Assembly (NCBI RefSeq): GCF_058153355.1
Contig: NZ_CM177019.1
Reading direction: 5' to 3' (one strand)
DNA: 64,000 bases
In this document: piece after piece, positions 1 to 64,000 of the stretch
Position numbering within the stretch: the stretch's first letter is position 1
Layout of the letters: every line of letters begins with the position of its first letter
The notes under the pieces: generated by a model
The model's input: the letters and a program-made list of their open reading frames with translations, nothing else
What the model was told of the DNA's origin: nothing
Databases searched by the model: none
Position numbers and translations under genes: made by a program

Positions 1-12460: not shown

Positions 12461-12870
12461 TACTCCCGCTTCAGCCGTTTCGAATTACACAGCCATAAGG
12501 TGATCACCAGTAGCAGGATCGCTGCCGAGTAGATCAACACATCCAGTGGTGATTTATGATCGACGATGATCAAGCGCACAATGGCGGTGATCCCGATATA
12601 GACAAAGTAACGCAAGGGAAAGTGAAAACCGGACTGAAAGTACTTCACAATCAACGCGATAAATTCGAAATAGAGAAAGTAAACCACCAGCCCTTCCACC
12701 AGCTCATATTTGCTGGCTTGTTCTGGCGCGAACAGCACATCAGCCAGATGCACCGTTTCTTTGCCGAGGAAGACAACCAAAATCAGGCCGAGGCACAACA
12801 GGCCAAGATTGAGTACGGTCTGCAAAATGGTGGAGATAAACTCCACGCGCGGACGAGAGAGTGACGTCAT
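12460..12870 (-). CDS. psiE: phosphate-starvation-inducible membrane protein
   Basis: ORF contains the PsiE sequence from [47 protein letters not shown]...; 136 aa from the ATG at 12870. Confidence 0.9.
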
Positions 12871-12982
12871 AGCAGTACCTCCTTCACAATGGCGAGGTTC
12901 CTGTATAACGTAAAAATGTGACGGAGATCTATATTTTTTGTGTATGTTTTGTTCAGATCGATTAAATGGGCATCTCCCAACC

Positions 12983-13070
12983 AACGCCGGATGCGGCGTG
13001 AACGCCTTATCCGTCCTACCCGTAGGCCGGATAAGCCGCGCCTAGCGGCGCATCCGGCAAGACAAACCGC
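12983..13070. repeat. REP elements
   Basis: GCCGGATGCGGCGTGAACGCCTTATCCG and GTAGGCCGGATAAGCCGCG motifs. Confidence 0.65.
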
Positions 13071-13189
13071 ACCATAGCCTCTAATGCAAAAATCACCCAT
13101 TCAGGTGATTCCCAGCCACCAGCAATGCGCGAAAAATCGACAATGTTCCTCTGGAACAAATGAAACGTAACCTGATAAAGGTGGTAAAA

Positions 13190-13438
13190 ATGAAGCCTTA
13201 TTTTGCTGCTTTGATGTTATCAGTCTCTGTCCTTCCTGCTTATGCTGGTCCGCTCGGTACTGCTGATAAAGCCGACTTACCGCAAAGCGGTGTCTCCAGC
13301 CCAATGATGGCCCAGTCGCTCAGGCAACCAGACCTGCAACCAATATCGACGGACAGGAAAACAGAATGTTTTCGCCTTTACACACCAGATCGCAAACCGG
13401 GGGTGAACTGCGTTCCTGATGGCTCGACAGGCCATTAA
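13190..13438 (+). CDS. small putative secreted protein (signal-peptide-like N-terminus); function unknown
   Basis: ORF 13160..13438; the internal ATG at 13190 is preceded by AAGGTGG and gives MKPYFAALMLSVSVLPAYA followed by a hydrophilic region. Not verified against any database. Confidence 0.45.
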   Translation: MKPYFAALMLSVSVLPAYAGPLGTADKADLPQSGVSSPMMAQSLRQPDLQPISTDRKTECFRLYTPDRKPGVNCVPDGSTGH

Positions 13439-13484
13439 GAATGAAGGTGCCAGTGAGTGCGAAAACTGGCACCTTTCCTCTAAC

Positions 13485-15581
13485 TTAGCGGAAATTGACG
13501 CTTCGGTCGCTGGTCATGTCATACAACTGGAACTTACGCCCAAGTTGCTGACCACCGTCACGCGTCAGCGGCGTCCAGCCAATTGCCGCTCGGCTACGAG
13601 TCGGGCCAGACGAGAAGAGATCCAACGGTACAGAGATATACACGCCTTTGGTGAAGTCCCCTTCGCCGTACTCCTCTTTCGAAACATTCGTGATCGTGGC
13701 ATACCCACCCACTACCACGCCGCTATCAAAGCGTTTGGCGATTTCCAGCGTGCCGCCTTTATCCCCTGCCAGATATTGCCCGACGCTGGCTTTCACTAAC
13801 ACATCCTGAGCGAAAGATGGCGTCCAGTAGGCGGTCAGATGTCCGGTTTTCACGCTGTAATCGGTGAATTTCATCATATCTTTCGCGCTACGCCAGTCGC
13901 GCTGTTTAACGTAGTTAGCATCCAGACCAAACGCCCAGTTGCTATCCAGCGGGCGATACAACACCTCTGCCCCCACGCCGCCAAACATGGTTTCGAGATA
14001 ACCACCGTAGACCTGACCGTAGAAGCCGTTGCCCAGATGCTGGAAGTAGTTGGCTTGCAGGTTATTCACATAGACATCATTCTGCACATACTCACGCACA
14101 TGGGTACGAACGCGCGGTAAGTGCGAGTCCTGCGGTGGATTGGTGTAATTAAACTTGTCGTAATTGTTCGCCAGGTTAGCAAACAGGCTACCGGTGGTCA
14201 GCAGATGGTCCGTCAGCCACAAATCCGCCGTTCCCATCACGCCCAACTGGTACATGTAAAAGTTTTCCGGGCCACCGACCGACTGGTTCAGCACCGGATC
14301 GATATGGAAATCAAAGCGCGATTTGTCGATATACCAGCCCTGTTCGGTGGATGCAGGAACTACCGGCTCGACGCGTTTTTGCGCCAGCGTCGTTTCGTGG
14401 CCCAACGACTCTCCGGCAAGATGATTTTTCAGGCTGGCTACATCGGTTTCCGTCGTCACCTGCGGCATGTTAAGGCGATTTTCTGTAACGCGGATCGTCT
14501 TGATCCCCTCCGGCAGATCGTTCATCACGATCCGATTAGCACGGATGATCCCTTCACGCGAATCACGATATTTCACCTGCTCACCGGTGACGTACAGCGT
14601 ATCGCCTTTCGTCTGGATCTGCGGATCGGCCAGTCCGGCGTTGTATTTCAACAGCGTTAACTGATTCGCCACCACCGAATGCTGCAAAATGGCATCCTGT
14701 GGTTGCGGTTGATATTGCGGACGGGCGTTATCGTTGTAGGACGGCCGTAGATCGTTAAAGTTGGTGCGAAGCGTGACGCCAAACATAAAGGTGTTACCCC
14801 GTTCATAGCTAAGATTAACGTCGGCCCAATCGGTAACGCGATAAATCGCCCCGACGTTAAACTTACTTTTTTGCTCCAGCTTCCCGGCAAAATCCTGCTG
14901 ATAATTATTGCCTTCATACTCCAGTTTCAGACGCAGCGGCTGCCAAGGCGTCTGGTATTCCACGCCGCCAAACAGTGAGGCCGGACCGTGGAACATCTGG
15001 CTGCCGTCGATAGATCCCGCTTGTTTGTAGCTGTTATCGCGATAGCAATATTTGTCACTGGCTGAACAGAGCGGATTTTTCACGTTACCGCTGGTGCCCA
15101 GATATCCCCAGCCCAGGCCGAGCGTAAAATCGAATGGCCCCCAGGCTTTGCTGGCGACAAGATATTCCGCATCGAACAGCCCCGTACCGCCGATATCCCG
15201 CGCACCAACCGCCACCTGTGGCAGCCAGTAACTCTCTTCCCATAAACGCAGTTTGAGATCGAAGGCTTTATCTTTATACGTTTGATCACCAGAGAACGCT
15301 TCGACGCTGCTGTACTGCCGAGTGCGCACGTCGGTATAACGCAGCGTTGTTTCCAACCACGGGAAGAGTTGCACCGAAGCAGAGTAATAACGGTACTGAT
15401 CGTTATCGCGATAGTTCAGACTCAACTCCCCTTCCCGCGCCATGCGCGCGGTAGGTGTTTGTAATAATCCTACACCACCGAAATCCGATTGCGACGGACC
15501 AATAGGCGCAGGATATGTTTCGCCGTAGCAAGCCGTGCTAATGCCCAGCGCCAGTAAACTAAGCAGATGTCTTTTTTTCAT
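13485..15581 (-). CDS. yjbH: YjbH outer-membrane protein (yjbEFGH exopolysaccharide locus)
   Basis: 698-aa ORF beginning [20 protein letters not shown] in the position of yjbH relative to psiE and pgi. Confidence 0.88.
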
Positions 15582-16318
15582 TATTGCGGTATCCGCTGCG
15601 TCAGAGTCTGAAGAATGTCAGCGTTAAGGGCATCAGGCGTCTCACTCCAGACGGAGTCCGCGAGGCCAACATAAATAATGCTGCCGGGCATCGGCTCTAC
15701 GTGACGCTTGTTCCAGTAAGCCACCGGTGCTTTTTGCGTGCGTCCATCCGGATAAACGACCCACGCGTAGCTGCGATCCGCGCCGCTAAGCAGACTTTGC
15801 CCGGAGAGATAGCTCGCCACGTCGCGACCTGGAGTGAATGGCTGATTGCCAGGGCGGCTGATAAGCCCGAACAACGTGACCGTGGACGGCGGTGGTCCGA
15901 CCCACAGCGTGTAGTTGCCCTGCAACGGCGGGTTACCGCGTTCGGCAACGCGCACGATATCAGGATCAAGATTGATTTTTTGTCTGCCCGTCACCTTCAA
16001 CGCCTGAATTTGCTGGCGTAAGGCGTTAATGGCGGCGGCATCGTCGGTGCTGGATTCTGAGGCCAGTTCTGCCAGCCTTTTCAGCAACGCCTGCTGCTGC
16101 CGTAATGCCGCCGCCGTTGCCAGCTCTTCGCTAATCACCGCTCCGGGCCACCAACTGTTTGCCAGCCGCGGTTGGCCTACCAGATCAATTAAATGCTCTG
16201 CGCCTGTCAGCGTTTTGGCCTCATTGCTGCCATTACTGAACACTTTGACGGTGCCTGCCGCAAAGACCGATGACGCTCCCACGCTCATAATCAACGCAGC
16301 AATAGTTTGTTTAATCAT
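15581..16318 (-). CDS. yjbG: YjbG periplasmic protein (yjbEFGH locus)
   Basis: ORF contains [22 protein letters not shown]... (245 aa) from the ATG at 16318; the ORF-track start is further upstream; overlaps the yjbH start by 1 nt. Confidence 0.82.
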
Positions 16319-16983
16319 TGTTTTGCCGCCTTGATGAGAGTGGTTTTCACCGGGAAATAATCCGCGCCGAGATACTGTTCCGACTGGCGAATTTGCCCTT
16401 CGCTGTCGATCCAATAGCGGTTATGCCAGCGTGCCTGGTCGGTGGAGACTTCTTCGTCCAGCACACGAACCGGAGTTTCATCGCTACCGACTTTGACGGT
16501 ATCGGTGCCATCCCATTTGAAAACCGAGCGTGCGGTGGCGTAGCGCACCTGCTGGTACTCGGTCCAGCCCATCGTGCGCGTCCAGGTTGCGCCATCAACA
16601 ATTTGTGCGGGTTTTATCAGCGGGTCGGCGGCAAGGTTATTCACTTCAATCAGGTTGTCGCCGCCAAGCAAAGTCTTCACCAGACGACCATGTTGTGTGA
16701 CGAGAGTGGCTTGATCCTGAGTAACCCATTTTTGTTGTCCGTCTTCAGCGAAGGCCAGCACCACAAACAACTGCGGCCCGCCATTAAGCTGCATGTACTG
16801 GCTGGCATAGGGCATATTTTGAATATCATCGTCCGTCAGCTGTACGCCTGGCGTACCGAACAGACTGTCCCACAGTGAATTGCCCAGCTCTTTAGTCGTG
16901 GCTGAACAGGCCTGTAATAGCAGGCAGATAAGAATGAGTGCAGGTCGCTTCACGACTCTTCTCCAGAGGGGCAGAATAACCAC
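16315..16983 (-). CDS. yjbF: YjbF lipoprotein (yjbEFGH locus); start codon uncertain, probably a GTG internal to the ORF-track ORF
   Basis: ORF contains KRPALILICLLLQAC (lipobox LLQAC); 4-nt overlap with the yjbG start. Confidence 0.78.
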   Translation of the reverse strand: MVILPLWRRVVKRPALILICLLLQACSATTKELGNSLWDSLFGTPGVQLTDDDIQNMPYASQYMQLNGGPQLFVVLAFAEDGQQKWVTQDQATLVTQHGRLVKTLLGGDNLIEVNNLAADPLIKPAQIVDGATWTRTMGWTEYQQVRYATARSVFKWDGTDTVKVGSDETPVRVLDEEVSTDQARWHNRYWIDSEGQIRQSEQYLGADYFPVKTTLIKAAKQ

Positions 16984-17067
16984 ACCGGAGTGTGGTTATG
17001 GTTAATCCCCGTCATACTTCAAGCCACAGATGCGGTGACTCGAATTATTTTGGGGATACATACTTTA

Positions 17068-17310
17068 TTACTGGGTACTGGTGGTTGTGGTTGTTGTGGT
17101 CCCGGTATTAGAACCATCACCGCCACCGGTTGCCGCGAGCGCGACACCCACCGCCGAACTTACGGTGCTGACGCTGGTCGCGGAGGAACTACCCGCCGAA
17201 ACCGACGTTGCTGCCGACCCTGCTGCTTCGCCCACCTGTACAGGTGCAGCCCACGCAGAAGTCGCCGCAAGCGCAGATATGGCAAAAATGCCATACAGAA
17301 CTTTTTTCAT
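17068..17310 (-). CDS. yjbE: YjbE small secreted Thr/Ser-rich protein
   Basis: 80-aa ORF beginning [23 protein letters not shown] and ending in a poly-Thr tract, as YjbE. Confidence 0.85.
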
Positions 17311-17611
17311 AACAATTTCCCTTCATTGAATGAATGGAGATTTACCCAAAAACATTTCGGGCGGGATCGAGTATACACAACTAAAGCATGCGAATTACGG
17401 CGTGGGGAATTAGTGATGGGGTTTTAAGATAATTGGAATGAATATCAAATATAAGTTTCAACTTATATATAAATAATATTTAAAATCGAAAATTTAAAAC
17501 AAAATCAAAAATAATTAACCTACGTATTTTCCGAAATCAATCATGATTAAAAATCTATTTTAGGATTAACCTCACGGTATGATTTTCGTTAAATCACAGA
17601 CAAGGGGATTT

Positions 17612-17649
17612 ATCTGATAAAACAATGCCGACTTATAGTCGGCATTGTT
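17612..17649 (-). terminator. candidate rho-independent terminator downstream of pgi
   Basis: On the minus strand, AACAATGCCGAC-loop-GTCGGCATTGTT hairpin followed by TTTTATC. Confidence 0.5.
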
Positions 17650-17716
17650 ATTAAGGTTATTTAATCAATCCTGCTATGTATTAATTGCCGAATATGATGT
17701 ACATATCGGCATCGAC

Positions 17717-17797
<81 letters not shown>

Positions 17798-17825
17798 TAT
17801 CATCGGCATCAAGCTCGCTCGATGA

Positions 17826-19475
17826 TTAACCGCGCCACGCTTTATAGCGGTTAATCAGACCATTGGTCGAGCTATCGTGGCTGCTGATTTCTTTATCATC
17901 TTTCAGCTCTGGCAGAATACGGTTCGCCAGCTGTTTACCCAGCTCCACGCCCCACTGGTCGAAGGTGAAGATGTTCAGGATCACGCCCTGAGTAAAGATT
18001 TTGTGCTCATACAGCGCAATCAACGCACCCAGGCTGAACGGAGTGATTTCGCGCAGCAGGATAGAGTTGGTTGGGCGGTTACCTTCGAACACTTTGAATG
18101 GTACCACGTAGTCAAGCGTTGCCGGATCTTTACCCTGATCGCGATATTCCTGCTCAACCACTTCGCGGGATTTACCAAACGCCAGCGCTTCGGTCTGAGC
18201 GAAGAAGTTAGACAGCAGTTTCTGGTGATGATCAGAGAGCGGGTTATGGGTGATAGCCGGGGCGATGAAATCGCACGGCACCATCTTCGTACCCTGGTGG
18301 ATCAGCTGGTAGAACGCGTGCTGACCGTTCGTGCCAGGTTCACCCCAGATAATCGGGCCAGTCTGGTAATCCACAACGTTACCGTTACGGTCAACATACT
18401 TACCGTTGGACTCCATATTGCCCTGCTGGAAGTACGCTGCAAAACGGTGCATATACTGGTCGTACGGCAGAATCGCTTCAGTTTCCGCGCCAAAGAAATT
18501 GTTGTACCAGATGCCAATCAGCGCCAGCAGTACAGGCAGGTTTTTCTCTGCAGGCGTGGTGGAGAAATGCTTGTCCATCGCGTGTGCGCCAGAAAGCAGT
18601 TCAACGAAGTTATCAAAGCCGATGGAGAGAACAATCGACAAGCCAATCGCTGACCATAAAGAGTAACGACCGCCGACCCAGTCCCAGAACTCGAACATGT
18701 TGGCGGTATCAATACCAAACTCACCAACGGCTTTGGCATTGGTTGAGAGCGCAGCAAAGTGTTTCGCAACGTGTTTCTCATCACCTGCCGCTTTCAGGAA
18801 CCAGTCACGCGCGCTATGGGCGTTGGTCATGGTTTCCTGAGTGGTGAAGGTTTTAGATGCTACCAGGAACAGCGTGGTTTCCGGGTTCACTTTTTTCAGC
18901 ACTTCCGCGATGTGAGTCCCATCGACGTTAGAAACAAAGTGCATGTTCAGGTGATTTTTGTACGGACGCAGTGCTTCAGTCACCATGTATGGGCCGAGGT
19001 CAGAACCGCCGATCCCGATGTTCACTACGTCAGTGATTGCTTTGCCGGTATAGCCTTTCCACTCACCAGAAATAATCGCTTCCGAGAAGGTTTTCATCTT
19101 CTCCAGCACCGCGTTGACTTCCGGCATAACATCTTTGCCATCAACCAGAATCGGGGTATTGCTACGGTTACGCAGCGCTACGTGCAGAACAGCGCGGTTT
19201 TCGGTGCGGTTGATCTTCTCGCCAGAGAACATCGACTTAATCGCGCCAGCTAAATCACACTCTTTCGCCAGATCCTGTAATTTCGCCAGCGTCTCTTCAG
19301 TGATGCGGTTTTTGGAGTAATCCACCAGCATCTGATCGTCGAAGGTTGCGGAGAACTTAGAAAAACGATCGCCGTCTTTAGCAAAAAGATCGGCGATCGT
19401 AACGTCTTTCATTTCATCGAAGTGTTTCTGTAGTGCCTGCCAGGCCGCGGTCTGCGTTGGATTGATGTTTTTCAT
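17826..19475 (-). CDS. pgi: glucose-6-phosphate isomerase
   Basis: ORF contains the Pgi sequence from [38 protein letters not shown]...; 549 aa from the ATG at 19475. Confidence 0.97.
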
Positions 19476-19699
19476 TAGCAATACTCTTCTGATTTTGAGA
19501 ATTGTGACTTTGGAAGATTGTAGCGCCAGTCACAGAAAAATGTGATGGTTTTAGTGCCGTTAGCGTAATGTTGAGTGTAAACCCTTAGCGCAGTGAAGCA
19601 TTTATTAGCTGAACTACTGACCGCCAGGAGTGGATGAAAAATCCGCATGACCCCATCGTTGACAACCGCCCCGCTCAACCTTTATTTATAAATGTACTA

Positions 19700-19999
19700 C
19701 CTGCGCTAGCGCAGGCCAGAAGAGGCGCGTTGCCCAAGTAACGGTGTTGGAGGAGCCAGTCCTGTGATAACACCTGAGGGGGTGCATCGCCGAGGTGATT
19801 GAACGGCTGGCCACGTTCATCATCGGCTACAGGGGCTGAATCCCCTGGGTTGTCACCAGAAGCGTTCGCAGTCGGGCGTTTCGCAAGTGGTGGAGCACTT
19901 CTGGGTGAAAATAGTAGCGAAGTATCGCTCTGCGCCCACCCGTCTTCCGCTCTTCCCTTGTGCCAAGGCTGAAAATGGATCCCCTGACACGAGGTAGTT
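19700..19999 (+). promoter_or_regulatory. lysC 5' leader containing the lysine riboswitch (L-box)
   Basis: Leader sequence GAGGCGCGTTGCCCAAGTAACGGTGTTGGAGGAGCCAGTCCTGTGATAACACCTGAGGGGGTGCATCGCCGAGGTGATTGAACGGCTGG... matches the E. coli lysC leader as I recall it; immediately upstream of lysC. Confidence 0.85.
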
Positions 20000-21349
20000 A
20001 TGTCTGAAATTGTTGTCTCCAAATTTGGCGGTACCAGCGTAGCTGATTTTGACGCCATGAACCGCAGCGCTGATATTGTGCTTTCTGATGCCAACGTACG
20101 TTTAGTTGTCCTCTCGGCTTCTGCTGGTATCACTAATCTGCTGGTCGCTTTAGCTGAAGGACTGGAACCTGGCGAGCGATTCGAAAAACTCGACGCAATC
20201 CGCAATATCCAGTTTGCCATTCTGGAACGTCTGCGTTACCCGAACGTTATCCGTGAAGAGATTGAACGTCTGCTGGAGAACATTACTGTTCTGGCAGAAG
20301 CGGCGGCGCTGGCAACGTCTCCGGCGCTGACAGATGAACTGGTCAGCCACGGCGAGCTGATGTCGACCCTGCTGTTTGTTGAGATCCTGCGCGAACGCGA
20401 TATTCAGGCACAGTGGTTTGATGTACGTAAAGTGATGCGTACTAATGACCGATTTGGTCGTGCAGAGCCAGACGTAGCCGCGCTGGCGGAACTGGCTGCG
20501 CTGCAGCTGCTCCCGCGCCTCAATGAAGGCTTAGTGATCACCCAAGGATTTATCGGCAGCGAAAGTAAAGGTCGTACAACGACGCTTGGCCGTGGAGGCA
20601 GCGATTATACGGCAGCCTTGCTGGCGGAGGCCTTACACGCTTCTCGTGTTGATATCTGGACCGATGTCCCAGGCATCTACACCACCGATCCACGCGTGGT
20701 CACCGCAGCAAAACGTATTGATGAAATCGCGTTTGCCGAAGCGGCAGAGATGGCAACTTTTGGTGCAAAAGTACTGCATCCGGCAACATTGCTACCCGCA
20801 GTACGCAGCGATATTCCGGTGTTTGTCGGCTCCAGTAAAGACCCACGCGCAGGTGGTACGCTGGTGTGCAATAAAACTGAAAATCCGCCGCTGTTCCGCG
20901 CCCTGGCGCTTCGTCGTAATCAGACTCTGCTCACTTTGCACAGCCTGAATATGCTGCATTCTCGCGGTTTCCTCGCGGAAGTTTTTGGCATTCTCGCGCG
21001 GCATAATATCTCGGTGGATTTAATCACCACATCAGAAGTGAGCGTGGCATTAACCCTTGATACCACCGGTTCAACCTCCACTGGCGATACATTGCTGACG
21101 CAATCTCTGCTGATGGAGCTTTCCGCACTGTGCCGGGTAGAAGTGGAAGAAGGCCTGGCGCTGGTCGCGTTGATTGGCAATGACCTGTCAAAAGCCTGCG
21201 GCGTAGGCAAAGAGGTATTTGGCGTACTGGAACCGTTTAACATCCGCATGATTTGCTACGGCGCATCCAGCCATAACCTGTGCTTCCTGGTGCCCGGCGA
21301 AGATGCCGAGCAGGTGGTGCAGAAGCTGCATTTTAATTTGTTTGAGTAA
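20000..21349 (+). CDS. lysC: lysine-sensitive aspartokinase III
   Basis: 449-aa ORF beginning MSEIVVSKFGGTSVADFDAMNRSADIVLSDANVRLVVLSASAGITNLL, matching LysC. Confidence 0.97.
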   Translation: MSEIVVSKFGGTSVADFDAMNRSADIVLSDANVRLVVLSASAGITNLLVALAEGLEPGERFEKLDAIRNIQFAILERLRYPNVIREEIERLLENITVLAEAAALATSPALTDELVSHGELMSTLLFVEILRERDIQAQWFDVRKVMRTNDRFGRAEPDVAALAELAALQLLPRLNEGLVITQGFIGSESKGRTTTLGRGGSDYTAALLAEALHASRVDIWTDVPGIYTTDPRVVTAAKRIDEIAFAEAAEMATFGAKVLHPATLLPAVRSDIPVFVGSSKDPRAGGTLVCNKTENPPLFRALALRRNQTLLTLHSLNMLHSRGFLAEVFGILARHNISVDLITTSEVSVALTLDTTGSTSTGDTLLTQSLLMELSALCRVEVEEGLALVALIGNDLSKACGVGKEVFGVLEPFNIRMICYGASSHNLCFLVPGEDAEQVVQKLHFNLFE

Positions 21350-21493
21350 TATTTCCCTACTGGCGTATAACGCTCACCAATTGTTATACGCCATCCTCAC
21401 TAAAAATATAGATTAAATAATATCTGAAAAGCAAAATCACTCCTGTAGAACAGTATTATAATCACCGAAAAATATCATTTAACAGGAGTGTTA

Positions 21494-22423
21494 ATGGCTA
21501 CATTAATGGAAAAAGATGCGCTTTTAAACGGAGCCAGTCAGTGCATCGCGTTTTTATCAAATATCGTTGATAATTGCTCCGTTTCGTCACGTCAGGATTC
21601 AGTCGATGATCTCACACGATTAGTTGGCTATCGCGATTATCTTTATTCCACTCCAGCTGAATTTGTTGATTTTACACAGGGAAAGAGTCACCTTCAGCAG
21701 GTAAGAACTCAATATCAGCGTGAATTCAATAATACTGCACATTCAGAAAATAAAGTATCTTTTGATTCTATTTGGCAGCGTCTGACAAATCATGAAGTCA
21801 CACCGCAACAGCATCCCATTGGTTTTGTTTTAGGTGGGCAACCCGGAGCGGGTAAATCATCGCTGATTGAATTAGCAAAAAGGGAAACAAAGAATAATAT
21901 AATGATTATTAACGGTGATGATTTCAGATTTCTACACCCTGATTTTAATTATATCTACCAAACTCATGGGGATGATTTTGTTACCCATACGGCGAAATTT
22001 TCCGGCGAAACGGTCGAACGAGCAATTGAGAGGGCGATAGTCAGTAAACTCAACATTGTTGTCGAAGGAACATTTCGTAATGCCACTACGCCGCTACAAA
22101 CATTAAAAAAACTCAAAGATGCAGGCTACCAAACAAACGTCATGATAAAAACCACCTCAGCGACGGTAAGCTGGGAAAGCACCAATGAACGGTATAATAA
22201 GGACAAAGAGGCGGGAAATATCGCCCGAAAAGTGGATAAAAACCACCACGATCTCGTCACCGATTTGCTGGCAGAAAATGCCAGCAAGGTGTTTGCTTCG
22301 AACCTGGCAGATAAGTTTGCGGTGTATTCGCGTGAGAAGATGATATTTAGTTCACAAGCGGCAACGAATGACGATATTGCGACGCTTATACAGAAGGTAA
22401 TCAGCGGGAATTCACAAGAATAA
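21494..22423 (+). CDS. zeta-toxin-family P-loop kinase with an N-terminal extension of about 100 aa (EzeT-like single-chain toxin-antitoxin architecture)
   Basis: Walker A GGQPGAGKSS, followed by INGDDFRFLHPDF and VVEGTFR, which align with zeta-toxin motifs (GGQPGSGKTS / DxF / VIEGTGR); ATG at 21494 preceded by AGGAG; AT-rich relative to neighbours. Confidence 0.72.
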   Translation: MATLMEKDALLNGASQCIAFLSNIVDNCSVSSRQDSVDDLTRLVGYRDYLYSTPAEFVDFTQGKSHLQQVRTQYQREFNNTAHSENKVSFDSIWQRLTNHEVTPQQHPIGFVLGGQPGAGKSSLIELAKRETKNNIMIINGDDFRFLHPDFNYIYQTHGDDFVTHTAKFSGETVERAIERAIVSKLNIVVEGTFRNATTPLQTLKKLKDAGYQTNVMIKTTSATVSWESTNERYNKDKEAGNIARKVDKNHHDLVTDLLAENASKVFASNLADKFAVYSREKMIFSSQAATNDDIATLIQKVISGNSQE

Positions 22424-22455
22424 TAAGGGATGATGGAGTGAAATAACGCCGGGCA

Positions 22456-23247
22456 TCACGTCCGGCGTATCACTGTTTGATACAACAACCCATCCAGCTC
22501 CCTGGCATCTCCATCCCTGCTATCCGGTAACACTGGTGGAATTTCCCCACGCGCCAGTTCCGCACGAATAAACGCATGTAACAAAGGACGGCGCGGACCA
22601 TATTCCGCTTCTCCCGCGCGCTGTTTACGTTCCAGCAGTTCGTCTATTTCTGCGCGTAACGGCGCATCAAGCTCGCTTCCCGCCAGTAACTCGGCAAAGC
22701 GCATTGGCGGCACGCCTTTTCCCGCTTCAACCCAGCGTACGGCCAGCAGCGGACGCAGCACGTAAAAGTATTTTTTCAGTCGAACTTCATCGCCCTGCAA
22801 ATAGTCGCGGAAGTTTTTCTGCGCCATCGAATAGTAATGCCAGCGTGCACGCAACGAAGAAAACCACATTGGGACCATTGCCTTAAGCGCCGTTATCGTT
22901 TCTTCATCTTGTTGATAGACCACCGGAGAATCCAGCCATTCTATCAGCGTCGGATTCGCGCCTTTCAATAATCCCAGCGCCTTACGCCACTCCCAACCGG
23001 AAACATCTAATTCGTCGTCGATGGGCAGCTCGATAACATCGCGCGGCGCCTCCACCCGCAGATACCATTCCAGCGGGTGAACATACAAAAATCGTACATC
23101 GTAGTCGCTGTCGGGAGAGGCAAATCCCCAGCCGCGGCTGCCTGATTCGCAGGCGTACAGCACTTTCACGCCATAGAGACGTTCTATTTCTTTTAACTGC
23201 TGCGATACCCGTTCGCGCATCGCAGCACTGACTCCATTTAATGGCAT
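22456..23247 (-). CDS. pol-beta-superfamily nucleotidyltransferase (GS-x9-DxD motif; resembles the COG3541 / RlaP-type predicted nucleotidyltransferase family)
   Basis: CESGSRGWGFASPDSDYDVRF contains the G-S...D-x-D nucleotidyltransferase signature; about 263 aa from the ATG at 23247 (ORF-track GTG at 23256 overlaps the upstream gene); translationally coupled to the SPFH gene. Confidence 0.68.
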   Translation of the reverse strand: MPLNGVSAAMRERVSQQLKEIERLYGVKVLYACESGSRGWGFASPDSDYDVRFLYVHPLEWYLRVEAPRDVIELPIDDELDVSGWEWRKALGLLKGANPTLIEWLDSPVVYQQDEETITALKAMVPMWFSSLRARWHYYSMAQKNFRDYLQGDEVRLKKYFYVLRPLLAVRWVEAGKGVPPMRFAELLAGSELDAPLRAEIDELLERKQRAGEAEYGPRRPLLHAFIRAELARGEIPPVLPDSRDGDARELDGLLYQTVIRRT

Positions 23248-23252
23248 GTTAC

Positions 23253-24380
23253 TCACCCTTTGATATTAACCAACCCATGCAGAACCTGATCCAGACCGCC
23301 AAATACAGAGATGTTATCGATCCGCTCAGCCACTCTCTCCAGCGTTTCCAGTTCTTTTAAGCGTAACGCCACCGGGTTGTTTTCCATGACTTTAGCGGTA
23401 TTGAGTAACGAACGTGTCGCTGCCGTTTCTTCACGCCGACGAATCACATTCGCCTGCGCAGATTTCTCTGCCTCAACCAGCTGCGCGAGGATATTTTTCA
23501 TATCACCAGGCAGGACGATATCTTTCACCCCTAATGAGGCAATCTCCATACCAAATGGCAACATGCGCGATTTCACCTGTTCGCTGACAACGTCATCAAT
23601 GACCTGTTTATCTTCCAGCAACTCATCCAGCGTACGCGTACCTACCGCTTCACGCAGTGCAAATTGCAATTCCCGATACAAATGATCAATCGGCTTCGTT
23701 AACTGACTAAATGCCAATAACACGTCGCTGTAGCGCCAGTTGGCGGCGAGGTTAATCCGCAGATTGACTTTATCTTTCGTTAAGATTTCTTGCCCGCTGA
23801 CTTCCAGTACCTGCAAGCGGGTGTCAACCACTTCAGCTTCAACCAGATGGTTAATTTTCCAGTACGCAGTCAGTCCCGGCAGTAACAGCGCCTGCGTTTC
23901 ACCATCGATTTTCAGTACACCTACGTGCCAGGCCGGAACCTGCACCGTCAGTATCGCATCGCGGCCTTTAACTGCCCCTTTGCGCCGTGGCTGCAATACC
24001 GCATTCATCACCTCCGTTTGAACCTGGACTTGCTGCGTATTCATCCGCACAAGCGTCAAATCATCCTCTACACGCCAGTACAAACGACGCGTTGATGGCG
24101 GCAGGATCTCCAGCAAAATACCGTCCATATACAACGCCCCGGCTTCAGTCTCCGACAAGTCGGCCACCACGCAATATCTTTCCACCCAATCAGGCTGAAA
24201 GCGGCGCAAATAATCCGCCAGCACGTCGGGAACTTCGCTGCCATCGAGCGTAATCAGCAAGACTTCTGGCGTATTTAACCAGGGTAAAAGATGCTCGCCT
24301 GCAGGCAGCACTTTGTAGTAATCGCCATTTCTGGAGAGTAATGCCAGCTGATCTTTTCTTACGCTTATTTTCTTAATCAT
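23253..24380 (-). CDS. SPFH/band-7 (stomatin-like) domain protein with an N-terminal domain of about 190 aa and no obvious membrane anchor
   Basis: The C-terminal half (ILTKDKVNLRINLAANWRY...GVKDIVLPGDMKNILAQLVEAEKSAQANVIRRREETAATRSL...PVALRLKELETLERVA) aligns with the stomatin/HflC SPFH core and the coiled-coil AEAE region; SD AAGGA before the ATG at 24380. Confidence 0.75.
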   Translation of the reverse strand: MIKKISVRKDQLALLSRNGDYYKVLPAGEHLLPWLNTPEVLLITLDGSEVPDVLADYLRRFQPDWVERYCVVADLSETEAGALYMDGILLEILPPSTRRLYWRVEDDLTLVRMNTQQVQVQTEVMNAVLQPRRKGAVKGRDAILTVQVPAWHVGVLKIDGETQALLLPGLTAYWKINHLVEAEVVDTRLQVLEVSGQEILTKDKVNLRINLAANWRYSDVLLAFSQLTKPIDHLYRELQFALREAVGTRTLDELLEDKQVIDDVVSEQVKSRMLPFGMEIASLGVKDIVLPGDMKNILAQLVEAEKSAQANVIRRREETAATRSLLNTAKVMENNPVALRLKELETLERVAERIDNISVFGGLDQVLHGLVNIKG

Positions 24381-24908
24381 TATCTATTCCTTGCTTAACA
24401 GCCGTCGCGGAAGCAGATACGAAGCGACAGGGGAATTCCCTTTTGCCTGTTACCCGGCGTCTTTATCGGCGACGTTATCGGGGATCGCTGACTGCGCAAT
24501 CCCTCATTTTTTATTTAATAAGTTACAACCAGTATTCATTTCAGGAATGAATGCGGGAATCGAGCCCGTAATTGGCGTCAAAGGCTGACGGAACACGCCC
24601 GGAAAACAGCCTGGCCGTTCCTGGTGTGCCGACGGGGTTTAACCCCCTTTGAAATTCAGTATCAACGCAAAAGTGTTATTGCGAGAAGCGTGCCAGAATT
24701 GAGAAATATTTTTAACCAAATGAAAAATAAAGAGTTAATAAATTACTGTTGTTTGTAGGGGGAAAACTTTTTGCTAAATTTTTATCTGTATTTATCGTCA
24801 ATTATCAAGAAAGATAGATATTTAAGAAGGGAACAAAGGAATATTATCAGTTCTGCTTGCAAATGAATTCCCGTACACTGAATCCATCAGCTAACTGAGG
24901 GCACCATC

Positions 24909-25181
24909 ATGGCACTCCCCCGTATTACCCAAAAAGAGATGACTGAACGCGAGCAGCGTGAACTTAAAACACTGCTGGATCGGGCGCGTATTGCGCATGG
25001 TCGCGTGCTGACCAACTCGGAAACTAACAGCATTAAGAAAGAGTACATCGATAAATTAATGGTTGAGCGTGAGGCTGAAGCAAAAAAAGCCCGCCAGTTG
25101 AAGAAAAAGCAGGCTTATAAACCGGATCCTGAAGCGTCGTTTAGCTGGTCGGCAAATACGTCAACACGCGGCAGGCGTTAA
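24909..25181 (+). CDS. yjbD: YjbD (DUF3811) small protein
   Basis: 90-aa ORF MALPRITQKEMTEREQRELKTLLDRARIAHGRVL..., convergent with and abutting rluF as in K-12. Confidence 0.85.
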   Translation: MALPRITQKEMTEREQRELKTLLDRARIAHGRVLTNSETNSIKKEYIDKLMVEREAEAKKARQLKKKQAYKPDPEASFSWSANTSTRGRR

Positions 25182-26054
25182 TCAACGCCCCTTCTTTTTG
25201 CGCCCCGGCGAGGTAAAACGTTTACCATTTGACGCCGGGCGACCGCCTTTTTCCGCCGTTTTTTCCATCTTAACGACTGGACGTTTGATGCCCGCCGTTT
25301 TCGGTTTGGCCTTCGCTTTAGGTTTTGCCTCGGAAGAGGAATTTTCAATGAGCTTAAAGAGATCGATAAGCTCATCGTCGGTTAAATCGCGCCACTCACC
25401 CAGCGGAATGCCGCTTAAGCTGACGTTCATAATGCGCGTACGTTCCAGCTTTTTCACTTCATAGCCGAAGTATTCGCACATGCGACGGATCTGACGGTTC
25501 AGTCCCTGCACTAGGGTAATGCGAAAAACAAACGGCGCTTCTTTTTTGACTTTGCACTTTTTCGTCACCGTCCCGAGGATCGGCACCCCCGCCCCCATAC
25601 CACGAATAAATTCATCGGTAATCGGTTTATCGACCGTAACCAGATACTCTTTCTCATGATCGTTACCCGCACGGAGGATCTTATTCACCAGATCGCCGTG
25701 ATTGGTGAGGAAAATCAGCCCCTGGGAATCTTTATCCAGGCGGCCAATCGGGAACACGCGTTTGCTGTGGTTAACAAAATCGACAATGTTATCGCGCTCG
25801 CCATCTTCGGTGGTGCTGACAATACCGACGGGCTTGTTCAGGGCGATAAGTACCAAATCTTCGGCTTCCCGAGGCTCAATCAACTGACCATTTACTTTCA
25901 CAACGTCGCCGGGTTTCACCTGATCGCCAATGGTGGCTCGCTTGCCATTAAGGAACACATTGCCTTGCTCGATATAGCGATCCGCTTCGCGGCGTGAGCA
26001 AATTCCGCTTTCGCTGATGTATTTATTTAAACGGACTGATGAGTCGGGCAGCAT
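25182..26054 (-). CDS. rluF: 23S rRNA pseudouridine(2604) synthase
   Basis: 290-aa ORF beginning [40 protein letters not shown] (S4 domain plus pseudouridine synthase core). Confidence 0.93.
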
Positions 26055-26265
26055 AAATTCTCCTGTAAAAAACGGAATATACCGTACCTTTGGGTTGATA
26101 AAAAATAGTCATGTGCGAACTATTTGTTATTTCCATTGGCTTGAATTCGTTACCTGCTCAAATCACTTTCCAGAAGCAATGTGCGACATCGTGAGCCATG
26201 TCAGTAAGCGATTAAAATCACAGTGATAGCATGCCTCCCGTGATTTCTTACTAACCGGAGAAGTA

Positions 26266-26955
26266 ATGGAACTGCTTTTATTGAGTAACTCGACGCTGCC
26301 GGGAAAAGCCTAGCTGGAACACGCGCTGCCGCTGATTGCTGAACAGTTGCAGGGTCGCCGTTCAGCGGTATTTATTCCTTTCGCGGGCGTAACGCAGACC
26401 TGGGATGATTACACAGCGAAAACGGCTGCGGTTCTCGCTCCGCTGGGTGTTTCTGTCACCGGTATTCATAGCGTTGTCGATCCCGTTGCCGCGATTGAAA
26501 ATGCGGAAATTGTGATTGTCGGCGGCGGTAATACTTTCCAGTTGCTGAAACAGTGCCGCGAGCGCGGGCTGCTGGCACCAATTACTGACGTGGTGAAACG
26601 TGGCGCGCTGTATATTGGCTGGAGCGCAGGCGCTAACCTTGCTTGCCCAACCATTCGTACCACCAACGATATGCCGATTGTCGATCCGCAAGGTTTCGAT
26701 GCGCTAAATCTGTTCCCGCTGCAAATCAACCCGCACTTCACCAACGCGCTGCCGGAAGGCCATAAAGGTGAAACCCGTGAGCAGCGTATTCGCGAACTGC
26801 TGGTCGTCGCGCCAGAACTGACGATTATTGGTCTGCCGGAAGGTAACTGGATCACAGTAAGTAAAGGTCACGCTACGCTGGGTGGCCCGAACACCACTTA
26901 TGTGTTTAAGGCTGGTGAAGAAGCGGTGCCGCTGGAAGCGGGTCACCGTTTTTAA
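26266..26955 (+). pseudogene. pepE: pepE (alpha-aspartyl dipeptidase, peptidase E) interrupted by an in-frame amber codon at codon 16 (TAG at 26311..26313, where Trp/TGG is expected)
   Basis: From the ATG at 26266 the frame reads [38 protein letters not shown]...; the rest of the gene (ORF-track 26347..26955) is intact and matches PepE. Confidence 0.75.
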
Positions 26956-26960
26956 GTGAA

Positions 26961-27034
26961 TTGCCGGATGCATGATCCGGCATCTTGTACATAGTGCCTG
27001 ATGCGACGCTTTACGCGTCTTATCAGGCCTACAG
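26961..27034. repeat. REP element(s) between convergent pepE and yjbB
   Basis: GCCGGATGCATGATCCGGC hairpin and GCCTGATGCGACGCTTTACGCGTCTTATCAGGCCTAC. Confidence 0.6.
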
Positions 27035-27044
27035 GGGCACGGTA

Positions 27045-28676
27045 TTAATACTCGTCCCGTCCTTCATCTTCATCCGGCTGTTCCAGCACACTGTAAGCGA
27101 CTGAACAAAACAGCGAGTTCAGGCGCTGCATATCTCCCAGTAATCCTAAATGTAGCGAACTGGTTTCAATGCTCTGCACGTTTTGCTGATGCAGGCGATC
27201 GACGTGGGCGTGGGAATAGCGGCGATTAAGAATGCGAAAACGATGTTTGCTGCGGCGCAAACGACGGGCGCTGGTAACATCGCCAGAGAAGAAAACCGAC
27301 ATTGCCAGTTTTAAATTACTGAGCAATTGCTCATAGAGCGCATCCAGTTCCTTCAAGCCATCAAGCGAAAATGCTCGCCTTGCAGCCAGCGATTTGTCGG
27401 CAATTTCACTCCCCATGCGCTCGACGATATCGGAGGCCTGTTCAAGGTTAAGCGACATTTCGATGATCTCCGCCCAGCGACGCGACTCTTCTTCTGCCAG
27501 TTCCTCTTTTGGCATTCGCGCCAGATACAGCTTAATGGCGGTATAGAGAACGTTGATGTCATCAGCCAGCTTACGCAGCTCTTTCTCCTGCCGTGGCTCG
27601 CCGTGCATCACTTTATTCAACCCTTCCATCATCTGTTCCATGGCGTCGCCAATGCGCAGGGTTTCGCGGGCAGCGTTCGCCAGAGCAAGCGTGGGCGTAT
27701 CCAGCGCGCTGACATCCAGATGTTTAGGCCGTAGCTGGGTATCCAGTTCCGGTTCATCGCGAATAATCGTTTTGCAAAACCGTGCCATCGGGTCAACAAA
27801 TGGCAGCATGACCAGGCAGCGTACAAGGTTGTAGAAGACGTGGAAATAGATCACCAGTTCCGCTTTTGGCAATGACAACTTCCCCATTGTCTCTGCCAGC
27901 AAATGAACAAACGGCAGGATAATCAGGCTACCCACCAGCTTAAACAGCAGACTACCCAGCGCGACACGGCGGGCTGCGGCATTGGCGGCACTGTTGTTGA
28001 GCATCGCCAGCAGGCCGGAACCGAGGTTAGCACCAATCACCAGACAGAGCGCCACCGGGAAGGAGATAATGCCTGCGGCGGTCAGAGTCGCGGTCAGCAG
28101 TACAGCAGCAAGGCTGGAGTAGCTGATAATGGCGAACATCGCGCCAATCAGCGCATCCAGCAGAATATCGCCGGTTAGCGAGGCAAAGATCACCTGAACG
28201 CCGTTTGCCTGGGTGATCGGCGTTACGGCCTGCACAATCAATTCCAGCGCCAGTAAAATCAGCCCAAGACCAATACCGACACGGCCTAGTTGCCCGGCGC
28301 GTGACTGTTTGCGGCCGAGGAAAAAAATCACGCCGATAAAAATAAGTAACGGTGACAGCCAGGATAAGTCGAAGGTGAGAATACGCGCCATTAGCGCCGT
28401 CCCGACATCTGCACCCAGCACAATCACCAGCGCAGGCGCGAGAGCAACCAGATCCTGGGCGACAAACGAGGTCACCAGCATGGTGGTGGCATTACTGCTC
28501 TGCACCAGTGCGGTAACGCCGATCCCCGCACAAAAGGCGAGCGGCTTTTTTTCGACGCTCCGGCTCAGAACGGTACGCAGACGTGCGCCGAAGACGCGCA
28601 TTACGCCTGTTCGAACAATATGTGTCCCCCAGACCAACAGGGCGACGGCAGAAAGCAGGTGAAGCAGCGTTAACAC
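27045..28676 (-). CDS. yjbB: Na+/phosphate symporter family membrane protein
   Basis: 543-aa polytopic ORF beginning MLTLLHLLSAVALLVWGTHIVRTGVMRVFGARLRTVLSRSVEKKPLAF with a C-terminal PhoU-like region, in the position of yjbB. Confidence 0.88.
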   Translation of the reverse strand: MLTLLHLLSAVALLVWGTHIVRTGVMRVFGARLRTVLSRSVEKKPLAFCAGIGVTALVQSSNATTMLVTSFVAQDLVALAPALVIVLGADVGTALMARILTFDLSWLSPLLIFIGVIFFLGRKQSRAGQLGRVGIGLGLILLALELIVQAVTPITQANGVQVIFASLTGDILLDALIGAMFAIISYSSLAAVLLTATLTAAGIISFPVALCLVIGANLGSGLLAMLNNSAANAAARRVALGSLLFKLVGSLIILPFVHLLAETMGKLSLPKAELVIYFHVFYNLVRCLVMLPFVDPMARFCKTIIRDEPELDTQLRPKHLDVSALDTPTLALANAARETLRIGDAMEQMMEGLNKVMHGEPRQEKELRKLADDINVLYTAIKLYLARMPKEELAEEESRRWAEIIEMSLNLEQASDIVERMGSEIADKSLAARRAFSLDGLKELDALYEQLLSNLKLAMSVFFSGDVTSARRLRRSKHRFRILNRRYSHAHVDRLHQQNVQSIETSSLHLGLLGDMQRLNSLFCSVAYSVLEQPDEDEGRDEY

Positions 28677-28895
28677 GAGTTCAGGTTCTCCTTATCGTTA
28701 TATGTTCCTGAAGCAATTGAATGACCAAAGGACCGGAAACACGCTGACTGAAATCTTTATCGTGACTTTTGACATTCGTTTTTCCGGCTAAGATTATTCC
28801 AGCCTGATTCCAGTATAAGTGTTTCATATTAATAAAGAGACAGGGCACTCATTGAGCGCCCTGTTTGTTGTAAGGAAAAGTGACAGATTTGTGAA

Positions 28896-32579
<3,684 letters not shown>

Positions 32580-32778
32580 ACTTGCTCCCGACACGCTCAA
32601 CCCAGATTTAATAAAAATTCAACAAACCATACTGGCATAAACGCATCTGTGGTAAAAGCGACCACCACGCAACATGAGATTTGTTCAACATTAACTCATC
32701 GGATCAGTTCAGCAACTATTGCATTAGCTAACAATAAAAATGAAAATGATTTCCACGATACAGAAAAAGGAGACTGTC

Positions 32779-33603
32779 ATGGTCGCACCCATTCCCGCGA
32801 AACGCGGCAGAAAACCCGCCGTTGCCACCGCACCAGCGACTGGGCAGGTTCAGTCTTTAACGCGTGGTCTGAAATTACTGGAGTGGATTGCCGAATCCAA
32901 TGGCAGTGTGGCACTCACGGAACTGGCGCAACAAGCCGGGTTACCCAATTCCACAACCCACCGCCTGCTAACCACGATGCAACAGCAGGGTTTCGTGCGT
33001 CAAGTCGGCGAACTGGGACACTGGGCAATCGGCGCACATGCCTTTATGGTCGGCAGCAGCTTTCTCCAGAGCCGTAATTTGTTAGCCATTGTTCACCCTA
33101 TCCTGCGCAATCTAATGGAAGAGTCTGGCGAAACGGTAAATATGGCGGTGCTTGATCAAAGCGATCACGAAGCGATTATTATCGATCAGGTACAGTGTAC
33201 TCACCTGATGCGTATGTCCGCCCCTATTGGCGGTAAATTGCCGATGCACGCTTCCGGTGCAGGTAAAGCCTTTTTAGCCCAACTGAGCGAAGAACAGGTG
33301 ACGAAGCTGCTGCACCGCAAAGGGTTACATGCCTATACCCACGCAACACTGGTGTCTCCTGTACATTTAAAAGAAGATCTCGCCCAAACGCGAAAACGGG
33401 GTTATTCATTTGACGATGAGGAACATGCGCTGGGGCTGCGTTGCCTCGCAGCGTGTATTTTCGACGAGCACCGCGAACCATTTGCGGCAATTTCGATTTC
33501 CGGGCCGATTTCACGTATTACCGATGATCGCGTAACCGAGTTTGGTGCGATGGTGATTAAAGCTGCGAAGGAAGTGACGCTGGCGTACGGTGGAATGCGC
33601 TGA
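32779..33603 (+). CDS. iclR: glyoxylate-shunt transcriptional repressor
   Basis: ORF contains the IclR sequence from MVAPIPAKRGRKPAVATAPATGQVQSLTRGLKLLEWIAES...; 274 aa from the ATG at 32779 with SD AAGGAG. Confidence 0.95.
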   Translation: MVAPIPAKRGRKPAVATAPATGQVQSLTRGLKLLEWIAESNGSVALTELAQQAGLPNSTTHRLLTTMQQQGFVRQVGELGHWAIGAHAFMVGSSFLQSRNLLAIVHPILRNLMEESGETVNMAVLDQSDHEAIIIDQVQCTHLMRMSAPIGGKLPMHASGAGKAFLAQLSEEQVTKLLHRKGLHAYTHATLVSPVHLKEDLAQTRKRGYSFDDEEHALGLRCLAACIFDEHREPFAAISISGPISRITDDRVTEFGAMVIKAAKEVTLAYGGMR

Positions 33604-33918
33604 CTTTTTCTGGCGGGTAGAGGTAATATTCTGCCCGTCATACCTGAGTAGCAATAGAATAAGGGTATCTGTTAATCGCATTGACGCAAAAATAACTTAA
33701 TATCATACACTTCACACACTTTTATTAACTCAGCATTATTTTTAAACATCAAACCACTTAATTATTAACATAATCGCAAGAACTCATTGCGCCGAAATTT
33801 TTGCGGTTTCATTATGAGATTGAGCGATTTATGATATTTCTTTACTTGTAATCATATTAAATTTTTCACTGTTCTGATAGTTAAAATTCCAGACATCAAT
33901 AAACAATGAGATATTTAA

Positions 33919-38115
<4,197 letters not shown>

Positions 38116-38123
38116 GTTGTTGC

Positions 38124-39428
38124 TTAGAACTGCGATTCTTCGGTGGAGCCGGTCAGCGCGGTAACCGACGACGTGCCGCCCTGAATAATGGTCGTCACTT
38201 TATCGAAATAACCTGTACCCACTTCCTGCTGGTGAGATACGAAGGTATAGCCATCTTTCGCGGCGGCAAATTCCGGCTGCTGCACTTTCTCAACATAGTG
38301 CTTCATACCCTCGCCCTGGGCATAGGCGTTTGCCAGGTCAAACATGTTGAACCACATGCTGTGGATGCCTGCCAGGGTGATGAACTGGAACTTGTAGCCC
38401 ATATCCGACAGCTGCTGCTGGAAGCTGGCAATAGTTTTGTCGTCGAGGTTTTTCTGCCAATTGAACGACGGCGAGCAGTTATAAGCCAGCAGTTTGCCCG
38501 GATATTTCGCGTGGATGGCTTGTGCAAAGCGACGCGCCAGTTCCAGGTCTGGCGTGGAGGTTTCACACCATACCAGGTCAGCATATGGCGCATACGCCAG
38601 GCCACGGCTGATCGCTTGTTCAATACCTGCATGAGTACGGAAGAAGCCTTCGCTGGTACGCTCGCCGGTAATAAATTCGCTGTCATATGGGTCGCAATCG
38701 GAGGTAATCAGATCCGCCGCATCGGCATCGGTACGAGCAACCAGCAGGGTTGGAACGCCCGTCACGTCAGCTGCCAGACGCGCCGCAACCAGTTTCTGAA
38801 TAGCTTCCTGAGTTGGCACTAAAACTTTGCCGCCCATGTGACCGCATTTCTTCACTGATGCCAGCTGATCTTCGAAGTGAACTGCCGCTGCACCGGCTTC
38901 AATCATCGCTTTCATCAGTTCAAAGGCATTCAGGACACCGCCAAAACCGGCTTCCGCATCGGCGACGATCGGCAGGAAGTAATCGACATAGCGCGGATCG
39001 CCCGGCTCAATGCCCGCGGACCATTGGATCTGATCCGCACGGCGGAAAGTATTGTTGATCCGCTCCACCACAGCTGGCACCGAGTTTGCCGGATAGAGCG
39101 ACTGATCCGGATACATGCTGGCCGCCAGGTTAGCGTCCGCCGCTACCTGCCATCCCGACAGATAGACTGCTTCAATACCCGCTTTCGCCTGTTGCAGCGC
39201 CTGACCGCCAGTCAGTGCACCGAGGCTGTTGATGTAGCCTTTTTTCGACTCGCCATGCAGCAGACGCCACATTTTCGCCGCGCCCAGTTGCGCCAGCGTG
39301 CATTCAGGATTGACTGAACCGCGTAATTTCACCACATCTTCCGCGCTGTATGGGCGAGTAATGCCTTCCCAACGCGGTTGAGTCCACTCTTTCTGTAATT
39401 CTTCAATTTGTTGTGTACGGGTTTTCAT
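38124..39428 (-). CDS. aceA: isocitrate lyase
   Basis: ORF matches AceA from [38 protein letters not shown]...; 434 aa from the ATG at 39428. Confidence 0.97.
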
Positions 39429-39457
39429 GTGCAGATGCTCCATAGTTATGTGGTGGT

Positions 39458-41059
39458 TTACGCTAACAGGCGGTAGCCTGGCAGGGTCAGGAAATCTATT
39501 AACTCATCGGAAGTGGTGATCTGTTCCATCAAGCGTGCGGCATCGTCAAAACGCCCCTGGGAGAAACGTTCTTCGCCCAGTTCGCTGGTAATGACTTTCA
39601 TCTCTTCGCCCAGCATCTGGCGGAACAAGGCTTTGGTCACCGGTTTGCCATTGCTCAACGTTTTTTGATGATGGATCCACTGCCAGATTGAGGTACGGGA
39701 AATTTCAGCCGTCGCAGCATCTTCCATCAGGCCATAAATCGGCACGCAGCCGTTGCCGGAGATCCATGCTTCGATGTACTGCACAGCCACGCGAATGTTG
39801 GCGCGCATACCTTCTTCGGTGCGTTCACCATCACAAGGTGCCAGCAGCTGATCGGCAGTAATCGGCGCGTCTTGTTCGCGCATCACTTCAAGCTGATTTT
39901 TACGGGAGCCGAGAATGTCGTTGAATACCGCCATTGCCGTGTCAGCAAGGCCAGGGTGGGCAATCCATGTGCCATCGTGACCGTTGTTGGCTTCCAGCGC
40001 TTTATCCGCTTTTACTTTGTTCAGCACCTGGTTATTGCGCTCTTCATCTTTGCTCGGAATAAACGCTGCCATGCCGCCCATCGCAAAAGCTCCGCGTTTA
40101 TGGCAGGTTTTGATTAACAGGCGTGAGTAGGCATTAAGGAACGGTTTATCCATCGTCACTGCCTGTCTGTCTGGCAGGACGCGATCGGGATAGTTTTTCA
40201 ACGTTTTGATATAGCTGAAGATGTAATCCCAACGACCGCAGTTCAGACCAACAATATGGTCACGCAGCGCGTGAAGGATTTCATCCATCTGGAACACGGC
40301 GGGCAGCGTTTCAATCAGCAACGTCGCCTTGATGGTGCCGCGCGCCAGATTAAAGCGATCTTCTGCATAGCTGAAGACTTCGCTCCACCAGGCCGCTTCC
40401 TGCCAGGACTGGGTTTTCGGCAGATAGAAATAGGGACCGCTGCCCTTTGCCAACAGTGCCTGATAGTTGTGAAAGAAGTAGAGCGCAAAATCAAACAGGC
40501 TGCCAGGGATTGCCTCACCACGCCAGGTGACATGTTTTTCCGGCAAATGCAGACCGCGTACCCGACAAATCAAAACCGCTGGATTGGGCTTGAGCTGATA
40601 AATTTTACCTGCTTCATTGGTGTAACTGATGGTGCCATTAACTGCATCGCGCAGGTTAATTTGTCCATCGATCACTTTGTTCCAGTCGGGGGCCAGTGAA
40701 TCCTCAAAATCGGCCATAAAGACTTTCACATTGGCGTTGAGCGCGTTGATCACCATCTTGCGCTCAACCGGGCCAGTTATCTCGACTCGACGATCTTGTA
40801 AGTCCGCAGGAATCCCACGAATTTTCCAGTCATCTTTTCTAATGGAAGCCGTTTCCGAAATAAAATCAGGCAATGTTCCGTTATCGATATCCTGCTGCTG
40901 CTGAATGCGCGCTGCCAGAAGTTTATTACGTTGTGGCGTAAAATGCGTCACCAGCTCAGTCAGAAATTCTACCGCTTCGGCAGTAAGAATTTGCTTCTCC
41001 TGCTCGCCATACGGCCTTGTGAAAACCAGTTCATCGGTTGTTGTTGCCTGTTCAGTCAT
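39458..41059 (-). CDS. aceB: malate synthase A
   Basis: ORF matches AceB from [33 protein letters not shown]...; 533 aa from the ATG at 41059 (SD GAGGAG). Confidence 0.97.
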
Positions 41060-41154
41060 CGTGCAGCTCCTCGTCATGGATCCGAAAACTTCCCCACTGT
41101 GAACGAAGGATTGTTGTGTGCTTTTCGTTCAGCACAACTAAGACTACTCATTTA

Positions 41155-41185
41155 AAATGCAAAATCAAAAACAATTTCCATTTTA
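41155..41185 (-). promoter_or_regulatory. aceBAK promoter region with a candidate IclR operator (AAATGGAAATTGTTTTTGATTTT on the transcribed strand)
   Basis: AT-rich sequence about 100 bp upstream of aceB containing TGGAAAT-type half-sites; the assignment rests on recalled IclR-box features, not a computed match. Confidence 0.4.
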
Positions 41186-41259
41186 AATAAAAATACATGT
41201 TAACCTATTGATAACAATATGAATAAAATTTATTCACCTCTTGAGGTGTGTTTCGGAAA

Positions 41260-41283
41260 TAAAAAAGGCACCCGAAGGTGCCT
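41260..41283 (-). terminator. rho-independent terminator downstream of metA
   Basis: On the minus strand, AGGCACCTTCGGGTGCCT hairpin followed by TTTTTTT, 45 bp after the metA stop. Confidence 0.65.
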
Positions 41284-41327
41284 GAGGTTAGGTGCTGAAT
41301 CGCTTAACGATCGACTATCACAGAAGA

Positions 41328-42257
41328 TTAATCCAACGTTGGATTCATGTGCCGTAGATCGTATGGCGTGATCTGGTAGACGTAATAGTTGAGCCAGTTG
41401 GTAAACAGCAAATTACCGTGACTACGCCAGCTCGCTCGCGGTGTATTTTGCGGATCATTATGCGGGAAATAGTTATACGGTACATCCGGGTCTAGTCCGG
41501 CTTCCACATCGCGGAAAAATTCCTGCGCCAGCGTATGTGCGTCGTATTCCGGATGCCCCGTCACAAAGGCAATGCGCTTATCTTTGCTGGCAAACAGATA
41601 TGCATCCCCTTCTTCTGTCTCCGCCAGAATTTCCAGATCGGTATAATCACGAATCAACGCTGCCGGAAAGTCAGCATAGCGCGAATGCGGTGCCAGGAAT
41701 GAATCATCAAAGCCACGTGTCAGAAGCGCATGAGGATGGAGAATATGATGCTCGTAAACGCCAGATAGTTTGTCAGTGCGGGTTTGCTTAGGAATGCCAT
41801 AGAGGATATTGAGCGCTGCCTGTACCGCCCAACAGACAAACAGCGTTGAGGTGACGTGATCTTTCGACCACTCCAGCACCTGTTTGATTTGCGGCCAGTA
41901 AGCGACGTCATTAAACTCCACCAGTCCCAGCGGCGCGCCGGTAACTATCAGACCGTCAAAGTTTTGTTCCTGAATATCTTCAAAGTTACAGTAGAAGTTA
42001 TTCAGATGCTCTGCGGGCGTGTTGCGCGATTCACGGGAATCGATGCGCAACAGCTGAATATCGACCTGCAAAGGTGAGTTTGAAAGCAGGCGCAGAAACT
42101 GATTTTCAGTTTCGATCTTCTTCGGCATCAGGTTAAGGATAAGCACCTTTAGCGGACGAATTTCCTGACCAGACGCGCGAGAAGTTGTCATCACAAAGAC
42201 GTTTTCTTCACGCAAGAAATTGACGGCGGGTAGCTCGTCCGGCACACGAATCGGCAT
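41328..42257 (-). CDS. metA: homoserine O-succinyltransferase
   Basis: 309-aa ORF beginning [51 protein letters not shown], matching MetA. Confidence 0.95.
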
Positions 42258-42276
42258 AACCTGATTACCTCACTAC

Positions 42277-42302
42277 ATACGCTTATACGTTTAGACATCC
42301 AG
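42277..42302 (-). promoter_or_regulatory. candidate MetJ operator (tandem 8-bp met-box-like repeats) upstream of metA
   Basis: The reverse strand reads GGATGTCT AAACGTAT AAGCGTAT, resembling tandem AGACGTCT met boxes; position relative to the promoter not verified. Confidence 0.35.
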
Positions 42303-42413
42303 ATAGCTGAAGATAACCAGAAAATTTGCCAATGTCGAGCCTGCATGTTGAAGGTGAGAAAGTTTCAAGGAAAAGGCTACGTTAGAATATAAGAATGACG
42401 AAAAGGAGAGAAA

Positions 42414-42857
42414 ATGGTTATTAGTATTCGCCGCTCACGGCATGAGGAAGGGGAAGAACTGGTTGCGATTTGGTGCCGTTCTGTCGATGCCACTCACGAT
42501 TTTTTATCAGCAGAGTATCGGGCCGAGCTGGAAGAGCTGGTGCGTTCCTTCCTGCCGGAAGCGCCGTTGTGGGTCGCGGTTAATGAGCGGGATCGGCCGG
42601 TTGGGTTTATGTTGTTAAGTGGGCAGCATATGGATGCGCTGTTTATCGATCCTGATGTGCGCGGCTGCGGCGTGGGTCGGATGCTGGTGGAACATGCGCT
42701 CTCGATGGCACCGGAACTGACAACCAACGTTAATGAGCAAAATACGCAGGCGGTGGGGTTCTATAAAACGATGGGGTTTAAGGTTACGGGACGCTCGGCA
42801 GTTGACGATTTGGGGAAACCGTATCCGTTGCTGAATCTGGCGTATGTGGAGGCGTAG
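42414..42857 (+). CDS. yjaB: GNAT-family N-acetyltransferase
   Basis: 147-aa ORF MVISIRRSRHEEGEELVAIWCRSVDATHDFL... with the acetyl-CoA-binding motif RGCGVGRMLVEHA. Confidence 0.9.
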   Translation: MVISIRRSRHEEGEELVAIWCRSVDATHDFLSAEYRAELEELVRSFLPEAPLWVAVNERDRPVGFMLLSGQHMDALFIDPDVRGCGVGRMLVEHALSMAPELTTNVNEQNTQAVGFYKTMGFKVTGRSAVDDLGKPYPLLNLAYVEA

Positions 42858-42920
42858 GCAATTTTTTTCTCATCCCGGTGAGCTGAACTTCAGGTTTCGT
42901 ACCCACCAATGGTGACATGA

Positions 42921-43304
42921 TTATTTCTGCTTAAGCATTGCCATGACCGCACTATCACTGAGCACCACTGATTGCGCATGAATGTGGAAATGGCGATATT
43001 TCATTAACGTTGCACCAGCGACCACTTCATGAAGAATGCGTTCCTCAACCTGTGACAAACCGCCCTCATTCATTTCCAGTGCGCTCACAACAATATCCAT
43101 ACGTTTTGCTGGCAAAAAAGAGTACCAGGGTGAACGTGGGTGGAGTTGCAAAACAAGATCTTGCAGAACTTTTTCTGCAACAAAGAAATTGGCGATTAAC
43201 AGGCGCTGGTTACTGAAGGCAGCCTCTCCTGACACTTCACGTTTGCTTTCAAGATCGCGAACAGTAATTTGATTACGACGAATTTGGATATACAGAACTG
43301 ACAT
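42921..43304 (-). CDS. yjaA: YjaA stress-induced protein
   Basis: ORF contains MSVLYIQIRRNQITVRDLESKREVSGEAAFSNQRLLIANFFVAEKVL...; 127 aa from the ATG at 43304. Confidence 0.85.
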   Translation of the reverse strand: MSVLYIQIRRNQITVRDLESKREVSGEAAFSNQRLLIANFFVAEKVLQDLVLQLHPRSPWYSFLPAKRMDIVVSALEMNEGGLSQVEERILHEVVAGATLMKYRHFHIHAQSVVLSDSAVMAMLKQK

Positions 43305-43342
43305 GAGATTCCCTTCATCATGCAAATAATTGATATGCAAAA

Positions 43343-43371
43343 AACCCCGGCCTTATGGACCGGGGTTTTTC
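43343..43371 (-). terminator. rRNA operon terminator (bidirectional-looking hairpin flanked by A-run and T-run)
   Basis: AAAAACCCCGGCCTTATGGACCGGGGTTTTT immediately downstream of the 5S rRNA on the minus strand. Confidence 0.65.
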
Positions 43372-43378
43372 TAATTTG

Positions 43379-43498
43379 ATGCCTGGCAGTTCCCTACTCT
43401 CGCATGGGGAGGCCCCACACTACCATCGGCGCTACGGCGTTTCACTTCTGAGTTCGGCATGGGGTCAGGTGGGACCACCGCGCTAAGGCCGCCAGGCA
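43379..43498 (-). rRNA. rrfE: 5S ribosomal RNA
   Basis: The reverse complement is the 120-nt E. coli 5S sequence (TGCCTGGCGGCC...GAACTGCCAGGCAT); operon assigned as rrnE from its position between yjaA and purH. Confidence 0.97.
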
Positions 43499-43684
43499 AA
43501 TTCCTGTGCTCTGTCCTGTGTCTTTTGTGCTGATACTGCGTTGGCTGCATTCGCGAAAATCAGTCACATACTTCAGTATGCTCCTTCCTTCGCTTCATTT
43601 GCCGCCTTGTCTCAGCGCAAAATCCTTCGGACTCTGGATCCAAGCTGAAATTCTCTCAATCCGCCAAAACACCTTCGGCGTTGT

Positions 43685-46589
<2,905 letters not shown>

Positions 46590-46773
46590 TCACAACCCGA
46601 AGATGTTTCACTTCTGATTGCGAAAATTTGAGAGACTCACGAACAACTTTCATTGTTCAGTGTTTCAATTTTCAGCTTGATCCAGATTTTTAAAGAGCAA
46701 ATATCTTAAACATGACTCGTAAGTCATCTTTAACGATATTAAGGTCGGCGACTTTCACTCACAAACCAGCAAG

Positions 46774-46849
46774 TGGCGTCCCCTAGGGGATTCGAACCCC
46801 TGTTACCGCCGTGAAAGGGCGGTGTCCTGGGCCTCTAGACGAAGGGGAC
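46774..46849 (-). tRNA. gltV: tRNA-Glu (spacer tRNA of the rRNA operon)
   Basis: The reverse complement is GTCCCCTTCGTCTAGAGGCCCAGGACACCGCCCTTTCACGGCGGTAACAGGGGTTCGAATCCCCTAGGGGACGCCA, 76 nt. Confidence 0.97.
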
Positions 46850-46934
46850 GTATCAGTCTGCTTCGCAAGACGCCTTGCTTTTCACTTTCTATCAGACAAT
46901 CTGTGTGAGCACTGCAAAGAACAGTTCTTTAAGG

Positions 46935-48476
<1,542 letters not shown>

Positions 48477-48654
48477 AAAAGTTTGATGCTCAAAGAATTA
48501 AACTTCGTAATGAATTACGTGTTCACTCTTGAGACTTGGTATTCATTTTTCGTCTTGCGACGTTAAGAATCCGTATCTTCGAGTGCCCACACAGATTGTC
48601 TGATAAATTGTTAAAGAGCAGTTGCGACGCGGCTTTCAGCTCACTGTCGCGAGG

Positions 48655-48800
48655 TGGCGTATATTACGCTTTCCTCTTTCAGAGTCAACCCTGAATTTCA
48701 GGATTTTTTCTCTTCAACCGAACCGGCTGTTTGTGTGAAGTGATTCACATCCGCCGTGTCGATGGAGGCGCATTATAGGGAGTTCTCCGCAGGCCGCAAT
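48655..48800 (-). promoter_or_regulatory. rRNA operon tandem promoters P2 (about 48655..48690) and P1 (about 48764..48800)
   Basis: On the minus strand, P1 reads ATTGCGG-N16-TATAAT-GCGCC (like rrnB P1) and P2 reads TTGACT-N16-TAATAT; AT-rich UP/Fis-like region further upstream. Confidence 0.7.
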
Positions 48801-48970
48801 AGAAAAATTGCAGAAAAATGACTGACTGCTGCATTCCCCAGCAAAACCCCGCTTTATACCTTTTTACGCACAGAGTTATCCACAATCATCAATGTAATTT
48901 CTGTATTTTTCCCACGGTAACCACAGTCAAAATTGTGATCGCTATTGAAAGAGAAAAATTCGCGAGCGTT

Positions 48971-48986
48971 GCGCAAACGTTTTCGT
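48971..48986 (+). promoter_or_regulatory. PurR operator (pur box) in the purHD promoter
   Basis: GCGCAAACGTTTTCGT is a near-perfect palindromic pur box, about 110 bp upstream of the purH ATG. Confidence 0.7.
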
Positions 48987-49093
48987 TACAATGCGGGCGA
49001 AAAATAAGGATGCCCCGTTAGGGGCGTTAGCTGAGTTTTTCGCGAAAAATTCAGCTAACGCTCTCTGTAATAGTCAAATCCAGGGGATTTACC

Positions 49094-50683
49094 ATGCAAC
49101 AACGTCGTCCAGTCCGCCGCGCTCTGCTCAGTGTTTCTGACAAAGCCGGTATCGTCGAATTCGCCCAGGCACTTTCCGCACGCGGTGTGGAGCTGCTGTC
49201 TACAGGGGGCACTGCCCGTCTGTTAGCAGAAAAGGGTCTGCCGGTAACCGAAGTTTCCGATTACACCGGTTTCCCGGAGATGATGGATGGACGCGTGAAG
49301 ACCCTGCATCCGAAAGTGCATGGTGGCATTCTGGGCCGTCGCGGCCAGGACGATGCCGTTATGGAAGAACATCAGATCCAACCTATCGATATGGTAGTTG
49401 TTAACCTCTATCCGTTCGCCCAGACCGTTGCCCGTGAAGGCTGCTCGCTGGAAGATGCGGTTGAGAACATCGATATCGGTGGTCCAACGATGGTGCGCTC
49501 CGCCGCCAAGAACCATAAAGATGTCGCAATCGTGGTGAAGAGCAGCGACTACGACGCCATTATTAAAGAGATGGATGCCAACGAAGGATCGCTGACGCTT
49601 GCAACCCGTTTCGATCTCGCTATCAAAGCCTTCGAACATACCGCCGCCTACGACAGCATGATTGCCAACTACTTCGGCAGCATGGTTCCGGCTTATCACG
49701 GTGAAAGCAAAGAGGCCGCTGGTCGCTTCCCGCGTACACTGAACCTGAACTTCATTAAGAAGCAGGATATGCGCTACGGCGAGAACAGCCACCAGCAGGC
49801 TGCCTTCTATATAGAAGAGAATGTGAAAGAAGCCTCCGTTGCCACCGCAACCCAGGTTCAGGGTAAAGCCCTCTCTTATAACAACATCGCCGATACCGAT
49901 GCGGCTCTGGAGTGCGTGAAAGAGTTCGCCGAGCCGGCATGTGTGATTGTGAAGCACGCCAACCCTTGCGGTGTGGCTATCGGCAATTCCATTCTTGATG
50001 CTTACGATCGCGCGTATAAAACCGACCCCACCTCGGCGTTCGGCGGCATTATCGCCTTTAACCGCGAGCTGGATGCTGAAACCGCACAGGCCATCATTTC
50101 TCGTCAGTTTGTCGAAGTGATTATTGCACCGTCCGCCAGCGAAGAAGCCCTGAAAATCACAGCCGCCAAACAGAACGTGCGTGTCCTGACCTGCGGTCAG
50201 TGGGCCGAGCGTGTTCCAGGCCTTGATTTCAAACGCGTGAACGGCGGTCTGCTGGTTCAGGATCGTGACCTGGGGATGGTTGGTGCAGAAGAACTGCGCG
50301 TCGTCACCAAACGTCAGCCGACCGAACAGGAGCTGCGTGATGCGCTATTCTGCTGGAAAGTGGCGAAGTTCGTGAAATCCAACGCTATCGTCTATGCCAA
50401 AGGCAATATGACCATCGGGATTGGCGCAGGCCAGATGAGCCGCGTGTACTCCGCGAAAATCGCCGGTATTAAAGCCGCCGATGAAGGCCTGGAAGTGAAA
50501 GGTTCGTCAATGGCTTCTGACGCGTTCTTCCCGTTCCGCGACGGTATTGATGCCGCGGCCGCTGCGGGCGTGACCTGCGTAATCCAGCCTGGCGGTTCTA
50601 TCCGTGATGACGAAGTGATTGCCGCCGCCGACGAGCACGGTATTGCGATGCTCTTCACCGACATGCGCCACTTCCGCCATTAA
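49094..50683 (+). CDS. purH: bifunctional AICAR transformylase / IMP cyclohydrolase
   Basis: 529-aa ORF beginning [44 protein letters not shown], matching PurH. Confidence 0.97.
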
Positions 50684-50694
50684 TGGAGCGACAG

Positions 50695-51984
50695 ATGAAA
50701 GTATTAGTGATTGGTAATGGCGGGCGCGAGCACGCGTTGGCCTGGAAAGCGGCCCAGTCGCCGCTGGTTGAGACTGTTTTTGTTGCTCCGGGTAACGCAG
50801 GCACTGCACTGGAACCCGCGCTGCAAAACGTCGCTATCGGCGTGACCGATATCCCGGCACTGCTAGATTTCGCGCAAAATGAAAAGGTAGATTTAACCAT
50901 CGTCGGCCCGGAAGCGCCGCTGGTGAAAGGCGTGGTCGATACCTTCCGAGCCGCCGGGCTGAAAATCTTCGGACCAACCGCAGGCGCCGCACAACTGGAA
51001 GGCTCGAAAGCGTTTACCAAGGATTTCCTGGCCCGCCATAAGATCCCTACGGCGGAATACCAGAACTTCACCGAGGTAGAACCTGCACTGGCGTATCTGC
51101 GTGAGAAAGGCGCGCCAATCGTCATTAAAGCTGACGGTCTGGCTGCCGGGAAAGGCGTGATCGTGGCGATGACGCTGGAAGAAGCTGAAGCCGCCGTGCA
51201 CGACATGCTGGCGGGCAACGCTTTTGGCGACGCGGGTCATCGTATTGTTATCGAAGAGTTCCTCGACGGCGAAGAAGCGAGTTTTATCGTGATGGTGGAC
51301 GGTGAGCATGTGCTGCCAATGGCCACCAGCCAGGATCACAAACGCGTAGGCGATAAAGATACCGGGCCGAACACGGGCGGTATGGGCGCTTACTCCCCTG
51401 CGCCAGTGGTGACCGATGAAGTTCATCTGCGCACGATGGAACGTATCATCTGGCCAACCGTGAAAGGTATGGCGGCGGAAGGCAACACCTACACCGGTTT
51501 TCTCTATGCGGGCCTGATGATCGACAAACAGGGTAATCCGAAGGTTATCGAATTTAACTGCCGCTTTGGCGATCCGGAAACCCAGCCGATTATGCTGCGC
51601 ATGAAGTCCGATCTGGTTGAACTCTGCCTGGCGGCCTGTGAAGGCAAGCTGGACGAGAAAACCTCCGAGTGGGATGAACGCGCTTCTCTTGGCGTGGTGA
51701 TGGCTGCGGGTGGATATCCGGGCGATTACCGCACCGGCGATGTGATCCACGGCCTGCCGCTGGAAGAAGTGGAAGGCGGTAAGGTGTTCCACGCGGGCAC
51801 TAAACTGGCGGATGACGAGCTGGTGGTAACCAGCGGCGGGCGCGTACTGTGCGTCACCGCGCTGGGTCATACCGTGGCAGAAGCGCAGAAACGCGCTTAT
51901 GCCTTAATGACCAATATCCATTGGGACGATTGCTTCTGCCGGAAGGATATCGGCTGGCGCGCCATCGAACGCGAGCAGAACTAA
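50695..51984 (+). CDS. purD: phosphoribosylamine-glycine ligase
   Basis: ORF matches PurD from MKVLVIGNGGREHALAWKAAQSPLVETVFVAPGNAGTALEP...; 429 aa from the ATG at 50695. Confidence 0.95.
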   Translation: MKVLVIGNGGREHALAWKAAQSPLVETVFVAPGNAGTALEPALQNVAIGVTDIPALLDFAQNEKVDLTIVGPEAPLVKGVVDTFRAAGLKIFGPTAGAAQLEGSKAFTKDFLARHKIPTAEYQNFTEVEPALAYLREKGAPIVIKADGLAAGKGVIVAMTLEEAEAAVHDMLAGNAFGDAGHRIVIEEFLDGEEASFIVMVDGEHVLPMATSQDHKRVGDKDTGPNTGGMGAYSPAPVVTDEVHLRTMERIIWPTVKGMAAEGNTYTGFLYAGLMIDKQGNPKVIEFNCRFGDPETQPIMLRMKSDLVELCLAACEGKLDEKTSEWDERASLGVVMAAGGYPGDYRTGDVIHGLPLEEVEGGKVFHAGTKLADDELVVTSGGRVLCVTALGHTVAEAQKRAYALMTNIHWDDCFCRKDIGWRAIEREQN

Positions 51985-53306
51985 CGCGACAGTTTTGCCA
52001 ATAGCGTTTTGCGCGTAATCCCTAACTGACGGGCGGCTTCGGTTTTGTTGCCGCCCGTTTTCTCCAGCGCCGCCAGAATCACTTCTTTTTCGACTTCCAC
52101 CAGCGGCTGAATATCCTGACTTTGCACCAGCGGGATCGGCGTACTGGCAATCGCCAGCGGCAGCTCGCGTTCGGAAATATATTCCCCGGTCAGCAGCACC
52201 ACCGCCCGTTCCACCGCGTTTTCCAGTTCACGAATATTTCCCGGCCAGTCGTAGTGAATCAGCAGATCCATCGCCTGGGGCGTAAACCCTTTTACCGCCT
52301 TGCGATTGCGTTCGGCAAAGCGCTGCAGAAAATGGTTAGCCAGCAGAGGAATATCTTCCCGCCGTTGCCGTAGCGAAGGTACTTCAATCGCCACCACATT
52401 CAGGCGATAGTAGAGATCCTGACGAAAACGCCCGGCCTTTACCTCAGCGGCAAGATCGCGATGAGTCGCCGCAATCAGCCGGACATCAACCGAGATAGTC
52501 TGATTGCTACCGACACGCTGGACTTCGCGCTCCTGAATCGCACGCAGTAGACGAACCTGCATCATCGGTGAGATATCGCCAATTTCATCGAGAAACAGCG
52601 TGCCGCCGTCTGCCTCCACAAAGCGCCCTTCCCGCCGTTTGTCGGCTCCGGTAAACGCCCCTTTTTCGTGACCGAACAATTCAGATTCCAGCAAGGATTC
52701 GTTGAGTGCCGCACAGTTGAGCGTCACCAGCGGCTTTTCACTCCGTGCGCTACTGGCGTGAATCGCCCTGGCGACCAGCTCTTTACCGGTGCCGGAATCG
52801 CCGTGGATCAGCACCGTGGCTTCCGATGGCGCGACGAGGGCAATTTCACTGAGCAGGTGCTGCATCGCCGGGCTTTTACCGACCATACCGAACTGGCTGG
52901 CAGACACCGCAGGCGTTTCAGCATCAACACTGTGCGTATGCGCAAGCGCCTTTTCCAGGGTTGCCTGCAGGTTATCGAAATCCAGCGGCTTGATGAGATA
53001 ATCCAGTGCCCCGGTTTTCAACGCCTCTACCGCCGTCTCGACGCTGGAGTACGCGGTCATAATCAGTACCGGAATTGCCGGATTTAACGCTTTGATCTCT
53101 TTCAGCGTGGCGATGCCATCCATCTCTGCCATTCGCACATCACAAAGCACAAGATCAAAAACCTGTTCCCGCACTTGCTCCAGCGCCTGTCGCCCGCTGT
53201 TCGCCAGCGCGACGTTATAGCCCCAGCCGCGCAGCAATGCCTGCAAGATAGTGCAGTGGCTAATGTCATCATCCACCACCAGAATATCGATATTATCGTG
53301 CGTCAT
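51981..53306 (-). CDS. zraR: sigma54-dependent two-component response regulator
   Basis: 441-aa ORF with a receiver domain ([14 protein letters not shown]...), an AAA+ sigma54-interaction domain ([14 protein letters not shown]) and a C-terminal HTH. Confidence 0.93.
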
Positions 53307-54679
53307 CCTTGTGGGTCCTTACGCGTAATATTGACCGGAAGCCAGAGGGTGAACGTTGCACCTTTCCCCTCCTGGCTTACGACCTGAATTGTACCACCGT
53401 GTTGTTCAACAATATTATGCACAACCGCCAGCCCCAGTCCGGTGCCTTCGGCTTTGGTGGTGAAGTACGGGGTGAAGATAGCTTCAAGCTGATCCGCCGC
53501 AATTCCCTTACCGCTGTCGGTTACGCTTATTTTAACGCCTGCGCTGCTTTCGTTGGCCGTCACGCTAATCACGCCATGCTGACCAATCGCCTGAATAGCA
53601 TTGAGATAGAGATTCAACAGGACCTGAGTCAGTCGGTCCGGATCGGCCTGTATCTCCGGCAATGCGTCGTTGGCGGTAAAGCGTAATTGGATCTCCCTAC
53701 TGTTTGCATCCTGGCTTACCAGTTGTAATGAGTGGTTAATCAGCGTGTTGAGATCCACCGCCTGCAAAGCCAGATGCGTTGGCTTAACCAGCTCCAGCAG
53801 CTCGCTTACCACGCGGTTTAAACGGTCGGCTTCTTTCGCCATCACCTGCGCCAATTGATGTGCTTCTCCTCCTGCTGGTGCACGTTCGGCAAAATATTTC
53901 GCCAGCCCTTTAATCGAGGAAAGAGGGTTACGGATTTCATGGGCGACGCCTGCGGCCAGATGTCCCAGCGCCACCAGCTTCTCTTTGCGCTTCATTTCAT
54001 CCTGTAACAGCTGGCGCGAGCGAAGATAGCGGCGATACCAGAAGAATGACAACACGCTTGCCAGCAAGACCGTCGCCAGGGCGAAGAGGATAATCAGGGT
54101 GTTTCTCTGCTCACGCTCTTCGGCACTCACAATGTTACTGGCGTCGAAAGCGATAAAAATTGCTTGTGGTGTCGTGGCATACTGCTGCATATGGCGCATC
54201 CGGTGCATTCCAGCAGCAAACATCGGTTGAAACTGGCGATAAATTTCCAGAACAGGCTCGCCGTCTGCGCTATCGATCCGCCGCCACGCTTCTTCGTCTC
54301 CCGGATGTAACTGCTGCATTTCCTGCGGGGAATAAAGCTGTTTTCCCACCATGCCGGAGTTGCTATGCATCACGATTGTTCCTTGTTCATCCGTGACCGC
54401 AAACCAACGCACTCCTGGCTGCCCAGCCATTTCTTCCAGTAAAGCCTGCTGCTGCGCATGATGCATGCGCATCCCCATACCGACGCGCGAGCCGGATTCG
54501 AGAGCGCGGATAAGTACACTGCCTTTTTCCAGCAGAGTTTGTCTGGCGGCGGCAGTCTCGCGCCCATAATCGCGAATCACGGTCACCGCAAACAACCCCA
54601 CCAGTCCAACAATGACTACGGGAAGGATCGCGCTTAACCATTTTGCTAAGGCATCTTTTGATCGCTGCATAAAACGCAT
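53303..54679 (-). CDS. zraS: two-component sensor histidine kinase (zinc/envelope stress)
   Basis: 458-aa ORF with an N-terminal TM segment, a periplasmic domain, an H-box (HEIRNPLSSIKG) and an ATPase domain (GTGLGLAVV); 4-nt overlap with zraR. Confidence 0.9.
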   Translation of the reverse strand: MRFMQRSKDALAKWLSAILPVVIVGLVGLFAVTVIRDYGRETAAARQTLLEKGSVLIRALESGSRVGMGMRMHHAQQQALLEEMAGQPGVRWFAVTDEQGTIVMHSNSGMVGKQLYSPQEMQQLHPGDEEAWRRIDSADGEPVLEIYRQFQPMFAAGMHRMRHMQQYATTPQAIFIAFDASNIVSAEEREQRNTLIILFALATVLLASVLSFFWYRRYLRSRQLLQDEMKRKEKLVALGHLAAGVAHEIRNPLSSIKGLAKYFAERAPAGGEAHQLAQVMAKEADRLNRVVSELLELVKPTHLALQAVDLNTLINHSLQLVSQDANSREIQLRFTANDALPEIQADPDRLTQVLLNLYLNAIQAIGQHGVISVTANESSAGVKISVTDSGKGIAADQLEAIFTPYFTTKAEGTGLGLAVVHNIVEQHGGTIQVVSQEGKGATFTLWLPVNITRKDPQG

Positions 54680-54710
54680 CTTCTTCTTTGCCTGTTCATC
54701 CCTTTTTGAC

Positions 54711-54726
54711 AGCAGAAATCATGCCA
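54711..54726 (-). promoter_or_regulatory. candidate sigma54 (-24/-12) promoter for zraSR
   Basis: The minus strand reads TGGCAT-GATTT-CTGCT with canonical GG-N10-GC spacing, about 30 nt upstream of zraS. Confidence 0.55.
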
Positions 54727-54865
54727 TCTTTTATTAACACTTACCCTGCGCTTTAACACAAAGGCTTAAGTTTCAATGAGTAAAAATGACTCGCTACACA
54801 CAGCAGGCGAGTCATTTTTACTCGTTTATCATGTCATATTGCCCGTCATATCAGCGTTTCGCCGT

Positions 54866-54882
54866 TGGCACGAAAGATGCAA
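54866..54882 (+). promoter_or_regulatory. candidate sigma54 (-24/-12) promoter for zraP
   Basis: TGGCAC-GAAAG-ATGCA with canonical spacing, about 35 nt upstream of the zraP ATG. Confidence 0.6.
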
Positions 54883-54916
54883 TACCCGAAGTAAGACAAC
54901 CACTGGAGGATTAACC

Positions 54917-55336
54917 ATGAAACGGAACACGAAAATTGCCCTGGTGATGATGGCGCTTTCAGCAATGGCGATGGGATCGACATCTGCATTTGCTCACGGC
55001 GGACACGGTATGTGGCAGCAAAATGCCGCGCCTTTGACCAGCGAACAACAGACAGCGTGGCAGAAAATCCATAATGACTTTTACGCTCAAAGCAGCGCAC
55101 TGCAACAGCAACTGGTGACGAAGCGTTATGAATACAATGCCCTGTTAGCCGCGAACCCACCGGATAGCAGCAAAATTAACGCGGTCGCCAAAGAGATGGA
55201 GAATTTGCGTCAGTCGTTAGATGAGTTACGGGTGAAACGAGATATTGCGATGGCTGAAGCGGGTATTCCGCGCGGTACCGGAATGGGTTACGGCGGCTGC
55301 GGTGGTGGCGGTCATATGGGTATGGGCCACTGGTAA
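54917..55336 (+). CDS. zraP: zinc resistance-associated periplasmic chaperone
   Basis: ORF contains MKRNTKIALVMMALSAMAMGSTSAFAHGGHGMWQQ... and ends with the Gly/His-rich tail ...GYGGCGGGGHMGMGHW; ATG at 54917 with SD GGAGGA. Confidence 0.9.
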   Translation: MKRNTKIALVMMALSAMAMGSTSAFAHGGHGMWQQNAAPLTSEQQTAWQKIHNDFYAQSSALQQQLVTKRYEYNALLAANPPDSSKINAVAKEMENLRQSLDELRVKRDIAMAEAGIPRGTGMGYGGCGGGGHMGMGHW

Positions 55337-55337
55337 A

Positions 55338-56039
55338 TCAGAACGTTTTCTCGTTGGGTTGCCAGCGACAGAAATCAGAGTTTGCCACTAACAGTAATTG
55401 CGAACCTTCGGGCGCTTCCAGCCATGCCACGCTGACATCAACAGAAGAGCGGCTCTGGCGGCGCTCGATATGCGCTATCGCCTGCGAATCTAAATCAGGT
55501 TTAATGGTTTGCCCTTCGCAGGTGGTCACGGTCTGTTCCATCGCATGCCAGCGCCCCTGGCGCAGCACGACTCTCCCCTGACGTAAGGCATCGCTAATCT
55601 GGCGGATCTGATCAGCACGATAACGGTATAAATCGATTTGGTCGTTAGAAAGCTGCTGTTTTTCCCCGTCGGATTCACGTTGCATAAAGCTCAGATCGCC
55701 GCGATCGTCAAAACGCGCGCGAATATTCACCGGCGGTTTGCTGTAAACATTGATATTGATAAGCGTGAGGTTATCGCCCTGCCAGCGATACTCTCGCGTC
55801 GTGGTATCGCCACTGCGCCACGGGCTAAACACAGCAAGCAGATGCACATTATTGCCACTGTCTTTTCGCCAGATACGTACCGCGCCCTGATCTTCAGCAA
55901 ATCCACTGGCGGTAAAGGGAGGAAGTGAAGAGTTGTGACTACAGGCAGTGAGAAACAGAGCGCCCGCCAGCATCAATGATCGACGCCAGAAAGACAAAAG
56001 GGGTGAAACCACCCCTTCGTTAAAACTGTTCACTGCCAC
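55338..56039 (-). CDS. yjaH: DUF1481-type lipoprotein; start uncertain (a likely alternative start gives MLAGALFLTAC...)
   Basis: 233-aa ORF with the lipobox LFLTAC, between zraP and hupA as yjaH is in K-12. Confidence 0.75.
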   Translation of the reverse strand: MAVNSFNEGVVSPLLSFWRRSLMLAGALFLTACSHNSSLPPFTASGFAEDQGAVRIWRKDSGNNVHLLAVFSPWRSGDTTTREYRWQGDNLTLININVYSKPPVNIRARFDDRGDLSFMQRESDGEKQQLSNDQIDLYRYRADQIRQISDALRQGRVVLRQGRWHAMEQTVTTCEGQTIKPDLDSQAIAHIERRQSRSSVDVSVAWLEAPEGSQLLLVANSDFCRWQPNEKTF

Positions 56040-56045
56040 GCAATC

Positions 56046-56318
56046 TTACTTAACTGCGTCTTTCAGTGCCTTGCCAGAAACAAATGCCGGCACGTTAGCT
56101 GCGGCAATTTTGATTTCTTTACCGGTCTGCGGGTTGCGGCCAGTACGCTCAGCGCGGTGGTTCACTTTGAAGGTACCGAAACCAACCAGTTGTACAGCAT
56201 CGCCTTCTTTCAGAGACTCAGTAATTGCAGCCAGAGTGGACTCCAGAGCAGCTTTAGCCTGGGTTTTGGACAGTTCTGCTTTCTCTGCAATTACATCAAT
56301 CAGTTGAGTCTTGTTCAT
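56046..56318 (-). CDS. hupA: DNA-binding protein HU-alpha
   Basis: 90-aa [93 protein letters not shown]. Confidence 0.97.
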
Positions 56319-56504
56319 AAGTTATCCTTACAATGTGTTTATCGCTTGCTAAGCATCGAGTGCGACGGAAATGCCAGAATAGCACTCTCCTGCATACACG
56401 CACCGATAGCCACTTTTTTTCGCCCCCCAAATGTAGACCAGACGGGGGGCGAAAGGGAAGACTCCAGGTATGACAAATCAGGCGTTAAATCACGTTTTCT
56501 GGTC

Positions 56505-57095
56505 TTATTGCTGAAAAATTATACCAATATTGCTCTCGCCCGCCTCACGCAGGTCTGCCCTAAGGCCTTTTATCAGCTCGATATCGCGTTCTTCGCACTC
56601 AGCTAAAAGTCGGAATATTTCCCACTGAATGTCCCACTCTTGCTCTACAGCTGGGTTTTCTTTGAGCTCTTCATCGCTCATTTCACGGCCAGCCTGAGTC
56701 ATTTCCAGCATCGCCACGGTCGTGATGGAGGTCTTACTCACTTCTACCGCGTGTTCGAGCGTTTCGCCACTTAAACGCGAATGGACCAGTTCACTTAACG
56801 CCACGCAAGCATCGATTGCCGGATAAACGCCGTACAGTTCGAAATCGTCGGCTGAAGGAATCGCTTCTTCAAATTTCTCCAGTTGGCTGTCGAAATTTAC
56901 TTTTGCGTCTTTGACGGTCAGCGTTTCCCAGATGAGATCGAGAATACGGCGGTAAATTTGCCCATCACCAAAACCAGTTTGCTGACAGAATACGGCGTAA
57001 TTAGGGTACATGCGTTCGCATAAGCAGGCCATAAAAGTGACGTGCTGCCAGCTTTCCAGGCGCTCCAGACGCAGATGAATTGGGTTTTGTAACAT
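56505..57095 (-). CDS. yjaG: DUF416-family protein
   Basis: 196-aa ORF beginning MLQNPIHLRLERLESWQHVTFMACLCERMYPNY, between nfi and hupA. Confidence 0.9.
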   Translation of the reverse strand: MLQNPIHLRLERLESWQHVTFMACLCERMYPNYAVFCQQTGFGDGQIYRRILDLIWETLTVKDAKVNFDSQLEKFEEAIPSADDFELYGVYPAIDACVALSELVHSRLSGETLEHAVEVSKTSITTVAMLEMTQAGREMSDEELKENPAVEQEWDIQWEIFRLLAECEERDIELIKGLRADLREAGESNIGIIFQQ

Positions 57096-57137
57096 GTTGA
57101 GTTCTCAAATACGGAAATTATCCGCAGTTTACCTGAA

Positions 57138-57809
57138 TTAGGGCTGATTTGCTGTATAGCGCACGAACGCCGGACGTTCCGAGGCCACCGCGTCTGCCCA
57201 GCGCGTTGGCTCCGGCAGACGATAGCCTTTCATGCAGCGTTGTACCCAGGCCAGCGCACTATCCATGCTGACACGATGGCCAGTTGCGATAAATAGCGGG
57301 TTACAGCGCGCTTTACTGCGCCAGACCCAGGCCAGCTGCTCGCCTTTATCCATCAACGGTGCCAGCGCGCCCGGTTCGCTGGAGAGCGGCTCGAATTTAC
57401 CGCATAACCGCTTTTTCGCTACGCCAATGGTCGGTACGTCCACTAATAAGCCAAAATGGCTGGCAACGCCAAGACGGCGCGGATGCGAGATCCCATGACC
57501 ATCGACAAACACTAAATCCGGCTTTTGCGACAGCATCTCCCACGCTGCCAGCAGCGCAGGATATTCGCGGAAGGAAAGAAAACCTGGAATGTAAGGCATG
57601 GTGGTGGCGATGCGTGCCACTTTATACTCCACCAGCTCAAGAGAGGGGTATTTCAGCAGCACCATCGCCGCTCGCGTCACATCTCCGCCCTGCTCAAACC
57701 CGACATCGGCTCCGGCGATCAGATCCGGCGGATCTTTATCAAGTCGATCCTCACGGATCACAGAAGAAGCCAGTTCGATTTGTTGAGCGCGTAATGACGC
57801 GAGATCCAT
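57138..57809 (-). CDS. nfi: endonuclease V
   Basis: ORF matches Nfi from [42 protein letters not shown]...; 223 aa from the ATG at 57809. Confidence 0.93.
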
Positions 57810-57818
57810 AATCACTCC

Positions 57819-64000: not shown

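Follow-up and report, generated by a model that had tools for sequence, protein, structure and literature searches.

The window, a 64,000-nucleotide stretch of contig NZ_CM177019.1 (RefSeq assembly GCF_058153355.1), contains three genes between lysC and yjbD, together with a long region that encodes no protein:

20000-21349, plus strand: lysC (ORF list)
21350-21493, no strand: spacer between lysC and ezeT, 31.9% GC, the left junction with K-12 homology
21494-22423, plus strand: ezeT, a zeta-toxin ORF (Pfam Zeta_toxin, 6.4e-40)
22456-23247, minus strand: rlaP, a nucleotidyltransferase gene (Pfam RlaP PF10127, 2.9e-96, full length)
23253-24380, minus strand: gene for an SPFH/Band-7 protein (Pfam Band_7, 6.6e-24)
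24381-24908: gap of 528 bp between the SPFH gene and yjbD
24909-25181, plus strand: yjbD (ORF list)

An earlier note, made from the sequence alone, had described these as a zeta toxin and a convergent SPFH/nucleotidyltransferase operon, all absent from K-12. The Pfam matches and ORF coordinates support these assignments, and in K-12 MG1655 lysC and yjbD are indeed separated by only 252 bp. The SPFH gene and rlaP (start taken as the ATG at 23247, per RefSeq practice) both lie on the minus strand with only 5 nt between them, and thus form one operon, convergent with ezeT, with 32 bp between the stops of ezeT and rlaP. Homology to K-12 ends exactly at the lysC stop and restarts near 24779. The lysC-ezeT spacer contains a TATAAT at 21456-21461 and a 9-bp hairpin that covers the ezeT Shine-Dalgarno sequence.

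The AT-rich parts of the insert are confined to ezeT (41.4% GC, GC3 38%) and two short spacers, while rlaP (53.9%) and the SPFH gene (50.3%) lie at the window mean of 51.2%. The proposal that the insert consists of AT-rich, horizontally acquired conflict genes therefore fits ezeT, with its foreign composition and toxin-antitoxin nature, and is not supported for the SPFH gene and rlaP, which have host-like GC, dS values matching those of the flanking lysC and rluF, and a slot that is occupied in five other genera. A classical integrase-mediated genomic island was also considered and rejected, as foreign composition is restricted to ezeT, neither an integrase ORF (ORF list) nor a tRNA (ARAGORN) was found in the insert, and the suggested search for flanking direct repeats returned nothing above chance-level 12-17-mers.

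A survey of 5426 complete E. coli genomes revealed three alleles of the locus and bore out its accessory status. The K-12-like empty allele is present in 3787 genomes (~70%), and the insert was matched in 1642 (~30%), with 1424 of these matches covering 80% or more of it; approximately 218 genomes carry the SPFH gene and rlaP without ezeT. Carriers, among them E. coli W/KO11FL, O104:H4 and E110019, always have the insert at the lysC-yjbD site, on the chromosome and usually once per genome (at most twice). In MS 21-1, the one ezeT-less strain examined, a phage-tail cluster is found where ezeT would be, and the SPFH gene is a pseudogene with an internal stop.

EzeT of E. coli was reportedly described by Rocker and Meinhart in 2015 (Mol Microbiol 97:589). 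The zeta-kinase gene of the window is an orthologue of this toxin gene: its product is 91% identical over the full length to WP_000212693.1 (27/308 residues differ, in both domains), whose gene in strain E110019 is flanked by lysC and the nucleotidyltransferase gene, the same locus as in the window. WP_000212693.1 bears the name EzeT in PMC10532202, which places it beside lysine-sensitive aspartokinase 3 in strains of the B1 type, so that the zeta gene belongs to an already named system, an outcome the earlier note had allowed for. The kinase domain spans residues about 101-282 and matches PezT/zeta structures in the PDB at 5e-31 (PezT) and 1.6e-26; both the GGQPGAGKS P-loop (Walker A) and the GDDFR motif are present in the alignment with EzeT, an alignment that is gap-free across the 100-residue N-terminal extension. 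Between lysC and ezeT lie just 144 bp of spacer, and neither an epsilon nor a PezA gene precedes the toxin. Passages of PMC4803016 and PMC4826407 describe the C-terminal zeta-type kinase of EzeT as phosphorylating UDP-N-acetylglucosamine and blocking peptidoglycan synthesis, and the N-terminal ~82 residues as a cis antitoxin that inhibits the kinase; UNAG-3P formation, cold-dependent lysis and autoinhibition are reported there for the B1 allele. By orthology, ezeT of the window, with a dN/dS of 0.23, is predicted to encode a single-chain zeta toxin (UDP-GlcNAc kinase) carrying an N-terminal cis-antitoxin. A check against known defence systems (PADLOC-DB 2.0), proposed along with the island, gave no system match for the three proteins; one sub-threshold P-loop match (E 0.0049) was returned for the zeta protein, and none for the SPFH protein or RlaP.

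The SPFH protein is a soluble, stomatin-like protein of vault-like architecture, 375 aa long; it has two additional beta modules at its N terminus and a long helix at its C terminus, and no hydrophobic segment or membrane anchor was found in it. It is 42-82% identical, over its full length, to SPFH proteins encoded beside RtcR. Similarly, RlaP is 48-87% identical to the RlaP proteins encoded after SPFH/rtcB in RtcR-linked loci, and its catalytic GS...DSD motif, read directly from the sequence, is intact, consistent with a Pol-beta-superfamily, RNA-ligase-associated RNA nucleotidyltransferase. RlaP has been found to add 1-2 NMP to RNA 3'-OH ends (bioRxiv 10.64898/2025.12.29.696909). The dN/dS values of the SPFH gene (0.050) and rlaP (0.076) are as low as those of the core genes rluF and lysC, at a dS of about 0.16, which shows strong purifying selection on both genes and strongly suggests that they are still functional.

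Most proteobacterial SPFH loci have a divergent RtcR gene on the 5' side and RlaP on the 3' side, the latter usually after a 408-aa RtcB. The lysC-yjbD slot itself is occupied in Pseudocitrobacter, Enterobacter, Siccibacter, Pluralibacter and Kosakonia, with the common gene order rluF-yjbD-panS-rtcR<>SPFH-(rtcB)-rlaP-lysC-pgi; in Kosakonia the recovered locus stops at rlaP, without a match to lysC/pgi. Read across the slot in these related enterobacteria, rtcR is followed by a sigma-54 promoter with a structured leader, then by SPFH, (rtcB) and rlaP. NCBIfam confirmed the identity of the linked regulator (RtcR equivalog at 832 bits, above the 650-bit cutoff) and also returned an RtcB-family match, with RtcB lying between SPFH and rlaP in loci L007, L008, L009, L014 and others. 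A zeta toxin was found in 0/80 SPFH loci from other taxa.

In the window, no ORF lies between the SPFH gene and rlaP that could encode RtcB, RtcR gave no tblastn match near the gap, which is directly followed by yjbD, and the insert as a whole lacks rtcR, rtcB and rtcA, and so is short of two parts that define an Rtc operon. The only RtcR-like match in the 64 kb, at 52116-52910, is another sigma-54 activator. Elsewhere in the chromosome, rtcR was matched in 5424/5426 E. coli genomes and rtcB-rtcR was complete in 4838; NZ_CP151045.1, for example, carries both the insert and an intact rtcB-rtcR. Identity between K-12 RtcR and the RtcRs encoded at the SPFH loci is only 60-63%.

The 528-bp gap was described previously as non-coding, which holds for protein; it does, however, contain a predicted promoter and leader RNA:

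24783-24806, minus strand: UAS-like motif GATAA-N4-CGATA-N5-AGATA, presumed RtcR binding region, unique in the window (0/100 shuffles)
24680-24695, minus strand: sigma-54 (-24/-12) promoter TGGCACGCTTCTCGCA, a single match in the window, with 0.07 expected by chance
24381-24669, minus strand: leader of the SPFH-rlaP operon, ~290 nt, its 5' end placed by inference ~12 nt downstream of the -12 element
24543-24669, minus strand: structured domain in the 5' part of the leader (helices H1-H3 and a T-arm-like hairpin), a putative degenerate first tRNA-like element
24554-24568, minus strand: T-arm-like hairpin CGGG-CUCGAUU-CCCG
24424-24469, minus strand: 3' domain of the leader, with helices H5 (24454-24469) and H6 (24424-24453)

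In 41 other loci the same sigma-54 element precedes the SPFH gene, at a distance of 308-682 nt (752 in one), and within the Enterobacterales at 308-382 nt. The UAS-like motif stands 111 nt upstream of the promoter in the window and 120-134 nt upstream of it in 10 RtcR-linked enterobacterial loci (120-124 in nine), and a related motif is located 122 nt 5' of the K-12 rtcB sigma-54 promoter.

Evidence for the leader RNA comes from alignment A2, consisting of the window leader and 12 RtcR-linked enterobacterial leaders, for which RNAalifold gave a consensus of 36 pairs, 22 of them compensatory. The 35-pair version of this structure, with covariation in 22 pairs, has 93.8% of cells paired, compared with 44-48% in slid controls, a level reached by 0/500 shuffles; the fold of the single sequence is unexceptional (z = -1.0). 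Within the T-arm-like hairpin, GGGTTCGAWTCCC hardly varies across alignments A2 and A3, and a compensatory C-G to U-A change separates the window from E110019, with which the leader is 97.7% identical, above every neighbouring gene. A covariance model built without the window sequence (R1) has a sole match in the 64 kb, the 5' domain of the leader (73 bits, E = 2.3e-18), and also matches betaproteobacterial loci directly 5' of tRNA-like genes called by ARAGORN.

Such tRNA-like genes precede the SPFH gene in 41 loci other than that of the window and match the predicted 'b7a-tRNA' (band-7-associated tRNA), which a passage of bioRxiv 10.1101/312249 attributes to Burroughs and Aravind (2016). In the gap itself, neither ARAGORN nor Rfam (E up to 10) detected a tRNA or a known RNA family, and the resemblance to tRNA is limited to the T-arm-like hairpin within the homologous structured leader. 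The leader is probably related, in degenerate form, to the predicted band-7-associated tRNA, and the gap is best described as the putative promoter and covariation-supported leader RNA of the SPFH operon.

Taken together, synteny, host-like composition, and the sigma-54 promoter, UAS and leader indicate that the locus is a reduced Rtc-type module without its own rtcR and rtcB. We therefore favour, with a probability of about 0.7, a reading in which the region comprises two independent modules, the EzeT toxin and a reduced RtcR-type RNA-repair operon. The operon corresponds to the unit that is complete at the same slot in related enterobacteria, and ezeT appears to have inserted next to it; we infer that the resident RtcR acts in trans to drive the SPFH-rlaP unit.

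Under this two-module reading, RNA damage, for instance tRNA fragments with 2',3'-cyclic phosphate ends, would activate the resident RtcR of the distant rtcBA locus, which would bind the kept UAS and fire the sigma-54 promoter. Transcription of the SPFH-rlaP unit would yield the tRNA-like leader RNA, and the soluble stomatin-like protein could form a ring or cage scaffold holding the leader RNA and/or damaged tRNAs. RlaP might then extend trimmed 3'-OH ends of RNA by one or two nucleotides, with the ligation step supplied by RtcB encoded elsewhere.

The K-12 empty allele bears on the history of the unit. It keeps a UAS relic and, in its intergenic region, a 23-nt relic of leader helix H5 (24447-24469), and because these relics persist it was probably derived by deletion; no other allele matches the K-12 spacer over its first 80-100 bp, so that this history is only partly explained. 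It could be argued that the SPFH-rlaP unit is itself a functionless relic of an ancestral rtc-like locus, heading for the same loss, given that rtcR, rtcB and panS are already deleted, the unit is absent from 70% of E. coli genomes, the MS 21-1 SPFH gene has an internal stop and the tRNA-like element is degenerate. We consider this unlikely, as the low dN/dS (0.05-0.08, as in rluF and lysC at a dS of about 0.16), the intact promoter, UAS and leader, the latter being the most conserved segment, the compensatory change in the T-arm and the intact RlaP motif all argue against it.

Alternatively, the unit might be active but rewired, responding to another sigma-54 activator or condition and serving a non-Rtc use such as tagging or sequestering foreign or phage RNA in an SPFH cage. 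The loss of its own RtcR and ligase, the occurrence of RlaP-family genes in phages (e.g. T4 NrdC.11), the vault-like SPFH protein and the proximity of SPFH to a tailocin cluster in other alleles and genera are compatible with such a role, but the UAS-like motif is that of RtcR-linked loci and of the K-12 rtcB promoter, at a near-equal promoter distance, no other activator gene is linked, and no defence-database match was obtained, making this very unlikely.

Least tenable, and in our view highly improbable, is a single three-gene island for conflict or defence, acquired horizontally as suggested at the outset, in which EzeT would be the killer and SPFH and nucleotidyltransferase its sensor or regulator: the three genes are co-inherited in about 1424 E. 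coli genomes, their convergent stops are 32 bp apart, ezeT is AT-rich and zeta toxins are conflict genes, but no zeta homologue accompanies any of the 80 SPFH loci, ~218 E. coli genomes lack ezeT only (with the tail cluster instead in MS 21-1), EzeT is self-contained with its cis antitoxin according to passages of PMC4826407 and PMC4803016, PADLOC gave no match, the modules are unlike in composition (41% against 50-54% GC) and selective constraint, and SPFH-rlaP has its own sigma-54 promoter.

Returning to the two-module reading, we tentatively raise the possibility, which we regard as doubtful, that ~30% of E. coli (e.g. E. coli W) carry an orphan Rtc branch, in which an RtcR-induced SPFH cage, leader RNA and RlaP act with distant RtcB in tRNA salvage. 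If true, this would represent a bacterial SPFH-RNA particle and a strain-variable factor in surviving ribotoxin, colicin or antibiotic damage. Until now the SPFH/tRNA-like-RNA repair branch was known as a prediction from comparative genomics, without a mechanism, and the sole reported knockout, PaFlo8, gave no phenotype; the locus would put a minimal version (promoter, leader RNA, scaffold, nucleotidyltransferase) into E. coli, where strains naturally differ in carrying it and where rpoN and rtcR genetics as well as assays of tRNA damage are available. For annotation, it is probably a mistake to treat the genes for zeta toxin, slipin and nucleotidyltransferase as one system, and the K-12 empty site is likely a deletion scar. 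For genome scanning, an AT-rich non-coding gap can conceal a sigma-54 promoter as well as an RNA that covariation supports and Rfam lacks.

Compared with known systems, ezeT of the window shares with published EzeT its locus beside lysC, the two-domain layout and the lack of a separate antitoxin gene, and differs from it at 27/308 residues (dN/dS 0.23). Membrane SPFH assemblies (stomatin, HflK/C, QmcA-YbbJ) are anchored, whereas the SPFH protein of the window has no transmembrane or hairpin anchor; its operon partner is RlaP, rather than the NfeD or FtsH of the SPFH-NfeD or HflKC type, and at 375 aa it is far smaller than the eukaryotic major vault protein (about 860 aa).

Loci of the rtc type that combine a Band-7/SPFH gene with a band-7-associated tRNA and RlaP were predicted by Burroughs and Aravind (2016, NAR), according to a passage of bioRxiv 10.1101/312249, and the P. 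aeruginosa PA14 rtc locus is an example, with PaRlaP (bioRxiv 10.64898/2025.12.29.696909) and PaFlo8, the SPFH gene whose deletion was without phenotype in the assays performed (PMC13086221). The RtcR-controlled rtc loci share with the window an SPFH orthologue, RlaP, a sigma-54 promoter, a UAS-like motif and a structured leader, and in five enterobacterial genera also the chromosomal slot. Unlike them, the window unit has no rtcR, rtcB or rtcA in cis, has ezeT inserted downstream, and retains of the tRNA-like element a T-arm-like hairpin missed by ARAGORN and Rfam, in place of full tRNA-like genes such as those of 41 other loci.

The Salmonella rsr-yrlBA-rtcBA operon, which is under RtcR, combines Ro60 with Y RNAs that have a tRNA-like domain. 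Like the window unit, it brings together RtcR/sigma-54 logic, an RNA-binding scaffold protein and a tRNA-like RNA (all three predicted for the window) with enzymes that heal RNA ends; its scaffold is Ro60/TROVE and that of the window SPFH, the RNAs are unrelated in sequence, and the ligase is absent in the window.

Between lysC and yjbD, the window carries about 3.5 kb of DNA that K-12 MG1655 lacks, as the earlier note had observed; in K-12, the two genes lie 252 bp apart. Using blastn, we found that K-12 homology stops exactly at the lysC stop codon and restarts near 24779, with 96.2–96.3% identity between the window and K-12 on either side of the island. The ORF list and Pfam bore out the note's calls of a zeta toxin, an SPFH protein and a nucleotidyltransferase, and the locus is laid out as follows.

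Features of the lysC–yjbD region (window positions)
19712–19908, + strand: lysine riboswitch 5′ of lysC (Rfam RF00168, 99.5 bits)
20000–21349, + strand: lysC (ORF list)
21494–22423, + strand: ezeT, 309-aa ORF (ORF list; Pfam Zeta_toxin, 6.4e-40)
22456–23247, − strand: rlaP, 263-aa ORF (ORF list; Pfam RlaP/PF10127, 2.9e-96, full length)
23253–24380, − strand: SPFH gene, 375-aa ORF (ORF list; Pfam Band_7/SPFH, 6.6e-24)
24554–24568, − strand: tRNA T-arm-like hairpin CGGG-CUCGAUU-CCCG, at the end of the leader domain
24680–24695, − strand: sigma-54 promoter TGGCACGCTTCTCGCA, sole match in the 64-kb window (chance expectation 0.07)
24783–24806, − strand: UAS-like motif GATAA-N4-CGATA-N5-AGATA, unique in the window (matched in 0/100 shuffles)
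24909–25181, + strand: yjbD, after a 528-bp gap and followed by rluF

Of 5426 complete E. coli genomes, the K-12-type site is present in 3787 and the island is matched in 1642 (at least 80% of its length in 1424), always on the chromosome and usually once per genome. Identity to the window is ~94% for most island carriers, and the SPFH proteins nearest to the window's are labelled Escherichia fergusonii; we infer that the window probably derives from a divergent Escherichia lineage. The AT-rich, foreign composition proposed for the island applies to ezeT (41.4% GC, GC3 38%) and the spacers, but not to rlaP (53.9% GC) or the SPFH gene (50.3% GC), which are in line with the window-wide average of 51.2%. 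At the borders of the island, direct repeats occurred at chance level only.

The window zeta protein aligned without gaps to WP_000212693.1, the product of the same-position gene in E. coli E110019, with 91% identity across all 308 residues; the alignment takes in the N-terminal extension as well as the P-loop (GGQPGAGKS) and GDDFR motifs, and at the sequence level shows the gene to be an EzeT orthologue. A 2023 review lists WP_000212693.1 as experimentally validated, under the name ‘dual TA EzeT’, and locates EzeT next to the gene for lysine-sensitive aspartokinase 3 in B1 strains (PMC10532202); therefore, one of the three genes is an already named and characterised system. The C-terminal domain of EzeT is reported to be a UDP-GlcNAc kinase, EzeT without its first 83 residues to cause lysis at ≤30 °C, and residues 1–82 to neutralise the toxin whether present in cis or in trans (PMC4826407, PMC4803016). 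NCBIfam returned only PezT and HflK/C matches for the three island proteins, all below cutoff. Over the ezeT Shine–Dalgarno sequence we found a perfect 9-bp hairpin (CACTCCTGT/ACAGGAGTG; 21438–21490, z = −3.66) with TATAAT in its loop, so its 5′ arm may not be transcribed and the hairpin may precede the transcription start.

A single three-gene conflict island, as the earlier note had envisaged, was not borne out. ORF-level blastp detected no zeta-toxin homologue in 80 SPFH loci from species-representative genomes, and some 218 E. coli genomes match the SPFH–rlaP–gap part alone, without ezeT. Strain MS 21-1, the sole ezeT-less E. coli genome inspected, has in place of ezeT a ~17.7-kb phage-tail-only, tailocin-like cluster encoding Mor, holin, sheath, tube, tape measure, baseplate and fibres (locus L089, 23216–40853); the SPFH gene of this strain has an internal stop. 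The terminal gene of the cluster, a 151-aa ORF, is 79–82% identical to ORFs after rlaP in Phytobacter and Superficieibacter (L007 10199–10654; L010 8932–9387), and the cluster may therefore be an older neighbour of rlaP than ezeT. The closest plasmid zeta homologues are only ~41% identical to the ezeT product, and members of the SPFH family are all but missing from mobilisable plasmids. EzeT is separable from SPFH–rlaP, and PADLOC gave no usable match for the three island proteins, leaving us with no evidence that they make up a single system or a defence island.

By homology and synteny, the SPFH–RlaP pair is assigned to an Rtc-type RNA-repair operon. Searching 1.84 billion representative, 50%-clustered proteins with the SPFH protein yielded 542 clusters with E ≤ 1e-30, and the best matches listed covered nearly the whole query, the N-terminal region as well as SPFH. 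In the first homologue context inspected, a gap of 477 bp separates a divergently oriented RtcR gene from Band_7 and RlaP. Across the 80 loci from the species-representative scan, with neighbours typed by ORF-level blastp, most proteobacterial loci have a divergent RtcR upstream of the SPFH gene, and RlaP lies downstream, usually behind a 408-aa gene; NCBIfam matched these neighbours to the RtcR equivalog (832 bits; cutoff 650) and to an RtcB-family ligase. A Wolin-laboratory preprint credits Burroughs & Aravind (2016) with the prediction that some bacteria have RtcB beside a Band-7 protein and a ‘band-7-associated tRNA’ (bioRxiv 10.1101/312249). RlaP, described as named for its association with RNA ligases, is reported to add one or two NMPs at RNA 3′-OH ends, with a preference for damaged RNA (bioRxiv 10.64898/2025.12.29.696909); a sequence search found no PDB entry for it. 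The P. aeruginosa SPFH protein PaFlo8 is described as embedded in the rtc locus, its deletion being phenotype-free in the assays used there (PMC13086221, 2026). EzeT as the RNA kinase of such a repair module was rejected because the two do not co-occur and UNAG kinase activity has been published for EzeT. As a separate observation, 5–17 tRNA genes, rather than one lone tRNA-like element, are arrayed directly beside the SPFH gene at seven loci (L044 4538–6582; L074 8986–12697; L075 215–2455; L086 1351–4039; L054, L028, L036).

The 528-bp gap, previously called a non-coding region, is a gap between ORFs, but its sequence features mark it as the putative control region and leader RNA of the SPFH–rlaP operon. 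The sigma-54 element is also present at 41 other SPFH loci, and it lies 315 nt from the SPFH start codon in the window and 308–382 nt in Enterobacterales. The UAS-like motif, the presumed RtcR binding region, is 111 nt upstream of the promoter in the window and 120–134 nt in ten RtcR-linked enterobacterial loci (120–124 nt in nine); K-12 rtcB has a related motif 122 nt upstream of its sigma-54 promoter. A generic sigma-70 and terminator scan gave no excess over shuffled expectation.

Downstream of the promoter, a ~290-nt leader could be aligned with those of 12 RtcR-linked enterobacterial loci, for which RNAalifold predicted 36 pairs, 22 with compensatory changes. In an adjusted structure of 35 pairs (two long-range pairs removed, one T-arm pair added), pairing holds in 93.8% of cells, compared to 44–48% with slid partners, and the observed values were reached in 0/500 shuffles. 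A covariance model (R1) built without the window sequence gave a single window match, at 24543–24669 on the − strand (73 bits, E = 2.3e-18). Compared to E110019, the leader is the best-conserved segment (97.7%), and its T-arm differs by a C-G to U-A double substitution and a wobble. At 41 non-enterobacterial loci, ARAGORN called a complete tRNA-like gene, whose anticodon loop is often aberrant, 210–719 nt (mostly 210–420 nt) upstream of the SPFH gene. In betaproteobacterial loci, tRNA-like elements come as a tandem pair, a degenerate one matched by R1 and an ARAGORN-callable one directly 3′ (L037 2130–2350; L055 6500–6716; L040 6507–6724; L019 6523–6678), of which Enterobacterales keep only the first. 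Within the window gap, ARAGORN found no tRNA and Rfam no known RNA family (gathering threshold and E up to 10), indicating that only the degenerate element is kept here; the leader is absent from Rfam 15. An acceptor-stem or minihelix reading of the enterobacterial leader was dropped, as the proposed 5′ strand is missing in the window subgroup and forms a local hairpin in others.

Recent horizontal acquisition of SPFH–rlaP is not supported; the unit is instead old and syntenic. The order rluF-yjbD-panS-rtcR<>SPFH-(rtcB)-rlaP-lysC-pgi, in a slot identical to the window's, is shared by five genera: Pseudocitrobacter (L065), Enterobacter sp. BIGb0383 (L009), Siccibacter (L011), Pluralibacter (L063) and Kosakonia (L008, where the locus stops after rlaP and gave no lysC or pgi). 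Compared with this order, panS, rtcR and rtcB have been lost from Escherichia, and ezeT gained between rlaP and lysC. Between the window and E110019, dS and dN/dS are 0.15 and 0.027 for lysC, 0.17 and 0.23 for ezeT, 0.33 and 0.076 for rlaP, 0.16 and 0.050 for the SPFH gene, and 0.18 and 0.047 for rluF. Divergence of the SPFH–rlaP unit has thus kept pace with that of its flanks, and both of its genes are constrained like core genes, showing purifying selection. The dS values of yjbD (0.64) and rlaP are far above the 0.15–0.18 of their neighbours, which suggests local recombination or allele replacement. The K-12 spacer retains 23 nt of helix H5 (24454–24469, − strand, in the 3′ domain of the leader) as well as a degraded version of the UAS region, which marks the ‘empty’ allele as a product of deletion. 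The first, lysC-proximal 80–100 bp of that spacer (K-12 locus L001, 3763–3884) have no match in the island allele, the tailocin allele or the syntenic genera, and the history of the ‘empty’ allele must therefore involve more than simple deletions.

An AlphaFold model of the SPFH protein, built from 40 homologues, was confident (pLDDT 86.7) and placed two N-terminal beta modules (residues 2–44 and 70–114) before the SPFH domain and a 40-residue helix; Foldseek aligned it with the major vault protein over 405–511 columns. The protein has no hydrophobic segment (Kyte–Doolittle 19-residue maximum 1.13) and no NfeD partner at the locus. We infer a soluble scaffold that may form a ring or cage, consistent with the idea of a scaffold plus cognate RNA. 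In Providencia, Gilliamella, Snodgrassella and Xenorhabdus (L020, L033–L035, L038, L042, L047, L048), SPFH ORFs reach ~515–540 aa, with an additional N-terminal beta-module copy seen as two matched stretches.

In the mechanism we propose, resident RtcR would activate the sigma-54 promoter of SPFH–rlaP in trans, the leader RNA and SPFH scaffold would organise damaged tRNA for end-extension by RlaP, and RtcB encoded elsewhere would then carry out ligation. We found rtcR matched in 5424 of the 5426 E. coli genomes and rtcB–rtcR complete in 4838, and NZ_CP151045.1 combines the island with intact rtcB–rtcR in one genome. Two caveats apply: K-12 RtcR is only 60–63% identical to locus-linked RtcRs, and ~586 E. 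coli genomes (matches H195–H201), which may include island carriers, have an rtc-locus deletion allele with only the 3′ end of rtcR left, beside rtcA. Elsewhere in the window, 52116–52910 (− strand) encodes a further homologue of sigma-54-dependent activators; it shares 35% identity with the AAA+ core of RtcR and is not RtcR itself.

Overall, the observation of the earlier note is confirmed and its interpretation partly supported. New are the orphan yet conserved state of the SPFH–rlaP module, its tRNA-like leader outside Rfam, and its accessibility in tractable E. coli strains. As to whether the genes already belong to a named system, a possibility the note had raised, this holds for ezeT, while SPFH, rlaP and the gap are best described, judging by sequence, as a reduced variant, ligase-less and activator-less, of a computationally predicted, uncharacterised RNA-repair system.

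Follow-up and report, generated by a model that had tools for sequence, protein, structure and literature searches.

How is a zeta-type toxin kinase kept harmless when no antitoxin gene stands in front of it? This question is raised by a gene between lysC and a convergent nucleotidyltransferase gene in a stretch of 64,000 nucleotides (contig NZ_CM177019.1 of RefSeq assembly GCF_058153355.1; called the window in the following), for which a first-pass annotation made from the letters alone had proposed an EzeT-like kinase carrying its antitoxin in the same chain. The reading favored here goes further: very probably the gene is the orthologue of ezeT itself and encodes a zeta kinase that is inhibited in cis and would become toxic once its N-terminal domain is removed or displaced.

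The gene is a single unbroken reading frame from ATG to TAA, present in the ORF list and in the sequence and coding for 309 amino acids (Table 1). The N-terminal region lies in frame within this uninterrupted ORF, which argues against a separate upstream gene hidden by a frameshift, the case that the first-pass annotation had named as fatal to its proposal. The mechanical ORF list starts at GTG 21488; ATG 21494 is favored because E. coli orthologues are annotated with this start in RefSeq and because the N-terminus MATLMEKD is invariant. Between the lysC stop (21349) and the gene lies a spacer of 144 nt without a plausible antitoxin ORF, two short ORFs being the only candidates, one of 37 aa that overlaps the end of lysC and one of 21 aa on the minus strand, in agreement with the earlier statement that a separate antitoxin gene is missing upstream. 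The TATAAT hexamer in this spacer is kept in E. coli, in Escherichia sp. and in a two-gene relative (L016) that is discussed below. A two-hexamer promoter scan did not pick up the ezeT promoter, consistent with the E. coli ezeT promoter being weak, with a -10 element and without a -35 element, as described in a review (PMC4803016), a description that the -10 element of the window gene matches.

Table 1. Features of the ezeT locus and its neighbors, in coordinates of the window
Feature	Position	Strand	Basis or remark
ezeT orthologue, complete CDS	21494..22423	+	309 aa plus stop; Pfam, EzeT identity, synteny
Predicted N-terminal cis-antitoxin domain, aa 1-83	21494..21742	+	three predicted helices: 4-27, 33-52, 60-79
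Inter-domain linker, ~aa 80-89, NTAHSENKVS	21731..21760	+	lowest pLDDT block; site of 11-nt difference from split relatives
Zeta-type kinase (toxin) domain, aa 90-309	21761..22420	+	Pfam aa 101-282; Foldseek
Walker A P-loop GGQPGAGKSS, aa 114-123	21833..21862	+	K121 corresponds to zeta K46; invariant in 21 homologues
DDFR, aa 142-145	21917..21928	+	D142 corresponds to catalytic Asp67 of zeta; invariant in 21 homologues
VVEGTFR, aa 189-195	22058..22078	+	E191, T193, R195 correspond to zeta E116, T118, R120; invariant in 21 homologues
Shine-Dalgarno sequence AGGAG	21484-21488	+	sequence; 5 nt before ATG; conserved
Candidate ezeT promoter, TATAAT -10 hexamer	21457-21462	+	32 nt upstream of ATG; -35 not recognizable
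lysC (aspartokinase III), upstream neighbor outside the system	20000..21349	+	ORF; annotation of syntenic E. coli records
RlaP-family nucleotidyltransferase, convergent	22456..23247	-	Pfam RlaP E=2.5e-96
Slipin / Band-7 (SPFH), first gene of the presumed RNA-repair operon	23253..24380	-	Pfam Band_7 E=4.8e-26; synteny

Does the larger part of the protein belong to the zeta toxins? The Pfam model Zeta_toxin (PF06414) matches residues 101-282 with E=4.3e-40 and 137.7 bits at a cut-off of 22.3, a strong match, far outside chance expectation, in the very HMM search that had been set beforehand as a refuting test, and all three hallmarks named at that time (GGQPGAGKSS, DDFR and VVEGTFR) are present. 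HMMER searches of PDB sequences found PezT (2p5t) with an E value of 5e-31 and zeta (1gvn) with one of 1.6e-26, and in NCBIfam the protein reaches 125.6 bits with the PezT model, below the cut-off of 470. An ungapped HMMER alignment to zeta (1gvn_B) places K121 on K46, D142 on D67, E175 on E100, E191 on E116 and T193 on T118, and the same alignment further pairs R195 with R120, T203 with T128, R233 with R158 and R245 with R171. The zeta residues other than Asp67, for example E116, T118 and R120, are reported to have catalytic or substrate-site roles, reportedly in the studies Meinhart 2003 and Mutschler 2011. The nine aligned residues are invariant or nearly so among 21 homologues, and judged by this alignment the window kinase appears to possess every catalytic and substrate-site residue of zeta and PezT, including the equivalent of Asp67, the catalytically important aspartate of zeta (PMC5923241). 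Moreover, an AlphaFold2 model of the full-length protein, built on a 21-sequence alignment (pLDDT 90.8, pTM 0.89), has zeta and PezT as its top Foldseek matches with rmsd values of 1.7-2.9 Å. The best match of the kinase is zeta 1gvn_B (1.7 Å over 217 columns, E=5e-15), and PezT 2p5t follows with E of about 3e-14 and TM-scores of about 0.63 when normalized to the length of the query and 0.79 when normalized to that of the target. The PDB copy searched with Foldseek contained no EzeT structure.

What precedes the kinase? An N-terminal extension is present, as claimed earlier, albeit not with the proposed length of about 100 residues: the AlphaFold2 layout, in which three helices are followed by a linker and then by the kinase, points to a domain of about 83 residues plus a linker of about 10. 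The linker block, residues 81-90, has a mean pLDDT of 63, the lowest of the model, and the stretch directly before the P-loop aligns with PezT from residue 22 on and is part of the kinase fold in PezT and zeta. The boundary at about 83 residues agrees with the published constructs EzeT(1-82) and EzeT-ΔN83, as they are given in a review (PMC4803016). The N-terminus of this domain, MATLMEKDALLNG, is invariant in all seven of the close homologues that were aligned. AlphaFold2 predicts three helices for the domain both alone (pLDDT 85) and in the full-length context. Searched alone, its sequence gave nothing in Pfam at E values up to 10 and only a chance match to TRIM14 in the PDB, and no sequence similarity to Epsilon_antitox, PezA or any other Pfam or PDB entry was detected. 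Because these searches remained empty, we do not claim homology to epsilon or PezA. Foldseek with the isolated domain model likewise yielded no match at E<1; PezA (2p5t_E) was among the best TM-scores (0.64), but with E=6.4 this similarity is not significant.

How does this protein compare with canonical zeta systems? PezAT of Streptococcus pneumoniae (2p5t) shares the kinase fold and the active-site residues, and the toxin-binding part of PezA is a three-helix bundle; three helices are also predicted for the N-terminal domain of the window protein. PezA, however, is a separate protein encoded upstream and contains a helix-turn-helix repressor domain, whereas the EzeT antitoxin is fused to its toxin, lacks a DNA-binding domain and shows no similarity to PezA that sequence searches could detect. 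Epsilon/zeta of pSM19035 (1gvn, 3q8x) provides the best structural match of the kinase, with equivalents of K46, D67, E116, R158 and R171, but is a Gram-positive plasmid addiction module of three genes, omega-epsilon-zeta, with a separate epsilon of 90 residues, in contrast to the fused, chromosomal, Gram-negative window system. The pair ng_epsilon1/ng_zeta1 of Neisseria gonorrhoeae (6epg) also belongs to the Gram-negative part of the zeta superfamily and acts on UDP-sugars; its structure is distant (TM about 0.37), its antitoxin is an extended chain rather than a bundle, and the 4'-OH is phosphorylated (PMC5923241). A canonical two-gene identity, epsilon/zeta or PezAT, was considered for the window gene and rejected, as a separate upstream gene of the Epsilon_antitox or PezA type is missing and the N-terminal domain has no Pfam or PDB sequence match.

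Is the N-terminal domain then an antitoxin at all? The closest relatives that lack it (P0039-P0042) are toxins of 232-267 residues with a kinase identity of 67-69%, the N-termini of which coincide with the end of the EzeT linker. Upstream of each of them lies an ORF of 82 aa, the end of which overlaps the start of the toxin gene by 11 nt and the product of which is 51-56% identical to the EzeT N-terminal domain; this is the classic bicistronic toxin-antitoxin layout. Since stand-alone homologues thus precede the toxins in bicistronic layout, the N-terminal domain appears to be a genuine antitoxin module. In these split relatives (loci L014 and L016-L018) MATLMEKDALLNG is identical to that of EzeT, the motif YR-YLYST (YRDYLYST or YRNYLYST) is likewise invariant between the EzeT domain and the free-standing 82-aa proteins, and the layout of -10 element and ribosome binding site is similar. 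They differ from the single chromosomal ezeT gene in consisting of two overlapping genes and in their setting on plasmid-like contigs of Enterobacterales: three of the contigs are plasmid leading regions (PsiA, ParB, DUF905, ArdA or Rep3) and one is apparently chromosomal. A tblastn search of the PLSDB plasmids retrieved no close split or fused relative, identities above 60% being confined to two chromosomes filed as plasmids, and megablast of contig L016 against plasmids gave weak leading-region matches and nothing more.

How could the one-gene and the two-gene form be connected? Compared with the split junction, the DNA is longer by 11 nt in EzeT and by 14 nt in Pseudocitrobacter, and these additional nucleotides join the antitoxin and toxin frames. 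The EzeT authors themselves had the idea that a fusion links EzeT to a conventional operon (PMC4826407), and the comparison of the junctions supports such a link at the level of sequence. A simple neighbor-joining tree places the split plasmid forms within the fused chromosomal ones (Escherichia, Pseudocitrobacter and the distant P0134). If this tree holds, either fusion occurred repeatedly, or the fused state came first and was later undone by fission. It could be imagined that the lineage switches between fused and split form through the 11-14-nt junction indel, a proposal that we put forward only tentatively and consider rather less probable than its opposite. In addition, some E. coli genomes contain an orphan antitoxin homologue of 87 residues that could neutralize EzeT in trans.

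Which member of the family is the window gene? According to a 2023 review (PMC10532202), the EzeT that was validated experimentally has the accession WP_000212693.1, and in E. coli B1 strains lysC homologues are encoded beside EzeT. This very accession is annotated directly downstream of lysC in two E. coli strains, O104:H4 C227-11 and one of serotype O111:H8. The pairwise alignment that the first-pass annotation had suggested yields 91% identity to WP_000212693.1 over 308 residues without a gap, with 87% in the N-terminal domain (residues 1-78) and 94% in the kinase. The two proteins have in common the locus downstream of lysC, the two-domain layout, the -10 element and the ribosome binding site; they differ by 27 substitutions in 308 residues, by one additional C-terminal residue in the window protein (309 versus 308) and by the E. 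fergusonii-type host. The E. coli gene order is always pgi, lysC, a gene annotated as "zeta toxin family protein", the convergent nucleotidyltransferase and slipin genes, and then yjbD and rluF. Among 5426 complete E. coli genomes, 1433 contain DNA that is 90-95% identical to the window gene (97% in one strain), in each case as one copy and on the chromosome. Full-length homologues with a named source come from Escherichia and Pseudocitrobacter only. The exact window protein sits in a 90%-identity cluster consisting mostly of Escherichia fergusonii proteins, and for this reason the chromosome is probably of the E. fergusonii type. In the comparison with E. coli, ezeT has a synonymous divergence of 0.18, and lysC, rlaP, slipin and yjbD have values of 0.19-0.22; since dS of ezeT equals that of the flanking genes, the gene appears to be vertically inherited rather than independently acquired and to predate the divergence of E. 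coli and E. fergusonii. With a Zeta_toxin kinase, a fused homologous N-terminal domain, an upstream region free of an antitoxin gene and an orthologous locus, the window gene has at sequence level what defines EzeT, so that "EzeT-like" understated the case: it is the positional orthologue of EzeT itself, a system that is already known.

Could the gene nevertheless be a decaying, dead toxin-antitoxin remnant that is merely tolerated in the chromosome? Its dN/dS of 0.22 (0.20 in the N-terminal domain and 0.23 in the kinase) exceeds the 0.03-0.12 of its neighbors, some E. coli alleles are clearly broken (P0033 lacks residues 141-158 including the catalytic aspartate, and a frameshift affects P0035 after about residue 205), and the published toxicity requires an artificial truncation and temperatures below 30°C (PMC4803016). 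However, the ORF in the window is uninterrupted, none of the nine catalytic and substrate-site residues is lost, and both domains are under purifying selection by their dN/dS values. The gene has moreover kept its locus from a time before the separation of E. coli and E. fergusonii, with promoter and ribosome binding site conserved. A dead remnant is thus improbable, and a maintained EzeT orthologue is the preferred reading.

How would such a protein work? [quoted passage not shown] Kinase activity, ΔN83 toxicity below 30°C and trans rescue by residues 1-82 are thus taken over from the literature on E. coli EzeT. The primary study is reportedly that of Rocker and Meinhart, 2015. By contrast, the window gene and its relatives show directly what the protein is and that it is an orthologue, that its motifs are intact, which fold it has, that it is under purifying selection and that its N-terminal domain is homologous to stand-alone antitoxins; from the 91% identity we infer that the E. 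fergusonii-type protein acts like its E. coli counterpart. In the proposed mechanism the C-terminal ~220 residues form a P-loop kinase of the zeta/PezT type that, as in E. coli EzeT, would convert UDP-N-acetylglucosamine to UNAG-3P, whereby peptidoglycan synthesis would be blocked and the cells would lyse. The ~83 N-terminal residues with their three predicted helices would hold this kinase off in cis, and therefore the full-length protein would be harmless and toxicity would require loss of the domain, by removal or displacement. The likeliest route of inhibition, by analogy to epsilon and PezA, would be that the invariant MATLMEKDALLNG at the start of helix 1 is placed over the ATP site. In streptococcal epsilon antitoxins, which are three-helix bundles, helix 1 reaches into the ATP site with its N-terminal part (PMC5923241), and since the start of helix 1 is the most conserved stretch of the EzeT antitoxin, the inhibitory element probably lies there. 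The flexible linker around residues 80-89 would offer an obvious place for cleavage, so that occlusion of the ATP site by helix 1 would be relieved and the toxin activated.

Might the kinase act on something other than the 3'-OH of UDP-GlcNAc? The substrate range varies across the zeta superfamily (PMC5923241), and the distant Foldseek matches of the model include ng_zeta1, which acts on the 4'-OH of UDP-MurNAc, and AvrRxo1, which acts on NAD. The nearest structures, however, are zeta and PezT and not ng_zeta1 (TM 0.37) or AvrRxo1 (TM 0.47), the kinase domain is 94% identical to that of E. coli EzeT, and for the latter accumulation of UNAG-3P is reported in two reviews (PMC10532202; PMC4803016). 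A deviating substrate is therefore very hard to credit, and phosphorylation of UDP-N-acetylglucosamine remains the preferred assignment.

Does the toxin cooperate with the genes that face it? The first-pass annotation had correctly noted that ezeT is convergent with the SPFH-nucleotidyltransferase operon (stops at 22423 and 22456) and had considered that the three genes could interact functionally. As one module they might form, for instance, a defense or stress island. The genes are indeed adjacent and jointly present or absent in most E. coli: about 1424 genomes have all three, and K-12, O157:H7 and most other E. coli have none of them. In a third state, however, seen in about 200 E. coli genomes, slipin and RlaP are present and P2-like prophage tail genes occupy the place of ezeT. 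Beyond Escherichia, the locus next to lysC comprises a divergent rtcR, Band_7, RtcB and RlaP in Klebsiella aerogenes and Cronobacter and rtcR, Band_7 and RlaP in Citrobacter, and each of these loci has RlaP converging directly with lysC and no zeta toxin. Conversely, the full-length Pseudocitrobacter homologue (60% identity) lies elsewhere, between HEAT-repeat and HD-domain genes, with neither slipin nor RlaP nearby. The nucleotidyltransferase has more than 7900 homologues, with orthologues 77-88% identical across Enterobacteriaceae, as opposed to the narrow distribution of EzeT in Escherichia and Pseudocitrobacter; ezeT has a GC content of 41.6% versus 50-54% for the slipin/nucleotidyltransferase pair and the other neighbors; and, being convergent with the pair, ezeT is not co-transcribed with it. 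PADLOC assigned none of the three proteins to a defense system, EzeT giving only a sub-threshold match to PDC-M04B (E=0.005) and the other two nothing, and NCBIfam returned weak HflK/C matches. A functional three-gene module is consequently most improbable, and the suggested interaction finds no support.

What are the two neighbors instead? Because Klebsiella, Citrobacter and Cronobacter keep the operon beside lysC without a zeta toxin, the slipin/RlaP pair appears to be the Escherichia remnant of an ancestral RtcR/sigma-54 Band-7-(RtcB)-RlaP RNA-repair operon. The low-GC ezeT, in turn, is a later insertion that separates lysC from the convergent rlaP. The region upstream of the slipin gene contains a sigma-54-like promoter and a conserved, structured leader of about 300 nt with a hairpin resembling a tRNA T-arm, in which Rfam found no family and ARAGORN no tRNA. 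Burroughs and Aravind predicted a "band-7-associated tRNA", a prediction cited in a preprint (bioRxiv 10.1101/312249), and this leader is probably its counterpart.

What follows for the gene and its family? The correct label would be ezeT, a single-chain zeta toxin-antitoxin, instead of the generic "zeta toxin family protein". EzeT is a useful model of cis-autoinhibited toxins, and the invariant N-terminal peptide, the confident full-length model and the flexible linker would be of use for studying how EzeT is switched on. Furthermore, the split relatives and the 11-nt junction indel may help the study of EzeT evolution.

EzeT has split relatives in which its two domains are encoded by separate genes, and these were found at five loci of other genomes (L014-L018). 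The N-terminal domain of EzeT is 51-56% identical to the product of an 82-aa ORF in these pairs, and its kinase domain is 67-69% identical to the zeta toxin of 232-267 aa encoded by the second gene, the two genes overlapping by 11 nt. At this junction EzeT differs from the split pairs by 11 nt, and the Pseudocitrobacter homologue by 14. Most of the split pairs are set in plasmid leading-region contigs (PsiA, ParB, ArdA, Rep3); a search of PLSDB for a split EzeT-type pair found none. The next-closest relatives of the kinase, at 45-50% identity, lack the N-terminal antitoxin domain. Their C-terminus is instead lengthened by some 60-70 aa or more of conserved sequence. Among these relatives are Neisseria proteins of about 297 aa (P0044, P0048, P0054, P0099 and others) and a Rosenbergiella protein of 465 aa (P0043).

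Features of the window and of the compared loci
Feature	Location	Strand	Remark
Slipin-RlaP pair	window 22456-24380	-	compared with L019, L020, L021
Sigma-54-like promoter TGGCACGCTTCTCGCA	window 24695-24680	-	~300 nt upstream of slipin start
Leader between promoter and slipin	within window 24381-24695	-	
Split EzeT relative (antitoxin ORF + zeta toxin)	L016:5763-6801		
Same	L017:5763-6801		
Same	L018:5763-6804		
Same	L014:5763-6699		
Same	L015:823-1759		
Orphan EzeT antitoxin-domain homologue, 87 aa	L022:6001-6264		E. coli contig
Same	L023:4755-5018		E. coli contig
HEAT-repeat protein gene, 224 aa	L007:7288-7962		Pseudocitrobacter
P2-like prophage tail genes beside RlaP	L004:1-6000 and L005:1-6001		E. 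coli TCM3e1 and E2

Some E. coli genomes encode an orphan protein with 47-49% identity to the antitoxin domain of EzeT, flanked in L022 and L023 by a queE-like gene and an FGGY kinase gene, with no toxin gene downstream at either locus. The L014 split pair lies in a similar queD/queE neighbourhood, and the orphan may be the leftover of an L014-like split system. In Pseudocitrobacter the HEAT-repeat gene is located on the same strand as the full-length EzeT homologue, 38 nt upstream of it.

Several E. coli ezeT alleles are decayed or truncated. P0033 has lost 18 residues in frame (aa 141-158), including the catalytic Asp, P0035 is frameshifted past about aa 205, and P0034 (260 aa, from a cluster of 464 members) is missing 48 residues from the beginning of its antitoxin domain, possibly because the sequence is incomplete or its start was mis-called. 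P0038 also belongs to these alleles. The 90%-identity cluster containing E. coli EzeT includes many LysC proteins (449 aa) and has a representative of LysC length, which is probably a clustering artefact of read-through or fused gene calls over the adjacent lysC and ezeT. The tail genes of a P2-like prophage adjoin the RlaP gene precisely at the position of ezeT in some 200 complete E. coli genomes; the lysC-rlaP gap is occupied alternatively by prophage or ezeT.

The slipin-RlaP pair of the window is a cut-down version of the rtcR/Band_7/RtcB/RlaP RNA-repair operon, which adjoins lysC in Klebsiella and Cronobacter. The Citrobacter version is without rtcB, and the Escherichia version has lost both rtcR and rtcB and retains a sigma-54-type promoter. 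Aligned across four genera, the leader downstream of this promoter shows a mean column identity of 73%, and it contains a hairpin resembling a tRNA T-arm (GGGCTCGATTCCC). Compensatory changes occur at 20 of its 77 predicted pairs, with no more than five sequences in the alignment. Rfam and ARAGORN gave no match to the leader. A 'band-7-associated tRNA', as yet unvalidated, has been predicted for RtcB/Band-7 operons (a prediction cited in bioRxiv 10.1101/312249), and the slipin leader probably represents this predicted RNA.

Follow-up and report, generated by a model that had tools for sequence, protein, structure and literature searches.

The window that we analysed, 64,000 nucleotides (64 kb) of Escherichia fergusonii DNA, carries on its minus strand a pair of genes for an SPFH/Band-7 protein and an RlaP nucleotidyltransferase, with the open reading frames placed as in Table 1. 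As the initial annotation had proposed, the genes form a single, tightly coupled operon, and their junction (...AAAGGGTGAGTAACATGCCA..., read directly off the window) holds both of the starts it had considered for the second gene: an ATG at 23247, which leaves a 5-nt spacer after the SPFH stop codon (TGA at 23255–23253), yields the 263-aa product and is the start used by PGAP in E. coli, and a GTG at 23256, which gives a 4-nt overlap with the SPFH gene and a 266-aa product. The GC-rich hairpin at the end of rlaP is followed on the minus strand by TTATTTC in the sequence and may be a bidirectional terminator, for which the evidence is weak because our terminator scan did not flag it; counts from the generic sigma70 promoter and terminator scan were at or below shuffle expectation.

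Table 1 Features of the band-7–rlaP locus in window coordinates
Feature	Coordinates	Strand	Remarks
Zeta-toxin-family P-loop kinase gene	21488..22423	+	Convergent to rlaP; Pfam Zeta_toxin E 6.5e-40
GC-rich hairpin CGCCGGGC-ATCAC-GTCCGGCG	22447..22467		Overlaps RlaP stop; 32-nt convergent spacer
RlaP-family (PF10127) Pol-beta nucleotidyltransferase gene	22456..23247	-	263 aa; alternative GTG start 23256
SPFH/Band-7 ('slipin') gene	23253..24380	-	375 aa, soluble
Structured leader RNA, ~290 nt	24381..24670	-	Between promoter and SPFH start codon; covariation
Covarying hairpin	roughly 24530–24550	-	After T-arm relic
tRNA T-arm relic UUACGGGCUCGAUUCCCGC	24553..24571	-	Inside leader; b7a-tRNA covariance model R1
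Sigma54-type -24/-12 element TGGCACGCTTCTCGCA	24680..24695	-	Homologous position in 14/14 enterobacterial loci
Activator-site-like array TATC-N6-GATAA-N4-GATA-N6-GATA	24783..24816	-	Candidate RtcR binding region

Both genes are under strong purifying selection: dN/dS between E. fergusonii and E. coli is 0.027 (SPFH gene) and 0.106 (rlaP), with a dS of 0.22 that matches the flanking DNA. The pair occurs together with the zeta kinase gene in 26% of complete E. coli genomes (1424 of 5426), and the region is therefore variable; strain C9 (NZ_CP010129.1) is one E. coli that has the locus. Among the matches listed, Escherichia entries for the SPFH protein are at least 98% identical.

The Band-7 protein and the RlaP nucleotidyltransferase

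Residues 147–318 of the first protein match Pfam Band_7 (E 6.6e-24), in agreement with the stomatin-like identity originally assigned to it, and profile and fold together place the 375-aa protein in the SPFH/Band-7 superfamily. Two N-terminal beta-repeat modules (residues 1–69 and 70–140), which are two extra duplications of the SPFH beta-subdomain, precede the SPFH core and a long C-terminal helix; the extra N-terminal domain noted earlier is thus present, but measures about 146 aa rather than about 190 aa. No membrane segment was detected in the protein, the maximal 19-residue Kyte–Doolittle mean being 1.13, which upholds the earlier reading of an anchor-less protein. The NCBIfam HflK and HflC models scored 19–31 bits against it, far under their cut-offs of 134–660, and the membrane anchor and NfeD or FtsH partner of SPFH-NfeD and HflKC-type scaffolds are absent: the adjoining genes encode RlaP and the zeta kinase, as expected from the previously noted lack of an NfeD partner. 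Other SPFH proteins oligomerise into ring or cage scaffolds.

The second protein, earlier called a 263-aa nucleotidyltransferase, matches the RlaP family (Pfam PF10127) over essentially its full length (E 2.9e-96, model positions 1–248 of 249). It contains the string CESGSRGWGFASPDSDYDV, so that its motif spacing reads GS-x8-DSD or GS-x10-DYD and not the GS-x9-DxD given before, and 28 orthologues all share the catalytic residues G36, S37, D46, D48 and D50. Identity is 46–87% to RlaP encoded downstream of rtcB in canonical operons and 56–61% to RlaP from other Pseudomonas loci; a sequence search of the PDB with RlaP returned no entry. A suggested profile check for likeness to CD-NTases came out negative, the protein being a full-length RlaP without a PADLOC match. 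RlaP has been characterised as an enzyme of short RNA 3' tailing, the addition of 1–2 NMP to an RNA 3'-OH, shown for the enzymes of P. fluorescens and P. aeruginosa only; by analogy, the window enzyme would most likely add 1–2 nucleotides to RNA 3' ends. According to the RlaP preprint, the resulting 3'-OH is chemically incompatible with RtcB, which uses a 3'-P. The family name derives from exactly the Band-7/RtcB RNA-repair context.

Promoter, activator array and leader RNA

Upstream of the SPFH gene lies a sigma54-type element similar, also in layout, to the rtcBA promoter of E. coli K-12, CTGGCACGACGGTTGCA. It was invariant across the 14 enterobacterial Band-7 loci that we examined, each of which has exactly one such element per upstream region, at the homologous position; taken alone, the pattern has 5 matches in the window vs 3.1 expected, a non-significant excess, and the window's -12 element reads TCGCA as against TGGCA or TTGCA elsewhere. 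The 64-kb window has a single copy of the TATC/GATA array, further upstream, and none of 100 shuffles has one. The array is likewise found once per locus in L001, L007, L008, L010, L011, L021, L065 and L067, where it abuts the rtcR start in 7/7 of those carrying rtcR, and the window array is probably an RtcR binding region. No rtcR is encoded in cis. Both the array and the sigma54 element have been retained. The RtcR of K-12 is 62–72% identical to the RtcRs of Band-7 loci, and full-length rtcR is found in 4838/5426 E. coli genomes, therefore in at least 836 of the strains that bear the locus. On these patterns, the Escherichia band-7–rlaP pair is probably driven in trans by an unlinked RtcR.

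Between promoter and start codon, RNAalifold on 10 enterobacterial sequences folded the leader into 63 pairs, with 92.5% of cells paired. Compensatory changes support 34 of these pairs, compared with 16.2 +/- 2.6 in shuffles, none of 500 of which reached 34, and with 5–9 in slid controls. The T-arm relic inside the leader is the best match to model R1 between positions 20000 and 28000 (11.3 bits, E ~0.04, model positions 49–67 only). Together with the hairpin that follows, it aligns with the T-arm and hairpin that complete b7a-tRNAs have in other phyla, and GGnTCGAnTCC is invariant among enterics. A full tRNA cloverleaf in the leader was considered and rejected, since the model covers the 19-nt T-arm only and ARAGORN made no tRNA call on the window; where a cloverleaf b7a-tRNA would lie upstream of band-7, the window has another kind of leader, supported by covariation. 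Rfam searches of 21000–25500 at E<=1 gave two chance-level matches only, with none for the leader and no Y-RNA or YrlA. Nearly all non-enteric loci have tRNA-like genes upstream of Band-7, and Providencia and Proteus are intermediate between a full tRNA-like gene and the window leader. These comparisons point to a leader derived from a Band-7-associated tRNA, with a structure backed by covariation and a function that we infer.

Gene context and origin of the Escherichia copy

To place the pair in context, we surveyed 80 non-Escherichia loci encoding Band-7 relatives that are 42–82% identical to the window protein over its full length, including the N-terminal repeats. Across these loci the arrangement is a divergent rtcR, then a sigma54 promoter, tRNA-like RNA, band-7, rtcB and, in some, rlaP; metagenomic relatives show the same arrangement. 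RtcB is encoded in 58 loci, divergent RtcR in 56 and RlaP in 32, with all three in 28, and four loci carry rtcR and band-7–rlaP without rtcB. The window protein thereby falls in an anchor-less, N-terminally repeated, RNA-repair-associated Band-7 clade. To our knowledge, the function of this clade has never been demonstrated.

Other contexts of the clade were also recorded. In Acaryochloris, Band-7 is paired with a PNK-like kinase and a Thg1-like enzyme, a pairing seen at one locus only among the cyanobacterial contexts; in Nostoc its neighbours are an R-M system, and elsewhere it is found with only a tRNA-like gene. Clustering of unassigned operon ORFs gave several small recurrent ORFs without a family match and was noisy in high-GC loci.

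At the chromosomal site of the window, between yjbD and lysC, Enterobacter, Siccibacter, Pluralibacter, Pseudocitrobacter and Citrobacter hold a fuller operon, and the Escherichia copy is accordingly best explained by reduction in situ. Citrobacter freundii has rluF-yjbD-TA-rtcR, then the divergent slipin–NTase pair facing a convergent lysC-pgi at this site; in relatives rlaP directly abuts lysC, and K-12 shows deletion scars of the band-7/rlaP locus. RtcB was not found in the window by tblastn, the band-7 stop lying only 5 nt before the rlaP start. Judged from this gene order, Escherichia has evidently shed the rtcB and rtcR genes at this site and acquired an unrelated gene for a zeta-family kinase, keeping the sigma54 element, the TATC/GATA array, the ~290-nt leader with its T-arm relic and purifying selection. 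What was first taken for an accessory island is hence an ancestral enterobacterial locus reduced in place, and no mobile element of defence genes. No phage copies of it were found and essentially no true plasmid copies, the plasmid matches being chromids or misassigned chromosomes.

The toxin-like kinase reported beside the pair does adjoin it and does belong to the Zeta_toxin family, but it is not a conserved partner: it occurs in 0/80 of the non-Escherichia Band-7 loci, against 32/80 for RlaP, and on this co-occurrence the kinase was rejected as a module component. Its local GC is 0.42 vs ~0.51 nearby, NCBIfam PezT scored 125.6 bits against a cut-off of 470, and its only PADLOC match was a marginal one to PDC-M04B (E 0.005). 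A zeta/epsilon (PezAT) module including the gene pair was likewise rejected, given the lack of conserved linkage, the convergent orientation and the absence of an upstream antitoxin ORF (none of at least 60 aa in the 138-nt lysC–zeta spacer). The kinase is probably a neighbour rather than part of the module.

Interpretation and comparison with known systems

We consider it probable that the two genes are what remains of the core of an RNA-repair operon under RtcR/sigma54 control, and an RNA-damage response is the most likely function of the Escherichia copy. The ancestral locus between yjbD and lysC would have consisted of rtcR, divergent from a sigma54 promoter, a tRNA-like leader, band-7, rtcB and rlaP. 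In Escherichia, RNA damage would activate RtcR from the unlinked rtcBA locus, which could then drive the sigma54 promoter in trans and yield a transcript whose structured leader, presumed to be functional, descends from a Band-7-associated tRNA. The anchor-less Band-7 oligomer may form a ring or cage scaffold, as its fold suggests, that holds the leader RNA and/or damaged RNAs; RlaP, to go by its Pseudomonas orthologues, would add 1–2 nucleotides to damaged RNA 3' ends, with sealing possibly by RtcB encoded elsewhere. Since neither a ligase nor RtcR is encoded in cis, the coupling to rtcBA/rtcR is one that we infer. A bolder extension, which we hold to be rather doubtful, has Band-7 and the tRNA-derived leader forming a soluble, vault-like RNP cage that feeds damaged RNAs to RlaP, places the Escherichia operon in the RtcR regulon as a second, so far unrecognised member that works in trans with rtcBA, and lets the zeta kinase perhaps supply the missing RNA 3'-phosphorylation, a step that would make RlaP products ligatable by RtcB.

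Band-7 and RlaP, perhaps with the leader RNA, might instead work as a ligase-independent unit, possibly with RtcR-dependent expression, that, for example, mends or marks 3' ends, be it on tRNAs or on other RNA species, or sequesters damaged RNA, without RtcB. Retention of band-7–rlaP without rtcB in at least six genera is consistent with this, as are a 3'-OH product that RtcB cannot join, the pairing of the clade with non-ligase RNA-end enzymes in Acaryochloris (PNK-like kinase and Thg1-like) and its occurrence with a tRNA-like gene only; however, RtcB lies in the same operon in 28 of the 32 RlaP loci, and we judge the reading improbable. We find it more improbable still that the pair is a stand-alone anti-phage module, in which the nucleotidyltransferase signals or modifies and the SPFH protein is effector or scaffold, possibly with the zeta toxin. 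The variability of the locus (26% of E. coli genomes), the adjoining toxin-like kinase and the view that RNA-repair systems as a class counter the ribotoxins of conflicts would suit such a role, but PADLOC v2 models match neither protein, the nucleotidyltransferase is a full-length RlaP with short RNA 3' tailing as its characterised activity rather than a CD-NTase, the conserved partners are RtcR, RtcB and tRNA-like RNA with zeta in none of the 80 loci, and the locus is ancestral and syntenic rather than mobile, with no phage copies and spurious plasmid matches. Least credible is a functionless remnant of an rtc-type operon decaying towards deletion as in K-12: ligase and regulator genes are gone, 74% of E. 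coli genomes lack the locus and K-12 bears scars at the site, but both ORFs are intact at the low dN/dS given above, promoter, array and leader structure are kept with compensatory changes, and rtcB-less band-7–rlaP recurs in five other genera.

The preferred reading, a remnant RNA-repair operon, agrees with the stress response, modifying nucleotidyltransferase and scaffolding SPFH protein that the initial annotation had envisaged, but not with phage defence. The annotation's description of the module as undescribed, offered unless the pair matched an already named system, fails because the pair does match one, the predicted RtcR-regulated Band-7/RtcB/RlaP RNA-repair system. The Escherichia pair is a cut-down copy of this already predicted operon and not a new phage-defence module, which removes a false lead: the SPFH–RlaP pair does not belong in a list of new defence systems. 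Roughly one in four E. coli strains, as well as E. fergusonii, carry a minimal promoter/leader/Band-7/RlaP version under purifying selection, which appears to have kept its RtcR/sigma54 wiring. It offers a genetically tractable model for the role of a soluble SPFH protein with an ncRNA, for RtcR control of a second operon in trans and for the route of the RlaP 3'-OH product into repair. We know of no demonstrated mechanism for the Band-7 branch of bacterial RNA repair, which since 2016 has been treated by comparative genomics only.

The Band-7/b7a-tRNA/RtcB system with RlaP is a computational prediction (Burroughs & Aravind, NAR 2016). It shares with the window an orthologous Band-7 clade (42–82%) and RlaP (46–87%), a sigma54 promoter and RNA element at the same position upstream of band-7, and, in relatives, a complete operon at the window's chromosomal site. 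The window differs from it in having no rtcB, rtcR or rtcA in cis, a ~290-nt leader with a T-arm only instead of a tRNA-like gene, and a zeta-family kinase gene inserted beside rlaP. In P. aeruginosa, PaFlo8 has been noted inside an rtc locus that also has PaRlaP, and deletion of the Band-7 gene was without phenotype in the assays tried.

The E. coli rtcBA-rtcR and Salmonella rsr-yrlBA-rtcBA (Ro60/Y RNA/RtcB) operons have RtcR/sigma54 control and a promoter architecture similar to that of the window pair, for which such control is presumed, and the Salmonella operon is built on the same plan, with a protein scaffold, a tRNA-like ncRNA and RNA-end enzymes. In the window, however, an SPFH protein takes the place of Ro60/TROVE as the scaffold, RlaP that of RtcB/RtcA as the enzyme, and the RNA lacks an Rfam Y-RNA/YrlA match. 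Unlike HflK/C-FtsH and QmcA-YbbJ (SPFH-NfeD), the window SPFH protein has no transmembrane anchor, NfeD or protease partner; it carries two extra N-terminal beta-subdomain duplications, and its partners are RNA enzymes and an ncRNA. The eukaryotic vault particle (MVP plus vault RNA) resembles the window system in its tandem beta-repeats, SPFH-like 'shoulder' and long helix and in the solubility and, for the window protein, presumed association with a small ncRNA, and Foldseek aligned the window Band-7 protein with MVP over 406–463 columns (E 4e-10 to 9e-8).

Protein identities and gene context

Both ORFs were found on the minus strand at the positions given by the initial annotation, and its domain assignments and operon were borne out by the Band_7 and RlaP matches and by a 5-nt junction (...GGGTGAGTAACATGCC...). 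This spacer follows from the ATG start of rlaP, which is also the start picked by PGAP in E. coli; an alternative GTG at 23256 gives a 4-nt overlap with the band-7 stop. As proposed, the SPFH protein has no membrane anchor, since it contains no hydrophobic segment (top 19-residue hydropathy 1.13). Its N-terminal extension, put at ~190 residues, measures about 146, and the nucleotidyltransferase spacing, read as GS-x9-DxD, is actually GS-x8-DSD or GS-x10-DYD. The window is from Escherichia fergusonii, a species with 100% identical proteins in the database. Among 5426 complete E. coli genomes, 1424 carry band-7, rlaP and the neighbouring zeta gene, annotated there as "slipin family protein", "nucleotidyltransferase domain-containing protein" and "zeta toxin family protein".

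Features of the locus in the window
Feature	Position	Strand	Details
band-7	23253-24380	-	375 aa; Pfam Band_7 at residues 147-318, E 6.6e-24
rlaP	start 23247	-	263 aa; PF10127 RlaP Pol-beta nucleotidyltransferase, full-length match, E 2.9e-96
zeta-toxin-family kinase	21488-22423	+	convergent to rlaP
sigma54-type promoter-like element	24695-24680		TGGCACGCTTCTCGCA; about 300 nt 5' of band-7 ATG
TATC-N6-GATAA-N4-GATA-N6-GATA array	24816-24783		some 90-135 nt 5' of promoter-like element

As modelled by AF2 (pLDDT 87.8), the Band-7 protein has its nearest structural matches among SPFH cage subunits. The SPFH domain opens with a beta-strand subdomain, and the first 140 residues of the protein consist of two duplicates of it in tandem; HHalign pairs the three copies at 98% probability and E about 1e-14 in all three combinations. 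The number of repeats varies within the Band-7 clade, and variants of 500-550 aa carry extra N-terminal copies (compared loci L006, L020, L034-L036, L039, L044, L048, L051, L069, L081 and L086). The RlaP of the window retains every invariant catalytic residue. Pseudomonas RlaP enzymes add one or two NMPs to RNA 3'-OH ends, using Mn2+ and any NTP, as well as dNTPs; they favour the 5' half of a cleaved-tRNA mimic and are inactive on DNA and on protein. According to the authors of the RlaP preprint, RtcB requires a 3'-phosphate and cannot join the 3'-OH product; they raise the possibility of an RNA 3'-kinase.

The Band-7 query, run without a profile against 1.84 billion representative proteins, returned 542 clusters at E<=1e-30, in most of which the alignment spans all 375 residues. 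The first contexts inspected had the order RtcR, Band_7, RtcB. We then counted RtcB, RtcR, RlaP and zeta by tblastn in 80 Band-7 loci, obtained from a scan with one genome per species. RtcB is present in 58/80 and divergent RtcR in 56/80, while RlaP occurs in 32/80; all three are found together in 28/80, where rtcR diverges from band-7, rtcB and rlaP, in that order. A further arrangement, rtcR beside band-7-rlaP without rtcB, is seen in 4/80, and the zeta kinase was detected in none of the 80. The pair is orthologous to, and syntenic with, RtcR/RtcB operons. In Pseudomonas and beta-proteobacteria, though not in enterics, RtcA lies 3' of RlaP. A 2026 paper describes P. aeruginosa PaFlo8 as "embedded within the rtc locus" and reports no phenotype of its deletion for growth, virulence, motility, biofilm or oxidative stress.

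Several non-enteric operons contain small recurrent ORFs of 120-246 aa between band-7 and rtcB (L004 7224-7607, L015 8181-8543, L030 8486-9226); these match no NCBIfam family and are possible additional uncharacterised operon components. At L081 (Acaryochloris marina, 6539-9363), two tRNA-like genes precede a 527-aa Band-7, and after it come a PNK-like P-loop kinase and a Thg1-like tRNA 5'-end repair enzyme: the same scaffold with a different RNA-end enzyme set, in this one locus only.

Leader RNA and promoter elements

ARAGORN predicts, in non-enteric loci, a tRNA-like gene on the same strand as band-7 and about 350 nt 5' of it, with an odd anticodon. A covariance model made from 28 of these genes recovered full-length copies in 15 more loci, and copies scoring 57-73 bits immediately 5' of band-7 in 17 of 18 loci lacking RtcB; from these matches, the tRNA-like RNA is the most constant partner of the Band-7 clade. 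The window matches the model in the T-arm only (24571-24553, 11.3 bits, E about 0.04), as do the remaining Enterobacteriaceae, with Providencia and Proteus intermediate. This T-arm and the hairpin following it align to the T-arm and hairpin of canonical elements. RNAalifold folds the enteric leader, the ~290 nt between the promoter-like element and band-7, into 63 pairs, with 92.5% of cells paired. Compensatory changes support 34 pairs, compared to 16.2 +/- 2.6 in shuffles and 5-9 in slid controls, and 34 was attained by 0/500 shuffles. The enteric leader, which has no Rfam match, is a conserved structured RNA. Instead of a single tRNA-like gene, L073, L078, L077, L046, L029 and L038 have tRNA or tRNA-like genes arrayed next to band-7, with as many as about 10 in L078.

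The promoter-like pattern TGGCA[CT]-N5-NNGC alone does not reach significance in the window. What gives it weight is its conserved position: all 14 enterobacterial upstream regions have exactly one copy, at the homologous place. In K-12, the rtcBA promoter has the sequence CTGGCACGACGGTTGCA. The activator-site-like array occurs once in the 64-kb window (0/100 shuffles) and once per locus in eight further loci, seven of which carry rtcR, with the array abutting the rtcR start each time. The RtcR of K-12 shares 62-72% identity with its counterparts in Band-7 loci, and full-length rtcR is present in 4838/5426 E. coli genomes. Together with the conserved elements, this makes control of the pair in trans by an unlinked RtcR plausible. 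Elsewhere in the window, 52194-52889 (minus strand) gave a tblastn match (38% identity) to the sigma54-activator domain of RtcR; it is not rtcR but a different bacterial enhancer-binding protein gene.

Reduction of the locus in Escherichia

Enterobacter, Siccibacter, Pluralibacter and Pseudocitrobacter carry the operon at the chromosomal site that it occupies in the window; there rluF, yjbD, a transporter with or without TA, and rtcR are followed by divergent band-7, optional rtcB and rlaP, convergent with lysC-pgi. The closest intermediate to the Escherichia locus is a Citrobacter freundii record (rluF-yjbD-RelE/XRE-rtcR, then slipin-NTase convergent with lysC-pgi), which lacks rtcB and whose Band-7 is 83% identical to that of the window. 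This record (L091, NZ_CP151862.1, 'plasmid unnamed2', 425 kb) contains the core chromosomal genes rluF, lysC, pgi and yjbE/F, and is probably a misassigned chromosome fragment or chromid. The Escherichia locus is reduced in situ, having lost rtcR and rtcB and gained zeta between rlaP and lysC.

Comparison of E. fergusonii with E. coli gives a dS of 0.22 for band-7 and rlaP alike and 0.21 for flanking yjbD, with dN/dS of 0.027 (band-7) and 0.106 (rlaP). It follows that the two genes have been inherited vertically and evolve under purifying selection. The lysC-yjbD spacer of K-12 (L090) is homologous to the window from 24779 onward and retains a 26-nt leader piece (24447-24472) and half of the array. 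K-12-type strains are therefore deletion derivatives, and island-negative strains look like the products of two deletion steps. The Band-7 protein is absent from phage records and present in 10/72,556 "plasmid" records, mostly chromids or chromosome fragments. In L067, a Pseudocitrobacter-labelled MAG, YjbD and RluF from the flanks share 97% identity with those of the window but Band-7 and RlaP only 80%, which indicates either a recombination boundary or a MAG that is chimeric or misclassified. Elsewhere in the window, GC falls markedly from about 0.52 at 3001-4000 (0.31) and 34001-36000 (0.36-0.39), suggesting segments acquired horizontally.

The zeta gene is an Escherichia-specific insertion, with a local GC of 0.42 versus about 0.51 nearby. 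Its product extends about 100 aa N-terminally beyond the assigned family domain, and the 138-nt spacer after lysC, ahead of the gene, holds no antitoxin-sized ORF. Zeta-family enzymes that have been characterised act as kinases on 3'-OH groups of UNAG or NAD; by its adjacency only, this kinase could conceivably be the 'missing' RNA 3'-kinase of the RlaP preprint.

Proposed mechanism and relation to known RNA repair

We propose that RtcR, activated by RNA damage, would fire the sigma54 promoter in trans, that Band-7 oligomers would form a soluble scaffold binding the leader RNA and/or damaged RNAs, and that RlaP would trim up 3' ends, with ligation, if any, left to unlinked RtcB. A ligase-independent role for Band-7 and RlaP is a serious rival, because at least six genera have lost rtcB and kept band-7-rlaP, RtcB cannot use the RlaP product as a substrate, and the Acaryochloris Band-7, of the same clade, is partnered instead by the PNK-like and Thg1-like enzymes.

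The initial interpretation of an undescribed phage-defence or stress-response module holds for its domains, operon and scaffold-plus-modifier logic, but not for novelty or phage defence; neither protein matches any PADLOC model. In their 2016 abstract, Burroughs and Aravind reportedly count as components of RNA repair "SPFH/Band-7 modules" with "a novel tRNA-like molecule" and "a novel nucleotidyltransferase". The locus is a new, cut-down form of an RNA-repair system that is known but has not been explored by experiment; it offers a minimal version of that system, accessible in E. coli, and predicts a second RtcR-dependent operon.

Follow-up and report, generated by a model that had tools for sequence, protein, structure and literature searches.

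A recurrent Trp16 amber codon in Escherichia coli pepE, probably produced by 5-methylcytosine deamination at a Dcm site

Within the stretch of DNA analysed here (64 kb in total, hereafter the window), the gene pepE is closed by an amber codon after only 15 codons of an otherwise open frame, which raises the questions of what produced the stop, what it does to the gene and whether the base change is real at all. We consider it probable that a real G-to-A change, likely the outcome of 5-methylcytosine deamination at a Dcm site, turned Trp16 into an amber codon and inactivated pepE. The gene and its stop lie as follows:

26266..26955, + strand: pepE (dipeptidase E, peptidase family S51), a reading frame of 229 codons and a stop, broken at codon 16 and classed from sequence and translation as a nonsense pseudogene
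26311..26313, + strand: amber codon TAG in place of Trp16 (TGG); the mutated base is 26312 (G to A)

The frame runs from the ATG at 26266 through MELLLLSNSTLPGKA to the TAG at 26311-26313, and continues for 213 further codons to the TAA at 26953-26955. Sequence and translation agree with the original prediction that an in-frame amber replaces Trp16 in an otherwise intact pepE. Read without the stop, the translation is the same as WP_000421763.1, the protein under which PepE is annotated in the close relatives and in further complete genomes of E. coli; residues 1-229 of the ancestral protein align to residues 1-229 of Salmonella PepE (PDB 1FY2, E=1.4e-136), and the part encoded beyond the stop (residues 28-229) matches the NCBIfam profile PRK05282, dipeptidase PepE (E=4.9e-95). 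The codons for the catalytic residues, read from the translation as GW-S120-AG, NP-H157-F and LP-E192-GNW, are all 3′ of the stop; Ser120-His157-Glu192 is presumably the PepE catalytic triad, in the numbering of the Salmonella enzyme. The neighbourhood is conserved as well, with rluF, pepE and then the convergent yjbB and metH, and the locus is present in 5,423 of 5,426 complete E. coli genomes (at least 80% of an 801-base query covered). A single-sequence AlphaFold model of PepE was too poor for structural claims (mean pLDDT 51). The window gene is pepE by sequence and synteny and matches its family over the full length, yet it is to be filed as a pseudogene because the 229-residue frame is interrupted. 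Between the convergent pepE and yjbB, at about 26985-27040, there is a REP-like palindromic element (gcctgatgcgacgct...gcgtcttatcaggcctac), the probable source of the numerous additional short matches that each genome gave when this region was part of the search.

The three nearest alleles from complete genomes (NZ_AP027764, NZ_CP098223 and NZ_CP028764) all have G at 26312 and thus TGG for Trp16, in agreement with the original prediction, which placed Trp here (GKAWLEH) and proposed a comparison with other E. coli alleles. The same Trp16 is found in the Salmonella enzyme (1FY2/1FYE), whose residues 1-25 are identical to those of E. coli PepE. The nearest allele, that of NZ_AP027764, differs from the window at 2 of 801 bases, one of them the G-to-A change at 26312, and against the nearest alleles this is the sole disabling change in the window pepE. 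The suggestion of a recent inactivation is supported, since the frame shows no additional lesion and, the stop aside, encodes canonical PepE; all known members of the window lineage already carry the TAG.

What the original prediction overlooked was the cause, namely that the mutated G lies within a Dcm site and that the allele is recurrent. The two Dcm sites of pepE are:

26309..26313, no strand assigned: former Dcm site, CCTGG in relatives and CCTAG in the window; strand geometry read from the sequence
26399..26403, no strand assigned: the other of the two Dcm sites in pepE (ACC-TGG, codons 45/46), intact in the window, with a recurrent W46 amber elsewhere

Dcm methylates the inner cytosine of CCWGG on both strands. 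In relatives, codons 15-16 read GCC-TGG and contain CCTGG, and a G-to-A change at motif position 4 of the top strand is a C-to-T change at the inner cytosine of the bottom-strand CCAGG. pepE contains two CCWGG sites and no more; each lies on a Trp codon (W16 or W46) and is predicted to give TGG to TAG. The bottom-strand inner cytosine at CCTGG, which pairs with the first G of TGG, would carry the Dcm methyl group; this 5-methylcytosine could spontaneously deaminate to thymine and escape Vsr very-short-patch repair, whereby CCTGG would be fixed as CCTAG. At a hotspot in a gene whose product is dispensable, this allele would be expected to arise again and again in unrelated E. coli while mostly staying rare. 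CCWGG is known as a hotspot for G:C to A:T changes at the methylated base (PMC13250602, PMC10710837).

The recurrence is seen in public data. A 202-residue truncated PepE product is called on many public contigs, and nine of the ten loci inspected have TAG at codon 16; the tenth (L010, Logan SRR17335133, about 2965-2990) has a 10-bp deletion just past codon 17 that leaves the same 202-aa residual ORF. Among complete genomes, DETEC-S560 and UTAK-6 have the W16 TAG. The TAG alleles form at least 5-6 haplotype groups, 15-27 substitutions apart over 780 bp, which differ at polymorphic sites lying 8 bp before and 10 bp after the stop (three combinations seen) and also in what lies upstream, rluF in some and a sorbose-type PTS island in others. 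Furthermore, one TAG allele (L005) differs from TGG-bearing E. coli IHE3034 at a single base in 6,609, and another (L004) from TGG-bearing NZ_AP021933 likewise at one base in 6,609, this base being in both cases the codon-16 G to A; UTAK-6 differs from the O103:H2 strain 12009 (TGG) at two bases in 3,055, one of which is the same change. These three alleles are independent, because each is only 1-2 bases from a TGG neighbour over 3-6.6 kb. Judging from these haplotypes, the W16 TAG arose repeatedly in E. coli.

The proposed mechanism, combined with the second site at codons 45/46, predicts that W46 should be converted to TAG as well. This was borne out: TAG was found at codon 46 in all ten loci inspected, on six backgrounds, and the predicted 45-residue and 147-residue W46 products are abundant and named from Shigella dysenteriae 1617. 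One complete genome, NZ_CP074819, has the W46 TAG and is flagged there with an 'internal stop'. As controls, the Trp codons outside Dcm sites also give stop alleles, with W119 and W195 stops on 5 and 5-6 backgrounds, respectively, among 10 loci each; these are a mixture of TAG and TGA, and their truncation loci also include frameshifts, N-runs and contig-end truncations. Counted by backgrounds, the Dcm codons gave about 12 TAG and 0 TGA, and the non-Dcm codons 7 TAG and 3-4 TGA (Fisher p=0.04-0.08). Raw contig and block counts in the large public collection gave no clean separation of Dcm from non-Dcm sites, and such counts of truncated PepE products were dropped as a measure of the hotspot, being inflated by clonal expansion, contig-end truncation, N-runs and frameshifts.

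A fixed sample was used instead, in which concatenated queries, designed so that every 28-base seed must span the mutated base, were run against the 5,426 complete genomes. An in silico check confirmed that no sampled wild-type allele seeds these queries, the sensitivity being dependent on the local haplotypes sampled. Only two of the 16 possible transition-to-stop changes in pepE were found, W16-TAG in two genomes and W46-TAG in one. All three events, on three backgrounds, therefore fall on 2 of 16 positions, with a p of about 0.002 under equal rates, though for three events only. None of the 14 non-Dcm transition-to-stop changes was found among the 5,426 complete genomes, a result that is to be read against the small number of events and the recurrence of the control alleles in the larger collection. 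Four matches of the query for the Gln-codon controls turned out to be false seeds, with pepE intact in all four genomes; in three of them, a wild-type CCA-GAA haplotype had matched a spacer base.

The explanation that competes best with Dcm deamination is a plain random transition in which methylation has no role, the recurrence being simply what millions of public assemblies and weak selection on pepE would deliver. In its favour, the collection contains each of the eight other N-terminal fragments that nonsense mutations should leave, the W119 and W195 stops recur on 5 and 5-6 backgrounds, and other pepE lesions occur, such as the 10-bp deletion in L010 and a frameshift in S. sonnei. It is nevertheless unlikely, in that the stops at the Dcm codons are TAG only, which is the strand-specific outcome of Dcm, whereas the non-Dcm Trp codons give both TAG and TGA; all three transition-to-stop alleles in complete genomes sit on the two Dcm-target bases among 16; and Dcm sites are established hotspots (PMC13250602, PMC10710837). 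At the sequence level, the motif, the place of the changed base in it, the type of transition and the recurrence all conform to what Dcm-site deamination would leave behind, and the TAG alleles at W46 fit as well. We regard Dcm deamination as the likely cause, with good rather than high confidence because the events are few and the effect of the hotspot is moderate; the attribution draws on established Dcm biology, dcm and vsr themselves lying outside the 64-kb window. Evidently the hotspot effect is modest and not overwhelming, and over 47 kb compared with a relative the Dcm-target positions show only a slight excess of differences (2.4%, other G/C positions 1.6%).

It is also conceivable, and in our judgement quite improbable, that positive selection in certain niches favours losing PepE, such that the W16 and W46 alleles of E. 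coli, the W46 allele of S. dysenteriae and the frameshift of S. sonnei would be convergent adaptive inactivations. If this were true, two Dcm sites on Trp codons would amount to a high-rate off-switch. Mutation pressure on a dispensable gene is the better fit, because the alleles are rare (3 of 5,426 complete genomes), stand at the tips of the tree and are only 1-2 bases from intact neighbours. W16 of pepE offers a clean natural case of a Dcm hotspot giving an identical knock-out repeatedly, and homoplasy of this kind is a potential source of error in SNP phylogenies, convergence scans and association studies.

As for the consequence of the stop, the following features bear on translation of the window gene:

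26257..26260, + strand: GGAG, the native Shine-Dalgarno sequence of pepE, preserved intact before the ATG
26314..26955, + strand: 213-aa 'dipeptidase PepE' (WP_231232227.1) that PGAP annotates in other TAG genomes with the CTG next to the stop as its start codon; most probably an artefact of annotation
26347..26955, + strand: residual 202-codon ORF from TTG (codon 28), emitted by ORF callers and lacking a Shine-Dalgarno sequence

As both the ATG and its Shine-Dalgarno sequence are intact, a normal start followed by a stop after 15 codons is to be expected; ribosomes would start at the ATG and release a 15-residue peptide, and active PepE would be made at most in traces by read-through. The window lineage would thus have lost PepE function. 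Hydrolysis of Asp-X dipeptides by PepE is dispensable, as known from Salmonella pepE genetics, and in the window strain this activity via PepE is probably lost, with small biological weight. Since pepE is monocistronic and the downstream yjbB is convergent, no polar effect on the neighbours is expected.

An N-terminally shortened but active PepE, restarted at CTG17 or TTG28, is what WP_231232227.1 implies: the W16-amber pepE of two complete genomes, NZ_CP116094 and NZ_CP157151 (L016 and L017, each at 1530-2171), is annotated in RefSeq as exactly this 213-aa 'dipeptidase PepE', and the protein is found on 164 contigs. We hold such a product to be very unlikely, because no Shine-Dalgarno sequence was found ahead of CTG17 or TTG28 in pepE, E. 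coli and Salmonella PepE have the same residues 1-25, and of the family profile PRK05282, which starts at residue 1, the residual ORF covers only positions 29-229. CTG is, moreover, a very poor start codon. PGAP also treats the equivalent W46-amber allele in NZ_CP074819 inconsistently with W16, flagging it as a pseudogene with an internal stop, which indicates that the difference in annotation between W16 and W46 reflects annotation rules and not biology. Because RefSeq annotates the W16 allele as a 213-aa PepE, comparisons of gene content will miss this loss.

No less doubtful is the idea that the full-length enzyme is still made, either through an amber suppressor tRNA or through sufficient natural read-through of UAG-C. 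The frame is perfectly intact apart from the stop, and a stop followed by C is a comparatively weak termination context. An intact frame is, however, equally expected after a recent mutation, and the window holds no suppressor candidate, the one tRNA gene in it being that for tRNA-Glu(UUC) within the rrn operon. An amber-suppressor history was among the readings offered in the original prediction, but it is not needed, because the DNA belongs to a rare E. coli lineage from nature, not to a K-12 laboratory derivative, and the occurrence of the same allele on many unrelated backgrounds, one base from TGG neighbours, does not suggest a special suppressor host.

The original prediction had also allowed for a sequencing error, and this reading we regard as scarcely tenable and largely refuted. 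Nanopore consensus errors do concentrate in CCAGG and CCTGG motifs, about 70% of them falling in Dcm motifs with default basecalling models (PMC6591954), and miscalling of the methylated motifs could in addition mimic the recurrence. Against this, GCA_015332025.1 (contig AAXEGZ010000041.1) is identical to the window over 9,128 bases, TAG included, and a Logan contig of SRR8656992, seen in three samples, is identical over 7,773 bases, again with the TAG. Across 47 kb aligned to NZ_CP074749, about 136 CCWGG motifs are kept in the window, and the Dcm-target positions that differ number 7 of 286 (2.4%), in both directions, compared with 1.6% of other G/C positions, so there is no motif-wide miscalling. 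Among 35 orthologues checked over about 50 kb, pepE is the only CDS with an internal stop or frameshift. Many run assemblies with short contigs have TAG alleles too, as do older genomes, S. dysenteriae 1617 among them. The TAG at 26311-26313 can be taken as a real and isolated mutation with near certainty, because independent assemblies are identical, Dcm motifs are not miscalled and 34 of the 35 genes are intact. Real Dcm-site mutations and artefacts nonetheless look alike and need such cross-checks, as nanopore errors concentrate in CCWGG.

The least probable reading of all, namely that a single ancient TAG allele spread between lineages by recombination, has in its favour that E. coli recombines and that several TAG alleles exist, but it was rejected and stands refuted for at least four backgrounds, given that the TAG is linked to three different combinations of the flanking sites and that three alleles sit next to TGG neighbours while being 15-27 substitutions per 780 bp from other TAG alleles.

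The window comes from a rare natural E. coli lineage. A 55-mer of the window centred on the A at 26312 had no match in the 5,426 complete E. coli genomes, and the search design works, since the same 55-mer with the G restored seeds 1,350 of them as a positive control. The lineage-specific proteins are named Escherichia coli by NCBI and occur on only two contigs. Shigella-type genome decay was suspected from an ISSso6-like insertion sequence and from 20 kb at about 96% identity to all complete E. coli genomes, and was ruled out on the 34 of 35 intact orthologous genes and the NCBI naming of the lineage-specific proteins.

Several other features of the window were recorded. The ISSso6-like element contributes an IS110-family transposase gene (1348-2523, + strand) that interrupts a SopA-family (yjbI-like) gene at about 1000-4380, between ubiC and malM; its exact 391-aa protein is named from Shigella sonnei Ss046, and only 5 of the 5,426 complete genomes, one of them an O121 strain, cover at least 80% of a 5-kb query spanning this arrangement. 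At 12366-12460, psiE follows malG almost directly and xylE, which in K-12 lies between the two, is apparently absent. A three-gene island between lysC and yjbD (21488-24380) encodes a zeta-toxin family protein, an RlaP-type nucleotidyltransferase and a slipin (Band 7); it is present in about 1,424 of the 5,426 complete genomes, and the window copy is divergent, at 97.9% to its best match and about 94% to most, its slipin being known from two contigs only. Between iclR and aceK (33919-36105, + strand) lies a gene of about 38% G+C for a 728-aa type III effector of the ShET2/EspL2 family (EspL4), absent from the syntenic NZ_CP074749, where iclR abuts aceK. In rluF (− strand, codon 181, window position 25512), 800 bp from the change in pepE, there is a second Dcm-site transition, CACTAGG in the window lineage versus CACCAGG in two other strains, which is synonymous (Leu, CTG to CTA).

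Set beside known systems, the enzyme itself is well placed: peptidase E, or aspartyl dipeptidase, of MEROPS family S51 (1FY2, 1FYE, 6A4R) is near-identical over the full length, the difference being that the window frame is closed at codon 16. Shigella lineages carry many pseudogenes, and two of them have pepE inactivated by other lesions. In S. dysenteriae 1617, TGG became TAG at the other Dcm site, W46, leaving 45-aa and 147-aa products (AHA68490.1/AHA68491.1), while S. sonnei has a frameshift after Gly88 together with W46C, and its 107-aa product is found on at least 1,000 contigs; in the window, by comparison, pepE is the only broken gene of the 35 checked. In the literature on pepE pseudogenes in E. 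coli, we found no paper on the W16 or W46 amber alleles. The mechanism is textbook knowledge and the W16 allele is already in public databases.

The closest precedent is lacI, in which Coulondre, Miller, Farabaugh and Gilbert reportedly described amber-mutation hotspots at Dcm sites in 1978. As in lacI, a C-to-T change at the inner methylated cytosine of CCWGG would make the TAG in pepE, and the same base is struck repeatedly. The lacI sites are CCAGG, with CAG to TAG on the coding strand, and were scored in the laboratory, whereas in pepE it is the non-coding strand that would bear the methylated cytosine (CCTGG, TGG to TAG), and natural isolates are where the base recurs as mutated. Methylation-induced hypermutation in natural bacterial populations is said to have been described by Cherry in J Bacteriol in 2018 as a genome-wide statistical result. 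The likeness is in the elevated rate of C-to-T change at methyltransferase target cytosines, which shows as repeated independent changes among close genomes; unlike that work, pepE is one gene in which both Dcm sites sit on Trp codons, so that each Dcm hit would be a knock-out.
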